Shown: positions 1 through 62,529, counted from the whole stretch's first letter. The stretch: DNA of 62,529 bases, filler included, from Trichosphaerium sp. ATCC 40318 (GCA_038496445.1; 3 parts of 3 records of this genome joined end to end with filler, not necessarily neighbours in it), one strand, 5' to 3'. The notes: a model not told the origin generated them from the letters alone. Made by a program: numbers and translations.

Positions 1-352
1 GTGTATCTTTTAAGGCGAGAGAACAGCAGATGTTGTTCAGCGCAAGTTCAATTGCACTCAAGTAAATGCACAAAAGTGTTTGAGTGTATGCGGAGCATAC
101 CATGGAGAACCATAATTGAGATTCTACGCAGCACTCCAACGTCGGTAGAAGTTTTCTCATTTTTTTCAGATTCACACTTACACCTGTTGTGGATGGTTTT
201 GAGATTCTCAAGAAACCATTTGATAGTTGGAGACTATAAGCTGTCTATTATTATCAATCAAAAACTTGTATTGACATAGAATGGACGTGAAATAGTGTAC
301 TTAATATTAAGTCTATTTTTATTACTTTTTGAATCCGTTGCATACAAATATT

Positions 353-3150
353 TTAGCTATTGGCTTCGTAGATGGTTGAGCCTTTTGGGAACTCAATAAG
401 GTAATGACTCTTTACAACCTTTTTCTTTCCAGGCTTGATTGTAAAATTCCACTCAATATTACCCATTTCAGTTTGCTTGACATTAGCATTGTCTTCCTAC
501 ACAAAAAAGTCAGTCATATGAAAGATTACTTGATTGAGTCTCGTCTGTATGCTGTTGTGTTAAAATCTCGTTGCCATCTTGAGGCAAGCCTCATTGGTTA
601 TGCAACGCGTCAAAAAACACAAAGGCAAAACAATGTTAACGCTCAAAAGGAAAATTGTTGACGTACATCAAACTTTGGCTCGATGCATTTGACCTTTATT
701 TTGGATATAGTTGTTTGAGGTAATGCAGCATATATGAATACTTTATAAGGCTTATCCTTTAAATTCTTAACAATAAACTCATTGGCAACTTCCTAAAAAA
801 CGTCCATCAGAAATCAAGGAAAAAAAAACAACCAATGAACATCAAAAATGGGTCGTGCGTACTTTTTGATTGACCTTTCCTATCCATGAACCAGAAGTAC
901 CTTTCTTATCATCAATTTTGTTAAGCTCAACTTTAATTTCATCATCTGCACCAAGGAATACTGTAAATTTCTCTCCTGGACTCACTTGCTTAAAATTAGA
1001 TTTTGATACCAAGTTATTATCCATAAACACCCTGTTTAAAAAAACGATGTCAGCACACAGTGAACAACATCGAAATAACAAAATACCTATAAGGTCCAGG
1101 TAATATAATGTAATCTCCTTTATGAGTCATATCAGCACGCAAATAAGCTTTTTGTTCAAGCTAAAGTTAAAGGTTAGTACAAACTCAAACATCAAAAAAA
1201 AAAAAGACAAAAAAACAACTTACCATCGGAACTGTGGTGTATACAAACTTCGCCTCGAATACCATTATACCAACAGTCACCTTTAAGAAATATGTAAGGG
1301 TCTAACGGCTTTCTCTAAGGGGTACCTTGTGTTTTCTTTCTCCACTCTTCTCGTATGGAATTGTGGCTTCACGAGGAATTTCAAAGGTTGTTGATGTTGA
1401 TCCTTTTGTAGCAACAGTTTCAGCAACAGCTAAATTTGTAGGGATGTCAGCTCCATCGTCACATTCATCGACATCCGATAGCGCATAGGCCGCTGAAGGC
1501 GCAGCATTGTACATTGCTGTTTGCGTCATTGCCAAATTCATCACAGGATTTGTCATGCTGCTGTTTCTGGCGGATGTGTGTCGATATTGTGATGGGTTAC
1601 GAAGTGACAAATATTTAGCTGGTAGATCTGGTGGTTTTCCTCCAGCAGATGGCTCCGCAGTAGACAAGAAAATACGACTCTGTAAAAAATATGAGCACAT
1701 TTTTGATTAAAAGGTCTAAGAACAACAAAGAAAGATTTAGTTTAAGTCGTACATCTGTCCAGTCTTCTTTTGTCTTATTAGAGATCATGCCAAAGTATTG
1801 AATTTGTAGTTCAGCAGAATCAGTGTTAAGACGTAAATTATATTCGGCATCCCACGAAGCACCAGAAACAAGATATTGAAGAGGTAACGAAACCTATTTT
1901 TGAAAAAAATAAATAAACCGACATCTTTTTCACAAGTAAATATATGCAAACCTTTGTGTCTTCATGAACTTGAAGAGTAATATGCACTTCTCTTTGAACT
2001 TGTTTTGCTTTTCCTTTGTTCTTCTCCAAGTGATCTATCTCACCAGCAACACCTAATGGAAAAAATGAACAAACAATTGTTTGCTCAGAGCATAGAAACA
2101 TACGTGCGAGTTCTTTCTTATTTTCTGCTTCCTTTACATCTAGGGACGCTAGTCTATCTTGATAGAACGTCAAGAACTTCCCAACAGACTCAAAGTTTGC
2201 GTTAGACATCATAGCCATGACATCCTCTCCTTTTGATGGGTTTCTAACTGCTTCAGCCCATCCATCAATCCACCCTCGTTCAGTCTAATTTGAAAGAAAA
2301 AAATTAGTTTGTCACGTGATAATTTTTTGATTTTATGATTTAAAGCATACGTACTTTAAGACGTGCTGCTGCCCGTTGTAATGACTTTTTCTCCTTTGCC
2401 AATAGCCTTAAGGCTTTGCTAACACAAAATCAATAAAAAAAATCCAAGTACAATCGCAGTTGGCTAACTGACTTTGAGAACGTTTAAAGCTTTTTTTCTA
2501 GCTTTCTTTTTTTCGTTTCCGTTTTTTTTTTATTTGGAGGACAATGAATCAATTATAACGTACTGCGTTTCGTCCTCATCTTGTTTGCTCTCGTCGAAAG
2601 CCTTTTCTTTTGCAGATAAGGCTACTTTATTGAAAGTAACCTAAAGATAAAGTTAATTCTTCGTTTTTCTCGTCTAAAAGTACCTCAAGGAGTGTAGCAT
2701 TGCCTTGACCGCCTTTTGCGCGTGCTGTATCCTGCAGAAAAGGCGGTTAATAACATTTTGGTTTTGAAGAGAAAAAATTTCAGGCCGAAAACCGGTTTTT
2801 TGTCATAGTTACGTACGGGATCTATTGTATCTGGAAAGCCGTAAACGATGATTTTATTTTTGCCTAGCGATGTTTGAGCTTTTGTGTTTTCAAATAATAA
2901 CCGTACCAGCTCTTAACGCAATATCTATTGGCCTTGTCACTTCAGCTCGGTCTTTAAAGACGGTAACCTTGTTGTAACAGTTAATTATACTTTAACGTCA
3001 GTTACAGCCAAAACCACATACTTGAGCGAATGGAAGGTCTTTTAGCGCTAACCGCGTTTCTATCTCTTCATCATCAAATAAAAGTTTGCTATTGCTCTCT
3101 TGCGGGCTTTCGTCCTGTTGTATATCTTCCTCCTTTCCTTTATCCGACAT
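353..3150 (-). CDS. DUF4140/DUF4139 (MuiA-like) domain protein, multi-exon
   Basis: Spliced translation begins MSDKGKEEDIQ...VTVFKDRAEVTR. It contains GMISNKTKEDWTD..IFLSTAEP, STTFEIPREATIP and VFMDNNLVSKS..VSPGEKFTVFLGADDEIKV, and ends IEWNFTIKPGKKKVVKSHYLIEFP. These motifs are typical of the family. Confidence 0.8.
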
Positions 3151-3409
3151 TGCGACTATTGAAACTGACAATTATGTATCACGAAGCCTTCCTTAACAAA
3201 CTAAATGTACACTTAAAATCAATCATCGGCTAACTTGTATTTACAACCTAGCCTTTCAACTTTCATCAACAAACGCTAAATATGTTCTCAAGGCGACCGA
3301 GGAGATGCCAAGCCAATAAAAACCAAAAAACTTTTACACAAAATACTACATCTACTTCATTGTTGTTCACTATACAAACGCCAATTAGCGTCACATTACA
3401 TTTTAATTT

Positions 3410-5969
3410 TTAAATAGGAGCCATTGTAGCATTAACAGGAATGATAAGAGTTGCAGGGAATTGTTGTGCTGCATCTAGGAAAGCATACCTAAACGTAGCA
3501 AAGTCAGAAATAAAGTCATTCAGAATAAAAACACTTTTTTGTTTCAAATGTTTTATCTAACGTACCAAATAGCTGAATGGTACAAAATAATTGTCAAAGC
3601 AAGAGCTCCATTTGTAGTAACAATAGCAACAACTAGAGCAATGTATATTTTTTCTGTAAGGAGTCGTCTAAAAATCTTTGTCAAATCAGTGTAGATTTGA
3701 GGTCGAGTTATCCTAAAAATACACGATTGAGTGTGACAGTCCTACAAGTACTTTTCGTCTTCTCTAAAAGATACGTACTTTACAAATAATGCAGCTACAG
3801 CTGTTGTGACTATACTGACAAATACACTTCCAATAGTAAAGTAGATACTGTTCACGAATTGATCTGAAGTCATCTCAAATTCGTTATAAGGAAAGAATTT
3901 CTTATTTAAACCAAAGCGCAAGATAGGCACATTTATGAGATAAAACAATGAAGCCTATAAATTTGATTAACATAGTAGTCTCCAAAGGGGAAATTATAAA
4001 TGTTTTAGTGGTACCATGACTGAGCTGAGAAGTTTCCAAAGCAAGAAGCGAGCCTTAAGAGAAATAACTTTTAGAAAAAAAATCATCATTCACTAATTTC
4101 TTTGTACCTGTCTTCTTAAATACCCTGGATGGTTATTACTATGACCTCTATCCTCTGGGTCATTTTTATAAATAATTTTAGCTTCTACTGGGCAACATTG
4201 ATATCTACAAGTGAAGAGTCTCTTCAGCCATGCTTTGATCCAAACACTAATTTGTTAAAGATAAGTTTTCTTTAAGTTTCGTTTTTAGCTTAAACTAACC
4301 GGAAGTGCATCCATAAGTCTGTAAAGAAGAAGACATTGGCAATATCACCAAAGAAAGATCTTGCAAATAGTGCAATAAGAACTGATGGATCTGTAATAGA
4401 AGGGAAAGCCAATACTGTAAACTAATTGAAAGTGAGAAATATAAAGACACTTAGATTTTCGAAAAACAAATAACGTACTACATCCTCCATATTGTTGATA
4501 ATGAAACCAGAAAGCAGTTGAGCTGTCTCAATTGGAAACGGATCCGTAAAAGACAATATAGCCTTACGGAAGAAGAAAGCAAATGCGAAAGAAACAACCA
4601 AAGGCAAGACTGATTGACCGACTGGACCCAATAATCTAAACCCAAAAATGTACAACACCAGTACAATGTAGAAACTTCCAATAATAGCAACTACTTTGAG
4701 ATACTGGAAAAAAAACGGCTTGAATTTATCTAAATTATCAGCGCCCAACGCTTTTAAATGAGCCTTCTCAACGATAAAAATACCTGTAACGAAGTGTAAG
4801 TAGAGGTAATAAAGCATTGATGAAACAAAAAAAAAAACAAAAAAAAACAACTTTCTTAACCCTTTGCTACTTAGCTATCCTTTGAATAAAACTTGCTCAT
4901 ATAATTTACAACGAAGGTATTATATGTAAGAAAGCATAGGACGCGTTGGCTTTTAATAAAAAAGCAGGAATGATTAATTATTGACGCACCAACAAAAGTT
5001 GCAATATAAGCTACACTATACGCTACAAATCCATTGAGATCATAACGTCCTGCCAAAGGCCACGTGACATTAGCAAGAATAAGCTCTAATACAAAAACAA
5101 CAAGAACTACTTTCCAATTTGATATAAAAGGTCTTTGTACACCCATAGTTGCTAGAAAAATAGCAATATTTAGATAAGACGCAGCAGCATACCTATGGTA
5201 AACAATTAAATCAAAAAAGGTGATATCACGGAACAAAATAAATATGAGATACAAACACTACGGAGTCTCTCACACAGTGCTGAAAGTCGTTTAATGGCAT
5301 CTTGGCACGTGACGTACCCAACAGGGATGGTTATAAAAGCTACAACCCAGTATTCGCCAATATTCTTAGAGTGGGGGTTACCAAGAGGTATAACAGCGAA
5401 CAAAACAGCAATAAATATTGCTGGCGTTAAAACGGCTAAAATCCAAAACCCTGGATTTACTCTATCTATTCTAATGACGGAGTGAGCTTTTGATTGCAGT
5501 GGTATTGATTCGTTTTTTTTCCGCAAGTCTGAAAAATAATTGTTAAAAGGTTTTTACCGTAGTTTATGGGCGAGAGTAGGTTTGTCAGCCTTATAAGCGT
5601 ATCGTTTATCCTTTAAGATCGCATTTTGTTTGTCATCAATTTGATGCGCGTTTTGATCGTAGTCTTCGCTCCCAGATGATTCCTCACCTTGATCATAGTC
5701 GAATTTGTCTGGTATGACCTTTTTTTTCAAGTCTTTTTTTGCTTTTGCTTTTTTACGCCGTTTTTGCGCTATATTATTGTGTACTTCGGCTGTAGTAGTT
5801 TCTTTAGGTTGATCGTCGTTTTCTCCGCTTTTGTTAGTCTTGCGTTTGCGTGGGTTTGCGCCATCTTGAGTCTATCGTTGGTAAGCGTGCTGTATGTACA
5901 AAAAAAATGTACCTTCGATGGAGATCTCGTCTCAGAGCTGCTAATGGAAGACGTACTTGAAGACGACAT
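3410..5969 (-). CDS. multi-pass membrane protein of unknown function, multi-exon
   Basis: A charged, low-complexity N-terminus is followed by many hydrophobic segments in ORFs 5206-5526, 4871-5254, 4422-4850 and 3742-3948, separated by short GT-AG introns. Confidence 0.65.
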
Positions 5970-6392
5970 AATTACGCGTGGTGGCGTTACAAAAAGAAAG
6001 AAAAACCAACTGAATTGACTTTTTCAAGAACGACTGCAAATTACCATTTTCGATCTACACTAACGCATACCGGATGGAACATGCTACTATCGTACATTTG
6101 ACTGTCGAACTGCTAAAGAGATGTAGGCTAAAAGATTTATGCTCAAGTTTTGAGTTTTTAGATGGTTAAACAATCAAAACAATCACGTGTCACAATTAAT
6201 GTTTTAGCTATCATGAGCCATCTGTTACAATGAGATTTTTTCCTTGTCAGTAAATTATAAGCAATCAAAAATAGTCACAGCAGAGAAAGAACATAATCAC
6301 TTCAACAATTGGTAGGTCATTGAGGAGCCTTAACAAAGCAAAAACAAACAACTGTACTTTATTAAACGAACTAGAAAAGCGATACAATGGTC

Positions 6393-6833
6393 TCAATCTT
6401 CTGGGTCGCTATCAATTTCATCAAGTATTTCGTGAAAATCCCTGATTTCGCCTTCAGCGTTGTACGCTGTTGCCATGTCACCTGAACAAACAGCCTTGTA
6501 AACTGCACGAGCATTTAGAGCGATGTGTCGTTCTATAACTAATTCGTCTAGCTCTTGCATCGACCTCAGTATCCTCGCAATAATTTTGGAAGTATTGTTA
6601 AGGTGGGGGCAGTTACCTTTTGTACGTTCAAGTTCTTCTACTGCTATTCTAACCTGTTCTTTTAACTTAGCAAGTTCTGCCTGTTCTTCGTCATACTTTT
6701 CCTGCTGTTCCTTCGCCGATTGTTTGGCCACCTCAAGTTGTTCACTAACAGTTTTGTATTGATTTTTTAAATAGTCTAATCGACGCTTATTTTCTGAAAC
6801 AGGAGTGTTTTTAGGAGGTGTTGTTGGGTCCAT
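6393..6833 (-). CDS. intronless coiled-coil hypothetical protein (146 aa)
   Basis: Complete ATG-to-stop ORF with a heptad-rich E/K/Q segment. Confidence 0.6.
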   Translation of the reverse strand: MDPTTPPKNTPVSENKRRLDYLKNQYKTVSEQLEVAKQSAKEQQEKYDEEQAELAKLKEQVRIAVEELERTKGNCPHLNNTSKIIARILRSMQELDELVIERHIALNARAVYKAVCSGDMATAYNAEGEIRDFHEILDEIDSDPED

Positions 6834-6895
6834 TCTATATTGTGAAATAATAGATTCATATACATGCTTAAGTAAGTAACGCCATTAACTGCAAG

Positions 6896-7084
6896 AAGTT
6901 GTCTGTGTCACACAGTGACATGTTCAAGTATAAAACATGAGAAGAAGATGTCTCAATAAGAGGTTTACATGCGAAGATATCTAATAAACTACATGAGCTA
7001 TTTGAAACTCCGTTAGTTGCACAAGTTATCTGTGTCACACAGTGACATGTCCAAGTATAAAAAACCGAGAAGATATGTCTAATA
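6896..7084. repeat. two ~62-bp direct repeats containing the palindrome TGTCAC-aca-GTGACA
   Basis: 6896-6958 and 7023-7084 share AAGTTrTCTGTGTCACACAGTGACATGTyCAAGTATAAAA. Confidence 0.8.
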
Positions 7085-8003
7085 CGATGTATTAATGACA
7101 GTCGAGATAGTGTTGTATCCTTTTATGTCAATGGTGAAACAAAATTGTCATAATGTATGGAAAGCCTTTGCTATTCTGAAATGATGAAGAGACAAGTGAG
7201 CGTGAAGTTGGTTGTAAAAAAAAGACTTCAAGAACAGCAACAAATAGGAGAAGAGGTACAACGCCATAAATACCTTGAATACCCTAAAATAATATTACAA
7301 AGGTACCAGAGAAGCTTAAACCAGTAAAAGATAGACGTTATTTGATCCAACATTCGTTGATAAGGATGAACGCAGATTTATACGCATGCACGTGATCGAA
7401 CTGCTAGTCCGAAGCAGTTTTTAGAAGTTTACCGTTGATTCACACTTTCTACATGCTGGATAACCCAACCAGACTATAAAACAAACACCAACAGATAAAA
7501 CGTTAGAAAATAAAAGTGGTTGACATTTCCTTTTGAAAACGATTTGGAAGAGAGTTGAAAGCTCAACTAGGGCTTGCCCGTGGATGGTTTTTTGTTTTAA
7601 AACAAGAATAGTTAGAAGGTTTGATATTGTGTATCTCTGACTACCTCTATAGAAACTGTAAAATAGTATTTTTACAAACACAATCAAAACCGGCAACATA
7701 CAACATACGTGCTTGGAACTCATGGTTCTTCTGAATGGATTAAGCGCGTACAACAGAGGAGCAAAAGCTAAACAAATAAAGGAGAAGACGAGAAGATGTT
7801 TTATGCCCTCGAGTTTTGCAGGTGGAATGGATACGGAGTTAAAAGTTGGAGGCGAATCAAGTATTGAAATACTTCATGATATCATTGTGTTGCTAATATA
7901 GTTCAGTTAATAAATTTTATATTGATCAGCGTCTTGTTAAGGTGCTAGCGTCTTACCAGTGTACTATACATGCAGTAGGTGACATGTGCGGTTTTTTACA
8001 CAT

Positions 8004-8107
8004 ACCCGCAATCCCCAGATCCGAAGACTGGTGCCATACCATTAGGCCACGAAGACTTTAACGTTGTGAAGAAAGTTGGAGTGTACTGAACTGATCTGTT
8101 GTGATAT
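8004..8107 (-). pseudogene. truncated inverted copy of tRNA-Arg(TCG) plus 51 bp of its 5' flank
   Basis: Exact reverse complement of 13656-13759 (104 bp). The copy ends in the T-loop. Confidence 0.9.
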
Positions 8108-9375
8108 CTGTTTTCACAAACACTTTAGAATGTTCAAGGATGCTGAATCAAGGCTTTGGCAATACTTGTTGAACAGTTATGTATCTAGGAGACGGTTACA
8201 AGATACAAAATGCCACTAGTGAAAATACATACTGAGTGCTATTGATGTTTGGCTGCTATTGTAAGCACATACACATAACATGGCAAATTTAACAATCGTT
8301 GTCTATCTTGATTCCTAAAAGCGGACTAAGCCAGTCATCTGTTGCATTTGTATTTGCTAGCATGATTGTATATGCGCTTGCAACTTCTCACACAGTAGCT
8401 CTCATAGATACCGTTACAAAGTTGATCGAACCCTGATGATGAAAGGTGTCACGCAATCGTTTACAGGTTTGAGAACATTAAATCGATAAGAAATATCCAC
8501 AAGGTAAATAAGCGATTATCTCTGTTGGTACATCTAGCAGCTACCAACTTAATACTAAAGAGTGGAACAAAAAGTAAGCCAAGCGTGTGGCCCAAATGAC
8601 TTTTTGTTTTGGATATTTCTTCGTTGTTTAATCCCCTGCTGTTGTTAGTGTTGCGCAGTTTGCAACACCGTGTCTTCAATAGTACCTTATATATAGTGTT
8701 GCTGTTAAAACGTTTAGTGGTCATAATAGGTTTGGAGGTTGATGCACATAGAACGTGGAATAAAGTTGATAAGCCGACGCATTTGACAAAAAAGTTGTTA
8801 AGGCCAAGCCATAAGAAAACAATCACTAACAACTCCTACCAACGCTTCGCTTCTTTCCTAGATAGTGCTTACACTCATTGATAGTGCCAACGCCGAACCA
8901 CCACTGTGCCTAGCATTATTGCCGATAATTCAGGTCTGACAGATGCTTGAGTCATTTTTACAAGCTTGTAAATATGCTTATCCGTTAACGGATTATGTAG
9001 CTCAGGTAAGACTAGATACTTATTGTAGAAAAGGTGGAAACATAACTTCTGCTGCGAGTTTTAGATTGACACCGAAGACACTGAAAGAGTCTTTGATTGT
9101 GTAAGTTCTGGCAAAGGTTAAGTGAGCGTAGAAAACTCACAAGAAATTTTTTTTGTAAATGCGAGAAAGGTAAACACTAGTAGCTAGGACATAAATCTTC
9201 GTGGGCGTCTTATTTCGTAATAAAGACCATATTCGTAACTATTGGGCGCACCTAACGTAACTATACGTTAAAATGATACAAGGTACCAATTTACGCCTTA
9301 GGTGCTATTTTAAAACGCTACCCGCGTATTTCGAGCGTTTGGAAAAAATGTTGGTCCGAATAAGAACTATATATT

Positions 9376-12300
9376 GGAGGGACAGAAAAATCCCTGGAAA
9401 ATAACGAAAAATCCACACCCTGGGATTTTTCGTTAATTGCTTGTAGTTTTGTCGGCAGTTAACTGTACTGTAATTAGTCCACGCAAGTCTGAAATGCGCT
9501 ATTATTCCATTGTTTTGAGCGTATTATCAAGCGCTGCTGTAATATATAGTTATTAACGGTAGCGTACATTTAACTCCCAATGGTAGTTGGCCGTAATTTT
9601 GTTTAACGAGTAACGTACACGTTTTTATGTAAATTACGAGCATCAAAGGGGAATATTGGGAATATCACAAATTATGTTGTTAAAAAAGAGGCAAGCTAAA
9701 AATGACAATTTGTCATATTTTTCAAACTCAATTTTTTTTTTTTTAAATGCCTACGCTATCTCTGTGCGTAGAAAACGCCTCTGACCATAGTTTTAAAAAA
9801 AAACTGGTTTTTCCAAATTTTTTTTTGTTTGGTTTTGTCGCTTGGTCTTTGCTTGGCCTAAAATATGTTAAGAACATGTTCTAGACCTTCTTTGTTTCCC
9901 CGCCTTTTTGCTGTTTTCCCAATTTTTTTTTTTGACAGGTGCGGCACTGTGCCTCTTACCAAACAGGAAAGAGTACGCAATTCATATTTACATTACATAC
10001 CGAGAGCTTTGGCAGTTGTTTAAGAATTTGGGGTTGGCACAAAAATCGCTTTTCTTGAAATACAAAGTTCCGCTTATTAGCACGCATTTTTAGTGTATTG
10101 TACTCTCCTAGATTTAAGACTTGACACTAACACAAAAACTACCTTTTTTTGTTTGGTCCTTTTTCCGTGTTTAAACATGATTGCATGTGTAACACTTTTA
10201 CTGTTGATACCCCCAACTTAAATTGTATGGTATGCTGTTACATGTTTGGCACGTCAAGTTTGTTTGAGACAAAAAAACAAATTATTTCATTTTATTGTTT
10301 GAAATACATTTGCGCTTTGCGTGTAAGTTTACGGGTTCGTGTTGGTTTGACATCACCGTTGGCTATGGCTTTGTATAATTCAGTTTCAGAACGTTGAAAG
10401 CCATGTTCTAATACAGGTAAGTAAAACAAAAACAAATTGTTAAATCAAAAAAAAGTACTAACCTTGCCAAGTTACGCGAAAAGCTGAAACAGTTGGTAAG
10501 TCACAAGGTAGCACTGCAGGTGGCAGAACACTAGGCACCACTACATTAGGAGTTGGAGAAAGTGCAAACGTTTGAGTTGGACTTGGTAAACCTTCAATTG
10601 GTTGAAAATCGTTAGAAAGAAATGATAAAGACATTGGAGATAATGGTGGTGAGGAGGCTGCGCTTGCTGACAATGCCATGGGAGATGCTGGTTGTAATGT
10701 AAGTGATGCCATTGGTGATGAAGCAGCACTTGAAGGAAATGAAACAGGAGATGATGGAGGTAATGTATCCGACCGAACCACTGGAGAAAATGTAAATAGC
10801 AGAGGAGAGTTTGATGCAGATTTCATGGAGGAGAGAGGCGATGAAGGTGGTGAGAGTGAAGGAGACGGTAGCAGAGATTGATTTGTGTGCAGTGATGGAG
10901 CAGCATGGCATGACGGCAATGGAGGTGCGTTTGGTTCAAAAGTTTGACCTTTACCTTTTTTACCTCTTCTGTTACCTTTACCTCGTTTACGTTTCTCAGC
11001 GTCATTGCTTCTAGCTGTTGCTTTATCAAGCTCAGGTATACCAGGTATGTTGTCTGTAACAATAGTTAGGAGCATTACAAAAAAGCTTTGCTTACTGGTT
11101 AAGTTGTAGAGTTCATTCTCTTCCAAGATTGTTTCAGCTGTAAAGTTTTCCTCAAATAGCTGAACAGCGATAATGTGTTTACACTCTGTACCATAGCTTT
11201 GGTAGTAAGGACAGTTACAGATGCCATCTGGTACTTCAATCGAGTACCATTTATTTGGTGTGGCTTGTGATAGACAGTCATATACCCTGTGTGCGTGATC
11301 TGACAAATCAATAGCTACTACATGACCCTACAAAAAAAATAAGTTTTGCATCTTTTAGAATTAAAACGGCGTACATTTGCTGCAAGCTCTTGAGCGTTTG
11401 AATATCTTTTCTCGTCGGTATACTTTGCTTTTGTTTTTTTAATGTGCGAGCCACCTGTTAACTGTATTTCATTGTAGGTTTCCCAATGGTTATCTAAAAT
11501 GGCTGGGAACACTTTCATACAACGGGCAATGGTATAGCGGTGTTGTTTAAAACCTCAAACAAATCAGCGAAAAGAGAGAAAAAATCAAGAGGTACGCACC
11601 ATAAACTGTCATTATTTGTTTCCACTGTGTTTCAACCTTGTTGTTAGTGTTATACAGTCCTTTGCGATTAGGGCGCCCAAAATCTGTCCAAGCGCTTCGC
11701 CATCTCTCTGAAAACCTAAAAAGTCAGTTGTGTTGTGAAAACGAGCAATCGTACCAATTTCGCTTGAAATACAAGTATAATTCATTCGCTGGTTCTAAAG
11801 TTTCTTTTTTCCCTTTGGTACCTGAAATTACATCTTTCTTTTCTTTCCAAACAGTTGTCCTTGCTTTGCACCATTCTTTAAAACTTTGTTCAAGCGTGGT
11901 CAAGTTTTCGTCTGATCTAGCACGCTCAAGTAGACGGAGCTGGTCTGTTATTTCTTGACTACACCAGTGTTATTGGAGTACATAGAAAGGTACACGCACT
12001 ATAGTTTTGAGTCAGAGTCGCTTTTGAACGTAGTTCGCACATATTGGCCTATTGTGCGGCGATAATGAAAGGTACATAACAAATAACGTAACCCGACACT
12101 AACAAGGGCTGCTTGTTCTGCATTATCTTTGTCAATCATAACGTACGGGTTCCAAACGCGATTTTTAGCTATAACAATGAACGTGTTAGCAATAAAGTTC
12201 CTTTATTTATGTACTGTTCAATTTTGCTTTTATTGCTGATAAAAAGCACTCTATGTTTTCAGCTTTGCTGCTTGATGCAATAGCCAATGCACAAAGTAAA

Positions 12301-13363
12301 CCTCGCTTGGTTTTTGGCTCTTCACATACGATTCCCCAGATAGGAAATGAATAAGCGTTAAATTTATACACGCTATCAAGTCCAATGATGTCACTGCCAT
12401 GTTGTTGTAAAAGCTTCAATGATTTTGGAGTGGTGAACACTGCTACAAAGTTGCTTTTTTCATTGGTTGGCATGTGCGCTGCAATTCTTGGATACAAAAT
12501 GTATGGTTTGATAGTTGGGTCATTTAGAGTAGTTCGTATTTCATCGATAATGCTTGTTGTCCTAGTTAAAGGGTAAATGTTAATAAAACAATAAAGATAC
12601 TTACGGTTTTATTGCACGATTCTCTCGCTGCCAATCACTAACTTGACGTGTTGGTAGGATCCACTGTTTAAGGGTTGGGTTTTGAATTAATTTGTTTTGT
12701 TGTAGTTGCCGTATGATTTGTACTCTAGTGTTGTTTAAAAACTGCCCTGGTGATGCACGTCCATATCTCCTCGTTGTTCCAAATTCATCCTCTAAATTAA
12801 ATTGTTTACGTACCTAGCGTTTATTTAGTGAGAGTATACTTTCGAGAGTGCGCACTAAGTATACGTAATATTCTTTTGATATATTTTGTTTGGCTTTAAA
12901 GGAAGTATTGTGATTCCCATTCAAGGTGACGTGCGCTGTAGTTAAATCCGTGAGGTAAATCACCCAAGTTAGTTCGCAAGTACAATTATCACAGCTTTTG
13001 CACTCTAAAACTTCTGAACAGAGTTTACCTCGTGAACCATTTCTATCGGCAGGTATTTTAAAATGCTGTATTGCATCTAAACCGGCAAACCGTGGATTTG
13101 AAAACTTGCTTCCTCCTAGCACTCCTTTGCATTTTTTGATGCCTCCGCCACATCGTAATCCCTGCACTTTTTTACCTTTTTTTTTGCACAACCAGAGACC
13201 ATTGAACGCTGTGTGCTCACTGCTGAACTCATGTACTAGCGCTGGCAACTTGGCTACTGGTATAACCAACTGCATTGAAACTAGGGGAGAACCAATACTC
13301 AAACAACGAAAAATCCCGACCTTGGGAATTTTCGCTATTTTCCGGGGATTTTTCTGTCTCTCC
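9376..13363 (-). mobile_element. complete Mutator-like DNA transposon (MULE), about 4.0 kb
   Basis: Imperfect ~60-bp TIRs (GGAGGGACAGAAAAATCCCTGGAAAATA... / ...TATTTTCCGGGGATTTTTCTGTCTCTCC). Perfect 9-bp TSD CTATATATT at 9367-9375 and 13364-13372. Internal transposase gene. Confidence 0.95.
10292..13275 (-). CDS. MULE DDE transposase with SWIM zinc finger and Ser/Pro-rich tail, multi-exon
   Basis: IIGLDSVYKFN (D1), VMIDKD (D2), CTFH (CxxH), TNNKVE (E), and SWIM CNCPYYQSYGTECKHIIAV. Confidence 0.9.
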
Positions 13364-13706
13364 CTATATATTAGCCGCCTTTAGATGAAATGGGTAGTTT
13401 GCTTCTGATACAACGACCTAGGGTTAACAATACTCGTTTTTTGTAACTCAAAACGTGACACAGTGACATAAGTCCAAAATCGTTTTTTGGTTTGCTATGA
13501 GTATCAATAGGTTAATACTAGCCTTGTGTAATAGAAGAAGGTGCAATAGTATAGGTAAGTAAAGATAATCCTGTATTTAGTCAACCAGACGGAAATGAGT
13601 ATTACAATATTGTTAGGCTGTAAATAGACTTTTGAACGTTGGTCTTTAATAGTCAATATCACAACAGATCAGTTCAGTACACTCCAACTTTCTTCACAAC
13701 GTTAAA

Positions 13707-13778
13707 GTCTTCGTGGCCTAATGGTATGGCACCAGTCTTCGGATCTGGGGATTGCGGGTTCAAGTCCCGTCGGGGACT
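13707..13778 (+). tRNA. tRNA-Arg(TCG)
   Basis: Cloverleaf GTCTTCG...CGGGGAC. D-arm GCCTAATGGTATGGC, anticodon loop CT-TCG-GA (TCG at 13739-13741), T-arm GCGGGTTCAAGTCCCGT, then a T4 run. There is one T:T mismatch in the anticodon stem. Confidence 0.85.
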
Positions 13779-14104
13779 GTTTTGCTTGCCCTGGCACCGC
13801 TGACACTTTTTATTTTGGCTTGTGGAAGCGTTTTTTCGAATTTTGGAAATGTCAAAATTTTTTAGTTGAGATTGAAGCGTATTCTTGCTTGGTCAACGGT
13901 CTATTTCAGTGAAATTATCTTGTGAAAAGACGCCAAAGTCAGGCACTTACTTGTTGAAGCTTACTTTATTGTTAACACTTCAAAAAAAACAATAATTGAC
14001 ATTGAGAAATTTTTGTGATTACAGACGCCAGTGTTTTAAATGTCGCTACAAATCTTCATTGCGAATTGTGCTATAAACAAATTATTAATTACGCCAACGT
14101 ATAC

Positions 14105-14621
14105 ATGCAACCAAACCCACGCAGCAATAATGACATAGCTAACCAGAATATACCAATACACTATCCAAACGACTGGGCATTTGAACAGGAGAACACCATT
14201 AGCATCCACATATGGTAGGACTAGTGTATTCGCTTTCAATCTAACTGTACCAGGTACCATAAGCGCAATACCAGGAAAGGCTGGACTATTGTTGAAGGCC
14301 TTGAAACTACGAAGCTCAAGGTGAATTTAAAGAAGTTAATTTTAAAAGTACAAAAAGAGCTTCGCAAGGTACGTTGTTCTTATCGACAGTATTCGCTGTA
14401 TTTTTATGTTTACTGATTGCGTAGTTATGCCATTGTACTGTCAGTATTCAAGGAACCGATGAAGCGCCTGTACTTCAGCTGCAAGGTACTGACTTTGTTT
14501 TTACTTCTTCGGGGTTTTTTACTGACCGCAATAAGGTGACCAACGCCAAGTTGTAGTTGAATACATAACAAAAACGAGGAAAATTGCGTCATTACGTGAC
14601 ATCAAAACTCATGGTGCTTAA
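14105..14621 (+). CDS. SUI1: divergent eIF1/SUI1-family translation initiation factor, 4 exons
   Basis: Spliced: ...IHIWYHKRNTRKGWTIVEGL...LCHCTV...VLQLQGDQRQVVVEYI...IKTHGA*. This matches the SUI1 pattern IHIR.QQRNGRK..T.VQG / LQGDQR / IK.HG. Confidence 0.85.
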
Positions 14622-14789
14622 ATGCTAAACGCGTCTATTATTCAATGTACTCACAGCAACAATTAAACAGTTTACAATCACGTGGGTTTTTTTTTCTTGA
14701 CTTAGTTGTCACCTGTCTAACATTAGGTGGCTAATTATTTACCTATAATACATAAAATTTCTTTGGTTATTGTACATAGGGAAGGGACT

Positions 14790-16781
14790 TGTTTAAACTA
14801 CAGTTTTGCTTTGAAACAATTAGATTACAACGTCGACCAAAAAAACCAAAACGTACATTTGTGCTAAACTTTGCTTATCAATGTGTATATCGTTCTTGCT
14901 AGTACTACTAGATGTTTTTGAATTCTTGCTGCCCGTAGAAGTCTTTAATGGGCCGACAGGTTGGAAAGAGTAAACCTAAGAACAAATAAGCATTCAACTC
15001 TGACGCGATCAACAATTACTTGAAGGATTGAAAGTGCCATTTGAGAACAGTAAAAGAAGCCAAGAGAATACACTGTTTTTCTTGTTGCTATATTTTGCTT
15101 TGCAGGAATAGCCATAACGATTACGCTAAAAAGCAATATAACAATAAGAATTGAATTTAGCGTCAACCGTCTCAAAATCTTATTACACGTGTTAGTCACG
15201 TGTAGTAAAAAAAAAAGTTAATATCAAAACAAAGTGTCCTTACCTTTGTCAGTAGCTTCGATTTTTTAGATTCAAACCCACCAGCACGTTTGTAGACCTT
15301 GAAGTAAACGTAAGTTAAAATCAGAATTTCGTTTTCTTGGATAATACCCTTGTTAAAATTACAACGCTGTATATCAATACCGTAAGGTTTGTAAAGAAGT
15401 TTAGGATGAATGGTATGTATAGTATTGCAGTTGGTGTTTCTGTTGTAGCAGCTCTTAGTATAGCTGCAACGATATCAGTGATGATTAAGAAAGCGCTCAA
15501 TGCTATGAAGCATATTCGAAATCTTTTTGTTTTGAGGAAGACATGGATTTGAACTCCCTTTGCAACAAGTGTTTCGTGCCTAGTCCGCATGTAAGTTATC
15601 AATGCAATATTAACTTTTTAATACATACCAAAACATAGTAATGAGAACATTAGTGATTGTAGAAAGTGGGAAACTGATGGAAAGCATAAACTCATCAAAC
15701 TGATACGCATACAATTGCCTTGATCCAAAAAAATTAAGTATGTAAATGAACTTCACTACAACACCGTTTAGTGACACCTAAGAACATCTCTTACGCACGT
15801 GTATTTCCTACAGTTTCTATTGCGATAGCAACCACAGGTAGAGATATTTCGAAAAGGTCTCCAAGCTTGTAGTATTGATAAGCCCTTAAAAGACAGTTAG
15901 CTTCTTTTAAAACGAAAGTCCTAATTTCGCTGGGTTTTTTTTGACAGGTGGTCCGGAACATCTCTTGCCCTGTATCTTACCTCACAACACATAATACCAA
16001 AGCGGCAAAACAAACTAATGCTAGTATAGCTTGCATTATAGCGAACCCGGCCCCACTAAAAAAACTATGGCACCCGTTGTGCGCTGAAATAATAAAAATT
16101 AGTTTGAGCCGAAAACAAAGATTTAGACACGTCATCCTTACTTGATGTGATTGTAGCTGTAATCGTTCCATTTGGAACTATACCTTCTAAATCGTCATCG
16201 TTTACCTCCACAATGGGTATAGAAAGTCTTTTCAAGCTCCTATCTAGCACCACATCAGAAACAAATGAAGAAGTTCTTGATGAAAAAAAAGTAGGGCTAC
16301 ATCTTTGTTCTTATCACTCCCTAAAGTAGGCCCACGCTAAAAGTATGTGTTTTTGGCGATTCGATCAAATATGGCACGTGGTAAAACGTTGACAATACTT
16401 ACCATACACGAAATACATTGCACATCCAGGCGAAACAAACCTACTATTGTACGAAATAATAATAACCGAAGCTCCTATGTCCATCGCTTTTAGAAGATTA
16501 CTACTCGAAATTTCACCATGCGTAAGAAACACAGCATCACCTATTGATAGTCCGATAGCGTTTAGACAATGAGATAAAAGAAACAAAAAGAAATACTAAC
16601 CTGGGATCGCATCATATATCCTTCTAACAGTGGTATTATGTATTGTTGTAAAGAATAAAGAGTTACCACCGAATACTAAAGGTGAAGACTCTATTATTTG
16701 TTCCGTAGGTATCCCACTATGTATTATTATATTGCATGAAGCGTATACTGAGAATAGAAGGAAAATTGTTTCGTAGAGCAT
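14790..16781 (-). CDS. signal peptide + PA-like ectodomain + multi-TM (THH1/TOM1- or GPCR-like) membrane protein; 3' end approximate
   Basis: Hydrophobic N-terminus, then KAMDIGASVIII and LSIPIVEV (PA-like), then about seven hydrophobic segments across short introns. Confidence 0.55.
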
Positions 16782-16949
16782 CACGTGTTATAAATGGACA
16801 GAGCGGAACAATAAATAGTCCAACCAAATTCTCGTGCACACAACTTGTTTTCTGGTCTTCATCTACAATCGGCTTACCACGTACTTATTTGTTGTAACAG
16901 GAGTTTAGCGCTCTTCAAGTTTGGTCCTTGAAACAATTGTTATTAAGTC

Positions 16950-19599
16950 AACTAATCCTCCTTAGTATCGAGCTGTTCAATAAATTTGCTGATTTGTACC
17001 ATTGATTTTAGCTGATGAGCATTCAGTTATTATTTTCGTACTTACAAAAAATTTACAACGTTAAGTTACAGTGCAGCAAAAGAGAATTGAAAACCTACGT
17101 GTTTACCTTTCAGGCAAACCGAACATCAAACTTTTTTTTTGTTATCAGTATTGTTGGCGAACGCAACGACGGCTTTTTTAGTGTACATGTTCTATTCTTA
17201 CAATTATTAATTGGTGGTATTTGGGTTAAATTCTTTTGCTGGCTGGTATCTATGTAATTTATAAACTTCTATAGTTGGTACAGCATCAAGGAATGTATTG
17301 AATTGACCAATTGTTTTTTGCATTATTCTCGTTTTTTTAATCTGTTCAATACCATCTTTTCCTGTCAGTAGAAAGAACATTATAACCTGTCCTCTATGGA
17401 AACTAGTACTAATAACAGTTCCACGCCATTGTGGTATCTTTTTACTCATAGAAGGAACTACCAGTGCTAAAAAGTTTGTAAATTGTCTGAAGGTATTATA
17501 AAAAACTAACCTCTAAACAGCGCTGCAGCTTTTGGTTGAGTACCAGGTTTTAGGAGAACACGTGATACAACAGCATACTGAGCTCCAGGTCTAACACCCA
17601 GTTGAACACTTTCAAGTGCATAATGCTTATGAACAGTTGCAACACGTAGTAAAGTATTCCAGAACCGAGGTCTTTCGGAAATAACCTGTGTTGAAAATCA
17701 GGATAACAATTAAAAAGTCAGGTCAAGTACTCTATCAACACGGGCTACATTCTCATCGTTATTATAGCACACAATAGTAAACATCTTTCCAAAATCATCA
17801 GTAGCAAAATAAAACCCATCTGAATACTTACAGATCTCTGGCATTACATAATTGTTCAAGTACTCTATTTTTTTGGTAGTAGTTAGAAAAAACACGTGTT
17901 GCGAAACAAGATTTTTGGCAGTACCAAGACCTTCCGCCTCTGCTTTTTCGTCTAAAAATACCATTTCCCATATACGTGAAAAGTATGACGGATACTCATG
18001 GTTCACGTTTCTTGGTAGGGACAAAATGAGCATCATCTAATAAGCATAAGACTATAGTAAAAAGGTGGAATAAAAAAAAAGTCGTACTGGGTCGGATTTC
18101 TTTAGAGGGTCGAGTATTTCAATGACTTGTTCAAATGTTGGTCTATCATTTGGATCTTGGCTCCAACACTTCTTTACCAGGTCCGTATATATAACTGGAT
18201 AACTTGAAGGCAAAGGAGGTCGCTCTCCATCTTGACAAAGTATTTAATTAAAAAATATTAGAGTGTATTTTATACAATAAAAAGGTCAAACTGAACGTAC
18301 TTCCTACCCTTCTTAAAATGTCTATAATACGAACATCCTTCCAAGGATACTTCCTAGTCATCAATTCCCACAGTACAATACCTACATTGGAAACTTTAGA
18401 ATACGAAATGACAAAAATAGATGAAGACATACCGTAACTGTATACATCAGACGCTGGTAATTGTGGAAGAGTACGTACTTCTGGAGCTCTCCAGGGTACA
18501 GTGCAATTAAAGGGTGTTGAGGGATCTTGCCCATTGCTTGTTTTAAGCGTGCTGATACCAAAATCAGCCACCTTTTAAAACATAAGACGGATAAACAAAT
18601 AGTTTTGATCATCTTGCCTTAACTATTTTATAGTCATTTGCAAGCTACAAACATACATTAGAAATAAAAGGTATTGTAGCAGTAAACATATAGCAGTAAT
18701 TAAAGTACCAAAATGTTAGAACTCTTTAAGTCACGATGCAAAACAAGCGGTTGATGTTTGTGTAGATAATTCATGCCTTAAAAAAACATTCAGTTTCTAA
18801 AAGATGATTGGTTCGTACCTTGTGCTACAGATGTTACAATATGCAGGATATGAGCACCCATCATTCTAGCATTAGAGTCCAAAATCGTGCGCAAATCACC
18901 TGTTTTTTTTCAATGTCAATTTCTAGTGTGTAATATCAGTCACGTGGTTGTACCCATATCCATTAGTTCTGTTACAATAGAAAGAGTTGGTGGCCCACAA
19001 TAACCTAATAATAAAACACAATTTGGATGCCGTAATGTCCTGAAAAGTGTGTTATTCAACAAAAATAAAAAACTTGCTTTTCGCTCACTTCAAGATTGCT
19101 ATTTCTTTCTGGAAATCAGCAGTATTTGTAGGTGATACCTTAGCAGTGAGCATCTACTTAGTGTTACGGCCGTTAAAAATTATGTAGTTAAATTACCTTA
19201 ACTGCAACGTCTAAACGCCATATTTTTGCTTTCCAGACTTCGCCAAATACTCCTGAAGCGTAGTTAGACTTTCTGAGCGCGTTTTCGTTTACAAGATTAA
19301 AACGTACCATTTCCTAACTTGTGGTCGATCTTAAGATCACTAAACTCAACTGTAGAGCTATGTTGGATCTCTGACAGCAATTTATTTATGCCAGCAGCAA
19401 ATTCGACGTTCGTTAGCTCGGGCATCGTACTGGTGGGCTGTTGACGCAACATTGGCGTGCAATACATAAGATAGCTTGACGCCTTTTCATTGGCATCACT
19501 CAAGACCCATTCATAGCCCTCTGAATCTAGTGACGTTGCCAAATCGTTCCTTTTAACATTATCTGTTGGAATATCGGGCGTATCGGTTGTGTCGGTCAT
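16950..19599 (-). CDS. TKL-group protein kinase with C-terminal extension; 3' end approximate
   Basis: LGNGVFGEVWKA, VAVK, HRDLKSSNIL, ADFGIS, WRAPEV, SDVYSYGIVLWEL, CWSQDPNDRPTF. Confidence 0.92.
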
Positions 19600-19812
19600 A
19601 CCAACGTTATACTACGTATACAACGACATGAACGCTGGAGTACTTAAGTTGCTTTGATTTTGACTTTCAGGAAACGTTAAGTTTATTGCCTCAATTTCGT
19701 TTGATTCGCGAATTTATTATAGCAACGGCAGCAAAGACGCGCATACAACTACCTGCGAGTGTTGAAAATTAAAGTAAATTTCCTGACCTACGGAAACGAC
19801 CAATAACCACCC

Positions 19813-22726
<2,914 letters not shown>

Positions 22727-22990
22727 NNNNNNNNNNNNNNNNNNNNNNNNNNNNNNNNNNNNNNNNNNNTTAATTAATTAANNNNNNNNNNNNNNNNNNN
22801 NNNNNNNNNNNNNNNNNNNNNNNNNAAAAAAAAAAAACAAACAAAAAAGTCAACTGAAGAAAGTTCAACGTTTTTTCCATTTTCTGACTTTACTACGTGT
22901 CACGTGACACAAATTTAAGTGCATTTGACTGTGCACAGTCAGCGAGATAGTCACCTTTTTACTCCTCTCTGATTCTACAAGTAGAAAAAC

Positions 22991-24607
22991 ATGTTTACCG
23001 CGCTGTTTACTGATAAATTAATACATATGTTTAGGTAATATTCAGACTCAAATACATGATATGAATTCCGTTGCTGTTGCCAACAGTTGGGAAGATTGTC
23101 TAGGTGTGCTCTAGTAAAGATACTTTGTATTGATTATACTAACAGCTTCTTCTTTTTTTTGTAGTTATTGGTACTGTGAGTGGAGAAGTGCATATTTGGG
23201 ATGGCTCAAAAAAACGATTTGCTACTGGTGACGAACCTTACCAAATACATAGTATGCTGTCCCAAAGCTTTGTTGATAACTCATATCTATAGAGAGTTAT
23301 ATATTTTGGATTGAGATTAGAGGTGACACGTGTGTTTCTATTTCAGCTGACAGAACACAAGCATGTACGATGATGGATTTTATTGGATTTTTTTTTCACT
23401 GATAGCTGTGTTTAGTGTTCACAATAAAGAGGGAAAATGGTGTTCCTACTATAAAGGTTATATCATCCCAATCAACTGAGACTGTTGCATGGGGATGTGA
23501 TATCAGTTTTGAACATAACATTTATGTAACTGCAGGAAGTAAGCTTCTATCAGGTCTTCAGCGTAAAATAGTTTGTTAACTTGTTTTAGATGCTGGCAAG
23601 GTAACAACTTGGGACTTGAAAACTGGAGAAAAGTTAGAAACAGTTGATATTAATCAAACGATTTTAGATGTGACATTTGTTGGTACAGTGCAATGTTTCA
23701 TTTGTTATTTGAAAAATACAAATTGATTTTACTTTTGTAGGCAATTACTGTGCCTGTGCCGGTGGTGGTAAGGGAGCTGTTCAAATGCTTTCTTTACCTT
23801 CACTTGAAGAAATACAAACTCTGTATGTGAGCCCAGAGACTGTATTTTCTATTTGTAACGTGGGTCATTTTCTGTTCACTTGTGATTACAAAGTAAGATA
23901 TTTACCCTCTTTATTATCTTCTTATATTTTGTTCTTTAGACTGTTACTATGTGGGATGTAAGAACAATGAATGAAGTGTTCAAACATAGTTATACATATA
24001 GTTTTGATAGGCTACAGCCAATCAGCGAGATGTGTGTATATAACAATAAGTTAATCGTTGGTAAGACCGTGACATGGAAGAAAAAAGTCTCCAATCAATA
24101 TCGACTTAATGTGAAATTTTTAGGTGTTCTAGGATACGGTGCAGATAAAAAGTCTGTTAGTTTACATATTTACGATATTGCCGATATAATCGCTACTCAG
24201 GTTTGCACATTTGTTTTATAACTTAATACCACGTGTTTTTTCTTTCTTTCTAAGTTTTTTTTTCTTTCAGAATGTTGAGTATAAAGTCATTGATGTACAT
24301 GGTGCCTCACATGATATTGTAAAGATAAAAAGTATTTCCATGGTACCAAATAGGGGTAAGCTGCTTTTAATTTATATATATCTCAGTGTGTTCACTTACA
24401 ACTCTTAGATGTTCTGTACGTTGCACACCAACATGGATTTATTCAAGTTCAATTCTGCAAACAACAAAAAGTTGTGTTAAGTTTTTTCCGCAAATTGTTT
24501 GGCGTTGGTTCACGAAAGTAAACAAAACCTCAACCAATAAAACGTCAACCATGGTATTGTGGTATGTGTAGGTAGTATTTTCCTCGCTCAGTAAAGAAAA
24601 TCAATGA
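22991..24607 (+). CDS. WD40-repeat protein, multi-exon; start approximate
   Basis: GTVSGEVHIWD, GKVTTWDLKTGE, VTMWDVRT and LHIYD repeats across short introns. Confidence 0.65.
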
Positions 24608-24740
24608 AGATGTAAGCAATCACAAGAATAAACAAAATTGACCAGGTTGTGCTGATTTTCAAAAAAAAAAAAAGAGTCAATAGAGTAACGTTTGCTTATG
24701 ACAACGTTTATTTCACGGACATGTATAAGATGAACCATAT

Positions 24741-26186
24741 CTATTTTCTTGCAACACCACCTTTCCTCTATTTTAGAGAGATTAGAAATCAGGTAACAAC
24801 AATTGACTTGTTTTTTTTTGTGGGTATTTTCGCGTACCATAGGCATGTACTTCTTGGCTTCAGCAAGTTCACGTTCCATCCACCAAATACTTCCTTGTCC
24901 AGCACCACCCTTAAACAGTCGTTGATATTGTAGAAGTCATGCAACAGAAGAGTCTATGGGTACCTTTTGGGCTGCGGCATGAAGAGCAGCTTCTGCGGCT
25001 TCTACAGCTTCAACTGCAGCGTTTCGTGACTTTTCAGCACGTTTCGTAGCTGCCTCTGTGGTGATCTTTGCGGTTCTTAAAGGCAATGGATCCTCAGCCA
25101 AGTGTTGAGATAGTTGATTTTTTGCGCGATTCCTAACAGCATTTAGCGGTTAGGTTATTCTTTTTCGAAAAGAGTACCTTGCTACAATACCACCCTCTTC
25201 GGACTGCTTTTTTAAAGTCTCAGTTTTTTTATTGTAAGCATCCTCTTGCTCCTTGAGGTCTTTCAAAGCTGCTTTAAGCTCCTCTGTACAAGTTGTTAAG
25301 CAACGGAATAGTCAATAATAATGTAAACCGTACGCTCTTCTTTTTGCGCTTTCTTCAGAGCTGATTGCGCGGTTTCGAGCATGGCTTGACATCTCATCAT
25401 CTCCTCTTCGTTACCACCCTAAGTCATGGCATTAGGTAAGCATATCTTATAACCTGAACTTAGTCCAACACGTACTTGAGGACGCTTGACGAACTCTTCT
25501 ACTTTTTTGTTAAACTCCCAAAGGCAGAACTCAACAAGAGCCAATCTTTTGTTAAAATCCAAGTCAGCAGCTCTAGTAGCATTATTTAGCATTATGTCCT
25601 ACCAACGATGCGCCTCAACGCCTTTTTACAGTAAAATAATGCGCGTACAAAATCTCTTGTCTCATTTGCTTTACAGTCTTGGTGTTACCCAATTTTTCTA
25701 GAAACCTTTTTGTACAAAGTCAATATCACGTGACCCAAGCGACAAAAAGCTCTGAACCGGTTACCTGTGGGCATTGAACTACGAATTAATATTAGCTTAA
25801 CGGCCTCCCTTTCAAAGGTACTGTACCTCGTCTAAATCACTTCCTTTCTCAGCTTTATCAACATCCAACTCAACGAACACTAAACAGCGCAATCGTCAAA
25901 AATCACAAAGTTTTTTTTCTCCCTTTATAAGAGTTTCGTACTATGAACCCATTTCCATACGCTCTCCTTCTTGTCTATGAAGTTTTTAGTGAGAAATCAA
26001 TAAATATAAAGCGAGTCGGTTAAAGATTTCGGAATAACGATGTGATACCTTGTAGTTCATCCCAGTAAGCGTTTAAGACACTGTAGTAGAAGTTAACGGA
26101 AACATTCGCTTTATACGACTTAAAATCACGTGCGCTTTGCCCTGGTCTGCATATGTTTTAGCAGTAAATTGTTTAAAAGCTTCCAT
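24741..26186 (-). CDS. homologue of the 34-kDa Ca-regulated actin-bundling protein ('TolA-like' family of amoebae)
   Basis: TYADQGKAVLNAYW, GSDLDE, an EF-hand-like DLDFNKRLALVEF, AKNQLSQHLAEDPLPLRTAKITTEAA, and C-terminal GSIWWMERELAEAKKYMP. Confidence 0.8.
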
Positions 26187-26627
26187 TTGTTATTTTTCTT
26201 GCTATGTCTTCCACTTGTACTTAACACTACTGACTTATTTGCTTTATAAACATGACGCATTTGACGTGTTACAGACCGTTCTATCTCCTTGTTCTGTGCT
26301 TCGCATATTCGTGTAGAGTTACCACATCCAATCTTACTTGTATATGTACATAAAAACACAAACTGGAACTGGATATGACTTACGGATAACTATTTGAAAA
26401 TAAGATTATATTGTCGTTATTTAGAGGATTGTTAATGTTTACACATGCATAGGTGATAGTCTTTTGTAGAATGGTCACTTATTTTGACACTTCCTATTGA
26501 ACTTTCTGTAGGATTTTCGTTTATCCTTGCTCGGGAAATTGTTGTTCGGTAAAAACAGCATAGTGTGATTGTTTTCAAGAAATTTAAAAAATATTCCCTT
26601 GCAGTATTGGCAAATAATTCAACCAAC

Positions 26628-29359
26628 ATGCCTCGTCTTACTTGGTGTTTGCTTTTTAGTATATACGCAGCGTACATCACTGGTACGGCTGATTAAAACA
26701 GCGCTCGAACTTTCCTTATCCCCAAATTTATCCAAAACATCACGTGACTCTTTCTAGGGCAGCAATTCATTGGCCGAACCGTTTTAACACCATTTAATTC
26801 GCCGTTTTGTACTAGTGTCAATCTAAAATCTCCAAATACCACCTTTGATCAGTACACGTTAATTACTTTTGGATTTAGCTGTAAGTCAAATAGTCTCTTA
26901 TTCTTCAAGTTTTTAAGGACCAAGGTGTCGATAGCCCAGTGGGGTCATGGGCAGGTTCGTCTACCTTGGGTTGCCGGTTCAAATCCCGTGCTGTCCATTT
27001 CTCCTTTCACTGAACGAACAGTCTACATTTCCTCAGGTGGTGCTGAGACGTTGTTCCATTCGTGCTGTGGATAGTAGAGGATGGATTCTCGAGAATTGTT
27101 TCAGTGACCAGTCCAGGCTGGGACCCTGGTTAGTCGCCATCAAACACTCACCCGTCCGTTCCAATCGCGGTGTACATCGGATAGGCTTTGCCTAAAAACA
27201 GCGATCATACTTAATACACTCAAAAACAGCTTGCGGTCCAATGTGAACCAAGCGAAAATGATAACAAAATTATTTCAACGAACTTGGTCAGTCTTCTAGA
27301 CTTGACAATGCTTCCAAGGGCGGAGGGTCACACCCTCTTGTGATTACGAACTGTCTAGTAGATAGCGTCCTTGTCTTCCCACATTGAGAGCGACAGGTGC
27401 AACTCCTGTATAAACCCTTGGTTAGCACCAATGTATGCTAGCCTTAGATTGGGTCGTTCAGTGCAATGTAGACAAATAAAAGTAAAGTATTCTTCAAGTT
27501 TTTCACAAACAAAAAGAAAAAGTTATTAATTTTTTTCAAGATCCTCCCGGTATTCCTTATACTGGCGTTGAGGTGCTAGATTCTAGGGTATTAGCAGTAA
27601 TGGCGAATACTGGACCAAATGGAGCTTCAGGGACTCTACACGAGATGAAAACGGACTGGGACTCGTCCACTACATGGTCTTCGTTTTCAAACAATGTGGG
27701 ACCAGGTAATCCTGTTTTGTTTATTGATATGTTCACTAATAACACAATAGTCGCGGGCATTGATTATGAAACCGAGATATCTGGGTCTTACAGTGACGTA
27801 CCTAACAATGAGGTTGCAAACATTACTGTTACTGATACTGTAAATAAATGGTTGAACCCTAACGTTAAGAATACAGGCTGGCTGATTAAAAGAGGTGAGA
27901 GTTTGATAAGATTTCTTTTTTAACTTGACTTTCTAGAGAACGCACATGATATCTTTGGATGTGAGGCTGTGTTAAGACCCCAACTAACAATGATCGTTGG
28001 ACCACTACCTTGGAATTTTACTTGTTTTACATACAAGGATCCAGGCACGTGATAATGCAGTCATTCGCTGAGTTGTTATCTATTTACCATGGATAAAATT
28101 AGATGGATTATTTCCATACCCGGAACCATTTATCGCTTACACTCGCCTGTGTGCTTTCTGCAAGGGTCCTGGACCCTTCGGAATTTTAGCTGCCGCTCTT
28201 ATTGGTGATGGTCAACTTGTGATAAATGATATAAGCGTGCGAACTACCAAAGTAGATCCTCTTCCAGACACTGATGGTATGTAATCTTTGTGGTGGCGTC
28301 TACACTTGTTTAATTTTTTTGAAAGTTGGCTATTGCGGTACTATACCTCCGGATCTCCAAACGAGAGAGGTAAGTGTGACCTTCGCGTACGTAGTGACTT
28401 TTTTGGACAGTGTTTTACCCGCTTTGAATTACCTTATAAGATTGTAGGACTAAACGTAGTGTAAATTTAGAGATTGATACTACAGGGTACACTACAAAGC
28501 TTCCTGAAGAAATAGGTAAAATTAAGTCGGTTGTGGTACATTTAATAGAAGATAGCTTGTCGATCATTTGAGTGTGAGAATACACGAGTATTAATCAATG
28601 GTACCATTCAAGGACAGCTATTAAAAGGGGAGTCTTTAGTAGTTAGAAATGATGTATTGATCAATGGTAATTTCAGTGTACAAGGTATTGACCAAGGCTT
28701 CATTCTTTCTTCTTTCTGTTAATTTTCTTTCACAAAAAGGTCAAATCAAAATTGAATCAACAGAAACTGTAATCACTATCGAGGGATGTGTTTCAGCAAC
28801 AAATGGTATCAATATTCAATTGAACGAAAACGAGACATATGTAGAAGGACAACAAATCATTGAACTATTTACACCTTGTGACATTGATGTACGAAATCAT
28901 TTTTATTGATAATTTTTTTTGTAAAGATGACCACCTCCAATTAACACCATGTTTAGAACACAAGTTTAATTTTGACAGGTGGCAATGCAGAGGTCCGGAT
29001 TATAATTTTGGAGTTTCTTTGTTAGTTAACTATTGTTTTAAATATAGAGAGATTGTGCAAAACTACTTGCTGAATCAAGCCCAACAACATCAGGGATTGC
29101 TTTAACGATTTTAGTTGATGACAGCGGTTGCGGTGGTGGTGATTCTTCATCATCGTCTTCTTTCAGTGACAATGTACATATAATCGTTCCAGTTATTGTT
29201 GTTGCTGTTGTTTTGGTGGCAATTATCATTGCAGCAGCTCTTGCTTTCTACAGGTAACTTTACTTTCAAAACGCAAAGCTTGCTTTTCTTATTATTTTCT
29301 TAAGATGGAAAAGATTGCATAGATTTTCATTACCTTCTCTTGGTAACAGTAGCAGTTAA
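26628..29359 (+). CDS. type I membrane protein with a DNRLRE-like extracellular domain
   Basis: Signal peptide MPRLTWCLLFSIYAA. LHEMKTDWDSSTTWSSF...ITVTDTVNKWLNPNVKNTGWLIK. Single TM IIVPVIVVAVVLVAIIIAAALAFY and a short basic tail. Confidence 0.65.
26915..27487 (+). mobile_element. tRNA-headed SINE-like retroposon (573 bp) inside an intron
   Basis: Perfect 16-bp TSD TATTCTTCAAGTTTTT (26899-26914, 27488-27503). A box TAGCCCAGTGG at 26932-26942, B box GGTTCAAATCC at 26976-26986. A-rich tail and no internal T4 run. Confidence 0.85.
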
Positions 29360-29598
29360 ACTCACTCCATTTCGTAAAAATACACCAAAGCAAAATACAA
29401 TAAAATAAAACTACAACTTTTAGTGCTTTTATATTTATTCTGTGCCTGTTTAACTGCAATGTGGTTTGCAGAGTATAGCTAAGCGCTAATGTAATGAATG
29501 GTTAACGAGTACAAGGTATCCTACCTACGAGACGTTTGAAGTTACCCAGGGACAATAGGTATAAGATTATCACTGCAATAAACAACCAGCTACTGTTA

Positions 29599-29741
29599 TG
29601 TAAGGCGGAAAGTCGACATGAATCACATTGATTAACCCGGAAGGTGCCGGAGCACCTACTTAATGTAATAAGTCCTTAAAGGACACAATAAACCAGACCC
29701 AAGCTTAGTACAACTACTCACGAGTACCTTACCCTCTTACA
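29599..29741 (+). repeat. 5' LTR
   Basis: TGTAAGGCGG...CCCTCTTACA, identical by eye to 36549-36691. Confidence 0.95.
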
Positions 29742-29792
29742 TTTGGCGACACGCAGCAGTCTTTGATCTACATAAGTCACGGAGATCATAAG

Positions 29793-32700
29793 ATGGAGAC
29801 AGGGAACAAGGATGATAACGATACGTTACTAGATGACTATAGCATGGGATATAATTATCAGGATAACATATTACCGCCACATTTGGACACTAGTTTGAAT
29901 GAATTAATTAACACAGCCAAGGATAAAAGCTTACGGGATAACAAGCAAGCGACGAAAGATGGAAAGCGATCCGACACCGACGATGATGACTCCGAAGATG
30001 GGGAGCTAGAAAGACCAGTACGCAATATAAAACAACAGTCATACAGCCCGGAAAGAAGCGAACGGGATACGGAGTCTAGAAAAAGAAGAAAAATATCACG
30101 TGAAGACTCCGATAGCGAATCGAGCAACGAAGAAAACGACATTCGACAGATGGAGAAGTTAGAATTACAACAGAGATCGATTCAATGACAAATGGAGCAA
30201 CTGCGACAAACGGTGGCACGAAAACGAAGTCGGAACAGATCACCAGTAGCTACGTCAACTCCAGCTAAAAGACGGAGAACAGAAGCATTATCTATGGTAT
30301 CGGAACGACCGAAGCAAGAACCAGAGAAGAACAGCTCACCCCACAACAACAGAGAGATGGATGAAGCAGAATATGAATCACGGAGTACTATGGGAGAGTA
30401 TATTAAAGAAGAGAAGAAAAATATTATTGCAGTAGAGGATTCAGACGAAGAAAGGGATGATACTTCAAGAGATAGCATCAGCAAAGGATTGCCGAGCAGA
30501 CGATATATGGAGACCATTAGTGATGACTATTGTACGGAAGAAGAAAGACAAGCTATTTGTAACTTCTTGCCGCACGGAGTCAAAGGGAGTGATGGCAATT
30601 GCATCGGAAACGACTGGCACGATTGTGAAGGTAAATTATCCAGCATAGGCAACATCGCTAGTTCTTTCACAACATTCGGAGACGGCAAGATGTCATCGGT
30701 AGGATTGGATAAATACCTCACGGGCGTACAACACATGGCGAACGGATTCAATCTGGGCAAACGAGGATATATATTCGCATTAAGAATTTTGGCAAAAGGA
30801 AAGGTCAATGATTTATTGAGTAAAGATAAATATACATTCGACCCGGTGGCAGCGGTATTGGCATTGATACGTGCGTACAGCCCAACAATACAACGTAAGC
30901 AGGCGCGTATAATGCTGGAAGATCTGAAGCAAACAAAGGATCAGAGCATAGAAGAATACAGAGCGTTAGTAGATAAGTACGCGAAACTAGGACAAGTATC
31001 GAAGGCGAGACAGTACGGAGAGTTCTACAGAGGGTTATTATCAACGCTGAAGCTCAAATTGGAAGTGAAATTCGGCGACAATCCAGAGAAGTATATATTC
31101 GAGAAGGTATTAAAATACATCACGGGAGTAGAAGAAGCGAAGAAGGTTAAGACGTTCGCACGCAATAGAGACAACAGAAGAACGTCTCATACACAGGAGG
31201 TTAACATAATTAAGACCACGAAGGTTGGAAGCAAGCGTAAATGGCAAAACGATAAAAAGAGAGAAGAAGATAAAGAACGGAAGCTATGGAAAAAGCGAGA
31301 ATTAAATAGGAATAAGGAAAGAGATACCAGATACACTGAGACAAGAGATAAAGGAAGATTCGATCGAGATGTACCATACCAACAGGGAAGATACGCACAG
31401 AGAGGTCAACAAAAAGGATACAGAGGAAGATACAGAGGAGGATATCGAGGAGGATACCGAGGAGGATATCAAAGAGGATATCAAGGAGGATATCGAGGAG
31501 GATACAGAGGAGGATATGACAGAAGAGATACGCAAGAGCGTAGAAATTGGCAAGATAACAGAGAGAGAGAGGAGAGATGATGGAACAGAGGGGGAGAGGA
31601 TAGAACAAGAACGAGAGGTAGAGGTAACACAGACGTGGTGTGTAGTAGATGCAAAGGATACTTTCACACGGCTAAAGAGTGCCCAGTTAAACGCGAAGAT
31701 GTGTTTGTTTCGGACGAGTGTAAACGTCCTAATAAAAGCATATGGAGCGGTTCAAATTATAAAGTAGCACGTTTGTTTACCGGCCACACATGTGAGAACA
31801 ATAGATTCGAACAGCAAGAGAAGAATAAGATAACAGAAGAACAACAAGATAAGATAAAAAAGGTTGTTAACGAGGAAAGACCAACCTTCAAACACAAAAG
31901 GAGTTTCACTACCAAAGAGAGGGTAGAGGAGAGAAATAACAATCTAAAACACATTAAGGTTAGAAACGACGACACAGTAAACATAGTGAACAAAGAATAT
32001 AAAGGAAAATTTAATTTCGCAGTAACTACAACTAGAACGTTGGTGGGAAAGATCAAGATGATCAAGACAGTGTTAGATTCGGGTGCCTCTTGTAGTATTA
32101 TTGACCTTGCATTAGTAAAGAGGTTAAAAAGAAACGGAAGAATATTTAAGGAACACGACCAACCAGTGTACACAGCTAACAATTCAACACTGAACGTTGT
32201 AGGAACAACTACAGTACCAATTACATTCGAAACACTTAAGAAGAACGTAAACTGCTTTGTAGTCAAGAACTTCCGATATCTGTTATTATTAGGAACGAAT
32301 ATGATGAAGGCGTTCGGCTTGTCGATATCATTCAACAAAGAGACAGTCAAGAACGAGATTGGTGAAGAAATAAGGATTACATACACGAAAGAAAAAGCAG
32401 AAAAGGCGGAGGCTGCGAACGTGATGACAAGCAACAGGATTAAGATACCAAAGTATTCACAAGTAATGTTTTGGGTTAATCTGACAACACCTGTGTCATT
32501 CAAAGAGGGAATAGTAGAAGCACATAAGGAAGACGAGTTTGACGGACACAATTATTTATTAAAAAGATTTGGAGTACAATTAGCGAGAACATGCGGAAGA
32601 GTAGTGAAGTCAAAGGTACCGGTACAAGTGATGAATATGACAAACAAAGCAAAATTCATACCAGCGAAATGCAATCTAGCGAGATTCACACCGGTAACGG

Positions 32701-35700
32701 AAGAAGACGAAGTATCAGTACTAGATATAGATTATACAAATGAGATAAAGAAGATGAAAGAGGAAGAGAAACAAGTACAGGAAGAAGATATTAAGAAAGC
32801 GAAAGATTTATTTAAAATGGAAGGATCTAAGCTAACAGAGGAGCAGAGAGAAAAAGCATACAGGTTCATGGCAGGACATCTGGATAGATTCACATCCAAG
32901 TTGAAGAAGCCAGCGAACGCGAAAGGAATGGAACACCATATTGAAACGGAAGAAGGAAAGAAGCCAGTACACATACCATATAGACCACTTAACCCACATA
33001 AGAGAGCTATAGTAAGAGAAGAAATGGAGAAAATGTTAGAGCAAGGAGTGATACAACCGTCAAAGTCACAATGGTCAGCGCCAGTAGTTTTGGTTAAGAA
33101 AAAGGATGGATCATGGCGCTTCTGTATAGATTATAGAGCGCTAAATAAGATTACAAAGAAAGATGTGCATCCATTACCAAGGATAACAGAATTACTGGAG
33201 GCGCTGGCTAGAGCGAAATACTTCAGTTTGTTCGATGCAATTTTAGGGTACTGGCAAATCATGATGTCAGAAGAAAGCAGACCTAAGACAGCGTTTGCGA
33301 CACCCTGGGGTTTGTACGAATGGTTAGGAATGCCTTTCGGTTTGAAAAATGCACAGGCTACGTTCCAAAGGCAAATGAATTTGATGTTATCCAGACTTCT
33401 CTGGCAGATGTGCCTTTGAGGTAATAATGCTGAAAATAGGAGCAAACATCCCTATGGTACGTCTACGCTTTGAAAAAATCAAAATCTAAAAAACAAAGTG
33501 TAGATGTACCATATCATAGGGATGTCTGCTCCTATTTTCTAATTTTTTTGGCTTTTTTCAATCTATCACCACTTTGTTACGTTGATGATATCATAGTATT
33601 CAGTCAGAGTTTTGAAGAGCACCTAGTGCATCTTAAACTCATGTTTGACCGCCTGGAAGAGCACAATGTAATGCTTAAAGCTTCGAAGACTGTGCTTTTT
33701 AAAGATGAGGTAGAGTTCTTGGGACACGTCGTGTCGGCGAATGGTATTGCAACAAATCCTAGAATTATCAAGTCGATAGACGAGGCACCACCACCTACCT
33801 GCATCGCCGAATTGGAACGTTTCCTTGGGATCACGGGATATTACAGAAGATTCGTACCTAACTACGCACAGTGGGCACACCCGCTTAATCAATTGAAACA
33901 CAAGGGTACAATATGGAATTGGACGACGACAGAACAAAAAGCATATGAGAAGTTGAAGCAGTCGTTGACAACAACACCAATATTACGGCATCCAGACTTC
34001 ACACTACCGTTTGAAATACACGTAGATGCATCAAAGGTAGCAGCAGGAGCGACGCTAGTACAAAAGGTGAATGGGAGAGAACATGTAGTAGCATACTACA
34101 GTAAAACATTCAACGCTGCTCAACAGAATTACTCAACAATTGAAAGGGAAACATTGGGAATAATATTAGCGATTAAGGAGTTCGCTGGATACATATCATT
34201 TTCACAATTTAAACTAATAGTTTATACAGATCATAAACCACTGGAGTACATCCAGAATTTGCAAAACCCAAGAGCGCTGGTAGCGTATTGGTTATTAGAA
34301 TTGCAAAATTATGACTTTAAATTAATATATAAACCCGGGAAAAAGCATTTGGACGCGGACGCACTCACGCGTCCACCTCTGGCCAGAGTAAATACCTTAG
34401 ATAATAAGGAAATAATGCAAACAAACAAAGGAGAACAATTATTATTAATAACAAAAGGATTATATGACGGGACGATAGAAAATGAAGAAGCGGTCACAAA
34501 GAAGAATGAATTCACGGAATGGCAACCGTACATAGTAAACATATTAGAGAAGCTAGCACCTATCAACTGGAGCACTGCTCAGAGGGAAGACGGAGAAGCG
34601 TCGGCATACATTGAGTTCCTCACCAAGGGAAGAATTCCACAATGGGTTCAAAAACAATACGGATTTAAGAAGTCGATATTTATTACAAAGGCGAGGGTAC
34701 TAAGATACGATGAAAATACAAATATCCTGTACCACGTGAAGAATAGTATGGCACGGATTAACCTAAAAGATAAACAATTTCAAATCTACGTACCAGCGTC
34801 ATTGCAGAACTTAGTGATGAGAACTTGTCATGATATGCCTTTCGCAGGCCATTTCGGATTCATCAAAACTTATGATCGCGCTTCAAGGAGATTCTACTGG
34901 CCTCAAATGTACTCTGATGTTAAGGAATGGTGCGATTCCTGTAGAAAATGTCAGAAGGCCAAGACTCCTCGTCAACCAAAAGGAGGATTCGCAGTTTCGT
35001 TTCCGATTCTAGAACCAATGGAGTTAATAGCAATGGATATAGTAGGGCTGTTACCTACAACAGCGAGAGGACATAAATATTTATTAGTGATAACAGATCA
35101 CTTTACAAAGTGGACTGATGCGTATCCGTTAGCGAGTCATCACGCTACGGACGTAGCACTAGTATTCATAAAAGAATTCTGTTTTAGATATGGAATGCCA
35201 AAACAGGTATTGACGGATCAGGGAAGAGATTTCACAGGAAAATTCATGAACAGAGTATACGAAGCGTTATACATCAAACCAGCAAGGACGACAGCATTTC
35301 ACCCGCAAACAGACGGACAGACGGAGAGATTCAATCACACAATCGTAGAAATATTAAAGTCATTTGTGAACGAAAGTCAAAATGACTGGGACTATTGGAT
35401 ACCATACGCACTCTACGCATACCGGACGGCGATACATCACGCAACGAAATACTCACCATTCGCGCTAATGTTCGGAAGGGAACCGAGATTACCATTAGAT
35501 ATGGCGACAGAAGAGAAAGTACAGATACCAGATAAATATAATATAATATAATATAATATGGCACATTGGGCGGAAGTATTAGCACATAGACTAAGACATG
35601 CATATCAAATCACGAAGAAGGCAATATTAAAGGCTAAAAAGGACCAAGCGAGATACTACAACAAAAGAAGGAGATGGGTAGACTTCAGAGAAGATCAACT

Positions 35701-36385
35701 AGTATGGCTAAGTGTACCATACAAGAAGGAAAAACACGGGAAATTTACATGCAAATGGAGAGGACCATATGAGATATTAAGAGTGATGGGACAGAACACA
35801 GTAATGTTAAAGCTACCAGAAGACAGTCAAATGAGTAGAGTGATAAACGTAGAAAGAATTAAACCATTTATTGATTCATTCTTAAGACCAGAAGAATATA
35901 TAGAAGAAAAGTATGAGAAATTCGAAGACGAAGATGGAAACATTAGATTAGTAGGAGACGAAGATTACGTAGAGAAAGCAGAGATGACGAAGAAAGATGT
36001 AGAAAGAATGATGAAGAAAGATATCGGAGAAGTTGAAAGTTTGACGAATGAAATAAAGAAAACAGAGGGAGTAACACCGACTAGAAGAAGAATAACAAGA
36101 TCAAGAACAGCACACAGAACGGAAATGCTAAGAAGAATATTAAAAGACATAGCGGCAGCGGCACCGAGATTAGAGATGAAAGAGATAAAGAAAAGTATAA
36201 AGGATATAATGGGAGCAGGATCACCATATGTTAGAGACGGAACAACACAAGATAAATTAATGGCGCAAATGAAGAATTGCAGCACGAAGGGCGATCTACG
36301 AGATTGGTTAGATTACGTAATAGAGAACTTTGATAATATATTCGCATTGGACATAGCATTATCATTGAGTGGAGATCACACTTAG
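29793..36385 (+). pseudogene. gag-pol polyprotein, disrupted
   Basis: CCHC knuckle CSRCKGYFHTAKEC, protease LDSGAS, RT (WRFCIDYRALN, MPFGLKNA, YVDD), RNase H (VDAS, ERE, TDH), integrase HHCC/DDE and GPY. In-frame TGA at 30186 and 31578, an insertion at 33419, and TAA at 35549. Confidence 0.92.
33419..33571. mobile_element. 153-bp hairpin (MITE-like) insertion in RT
   Basis: Flanked by duplicated CTTTG (33414-33418, 33572-33576). Inverted arms at 33432-33472 and 33494-33539. Removing it restores WQMCLCYVDDIIVFS. Confidence 0.85.
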
Positions 36386-36548
36386 GAGCAGAATCGACCT
36401 CCAAGACAACTTGGTAAATTTGGTTATGAAGGTTTCCATGCTGCCTAAGTAGATCCACGAAGAAAACGAACAGAGAAGGAGTAGAAGAAAGATTTATTGA
36501 ACAAGAGGCTATGACGTGGAAGTCATAGCTAAAGGAAAGGGGAGTTCT

Positions 36549-36691
36549 TGTAAGGCGGAAAGTCGACATGAATCACATTGATTAACCCGGAAGGTGCCGG
36601 AGCACCTACTTAATGTAATAAGTCCTTAAAGGACACAATAAACCAGACCCAAGCTTAGTACAACTACTCACGAGTACCTTACCCTCTTACA
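36549..36691 (+). repeat. 3' LTR
   Basis: Identical to the 5' LTR and followed by the GTTA TSD. Confidence 0.95.
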
Positions 36692-37131
36692 GTTAAACCA
36701 AAGACAAACTTAGAGCTTAGCTCTGTAAACGCTGTTTATAAAACTCAATTGCGATGCATTAACTTAAAACATTGAGTAAACTAGTTCAAATTCACTATGT
36801 AGTTCATGATTGTAACTTCTTGGTGATGTGTAAAAGTAGAATGGTTTCAAGAAGTTTGAAAATTAAAAATGCATGGAGAGCTCTAGGAACTTTCGCATTC
36901 AAATAATGCTCAAAGTGAATCTCTATTTCGCTTTAGAATGCTGAAAGCAAGCCTACATGTGCCTTGTTATGCTGCAGAATAAAGTCAAAGCGTGTTTATT
37001 TAGATTTACAGGAGTTACAAAAGGTACATATATATTTTATTTATTGTGGGATGCGTTTCTCTGAAATCCTATTTGTTGAATAGTATTTACATGAAACACA
37101 TTCATAACATTCCTCCCTGTTTAGCTTGAAG

Positions 37132-37722
37132 CTAATCCAATGCACAGAAATAATCGTCATCGTATGGTGTAACATCTTCTTCATCAGAGGACTCGATTAA
37201 TTCGTACTTAGGAGAGAGCTGTTCAGTTTCATACGCCTTTGCAAAATCGACGCTGATGGTTCCATCATCGTGTTCCATCTCCAATGGTTCTGGGAGCGCT
37301 GGATTTTCGTTTTCTGGTTCTTTAGGTTCATCAGGTTCGTCGTAGCAAGACATGGTAAGGCAAGGTACTTGAGACACCTTATCATTGTTGATAGATGTGT
37401 CCAATAGGCGACCATCTTCATCAAACTGGTAATGAGAGTGGTCCGGGTACGTTTGATCCACTTGTATTTCATCATCGCCATAATATACAGTCAGGGGGTC
37501 TGCTAGCTGTTCACTGACGTCCATTGGGTCATTTTGGAGCTGATCTGGTTGGTTTTGAGGTAGTTGTTCCCTCATTCTACTTATCAGGTACTGGCGGCGT
37601 AGAAGGCTAGTTTGACGGGATTGTAGGGACTGTACTATCTCCAATAGGCGTGGTGCTGTCGAAATGAAAGCTGAAATCGCTTCTGCTTCTCTACGGCCCA
37701 ATTCAGGTCTGAAAATTATCAT
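37132..37722 (-). CDS. acidic low-complexity hypothetical protein
   Basis: 196-codon ORF with a D/E/P-rich C-terminus. The start lies inside an inverted repeat, so it is uncertain. Confidence 0.45.
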   Translation of the reverse strand: MIIFRPELGRREAEAISAFISTAPRLLEIVQSLQSRQTSLLRRQYLISRMREQLPQNQPDQLQNDPMDVSEQLADPLTVYYGDDEIQVDQTYPDHSHYQFDEDGRLLDTSINNDKVSQVPCLTMSCYDEPDEPKEPENENPALPEPLEMEHDDGTISVDFAKAYETEQLSPKYELIESSDEEDVTPYDDDYFCALD

Positions 37723-37838
37723 GGTATAATACCATATTTTGCAGTATAATTGTGGTTTATGGTACTACCTTGGTATAATCACAAATTATACCATAAAATT
37801 ATACTGTAAAATATGGTATAGTACCGTGATTTTTAGAC
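37707..37838. repeat. ~130-bp inverted repeat/foldback
   Basis: ATACCATATTTTGCAGTATAATT pairs with AATTATACTGTAAAATATGGTAT. Outer arms are GTCTGAAAATTATCATGGTA / TACCGTGATTTTTAGAC. Confidence 0.75.
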
Positions 37839-37994
37839 ATATGGTATAAGACTCAATATACCATGTTTTATACTGTATCTATATTCATGGATTTTTATGA
37901 TGTCAAATATTTTACAATGACTGTGTCGTGTTTGGTCTTTACTGTAGTATGTAAATAAAAAAAAACCAATTATATGAAGTAGCGTGAATTGCAT

Positions 37995-39159
37995 TTATTG
38001 AAACACAAAAAAATTACAACGTATGTGGTGTTCATAGCTTAATGCCACTAGTATGAACCTATCCATCGCTTCATTCCATTCAGTAAAGTTAGAGACAGCA
38101 AATAAAGGTTCAAAAGTTGTCAGTGCTGCCATAGTATGGATGCGCGGCTGACAGTAAAGGACATTTGGATAGTACCAATCGGGTATTAACATATCTATTT
38201 TGTATTTGAGCCATTCGTAAACAAAAGGCCACAACTGATGAGTGGCTTGGTGAAGCTCACAAACAGCACAAAGCTGCTGACAACCAAATTCATCCATATT
38301 GAGATCTAAACAATGAAATTAAAGACAAATGGTTAATGTAGTTATCTTGGTACCTTCTTTAGTGTTATCCACATAGTCAAAAAGCTGCTCATCGGATATT
38401 TCAAATAAAATATCTTTTGTTTTCTTGTCGTAAAACTCAAGGTGATCTTCATCTTGAAAGTCAATGGCCATCACTGGAAAGAGTTTGTAACCAACAATAG
38501 CTGCTACAGAAACTAACAACAATTTTTTGTTGGCCAAAGCATAGGTTGTTTTAGAAGTATAAAGTGTATCTTGAAAATAAAAAGAATTTTCAATCTTGTA
38601 AGTGGCAGCATTGGTAGTAAATCTGACAGTGACAACTTCTTCTTTATCTTCAGTGACTATTTTTCTTGTTCCTTTCAAGAACTGACCTTCTACACTGAAG
38701 TGAAAGACATCTTTATATTAAGCAAGTAATTGTTAAACTATAAAACCATAAACAAAAATTTCGTACTTGTATAACTTTACGCCAACTCTTATGTTCAATA
38801 ATACTGTGATGCATCGTCCATAGTCAAAGGTAGCTCGTATTTCTTTGGTTTTTTCCTCATTATTTTTTATCCAAACTCCATGTTTGACCCAACGGCCATG
38901 GTGTTTAATAAACAATGGAGCCAAAAAATACGAACACACCAATGAAAAACAATGATCAAATTCAATGTCACAAAAACCACGAATCTTCTCAAAGATCTCA
39001 CCAGGAATCATCAACAATTTTGGTTGATAAGGCTCAGCTACAATTGTAGTCAATAGTTTCTTTTGGGCATCATCCCTATACAAGTGTTAGTAACACAAAA
39101 GGTGACAGTTTGTATTTATATTTATAAATAACGTACATTGAACTACCATGTTTTGACAT
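37995..39159 (-). CDS. F-box-like protein with a MORN-variant-like segment, multi-exon
   Basis: LLMIPGEIFEKIRGFCDIEFDHCFSLVCSYF (F-box pattern), followed by VKHGVWIKNNEEKTKEIRATFDYG. Confidence 0.5.
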
Positions 39160-39239
39160 AGCCGCCTTTTCTATCACCTTGCCAATAGTATACCACAAAC
39201 CTATTGATTCATTAAACTATTAACTGATAAACATACACG

Positions 39240-39860
39240 CACTGAGAGGTGGAGGATATAATGGTGTCCGTGACAAAAGATCAAAAAGACACCAAGATTC
39301 AGTGAGATTGACTTTAAGAATTACTATTTTCACAATTTTACTTCTCGTCATCTACATTTATAAGCTGATAGGTTGGTTTGCAAACAAAAAAGAGCGTACT
39401 GTTTCAGGTAAAGTAAGTTCAGCATCCATGATAACAGCATCAACAACACGTGAGTGTTTGTCATTGCTGAATTGATAAAAGTCAGAATATATTGTTCTTG
39501 AACCATGAATTTCTCTTCCGGCAACAGTACACACAGCATCACGAGATTTGTGAAACTGCAGTAGTGTATCCACAGGTTCATCAATAGGTAGAGCATCTTC
39601 ATAAGTACTAGAAGATGTTAGCAGAGAAAACGAACCCAAAATTGCTAAAGTACTTGTGCTGAAATTGTCCCGTAGATATGACATGAATGTAAATGGAGCC
39701 AGGATTGATGCTTGTCACAGTCTGCAAGTGCTTACCAAAGTAATTACACAAAACAGTACTGTGTTGTGTCAAATCAGAGCGTGTGAAAGGTTCAACTGCT
39801 GAGAGCACTATTGCTTTCATTTTTCTATCCATCTTTGGGTGTCGTGCAAGCCAATAATCT
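39240..39860 (-). pseudogene. frameshifted hypothetical coding sequence
   Basis: Overlapping ORFs 39608-39832 and 39358-39684 read as one protein with a frame break and are bounded by splice-like sites. Confidence 0.35.
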
Positions 39861-39918
39861 AAAATACAGAGTTAAATGTTCTGAATGGCTTAAAACACCA
39901 TAAACTTGAGCACGTACT

Positions 39919-40085
39919 TGTTATTTGGGCGTTTACAAGTAAAATACCTAAAATAAAAAGTTAAATGGCCTAAACGGCGTAAAGTGCTATAAAACTGTGC
40001 ATACACCTAAGATTATTGTTATTTGGGCATTTATAAGTAAACGCCTTAAAATAACAATTTAAATGACCTAAAAGGGCGTAAACCA
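39919..40085. repeat. two ~70-bp degenerate direct repeats (period about 98 bp)
   Basis: TTGTTATTTGGGCrTTTAyAAGTAAA...AAATGrCCTAAA.GGCGTAAA occurs at about 39919 and about 40017. Confidence 0.7.
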
Positions 40086-40409
40086 AGAACACATACCTAA
40101 AGCAGGCGTCTATGATGGTGAATAGTGAAAACAAAAAACCCACAGTCAAAAGAGTTAAAAACGGCAAGTTTTTATAATTATATTTATTTGACAGGACAGT
40201 TTTCTATTAACCACATGTACCTTCTACCATGAAAATTAAATCTGTGAGTGCAAGTGAGTATACAGCACCACCAGCGCAAGGTTTCAACCTAAAACAAGCA
40301 ACTTTAGTCAAATGTCAGTAAAGAGTAACTACGAGTAAAAAAAATAAAGTAAGTCACCAAAGAAAACAAAGCAGAATTTCTACAAGTAAAAGGCGGCAAT
40401 CACTTGATG

Positions 40410-42835
40410 TAGTCTGTTGTTGGAGCATCAATTGTAGGAGCGTCTGTAGTAGGAGCATTCATAGTTGGAGTTCAGTTGTTGGTGCCTCAGCAGTAAGCGC
40501 AGTAGTAGTTGGAGCCTCTGTTGTTGGAGCAGTAGATGGAGCGTCAGTACTTAGGGCTTAAGTAGTTGGCGCTTTCGTTGTAGGAGCCTCTGTAGTTGGT
40601 GTCGTAGTTGTCAGAGCTTCTGTGGTTGGACCTCTGTAGTTGGCGCTGTAGTTGTCGGAGCTTCAGTGGTAAGAGCCTCAGTTGTAGGTGCATTTGTGGT
40701 TGAAGCCTCTGTAGTAGCATCCGTAGTTGGAGTTCAGTTGTTGGTGCCTCAGCAGTAAGCGCAGTAGTAGTTGGAGCCTCTGTTGTTGGAGCAGTAGATG
40801 GAGCGTCAGTACTTAGGGCTTAAGTAGTTGGCACTTTCGTTGTAGGAGCCTCTGTAGTTGGTGCTGTAGTTGTTGGAGCTTCAGTGGTCGGTGCATCTGT
40901 AGTTGGAGCTTTGTAGTTGGTGCTTCAGTTGTTGGAGGTTCCGTATTGTAGGAACCTCTGTAGTTGGTGCATCTACAAAGAAAGTTAGTTGCTTTAGAAA
41001 GTAAAATACAAAGTACCAGTTGTAGGTCTTTTGTTGTTGGTGCATCAGTCGTAAGCGCATCCGTGGTAGGAGCTTCAGTCGTAAGAGCTCTTGTAGTTGG
41101 TGCCTCAGTTGTGGGAACCTCCACAGTAGGCGCAGAAGTAGGTGCTACAGTTGTAGGAGCCTCAGTCGTTGGCACTTCAGTAGTTGGCACATTTGTGGTT
41201 GGAGTGTTTGTGATTGGCGCTTCGGTGGTAAGTGCATCTGTAGTCAGAGCCTCTGTTGTTTGAGCCTCTGTTGTTGGTGCATCTGTAGTAGGCGCTACAG
41301 TGGTAGGAGCCTCAGTAGTTGGTGTTTCAGTCGTAGGTGCATCTGTCGTTGGAGCTTCGGTTGTAGGCGCATCCGTAGTTGGTGCCTCTGTAGTTGGCGC
41401 TTCTGTGGTTGGAGCAGTGTAGTTGGTGCTGTAGTGGTTGGAGCTTCAGTGGTAGGAGCCTTCGTTGTTGGAGCTTCAGTTGTTGGAGCCTCTGTAGTTG
41501 GAGCTGCAGTCGTAGGAGCTTCGGTTGCAGGTGCCTCCGTTGTTGGAGCTTCAGTTGTTGGGGCTTCGGTGGTTGGAGCTACGGTTGTTGGGGCAGCAGT
41601 AGTTGGCGCATCAGTTGCAGGAGCTTCAGTTGTAAGAGCTTCTGTAATTGGTGCTGCAGTCGTAAGAGCCTCCGTAGTAGGCGCTACAGTGGTAGAAGCC
41701 TCCGTTGTTGGAGCCTCTGTAGTTGGAGCCTCCGTTGTTGGAGCATCTGTAGTTGGTGCTTTTGTTGTTGGAGCCTCTGTTGTTGGCGCTTCAGTTGTTG
41801 GTGCTTCTGTTGTTGGCGCTTCGGTGGTAGGTGCATCTGTAGTAGGTGCTTCTGTAGTTGGTGCATCTATCACAGTTAGAAGGAAAAAGGTAAAAATATC
41901 GATCAAGTACCAGTTGTAGGAGCTCCAGTTGTTGGTGCTTCAGTTGTAGGAGCCTCTGTAGTTGGTGCTTCAATCGTTGGAGCTTCGGTTGTAGGTGCCT
42001 TCGTTGTTGGAGCCTCTGTAGTAGGAGCATCTGTAGTTGGAGCTTCAGTGGTAGGAGCATTCATAGTTGGAGCTTCAGTTGTTGGGGCTTCAGTGGTTGG
42101 CGCAGCTGTTGTTGGTGGTTCTGTTGTTGGAGCATTTGTAGTAAGTGCATCTGTAGTTGGTGCTACTGTAGTTGGTGCTTCTACAAATAAAGTAAGTTCC
42201 CATATAGAAAGTAAACAACAAAGTACCAGTTGTGGCGCTATAGTTGTAGGTGTTTCTGTTGTTGGAGACTCTGTCGTTGGAGCTACAATGGTTGGAGCCT
42301 CTGTTGTTGGAGCATCTGTAGTAGGTGCAGCAGTTGTAAGTGCATCTGTAGTTGGCGCAGCTATCATAGTTAGGTGGAAAAAGGTAAAAATAATATCGAT
42401 CAAGTACCAGTTGTAGGTGCATCTGTGGTAAGAGCCTCTGTTGTTGGTGCTTCTGTAGTTGGAGCCTCTGTAGTCGGTGCTTCAGTTGTTGGTGCAGCAG
42501 TAGTTGGAGCCTTTGTAGTCGGTGCTTCAGTCGTAGGTGCATCTGTAGTAGGCGTTACAGTGGTAGGAGCCTTCGTAGTTGGAGCTTTTGTGGTTGGAGC
42601 CATGACGTTCTACAAAACTGAGCAGTATGATTCTTACACACTTGTCTACCCTTTGCATCAGACTTCTAAATACCGTGTTACCTCCTGCATAAATAAATAA
42701 AATGAAAACCATACTGAGTCACTAGCTAGCTAGAAAACACGAACATATATCATGCGTACCTGTACTGTTGAGGTGTATGCTGGCCACACCACGATTTATA
42801 ATGGGCGTCACTCCAGTCTGTACGTTGGTACTCAT
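40410..42835 (-). pseudogene. mucin-like (APTTE)n Thr/Pro-rich surface protein with a decayed 3' part
   Basis: 15-nt codon-degenerate repeat encoding A-P-T-T-[E/D/A/V/K]. Duplicated introns. Frameshifts and stops in 40460-41420. Confidence 0.75.
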
Positions 42836-43344
42836 CTTGTAGTGAACTTGTGAAATTGCTTCTTGTTTAATAAAGCTGTTGTCATTGCGCTGTGTTACTA
42901 TAAAACGAATAAGTTCACTAGAATAGGAATCGAGAAACGTGATAGCAAGAAAAAGGTTTGAAACGGTGCATTTAGCCACCATAATTGAATACGCATCAGT
43001 TTTTCGCTGCTAGGTAACTGTTTGCTAATAACAGGCTGTCAAAAGATACCCACCCACCTCTTAAAATTATGCAGCTATGTATTGTTGCGCCAGGAGTTAC
43101 GATTTATACCTTTATACAAACTTAGCACTTGAAAAGTAGTTAATTATTACAAGAAGCTTACCTACTTAATGTTCACACTACACTAGCACCAACACAGTAG
43201 TTGCTAGCAATCAAAGGTGCGAGTAACAACTTGTGTAAGCCACTTTTGACGGCGACTCCAAATATGGCATAAGTTCTTGCGTTTGGTTAGTCTAAAAGTT
43301 TGGCGAAATCGCATGAACACCTACCTAGCACGGTGAACACAGTT

Positions 43345-46300
43345 CTAAGCTGTTTGTAAGGCGTCAATAGGAAGCTCGATTAAGTTAGAATAACTGTTGT
43401 GCCAGCTAGACAATGATCGATCAATCTCATACTCAATGCCTTTGCTAGTGAAATCAACCTCACCAAGGCGCTTTCTCTGAGGGGTAAAAGGCGTCAACAA
43501 CCCACTGAAAAAAAAAAAGTGTTCTCTTACCTGATACGATTTAGTGGTTTGTAATTCCACAAAGGATGCCTGGAGCTTGCCTTTGCAATTTCTAGTTTCT
43601 CAACTGTGTTGGTTTTTTTGCTAATAGTGACCCAAGCGCCATTCTACAGTTGTTCATTAGCACGAAAGAAAAAAAAGCGTATCAAAAAAAAAGCGATTTG
43701 TTTTTAATAAACAGATTGGTTTAGACCGCAGCGCCTTGTATCCTTACTTCTTCTAATGCTCCTTTATCATCTTTATCAGCTAACCTCCTCTTTACATCAC
43801 CGACTAGTTTTTTATACATATCATCAAAAACCTTCGCCTTTTGGCGCATACGTTCAACAGCTAGAATAAAACGTCAAACAAAACCACTTCGTCTAGGCAA
43901 CACAAGCAAAGGTCAACTTTTGTGTTTCTGAAAAAAGTGAAAGAAGAAAAATGATGACTCACCTGCTGGATCGTGTTCGCTGTTGTTCGTGATAGCATTC
44001 ATCAATGCTTTATGCTTTCTTCCGTAATTCAACAAGTCTTTCAAGCCACTTGCTGTTGCTATAATCTTCAACATCATTCAAAAGTCTATCAAGAATTCTG
44101 AACAGTGTTTTAGCAAGTTTATCCTCAGCAGCAACTTCATCTGTCGCATTAACGAGTTGATCTGAAGCCCACTCAATCTCGTCAAGTAGTTTATCAAGAT
44201 CAGCAATTGCACATCTATCTTCATCAGACAAGGCAGCTTTTATAGCAGGAAGTAATCCGTGTATCAAGTCTAAATAAAAGTTCTTTAGCTCAACAAATAA
44301 TCCAAAGCGAGGAAGCAAGAAGAAAGTTGTACCTCTATTCAATTGCTCTGCTAGCTCTAAGAGCGTTCTACATAGCTCTGGATCATCAATACCTTCAGCA
44401 ATAAGACTTGCGAGTATTGCTTGAGCGTTGGTATCATCATTGAGGTTCTGTAGTGCATTGGCAATATCCTACCCTTATAATAAGAAAGCAAGCAAAGATT
44501 TGCTAGGGTAGAAAAAAGCAAGGAAAATCACATGCGTTTAAGTCACCAGCTTTGATCACATCTCTGAGACGTTGTACATCTTCCTTCACTCTTCCGTTTA
44601 TTGCTTCCATTTCTGCATCAGGAGATGAAATAGCTGCGTCAGCCAAAGCTTTATTAGCAGCTGCTACTGCATCGAAAGCTCGCTTCATATTTTTTTGAGC
44701 ATGCATTTGCCAAGATTTCTTGCGGCGTTGTTTTCTCGCTGGTGTTTACTAGATTTCCCAATTTATCTCTTAGTCTATCTATAGCATCTTGTAGTCTCTT
44801 TCTAGCATCAGAGTTGCCAGGCTAATAACAGCAATAAGCACAAACTAAAAACTAACTTAAAGATAAGAAAAAATGTACCCTTCTCATGCAGTTTTCTGCG
44901 GCTTCTCTGAGCTCATCAGGCGCAGCTAAACGCAGGTGAGTGTAACCAAATAATTATAACGTACCTCTAACATAGTCAGAAGCATCCTGAAGCCTTCCAG
45001 CACGAAATGGGTCGTCATCAATAACAGGAATTAATGTATTTGCCAGATCAACAAGTTGATCTGCATTATCTTTTATTTCATTCTTTCTTATTTACAGCAG
45101 GTGGTAATTCATCCAATAAATCATCCATATTAGCTGCAGCTTGAAGTAGTTGATCTCGAGCAATCCCTAGAACTACCTTCGCACTTAAAGAAAAAACTGT
45201 TAACCAATTTTCAAAAAATATAAAGTTTGTGAGTACGTACTGTTCTTTTCCAAGTTCATCTAATAGTCCTTGTATTGCTGAAGGATCTCTTCTTCTTGCA
45301 GCTGCACATGAAGCATCGCCAAGTTTATCTATCATATTACCCAACTTGTCACGCAAATTGTCTATTGCATCTTGGAGCTTTTTCCTCAGATTTGGATCTT
45401 TGATTCCTTTTAATGCGTCTTCAGCAGCATCCCTTGGATACAAGATGAGCAAAATAATAAAATCACGTGCGTTTAATACGACAAATGCTCTAAACGAGAA
45501 GTTTTAACATAAGCGTACAGTTGATCCTCAATTTCATTTCTTATCGCCTTAACAAGTTGATCTACGTCACCTAGTTCACCTGCGCGTATAGCATCTCTCA
45601 AACGATTCATCAAATGTGGTACTTTCCTTTAAATTCAAGGCATTAGAAACAAACTCTGGCGACTTCTAAAGGAATAAAAACTGTACATTACCTGAACTCT
45701 ATCTTGTGGATTAATTATCATAGCGCCCATTTCGTGATCCAATAAGCTTAAATCAAATGGAGATTTAGCACTCTCTCTTACACCTTCTGCTAGTCTATAT
45801 ATCGCATCTTGTATTCTAGGAACTAGAGCATTCCTCTGAGAAACAGCACTCTGATCCTATTTAGGTATTAGTCTTGCCCTTGGTTTTTCTCGTTTGCTTG
45901 TACCTTGCGTATTGTAATACGCTCGCAAAGCGCTGTGAATTGTGGTGCTAATTGTTTTATATCCTTAGCTGCTTCGAACATCATCCTTTTAGCCTATAAC
46001 GGATTTTTAACCTTCAAACAGATAATAAAATGATAGTACCTTCGGCTCATGAACATGTTCAAGCCGGTAATCAACTAGGTCCAACGCATAATCAGTTGAT
46101 GCTTTAAACTCATCCTTTGCGAATGTAGGTGAACTATAACTCTATGAGAGCGTAAGCAAAGGAGTTACAAAAAAATAAAAGTGTACACAGTTTCTAGCGC
46201 AGATCGTTTAGCTGCAGCCTAACCATATGTCTCATTATCTCTAAAAAATAACGTTATTTTGATAAACAGAAAAAAAAACTGTTTCAAGTCTCTTTTATCG

Positions 46301-47760
46301 CGTGATGAAAGAATTTGCATTCTGAGCTTCGTACAGCATACTACCTACCTTTACCAGCGTCCAAAATGAGCTGTTTCGCATTCTTATCATAGTTGTTTCT
46401 TGAAAGCGAATTACAAGCACTCACGACATCGTTAACGCTATCTCTAATACATAAAGCATTACGCATTAGAGCATTTTTGTAGAGATAACGTAATTTAGGA
46501 AAATAAATTGTAATTACGCACCTGAGCAGGGCTGAAACTCAACAAGGCATTTTTGGACAATGCCTAGGCATTTTCATCAAATAATGCCTTATTTTTTACA
46601 AAAATGCCTAGTTTTTGCCTCATTCAAAAAGGCAAATACAGGGCAATGCCTTATTTTTTGCTCCAAAAATGCCTTATATTTGATGAAAAATGCTTGCATC
46701 TGGTACACAAGATTGCAATGGTTTTGCTTGCATATTTTAAGGAATTATGCCTTCAAATTAGGGCATAACTCATGCATCAATGCCTTATTTTGAAGGCAAA
46801 AAGAAAGCATTGTCATAGTCTACAGTGCCTAATAAACCAGGCATTTTCAGGTAATAACACAACTATTTATTTTATAATACAGTACACATACAATACACAA
46901 AACTCCTAAGTCCACATTTGAAAAAACCTTAAAGAAAATATGAGATGGTGTAGAAAAAAAAAAAAAAAAACTTACCTTGTAGTGTTAGAATTCCGCGGTC
47001 CTGGAAATATCGCGGAGTTCACTCCTACTGCTGTTGTAGGTGCAATAGGGCGCTGCGGTTCGTTTGGCGGTGGTTTCGTCTAATTTCATGAATTACTAAG
47101 AGCGCTAGGTGCCTATCTATATAAAACGTCAGTAGGTGATGTGAAAAAAAAAGTGTAAAAGTTGTTTGACTGTTACTTACCTTAAACCACTTCCTTAATG
47201 TGATCAGTCCTATGATATAGTATAGGCAATGCCTTATATATGAATTAAAATACAAGGCATATAATGCTTAAAAAAATAAGGCATAATAAAGGCATAAAGT
47301 ACTTGCAATATAGGGCATTACTTGATTTTATGCAATGCCAAAAAATGCAATACAAGGCATTACCTGATTTTATGCAATGCCAAAAGATGCCCAAAAATGC
47401 CTGGTTTTAATGCCTTTTTGATGAAGGCATTGCCTTTTTGTAAAAATGCCTTATTTTATTGGGCATTGCCAAATGCAAATGCCTTGATTTTGCCATCTAA
47501 TGCCAAATGTTAGGAATATGCATCATTTTTTAAGGCAATGCCTAGCTGAGTTTCAGCCCTGCGTTTGAAGCCATGCTCGTTTAGCGCCTCCAGCAAGTGT
47601 AACATTTGATAATAATAATTTTCATAGTCGTACAACCTAAACAAGCATTTAGTGACGATTGCAACGGTAGAATTCTTTTAGTGCGATAACGTACCGTTAC
47701 CTGCAAGATGCTGTAAGTATAAGGTTAAGAAAGTGATACCTTAAATCAAATCCATCTAAA
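43345..47760 (-). CDS. vinculin/talin/alpha-catenin-like helical-bundle protein, multi-exon, interrupted by an insertion; 5' end unresolved
   Basis: Repeated amphipathic helices (KDPNLRKKLQDAIDNLRDKLG, DARKRLQDAIDRL, AQANLAI-type segments) across many short introns. Confidence 0.5.
46527..47561. mobile_element. non-autonomous TIR element (hAT-like CAGGG ends), 1035 bp
   Basis: Perfect 15-bp TIR CAGGGCTGAAACTCA / TGAGTTTCAGCCCTG, with many subterminal AATGCC/GGCATT motifs. There is no clean TSD. Confidence 0.85.
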
Positions 47761-47905
47761 CAGGTCTGAAGTACGTAACTAGGGTATTTAACACTATGCA
47801 CCTAAACTTTCATTAGCATTTGATTTGAATAATAAAGCACAAAGCAAAAGAAAAGGTACACGTTAGGTTACATAACATATGTGTAGTGACTATTTTTGCA
47901 TGTTG

Positions 47906-47933
47906 CAAAAAACCTCCAATTGGAGGTTTTTTG
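47906..47933. repeat. perfect 28-bp palindrome upstream of the AlkB-like/transposase gene pair
   Basis: CAAAAAACCTCCAATTGGAGGTTTTTTG. Confidence 0.85.
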
Positions 47934-48228
47934 TCATTTTTTCACCAGAGCATATTGTCGCAATGCGCTTTTTGCGCGTAATAAGCGCCATTGCGAGGGT
48001 TTAGAGAAAAAACATTCAAAAATTATTTTTGTTTTTTTGAATTGCTCTGATAAGTACCCGAACAACCATTTTTCATTAAAAAACCTCATATTAGCCATTT
48101 GTGTTTTGGCGGCTAACTGTTTTTGAGATTATTTTTTTTTTTTTGGTTTTTTCTTCCATTGCCGCTCATTTTTGAATTTTCTTTATTTAGTACTTAACTA
48201 TACCATTGTAGGTAACAACACTTAGCTC

Positions 48229-51147
48229 ATGTCCATCATACGAGACACATCCAAGCGGTACATAGTGAGTTTTTTTTGTTGGTGCTAAAATGAGGTGTAG
48301 AAAGCGAGTTTCAAGATCCAACTCCCCCAAAACAAGATCGAAAAAACCACACATACAAGATCTAAAGGTAACGTGTCAAGTAGATGATATAAACTCCAAG
48401 GTACGGTGACATGTTTTATTGTAAACGTCAAAATCTTAATTATTTTCTTCAGACAGCAAATGCAAAGAACCGCAATCAATTTACAATACAAAGAGACAAG
48501 ATTAAAAATGCTATCATTAATCTCAAAAGTTTATTAGAAGTTACAGTGGCAAATGGAGGCGCGAAAATATTAGAAGAGCCATGGGCAAAAAAATTAAACT
48601 TAAAAGCAACATTATTGTCCAAAACACATACAGAGTGGATAGTACAAAGTGTGTTGCCTGCAAATATAAAATCACCAACTGCATACACAGTAAAAAAGCT
48701 TAATCAGGTACGAGAAGTCTCTTTACATCAAGCTTTTCTTATTTTTTTCCAATACAGGTGAAACGTAAAGCTGAGAAGCACAATATATCTGGTGCTGCCT
48801 TGGTGCGTATGGCTTTGATTGTACGAAACAAAAGGCAACAAGGTAAGCTTATATTACCAATCAACAACTTATCGTTATTGTAGCTAACAAGAGGCGTTCT
48901 GTTGTTCCTTATGGCACGTTAAAATCAAGCATTATGCCAAAAGATATAACCATGGCATTTGATTATCTCAAGTGCAACACAATGCCTACTTTAACTCATT
49001 TTCAAGAAGGTACATATAAAACAAATACAATGACACGATTACCCTCTAATGTATTATACAAGAGAATGAAGAAACAGCTCACGACAACATTAAAAGTGTT
49101 ACTATCAAAAACACTTCTAATTCTACAAAGCTGAATATAGATTGGAGAGGATCTGTATCACAATTGTGGCTTACAACATATGTTATACCTGACGAATTGT
49201 TGTTTGTGTGTAGACAATTTGCTGGACAATTCAAAAATGATCTCAAACACACGGTACGCAAATCCATTGTCTTAACCACGTGTTTACTTTGTTAGTTTTG
49301 GTCTAAGCCCGGTGATTTGTGGGAAGCAAACATTATGAGGAGGTATAAGACCCAAAATTATGGTAAAGTTGTTTGTGTTACCCCATATTCTGGTAAGTTG
49401 CTTATTTGTTTGGTATCGTGATTAACATCAACCATAAAGATAAGTTTTGTGGCAACTCTGAGGTTAAGATACCCATTCAACTAAATGAAGCCAAGTGGAA
49501 TCAATTATTGCCTATTATAAATGCTCATCACAACATTACAACCAACGCAAAAGCTTTAAATGACAGTGAAATTGTGGACATGGTCATAGAGTTAAAGGTG
49601 AGTTTATACAAAAAAATGGTGTTTGCAATGGTTAAATGTAGTTGTTTATAGGAGTGGCCTACAGGCAAATCAAGCTTAAGAATGCATAGTGATGGAGACA
49701 AAGGCCAATTGCATAGCGGCTCTGGTATAACATGTTTTGGTTTTGCTTTGAAGGATGGTAAAAAAGAAAAACTTGGTAAAACCATAATCATTCAAACAAG
49801 CACGTGCTTCATATTTATTTTGTAGTATGGTAATATTTACTTTAGATTCTGAAAAGTTTAAGGTTAATGGCACTAACTTTGTGTGGGCCTTAAGCAACAT
49901 TGACCCTCCATCAGCTGATGTCCAAAATGATGGCGATGGATTTGGTCCGGGGGTAGTGCGACATTCTGTTGAAGTTGTGGTGCCTAAAGGTGTCCGTTAC
50001 TTTTCTTTAATTGTTAGACATTTCATTCGGACTCTGCCTGAAATAAGTGACCTTGCTATTGCAAAACAGAAGCGTTTGGTGGGGTTGTCTTCCAAAAGCT
50101 ATGCTAAACACACCAAATTGAAACACTCTCTATATGTTTGTCCACAAAACCTGCGCTATAAAGCCAACAACCACTTTCTTCTATCTTCTTCTTATAAATT
50201 ACCTCAAGATGATGATAAAGAAACAATCATACACCCTGGAACTTTGTTAATTTACAATTTACCTGGGTGCGTTTATTTGTAATTGCATAGTTGATTTAAT
50301 ATTCTTTTCAAGCTTGTGTGAAATGGGTTTGATTGCTTCTTATCAAAGAACTTTTCAAGGACATACAGGAGTAGGATTAAAAGTGGTAGTTAAAAAAGAG
50401 TGTGTTGCCAAAGAGTACATCAAGACTTTACTCAGTTACATTTAATGTTATTGCAGATATTTTTCAAGTGATTGGGCGGTTGTATACTCTACTGCAACAG
50501 AAATATCTCAAGATAATGTTAGTGCGCTCATTAAAAAGTCACTGTATTTGCAACGGAATGTCGACAATGAAGATGAAGGTTGTACTTTTTTTATAACCCC
50601 CTGCACTCTATTAAAACAACATGTTGATGTTGATTATGATTCACTGGGCTGTACAAGCTTGACATAGACTTATGTTTTGTTGACATTGTATTGTAGGCGC
50701 CCATCAACTTGGAATTGTGTCAAGGTGGTATGTTCATGGCTTTCTTTATTATGGAAAACAGCCTGTTGTGGTTTTTAGAAAAATCAAACGGCTAGGGAAT
50801 AATCTCTCTCTTCACCTCAATTGCAAATGCTGCACGCTGCGTCCATTATTCTTGCATATATTTAGTGATGTACCCTCTGACAAGAACATGTCTGATGAAG
50901 ATATAATAACTAAAGAAAGTTCTCATTGGAATACAATCAAACAATTAGATGGTACGATTTTTTTTTTTGCAACTTTTTTTTCTAATGCTCCTTTTATTAC
51001 AGTATTACCCACACTAGTAAATCAGTTTGCTTACACTGGAAAGCTATCCAAAGAAGACAAAAGAAAATGTGATTGTACGTTGGTTGTAAGAGTATTAAAC
51101 GTCTAAATTGTTTTATAGGTTTAGATAAATTGTGTAGGAAACAATAA
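48229..51147 (+). CDS. multi-exon protein with a central AlkB-like 2OG-Fe(II) dioxygenase domain
   Basis: Spliced core: MRRYKTQNYGKVVCVTPYS...AKWNQLLPII...ELKEWPTGKSSLRMHSDGDKGQLHSGSGITCFGF...FVWAL...VRHSVEVVVPKGVRYFSLIVRHF. HxD at 49685-49693, distal H at 49962-49964, R at 49995-49997 and 50016-50018. Confidence 0.7.
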
Positions 51148-51208
51148 ATAAATTTATGCTCATTAAGTGGAGTTTTTTTTCCTTAATTGTAATCAACAAC
51201 AAGCAACA

Positions 51209-53236
51209 ATGGCTAACGTGTATTGTGACGCTTGTAAGACATGGTATACATGGAGACATTATCATTACAGGCACTTAAAATCTAATAAACATACAACGGC
51301 GACCATAAAGCTAGGTACATGTACAAAATACCTCAAATGTACTTAGTTAATTATAGGAATGGGCAAGCGGAATAGAGACTTTTCTCAAGGAAACAACAAT
51401 ACCATTGGCAAAGCAAAGAAACGGATTAGAACTCATGATATTAATTTGGGAGATTCAGCAAATGCCAGTGAAAGTGTCGACCATCTGCTTGCTTTTAATC
51501 TAAATACTGATTGTGATGCCAATAGCAATGCAATAAGTCACAACAGTGACTCTGAAAGTCAAAGTAGTGTGGACAGTGGATTTAATGGCACTGGTGATGA
51601 GAGCAATGAAAGCAGTGTCAGCGACGGGTTTGAGGAACCAGTTTATTTAAGAGATGACAATACAAAGCTACCTTTAACAGATCTTCCTCACTTTTTAAGT
51701 GTTGGTGGTGAGGCTATGCGCAGTGGTGAGTTAACAGTAGCAATTAGTGTAGCATTAATTTGTTTGTTAAAGAATTCGGGCAGTTGTCTGATGAACAATG
51801 GAAAAAAGAACAAAGGCCTCCAGATTTTGAGCCAAGTGATGACTTTAACTCTGCCTCTCCTCAACAAAAGCTTGGTTATTTGTTGTTTGTGCTAAAGTTG
51901 GAACACAAGCTGTCTTTGGTTTTGTGTAAAAAAATTTTAGAGCTGTTCAACACTGCCTTGGTTCTTTTTGGACTTGATGCTAATGGTACGTAACATGCCA
52001 CATTGTGATTATCTCTTATGTTGGGTTTGTTAGGCACTGTGTCTGTTTCTGTGAACACATTGTTGAAAGAAATTGCTACAAAAGTACATTTACCAGTCGT
52101 ATGTGCCTTTGTCCTTGCTTATTGTTTTACATTAGTTTTTGCCTCAATTTCCACCTGAAATAATATCAGTGGACAAAAAAACCAAGTCAGACAAAGTTGT
52201 ATACATGACACAAGTTCCTTTTTACTCTCCATCAGAGCATATCAAAAGAGTGTTGTATTATTTGCCCACAAGAAACAGCATCGCTGAATGTATAACTGAT
52301 GGACCATCCACAATGCACACACACTATGAAGATGGAACTACAAAAGCAGAAAAGGTGTACAAAGGTCCAGAAACTGGGACCAATGTGAAAAAAGTGTTCG
52401 CAGATGTACTTGACATTTATGAGGCAGACAAAAACAACACTATTTTACTCCCAGGTATACTATACTTTATCTTTTGATTGTTTACTCACTGTTAATAAAT
52501 AGCATATATAAGCAAGGATGATTTTACATACGATAAAAAAGACAGTTTGGGACCTTTGTATATGGTTGTTTGGAATTTGCCTAACAGTGCCAGTGCTACT
52601 GGAAAAATGTTGTTGGCTGTGCTACCAAAGTGTTTGCATGAAGAAGATCTTTTGGAACATGTTGTAAATGATTTTTTAAAGGTGTACAATGGCATGAGAT
52701 GTTACATAAAAAGTGAACAAAAGGTACGGGCCAATTTTATTGGGTTTTTTTTACAATTTAATCCAAAAAATAGTACTTCACAGTGTATTTGAGGTTGTCT
52801 AAGATATTGGGTGATTCACCAGGCTCAAATAGATTGATATGTACAAAATCCTTCACTATTGATCAACTTATGTTACTTTTAGCAATGAGGAGTCCAACAT
52901 CTCATTATCCTTGCCGAATATGTAGAGTGCCAAAAAATGCCTTTCAATTAATTACAGAAGACAATGAGATTGTAACAGCCACAAGAAACACACTCCAAAT
53001 CCTCACCATGGCACATGAACACTCATATAGTGATCATATTAAAGATTGTTTTAGCATTCACAGGCAGGTGAGCAACAACCCACAAATTTAGTTTTACTTT
53101 AGATTAACTGGTATTTTTTTTTCTTTTAGTCTCCGTTCAGTAAGCTGTTGAACCATCACTTTGACTTTTTTTTGGATTCTCCATATTGTCCATTTCATAA
53201 CATCATATTGGGCATAGCTAAAAATGTGTTGGATGC
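51209..53236 (+). CDS. CMC (CACTA/EnSpm)/Plavaka-like DDE transposase with N-terminal C2H2 finger, truncated by a gap
   Basis: VYCDACKTWYTWRHYHYRHLKSNKH; YISKDDF; LGPLYMVVWNLP; ILGDSPGSNRL; HYPCRICRVPK; SPYCPFHNIILGIAKNVLD. Confidence 0.8.
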
Positions 53237-53336
53237 NNNNNNNNNNNNNNNNNNNNNNNNNNNNNNNNNNNNNNNNNNNNTTAATTAATTAANNNNNNNN
53301 NNNNNNNNNNNNNNNNNNNNNNNNNNNNNNNNNNNN

Positions 53337-56300
53337 AAAACACCGCCGCGATGTTGGTAGAAGCAACTAGATTTGTGTCAGTGGCATACATGCTGAGATA
53401 GCCATTTTTGGGGGTTAGGGTTAGGGTTTTATATTATGGCTTATTATCGCCTAATTTAGTAAGTTTACATGCTGTACATGCCAAAAACTTCCTTATTAAG
53501 ACGAATTGTCCAAAAACTTCCAAATTTAGACGTTTATGACTGCCAAAAACTTCCAAATAAGGAACGAATTTCCAAAAAAAGTAAGTTTTGGCAACTTTTA
53601 CTTTTACAGGCTTGTAAGTGGCCATGTAGTATTTTAAACATGATATTGATGTTATATGCCAGTAGTATGCATGTTTTAAAGTATAAAAATACATATTATA
53701 TATAAAAAAAAGCGCATGGGTATGCTTGGTATCAAGGCTCTCTATTTGTATTTGAAAAAAAATATAAAATATTTCAATTGATGGCTAATATATAACAGTA
53801 ATCAAGTTGTATGCTTTAATTAATTGATTTTATTTGTAAAAGATAAAAAACAAGGAAAGATAATATAAAAAAATGGTTATTTGGTTGGTTGAAGGGGGAG
53901 GATGTAGAGTTTTTGTTTAAAACTTTATAAATAAATAAAAATATTGTAATAAATATGATATATTTTGGTTGTAATATCTCAAATCTAAAAATAAATACTA
54001 TTTTTGGAAACTACATTAAATTTAGCATATTATAGATACATAATTTATAAAAGGACCTTGTAAACCATTCTAACTTCCTCCACCAACTAATAACAACTGC
54101 CAAATGACATTACAAATTATCAAGTCTTGAGATATTTTGAAAAATAATTATTAGTTAGAATTTAGACTTTAAATATTTTATCATATCTCAGCTTCATGGC
54201 CATCCATATCAACAAACAAACCATCTTTGTAATGCTTGTAATCTAATCTATTTAATTAAAGTATTGGTTATTTGATATAAAGTAAGGTTTGAAAAGGGGT
54301 GGGTTGAGAACTAAATACCTAAAAATATTGTTCAAAGGCCATCAAGTATCTTCAATTACTTTAAAACCATGTTACATGTTAGTGTATAAGGAGCAAAAAA
54401 CGAAATTGGCTTAAGTGATATGATAAGGTATGTAGTAATGTATGGTTCAAATTAACCTTTCACTTGAAATAAATACACAATTATTTCGTCGAAAAATATT
54501 CGCCGAAGCCAGCTAAGGGCTTAAGTGGGTTTGGTGAATAATCATTTAATGTCAATACAATCTTAGCCCTAACCCTAGCTCAAGAGTAGTCAATTGTAAA
54601 CTTGTAAGGAAAAAAATACACAATGTCAACACAACCCTAGCATAATTTTATGTGTGTATTTAATGCAACATAGTATAGGATGAAGTGCCATATTAATTCA
54701 AGCACAAAAATGCCTTCAGCATTTCTGCACCTACCTGCGATGGCCCGTACAGGACGATATTCGGCGAATAAAAATCACATAGTCCCTAACCCTAATCACA
54801 CGAAGATTTGTGATTAGCTTGCAAAATTGGCCTAAATTAGGGCTATGCCATACAGCTACCGCCATAAGTAAAGGCAGCCAACATATTTCAGGCCAAATCC
54901 CAAAAAATTCCAAAAATCTATTATGGCATGTAGGTAAAAAATTCTTACATCATCTTGCTTGCCATACTTTCATGCATAAATCTAAATTGGTCAATATGAA
55001 TTTGGGGACAAAAAGTATCTTGGGGTATGGTGGTGAGCCATCCAAAATCAAAAAAATATTTTCAATTTTCACAATTCACCAGTTTTGAATCGCATATATG
55101 CCACCCACCAAAATACACGTTTGTACCATGATATACGCTAAATATTATGACCACACGCAAAATTAGCGCCCTTTTCATAATGCACATGGTCGTGACTACA
55201 TGCAAAAACGTGTTGAAAGAAAAGATGAAAGCAACATATGTATTAATAACTTTACATGGTGAGCACATATGGCAATATCGTTGGTCACATCATAATCTAT
55301 GACTAAAATTACATACAAATACATATTTAAGGTTGACATAGGCATTATTGTAATCAAGGCCCCCATACAAACTTCTATTGAATGAAAATCAGCTGGATTT
55401 TGGCTGCCAAAAGCAAAAAAAAAGCCCCAAAAATGGCTATCTCAGCATGTATGCCACCGACACAAATCTAGTTGCTTCTACCAACATCGCGGCGGTGTTT
55501 TACATAAGAAAAAGTATTCTATTTTTTCAAAAGGTATTCTCAAAGGTCAGAATCTGCTAAAACATTTGGCACCTCTGTAGTAGTACCCTAACACCTACCC
55601 GCAATGGCCCGTACAGGACGATATTCAACGAATAAAAATCACATAGTTCCTAACTCTACAAACCACCAGTGATTGGGTAATTTATGCCAAAGTATAGGAT
55701 ACAAAAAACGAAATTGACTTAAGGACGTTCTCTCGGATTTATATTGACAATTTTACACCTTCTTCAATGGTAATGATATTCATCTTATACACAAAACACA
55801 CTAAATAAAAGCAGCAAAACTAAATTCGGCTTTGAAAATACAGTTTAGAGTATGTATTTGCTAAAGTTTGGTTGTTTTTTGCTTGGTTAGCCCAAACTCC
55901 TTGTATTGTCTCTAAAAAACGTACTAATAAAGCATTCACACCCATTTTGGTCATGATTTCCAAATGGTTTTCTTCAAATATAAGGTTTAAAGATAATTTC
56001 TTATTGTGCAAAAGTGAAATCTTAATTTATATATTTTAAATTTTACACACACTGCGGTTGAATTGGCATTGAACTCTGATATATATTATCACACATCACT
56101 TATGTAAAGCACCATAAAACCAAAACTGAAGTTTGAATGCTGGTTTTATATTAAGAAATGACATTAAATAATCGTCTCAAAAACGTGTTCTATAGTGTGG
56201 TGAAATCATGTTTTAGAGTGTTTTCGGAAATGGGAAAGTGAGTTTTAAACAGAGGTTTTTTCCTGCTTTTTGCTAAAGGTAAACCCTCAAAAATCCGTGT

Positions 56301-59300
56301 TGAAAAAAATCAAAAAGGACTCTATATGGATAGATATAACCAGTGTACCAAAATTGGCAAATTTAAGCTTTTTTATTAATCCAAAAACAAACGGCTTAAG
56401 CGATATGATAAGGTATGCATAATGCATGGTTCAAATTAAATCCCTAAGATTATTTTATATCTCATAGTCATGAATAGATATAAAAATAAATAATATCTCA
56501 TTATGTTGCCATGTATGTATAAATATGAATTTAAATTACAGTTTACTACACATGAATAACTAAAAACTTTGTGTATATGAGAAGTGTGCATACATATTTT
56601 TTTACCAAAAAAAAAGCCAATTACAAACTCAAAATCGCTTACATCTATATAACTCATCACTATGGATACCTACAAATCAATTATTGCTTGTACCATGTTT
56701 ACATGGCCTAATAACATATATGTACACACATAAAGTAATTAAAAATACATTTGTAAATGCAGTCTCCAAACACAACTACATGGTAAAAATATTTCAAAAT
56801 TTACAAAAAAAAAAAGTTCACATGTCGCTCACAGGCCATGTAGTGTACGAATATCATTTTCGATGCTGCACATCATAATAATACATGCCTGTGCCTAATG
56901 GCACAGCCATGAAAGTAGCAAAATCTAATAAAATCGAAAAAGTAGAGGTTTAGGTAACCTTAACCCTAACCCTACATTTACCATGTTGCTATCCAAATAC
57001 AACTATATGAGGCATGTATAACAACTATGCCATATAGGATAAAAAATCACATGGTGTATGGTGGTGAGCGACCGAAAAACCCAAAAATGGCCCTGACTTT
57101 ATGTATTTCGCAAATTTCAGATCGCATATATGCCGTCCCACCATTTTGATTGCATATTCATAATCTATGGCAAATTTGGTGACTAAAAACACGGTTTCGC
57201 AATCATGAGACAATATGGCAAGAGGGGCCCTCATGCGAAAAGAAGTTGATTAAAAATAAACAATGAACGCGCATTCAAATCACCGAAAGCCATGACCATC
57301 TATGACCAAATCGTCACTTGCATCATGTAGTCAGATTATAAGCACATACAAAAAAGCTTTGTGGGGTGTTATAGATGATTTTATAACGCTGTTGTGTAAG
57401 CAATCCTTAGGCCAATGTGATTTTGCCACTAAAAAGTGCCAAAAAGCAGTAAAAATGCTGCCGAAAACGCTATCTCATTATGGAGGATACCTACAATAAT
57501 TTTGATGCCATATTTGGCTTGCAACGGCCATTTAAGGGCTAGAAACATATTTTATATTTTCATGGGGGGTGCTTGAAGCCATATTTCCACTAGAGGGCTT
57601 GTTTTCATTATAACCCTAACTCTAACCTTATATATCTAATAATCAAATATAAAAACAATTATGTATGTAATTTTAACATAAGTGGCCTTGATAGGCATAT
57701 ATACCACAAAAAAAAATAAAAAAGCTATAATTCTCAATAAAACATCTGTGTTACTGCATTAAAAACATCTATTAAATTCATGTTTCACAAGTCATCAACC
57801 ACCATGCTTGAGATCATGTATGTGCAATAAATTGCAAATATATGATATAAGTCCAACAAAATAGATGAATTACATAAACACACACCAAAAAAATTATTGG
57901 CACTATAAAAAGCTCTATGCCAATATAATTTTACACCCATGAAAACATCTCCAAATGGATAGAAAGTAGCCATATAACAAAGATATATGGCATCAAGAGG
58001 TATCATGGAGGCAAAGCTGTTTTTGGCAAAAATGGTATTTTTTTGGTTTTTATACCATAAAGTATGATTGTAGGTAGCTTCATCAAGATCATCTATGTAT
58101 ATATAGTAAATTATAAGATGATGCCATGATGTTTGTTAATAGCAAAATGAAGAATTGCACACCATAGATAATATATGGGGCCTGGTGCATCAACAAACAA
58201 TATCATCATTTTTGGCCAAAAAAGGCACAAACTCAAAATGCTTCTAAACCTTCAAATCCAACCATTATTTTTGGTTTTATATAAACTTATATAAAGCATA
58301 TAAAAGTGGCATAACATTTAAAGTAAATATTCATAGGGGGTATGGTGGACAACCACTAAAAAATGAAAAAATGGTGAAAATTTCTACATTTTCCTGATTT
58401 TGGATTGCATATATGCCACCCCATCAAATAAACTATATACCTGTTATTATTGCTATGCTAAGTACTACATATCCTCAGTCGCCATCGATCCATCATGTTG
58501 TTGGCCGTGACCATTTTTGAAAATATGTGATATAAAAGGTAAACATATAAATTAATTAAATACTATTCATGATGGATAGGTATGACAAAATAGATGAATG
58601 CATTGGATTCCTTGAGCAAAATGGCATACATGTATATGTATAAGTGAACTATAGGTGATCATGTAACTGTGGCCTCCAAACAAAGATGTGTTCAATTTTT
58701 TGCTAAAAAAATCCCATTGGAAAAATCAAAAAAAATCCAAAAATCAAAGAATGGCTCACCAAATCAACGTATACTGCTATAAAATCCTACAAACCACCAG
58801 CAATTGGATGATTTATGCCAATGTATAAGTTACAAAAAACGAAATTGGCTTAAGTGATATTATAAGGTATGTGGTAGTGCATGGTTCAAATTAAATCCCT
58901 AAAATTATTTTATATCTCATAGTCATGAATAGATATGAAAATAAATAATATCTCATTATGTTGCCATGTATGTATAAATATGAATTTAGTTTACAGTTGT
59001 TATACATGATATATTAAAATCTTTGTGTATATGAGAAGTGTGCATACATATATTTTTTGCAAAAAAAAAGCCAATTACAAACTCAAAATTGCTTACATCT
59101 ATATAACTCATCACTATAGATACCTACAAATCAATTATTGTTTGCACCATGTTTTTATGGCCTAATAACATATATGTCCATATATAAAGTACTTACAAAT
59201 ACATTTGTAAATGCAGTCTTCAAACACAACTGCATGGCAAAAAAATCTCAAAATTTACAAAAAAAACAAATTCACATGCCGCTCACGGGCCATGTAATGC

Positions 59301-61265
59301 ACGAATATCATTTTTGATGCTGCACATCATAATAATACATGCCTGTGCCTAGCGGCACAGCCATGACAGTGGCAAAATCTAATAAAATCAAAAAAGTAGA
59401 GGTTTAGGTAACCTTAACCCTAACCACTTCTATAAACACCAAAAAATGCTGTGAATGTTGCTCAAATTTAGACAAAAAATTGGCCAAAATTCCTCCCGCT
59501 TGTACTCCTTGTGTGTAATCCCTTGTGTGTGAGAAGTGGATACAGGTATGAAATGACCAGATAATTATTTGTGGTGTTATTCAGTCAATAGAGATATATA
59601 AAAGATACAAAAGTGGCATAACATTTAAAGTAAACATTCATAGAGAGGATGGTGAATTAAGGTTAAAGTTAGGGTTTAAACCCTAATGATTTTTTAAAGT
59701 CACTTGCTGATTAGGGCTAGGGTTAGGTTTTCAACCCTAAGTAAAATTAGGGTTAGGGTTTTTAAAAGTAAACTGTTGAGGATTAACCTTTTACAAACCT
59801 AAAATTTTACTGTAACTCTCTATCATTATTATATTTAGCTTTATTGGTTTACCAACAACAAAATATATCACTGTGTTTAGTATTGAAACAACATGGCCAA
59901 TTTATACACACTTCACAAAACATATTCATACCATTGTTTTTCAAGATTGAATTGATCTTACACACTCTATCAACAAAGTTATGGACAAATAGATTTTTAT
60001 TTTGTTATTATTTGAATATTTGAAAGTACAATCACATGTATAAACCATAGTCCAATTTGAGTTTGTTTTGTCATTCTGTTTTTTGCATTGTAAACAAAAT
60101 ATGGATACAAGAATAAAAATGATAAAATTCTTGGGTTGATATTTGCTGTAGTTGTGTGTCATTACATTACGCTCATCTACTAACACCCTTAACTTTGTAA
60201 GTGGTTTGAACGCTAATAAGGTTTAATATCTCTGTCGACTGAATAAGCTACAAGTCCTTTGTGAGCATTTAAACTGTCTCAATAGTTATTAGAGTGTGGT
60301 GTGATGTGTTACAGAAAGAGTAAAGCTCATATTGATAGGCACAGTGGGTGGTAGATTTTCTGTATTTCTATGAAAACTCATTTTTTTTTGTATGCCAAAC
60401 TTACTACCTCACGTGATTAATTAATGTCGCATTTTATAAGTAATTATTAATCTGTGCACCTTTGGAATACTTATGGTATGTTTAAAAGGGATTTAAACAA
60501 AAAATACAATTTAACTGCTTGAAAAGTATGTATACGCATTAGTAATGCTGTTAAGTTAATTTGTGTTGATTTATAAAACTGTAGCAATTCAAACTGTTAA
60601 AACTAACACACAATTAGTGCGAATAGAATAGCTTGATATTCTTGTGGCTAAAACCACCATTTTGGTGTTTTTTATTTTCTTAGCACCACGGCTTGTAACC
60701 CTAATTTGAATTAGGGCTGTGACACTAACCCTATTTTGTAATTAGGGTTTATTCTGCAATGACATCTTACAACAACCTACACATGCTGATCTAACAACAA
60801 AAGTATCTGTAACCCATAAGACAAGAATTTAGATCTAAACAGTTGTGTTTGAAGCTGCACATACAGTACGTTTTATATGAAACCCTACTTTGAATTAGGG
60901 TTAGACACTGTTTGGTGATTAGGGTTAGGGTTTATCCATTGTGACATCCGTGATCCATAGTTGCACTCAGTTTGATACCAACAAAAGACTTATGTATTGT
61001 ATTTATTGTACTGTTTTTGAGTTTGTTGGTACCCTTTGTACATGGGTACCTGATGAATGTGGACATTAGCAATGTCAGAAAATAAACTTCAGCTTTCTGT
61101 GAACACAAAAAAAGGCTGCGGATGCTGCTCAAATTTGAGTAAAAAATTGTCCAAAATTCCACCCGCTTGTACTCCTTGTGTGTAGTCGCTTGTGTGTGGA
61201 GAGTGGATATATGTATGAAATGACTGGCTAACTATTTGTGGTGTTATTCAGTCGATAGAGATATG
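53337..61265. repeat. non-coding mosaic of direct and inverted repeat modules with interstitial TTAGGG/CCCTAA tracts
   Basis: Inverted repeat 53337-53413/55425-55501. Direct repeats 56393-56971/58847-59425, 54728-54794/55592-55658, ~59440-59597/~61108-61263, and a three-copy module at about 55020, 57052 and 58335. Confidence 0.85.
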
Positions 61266-61628
61266 TTAGAACAGCAAATTTCTTTTACTGCAACCGTTTA
61301 CAAAGTTTATAGCATCACGTGGCACAACTCATGCAGAAATATTTGTTGTACAAATAAACGGCTGGAGTAGTTTTGCCAGAAATATTGCGCACGCACAGAA
61401 ATCGCTCTATCGGTGTAACGGAACGATACGGCAATCACTATTGTGAAAGGCGCTGTAAATTTGCTGTAGTACTGCCGGATACCTCTTTGCTTATATCCGT
61501 CGCTTGAATAATGCCGATTTTCAACGGGCTTGGTGTCTGTCCTTTTTTTTTTTGATTTGTTGCTGCACATTGACCGTTTTTTTTTTTTTTTTGGTTATTT
61601 TCAAATCCTCTCGTTTGACACAACAACA

Positions 61629-62508
61629 ATGAGCGAGTCAGACTCAGAAAGTAGCTCAGGATACTCATCCGACGAAGGGGAGAAAGAAACAACAACGTAC
61701 GAAACATACCGCCACTGTGACCCTGCAAAACGCGTGGTGACGAGCGTACCGCCACCAGCGACGAACAAGCTCACTTCTGAGGAGCTATTCGATGCTGCAA
61801 CAGATCTGCCTGACCCAGAATTACTCAAAGAACACTTAAAGCGCGAAGGCCGCGTAGCTGACGAGTGCTTCAATAAACTGATACAGAGTGTGCATGCCAT
61901 TTACCGAGAAGAACCCAACGTGTTGCAAGTACCAGCTCCTGTTACAGGTAATCCTTACTACTGCTCTTCCAGCAAAAACGCACTCAATACAAATTTTGTT
62001 TGTTTTATTTTTTTTTTTACAAATCATTATTTTGCGTACGTTTGCTCGGTATGTAGCGCTGCGCACGTCGCTTATTTAAAGAAGGCGAAAAACGCCATAA
62101 ATATCACACGCTTGTAAAAACGGCGAGATCAGCGCTGTCTCACATTTTTTTAATTACAAATCAGCGTTGCACGCTCTTTTTTATGATCTCGCCCGCATTG
62201 CCCTATTTTCTACGCTGCTAAAAAAGTAATTGAAAAAAAAAAAATCCTCACAAAACAGATTTTTTTTTTTGATTGTTGTTGCTTGCCATTGGGCTTCCCG
62301 TTCGCACAAACAGTTGCTCTTGGGGTTAGCGCTGCCACTGACGTCCATCTTTTTTAGTATGTGGTGATGTACATGGCCAATACTTCGATTTATTACAATT
62401 GTTCTCGGCTTCAATTGGTGGCGATCCAAAAGATACAACGTACCTCTTTCTGGGTGATTACGTTGACAGAGGTTACTTCTCATGCGAATGCGTCTTGTTG
62501 TTTTTCGC
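61629..62508 (+). CDS. calcineurin A (PP2B catalytic subunit), 5' part
   Basis: [32 protein letters not shown]|[12 protein letters not shown] and [17 protein letters not shown]. Confidence 0.92.
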
Positions 62509-62529
62509 GTACGTGTTTTTTTTTACATG

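Follow-up and report, generated by a model that had tools for sequence, protein, structure and literature searches.

Carrying an epigenetic eraser of its own is a form of counter-defence that has recently been recognised in transposons, with VANC as the plant example. TET/JBP genes are found in 11 lineages of transposons, Plavaka and EnSpm among them (Kojima 2025, PMC12730594). The fungal carriers comprise Kyakuja, Dileera, Zisupton, Plavaka, EnSpm, hAT, Harbinger, IS3EU, ESTA and Helitron, and the PE-type TET/JBP cargo of transposons, which is missed by ordinary sequence searches, reaches HHpred E-values of 1.4-19 (PMC12730594). In red algae, Plavaka elements of 17-19 kb contain the Plavaka accessory gene 3 (PAG3), which encodes a ParB-like domain along with a presumed 2OG-dependent oxygenase (HHpred E 0.016; bioRxiv 10.1101/2025.02.11.637652). 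Counter-defence by transposons has been described both for TET/JBP genes in fungi (PMC12730594) and for cassettes of a 2OG oxygenase and a methylase in red algae (bioRxiv 10.1101/2025.02.11.637652).

The locus described here resembles the fungal TET/JBP cargo in that an accessory gene of 2OG/Fe(II) type, in this case assigned by motifs, adjoins a transposase of the CMCT clade. It is located in a 30-kb piece of the window, i.e. the whole stretch of 62,529 nucleotides (filler included) that was analysed. Genes A and B of this locus are two real, closely linked, intron-rich genes. As proposed in the initial annotation, gene A is split by about a dozen short introns and opens once these are removed: all 13 introns of the manual, script-checked splice model are of the GT-AG type and 41-85 bp long, and the spliced frame comprises 728 codons. 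The earlier start at position 48229 had to be given up, as this ATG has no connection to the frame and the first in-frame ATG is at 48290. Local composition predicts 0.070 stops per codon, so that the 140-codon exon of gene A would be open by chance with a probability of 4e-5. The GC content is 36.7% in the exons vs 30.0% in the introns, with 0.43, 0.36 and 0.31 at codon positions 1, 2 and 3. The N-terminus is basic, again as annotated before (16 K/R within the first 60 amino acids), and the C-terminal region is rich in cysteine. Gene B has at least eight exons with 564 open codons, separated by introns of 37-62 bp that are all of the GT-AG type, and is cut by the edge of the piece. The positions of all features are compiled in the table.

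Table. Positions of genes A and B and of their sequence features in the window
Feature	Position	Strand	Basis or remark
Gene A, 14 exons	48290-51147	+	manual splice model, script-checked
Gene A start ATG; stop TAA	48290; 51145-51147	+	splice model
Gene A exons 1-7	48290-48367, 48453-48707, 48758-48842, 48884-49009, 49063-49253, 49296-49392, 49440-49597	+	splice model
Gene A exons 8-14	49652-49775, 49846-50266, 50313-50414, 50457-50650, 50697-50951, 51003-51074, 51119-51147	+	splice model
Upstream segments RRYKTQNYGKVVCVTPYS (aa 260-277, exon 6) and WNQLLPII (aa 297-304, exon 7)	49338..49517	+	spliced product; lid-like in the initial annotation
Exon 8 product EWPTGKSSLRMHSDGDKGQLHSGSGITCFGFALKDGKKEKL	49652..49775	+	spliced product; candidate Fe(II) ligands H342, D344
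W332	49655-49657	+	occupies AlkB Y122 position
H342; D344 (exon 8)	49685-49687; 49691-49693	+	motif; candidate Fe(II) ligands
VVRHSVEVVVPKGVRYFSLIVRHF (exon 9)	49962..50018	+	motif
H411, within VVRHSVEVVVPKGVRYFSLIVRHF	49962-49964	+	motif; candidate distal His
R422; R429, within VVRHSVEVVVPKGVRYFSLIVRHF	49995-49997; 50016-50018	+	motif; candidate 2OG-binding Arg
Spacer, gene A stop to gene B ATG	51148..51208	+	61 bp
Gene B, at least 8 exons	51209..53236	+	splice model; cut by piece edge at 53236
Gene B exons 1-4	51209-51314, 51357-51725, 51773-51985, 52034-52098	+	splice model
Gene B exons 5-8	52136-52454, 52503-52723, 52774-53067, 53130-53236	+	splice model
N-terminal C2H2 zinc finger CDACKTWYTWRHYHYRHLKSNKH (aa 6-28)	51224..51292	+	regex match
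Candidate DDE core, gene B	52517..53037	+	motifs
KDDF, D363/D364	52517-52522	+	motif; candidate catalytic D
WNLP (aa 381-384)		+	motif
GDSPG, D445	52813-52815	+	motif; candidate catalytic D
C478-x2-C481	52912-52923	+	motif
H514-x4-H519	53020-53037	+	motif

The initial annotation had described the neighbour of gene A as a CMC/Plavaka-like transposase with a C2H2 finger, and finger, motifs and ESM Atlas scores of 0.92-0.97 all agree with this description and place gene B in the CACTA/Mirage/Chapaev/Plavaka clade. The elements D...NLP...D...CxxC...Hx4H appear in gene B in the order expected for Plavaka, EnSpm (CACTA) and Transib-RAG1, with the CxxC and Hx4H modules both downstream of D445 as in the CMCT clade. 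No catalytic glutamate of the DDE triad was identified up to position 53236; it may lie past the edge of the piece. In the ESM Atlas, the top match of exon 7 scored 0.97 with 194 shared features. The exon clusters with PF18759 Plavaka (0.96), PF02992 Transposase_21 (0.95) and RAG1 ZnC2/ZnH2 (0.92-0.93), its ten best named matches all belong to one clan, and the clusters nearest to the transposase are fungal. Other searches with single gene B exons had no such outcome: hmmscan of seven exons singly against Pfam gave nothing useful, which sets gene B apart from members of the Plavaka, EnSpm and Transib-RAG1 families, phmmer of exons 6 and 7 against the PDB gave no match, a homologous-protein search with exon 7 no candidates, and the ESM Atlas no match for exon 5. 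The assignment of gene B as a DDE transposase of the Plavaka/EnSpm/RAG1 clade is thus supported by language-model features and motifs, with no alignment-based match.

Furthermore, genes A and B have the strand, the short GT-AG introns and a depletion of CpG relative to the flanks in common. The observed/expected ratio of CpG is 0.51 in gene A and 0.29 in gene B, about 0.8 in the flanks and 1.01 in a nearby young LTR element, and TG and CA are in excess by 1.3-1.5 in both genes. This common depletion points to a shared history of methylation and decay. Since strong CpG decay is seen in exactly these two genes, the host probably methylates the unit, and a demethylase would have a target there. 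The distance of 61 bp to a co-oriented transposase, given in the initial annotation, is reproduced exactly by the splice models. The shortness of this spacer, together with a gene B frame that is already open from 51167, ahead of its ATG, would also suit a single transcription unit giving rise to a dioxygenase-transposase fusion or to En/Spm-like isoforms. Splicing from a donor at 51075 would then bypass the gene A stop and join in frame to an AG at 51167 or 51203, so that the next exon would begin at 51168 or 51204 after an intron of 93 or 129 bp, respectively. However, an in-frame junction has about a one-in-three chance of arising anyway, the modelled last intron of 44 bp with its terminal exon fits the local intron size better, and the stop codon of gene A overlaps with an AATAAA at 51143, which makes such a unit, predicted from the sequence, very unlikely.

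The same AATAAA would allow gene A to be an independent transcription unit, as expected if it were a host gene restricted to its lineage, with or without enzymatic function, and lay beside a perhaps domesticated transposase gene, with nothing mobile at the locus. The long intact frames of both genes despite strong CpG decay would fit purifying selection on such resident genes, and neither terminal inverted repeats (TIRs) nor a second copy of the gene A/B unit was found in the 30-kb piece, past whose edge the 3' end of the element would lie. On the other hand, 61 bp leave little room for a separate gene B promoter, and transposable elements abound in the surrounding region, where an LTR element occupies 29.6-36.7 kb and a TIR element of 1 kb lies at 46.5-47.6 kb. 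Together with the sequence searches of gene A given below, these points render a resident host gene distinctly unlikely. CMCT elements have CA...TG termini and target-site duplications of 2-5 bp. Upstream of gene A, only short AAAAAACCTC repeats and one 28-bp palindrome are present, and the piece has no match in Rfam. The gypsy Pol of this genome has its best match in the protein collection at 35% identity.

The spliced product of gene A contains every motif string listed in the initial annotation, among them GITCFGF, RHSV (with H411) and RYFSLIVR (with R422 and R429), while H342 and D344 are part of EWPTGKSSLRMHSD. The complete HxD...H...R...R signature claimed there is present with dioxygenase-like spacing, as evidence at the level of motifs: 69 amino acids separate HxD from the distal histidine, and the two arginines follow after 11 and 18 residues. 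These last values are near the 12 and 18 residues of ALKBH2/3. Gene A is also similar to AlkB/ALKBH (PF13532) in its HxD...H triad and in an aromatic-xx-G strand before HxD, and its upstream YG...Y.YS and W..L.P segments are in the same order as in the AlkB lid. A strict pattern, [YWF]xxG-x4-7-HxD-x40-90-H-x8-24-R-x5-6-R, which was drawn up post hoc with the sequence of gene A already known, was found in 0.15% of 20,000 shuffled versions of the gene A protein and in 1/120 unrelated gypsy Pol proteins vs 194/200 bacterial AlkBs. AlphaFold modelled exon 9 alone as all beta with low confidence (pLDDT 43), placing H411, R422 and R429 on beta strands. The dioxygenase identity of gene A is a purely motif-based assignment.

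It was weighed against the alternative that gene A encodes an accessory or DNA-binding protein with no enzymatic function, similar to the second protein found in CACTA elements, in which HxD...H...R...R would be a chance resemblance picked by eye. The bare HxD...H...R..R core, found in 7% of the shuffles and in 31/120 unrelated proteins, would agree with such a protein, as would the basic N-terminus and the Cys-rich C-terminus. Moreover, profile, PDB, language-model and exhaustive sequence searches recognise no dioxygenase family. Seven gene A exons searched singly had no match in Pfam even at an E-value of 10, and exons 8 and 9 had none by phmmer in the PDB. With the 139-aa exon 9, phmmer against 1.84 billion representatives returned one spurious bacterial repeat protein only; gene A is thus not a conserved orthologue of the ALKBH1-8 type, which also argues against the host-gene explanation above. 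Metagenome and viral collections contained no relatives of gene A exon 9 or gene B exon 7. The ESM Atlas, which found the transposase exon at once, yielded a best score of only 0.47 and no recognised family for gene A exon 9. Against a chance resemblance stand the rarity of the stricter [YWF]xxG pattern and the precedent of search-invisible dioxygenases of transposons, the fungal PE-type TET/JBP proteins, which gene A resembles in being invisible to ordinary sequence searches. Taking into account also the colinearity with AlkB described next, we regard a non-enzymatic gene A product as somewhat unlikely.

Membership in the AlkB family, as claimed in the initial annotation, was not borne out by a significant result in any test. 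AlkB profiles were derived from 120 proteins, 80 genome loci, 8 divergent plasmid genes and 2 viral loci; the set of E. coli AlkB homologues contained only enterobacterial AlkBs of at least 77% identity and was too narrow for a useful profile. None of the profiles from all sources matched the catalytic region of spliced gene A significantly. In hhalign with the profile covering 33-100% identity, W332, H342, D344, H411, R422 and R429, i.e. all six functional positions, are colinear with Y122, H131, D133, H187, R204 and R210 of AlkB (P 0.23), and this colinearity speaks against chance resemblance. The AlkB Fe(II) facial triad accordingly has counterparts, at the motif level only, in H342-S-D344 and H411. 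W297 falls on the P-W-P-x-M-P block in the same, not significant alignment. With the widest AlkB HMM, gene A outscored 2,977/3,000 shuffles and 120/120 control proteins, and the sole nominally significant AlkB HMM match (P about 0.01; ~0.008) covers amino acids 112-172, outside the catalytic core. In contrast to AlkB, the 2OG-binding N-x-Y, about 9-11 residues before HxD, is not conserved but replaced by K330-E-W332 with a one-residue offset, a difference that also favours chance resemblance, and the arginine pair after the distal histidine is R-x6-R (RYFSLIVR) instead of R-x5-R (RYNLTFR). With 728 amino acids, the gene A product is also much larger than AlkB, and unrelated regions flank its core. 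That gene A encodes a genuine, highly diverged AlkB-type demethylase for 6mA, 1mA or 3mC, either as cargo of a Plavaka-like transposase or fused to its N-terminus, is in our view unlikely.

The comparison with TET/JBP (PF12851) was made with a profile of seven phage members, anchored on Cooper gp2 (Pfam Tet_JBP, E 4e-6), which is narrow and hence a weak test. Unlike the fungal TET/JBP cargo, gene A gave no signal with this narrow profile (hmmsearch E 0.15, hhalign P 0.16-0.30), and it differs from that cargo by the two arginines past the distal histidine in the AlkB-like R-x6-R arrangement. With PAG3, itself part of a non-fungal transposon of the Plavaka lineage, gene A shares a weakly recognisable 2OG oxygenase as accessory gene and a putative DNA-binding N-terminal part that precedes the oxygenase. 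Unlike PAG3, it has no detected similarity to ParB (searched with the ParB of Cooper) and is intron-rich, and the part of the piece upstream of it showed neither PAG1 nor PAG2 (methylase/SET). Gene A is most likely another transposon-borne 2OG oxygenase, to judge from its sequence, and its family may be AlkB-like, TET/JBP-like or other. The novelty claimed in the initial annotation has to be toned down: 2OG oxygenase cargo of Plavaka, EnSpm, KDZ and other DNA transposons has already been described in fungi (PMC12730594) and red algae (bioRxiv 10.1101/2025.02.11.637652).

Overall, we tentatively favour the reading that the locus is a Plavaka/EnSpm-like element with gene B as transposase and gene A as a dioxygenase-like accessory gene, where we infer the fold, the catalysis, the substrate and the co-movement of both genes. 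The locus would be the 5' portion of such a DNA transposon, or else a copy that recently lost its mobility, and the host a CpG-methylating eukaryote with short introns. Gene B would provide the transposase: its N-terminal C2H2 finger would serve in DNA recognition, and the RNase-H-like DDE core behind it would carry the CxxC and Hx4H zinc modules of the clade. The product of gene A, encoded just upstream on the same strand, would have a basic N-terminus, which probably is nuclear and binds nucleic acid. At about amino acids 260-432 it would continue with what is most likely the jelly roll of a 2-oxoglutarate/Fe(II) dioxygenase, with H342, D344 and H411 as candidates for holding the iron and R422/R429 for binding 2-oxoglutarate, and it would end in the Cys-rich C-terminal region. 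By analogy to TET/JBP and PAG3, this protein may oxidise a methylated base on the DNA of the element, or on RNA, and thereby blunt methylation-based silencing, the escape from which is also the role suggested for the fungal TET/JBP cargo.

If the fold of gene A were not that of a dioxygenase, the locus would simply be a Plavaka-like element of two genes, one of them encoding an orphan accessory protein. If gene A encodes an active dioxygenase that travels with the transposase, the eraser strategy would reach a further lineage and perhaps a further enzyme family and substrate as well. Should the AlkB reading be true, AlkB would be, beside TET/JBP and independently of it, a second family of dioxygenases that DNA transposons use against silencing or damage marks of the host.

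The region 47.8-53.3 kb was translated in all frames, and splice models were then built by script. The upstream gene of the locus, gene A, is predicted to consist of 14 exons and 13 introns, every intron being of the GT...AG type and 41-85 bp long, with a YTRAY-like branch site 12-21 nt 5' of the acceptor in most of them. After splicing, 728 codons are open, which bears out the intron-fragmented gene described in the initial annotation. The start proposed there, ATG 48229, lies out of the gene A frame; ATG 48290 joins it instead and opens a strongly basic N-terminus (K/R at 16 of the first 60 residues). Given the stop density of 0.070 per codon at local composition, the probability of an open frame is 4e-5 for the 140-codon exon, and it is below 1e-2 for three more exons. 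The G+C content is 36.7% in exons versus 30.0% in introns, and GC falls from the first to the third codon position (0.43, 0.36, 0.31). Gene A is a true protein-coding gene, or was coding until very recently.

Features of the JALMLS010000126.1 part of the window
Feature	Position	Strand	Basis
Gene A	ATG 48290 to TAA 51145-51147	+	scripted splice model, predicted
Gene B	ATG 51209 to edge of the part at 53236	+	predicted splice model, 564 open codons, frame cut by the edge
Ty3/gypsy LTR retrotransposon, apparently young	29599-36694	+	direct repeats and ORFs
Non-autonomous 1-kb element	46526-47562		26-bp terminal inverted repeats
Long tandem array, 15-nt period	40400-42700	-	encodes (A/E)PTTE mucin-like Thr/Pro repeat
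ORF with weak PF06848 match (disaggregatase-related repeat domain)	27573-27923	+	E 1e-4, under gathering score

The downstream, co-oriented gene B contains seven GT-AG introns of 37-62 bp. Its exons gave no match in Pfam, the PDB or a word-based search. In the ESM Atlas, the top clusters for exon 7 scored 0.97 (194 shared features) and 0.96 and are of Basidiomycota and Mucoromycota origin. PF18759 (Plavaka) scored 0.96 and PF02992 (Transposase_21) 0.95, and a score of 0.92-0.93 was obtained for the RNase-H, ZnC2 and ZnH2 modules of RAG1. A single clan takes in all ten of the best named matches. The motifs follow in the order KDDF (D363/364), WNLP, GDSPG (D445), C478-x2-C481 and H514-x4-H519. 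According to Kojima (PMC12730594), C(2)C and H(3-4)H are hallmarks of EnSpm, Mirage, Chapaev, Transib, Plavaka and RAG1, and the last two motifs agree with them. A C2H2 finger occupies residues 6-28 at the N-terminus; the catalytic E was not found upstream of the edge at 53236. The assignment of gene B to a CMC/Plavaka-like C2H2 transposase is supported by the exon 7 scores, the motif order and the finger.

All motif strings quoted for gene A were recovered in its spliced product, namely RRYKTQNYGKVVCVTPYS, WNQLLPII, EWPTGKSSLRMHSD (H342, D344), GITCFGF, VVRHSV (H411) and RYFSLIVR (R422, R429). The spacing from HxD to H is 69 residues, and from H to the two arginines 11 and 18 residues. A pattern combining this dioxygenase core with an aromatic-xx-G strand ahead of it, defined only after the sequence was known, was matched by 0.15% of 20,000 gene A shuffles, by one of 120 unrelated gypsy Pol proteins and by 194 of 200 bacterial AlkBs. 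By itself, the HxD...H...R..R core is far less specific, occurring in 7% of the shuffles and in 31 of the 120 control proteins. The signature is thus more than trivial; since the pattern is post hoc and the motifs had been spotted by eye in a 53-kb stretch, it is suggestive rather than conclusive.

Homology searches with gene A used single exons for Pfam, PDB, cluster, ESM Atlas and AlphaFold work, and the whole spliced product for purpose-built profiles only. No exon matched Pfam at E values up to 10, or the PDB with phmmer. For exon 9 (139 residues), phmmer against 1.84 billion cluster representatives returned a bacterial repeat protein as the lone match, the top ESM Atlas score was just 0.47, and AlphaFold gave an all-beta but unreliable model (pLDDT 43). 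AlkB profiles of increasing breadth were built from E. coli alkB, 120 enterobacterial proteins, 80 species loci (58-94% identity), eight plasmid genes (33-45% identity) and two viral loci. The narrow profiles gave no signal with spliced gene A. The widest HMM reached a full-sequence E of 0.0075-0.0081 in a one-sequence search; 23 of 3,000 shuffles scored higher, as did not one of the 120 control proteins. The HMM aligns residues 112-172 to the AlkB N-terminal region, outside the catalytic core. With hhalign, residues 230-450 matched the wide profile at P = 0.23. In this alignment W332, H342, D344, H411, R422 and R429 correspond to AlkB Y122, H131, D133, H187, R204 and R210, with W297 aligned to the PWP block. 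The residue correspondence proposed initially is thus reproduced, but family membership is not significant. Gene A also differs from AlkB in having K-E-W in place of N-x-Y and R-x6-R in place of R-x5-R.

As a rival family, a phage TET/JBP profile was built around Mycobacterium phage Cooper gp2 (Tet_JBP by Pfam, E 4e-6); against gene A it gave an hmmsearch E of 0.15 and hhalign P of 0.16-0.30. AlkB and TET, compared profile to profile, reached P no better than 0.054, both profiles being small, and neither family is statistically supported for gene A by them. Transposon-borne PE-type TET/JBP proteins themselves reach HHpred E values of only 1.4-19 (PMC12730594). That gene A encodes a non-enzymatic accessory protein carrying the motif by chance, as the frequency of the bare core would allow and the rarity of the extended pattern would not favor, is the main rival reading, to us the less likely one. 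We tentatively favor, as the most likely reading, a Plavaka-like element whose accessory gene A would encode a diverged 2OG/Fe(II) dioxygenase, which may be AlkB-like, TET/JBP-like or of another family. The initial observation is confirmed; its interpretation is supported in part, for the transposase and the signature, but not statistically for AlkB membership.

Genes A and B share strand and intron style, and the gene B ATG lies exactly 61 bp past the gene A stop, the spacing first reported; these features count for one unit. The CpG o/e is 0.51 in gene A and 0.29 in gene B, with TG and CA at 1.3-1.5, as compared to about 0.8 in flanking genes and 1.01 in the LTR element. The two genes have a decay history in common, which also counts for one unit. 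Over 47600-53236, CpG o/e is about 0.96 at 47.6 kb and declines steadily, reaching about 0.2 at 52-53 kb, with a TG/CA excess to match; this pattern implies germline CpG methylation of the unit in the source organism. Several of the CpGs left there are held by GTACG intron donors. The gene B frame is open from 51167, and donor 51075 could join, in frame with gene B, acceptors with exon starts at 51168 or 51204; judging from these sites, such splicing could yield an A-B fusion or alternative isoforms, as in En/Spm, and would count for one unit. An AATAAA overlapping the gene A stop counts against a single unit.

Upstream of gene A, just AAAAAACCTC repeats and a 28-bp palindrome are present, and with the 3' end missing no terminal repeat is definable. 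The palindrome, CAAAAAACCTCCAATTGGAGGTTTTTTG, is perfect and lies at 47906-47933; three more copies of AAAAAACC(T/A)C occur at 48007, 48078 and 48341. Located within 400 bp 5' of gene A and just inside it, these are candidate promoter elements or subterminal binding sites. No second copy of the unit was found within the 22,826-53,236 part, and no relatives in metagenome and viral collections; in the protein collection, which lacks this genome and close relatives, the best match of the gypsy Pol, the closest for that element, is merely 35% identical.

The LTR element has 146-nt direct repeats (29599-29744 and 36549-36694, 99% identical) and long open reading frames of gag, protease-RT, RNaseH-integrase and SH3-like type. 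In the non-autonomous element, the terminal inverted repeats GCAGGGCTGAAACTCAACAAGGCATT are 92% complementary, AAGGCATT/AATGCCTT subterminal repeats are numerous, CpG o/e is 0.34 and no long ORF was found. The (A/E)PTTE array is broken by short intron-like spacers, and the weakly matched PF06848 domain is unusual for a eukaryotic contig.

TET/JBP genes occur in eleven fungal transposon lineages, including Plavaka and EnSpm (PMC12730594), and the PAG3 accessory gene of red-algal Plavaka elements combines ParB with a putative 2OG oxygenase; Helitron captures have been noted too (bioRxiv 10.1101/2025.02.11.637652). 2OG/Fe(II) oxygenases are already established as DNA transposon cargo. An AlkB-type cargo in a protist CMC element had initially not been recognized as described, and no cargo of the AlkB type turned up in our literature searches. 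As such cargo is established in fungi and red algae, we regard the arrangement of genes A and B as most likely a further instance of a transposon-carried 2OG/Fe(II) oxygenase, not as a separate type. An AlkB-type fold and substrate for gene A, if shown, would set it apart as a novel type.
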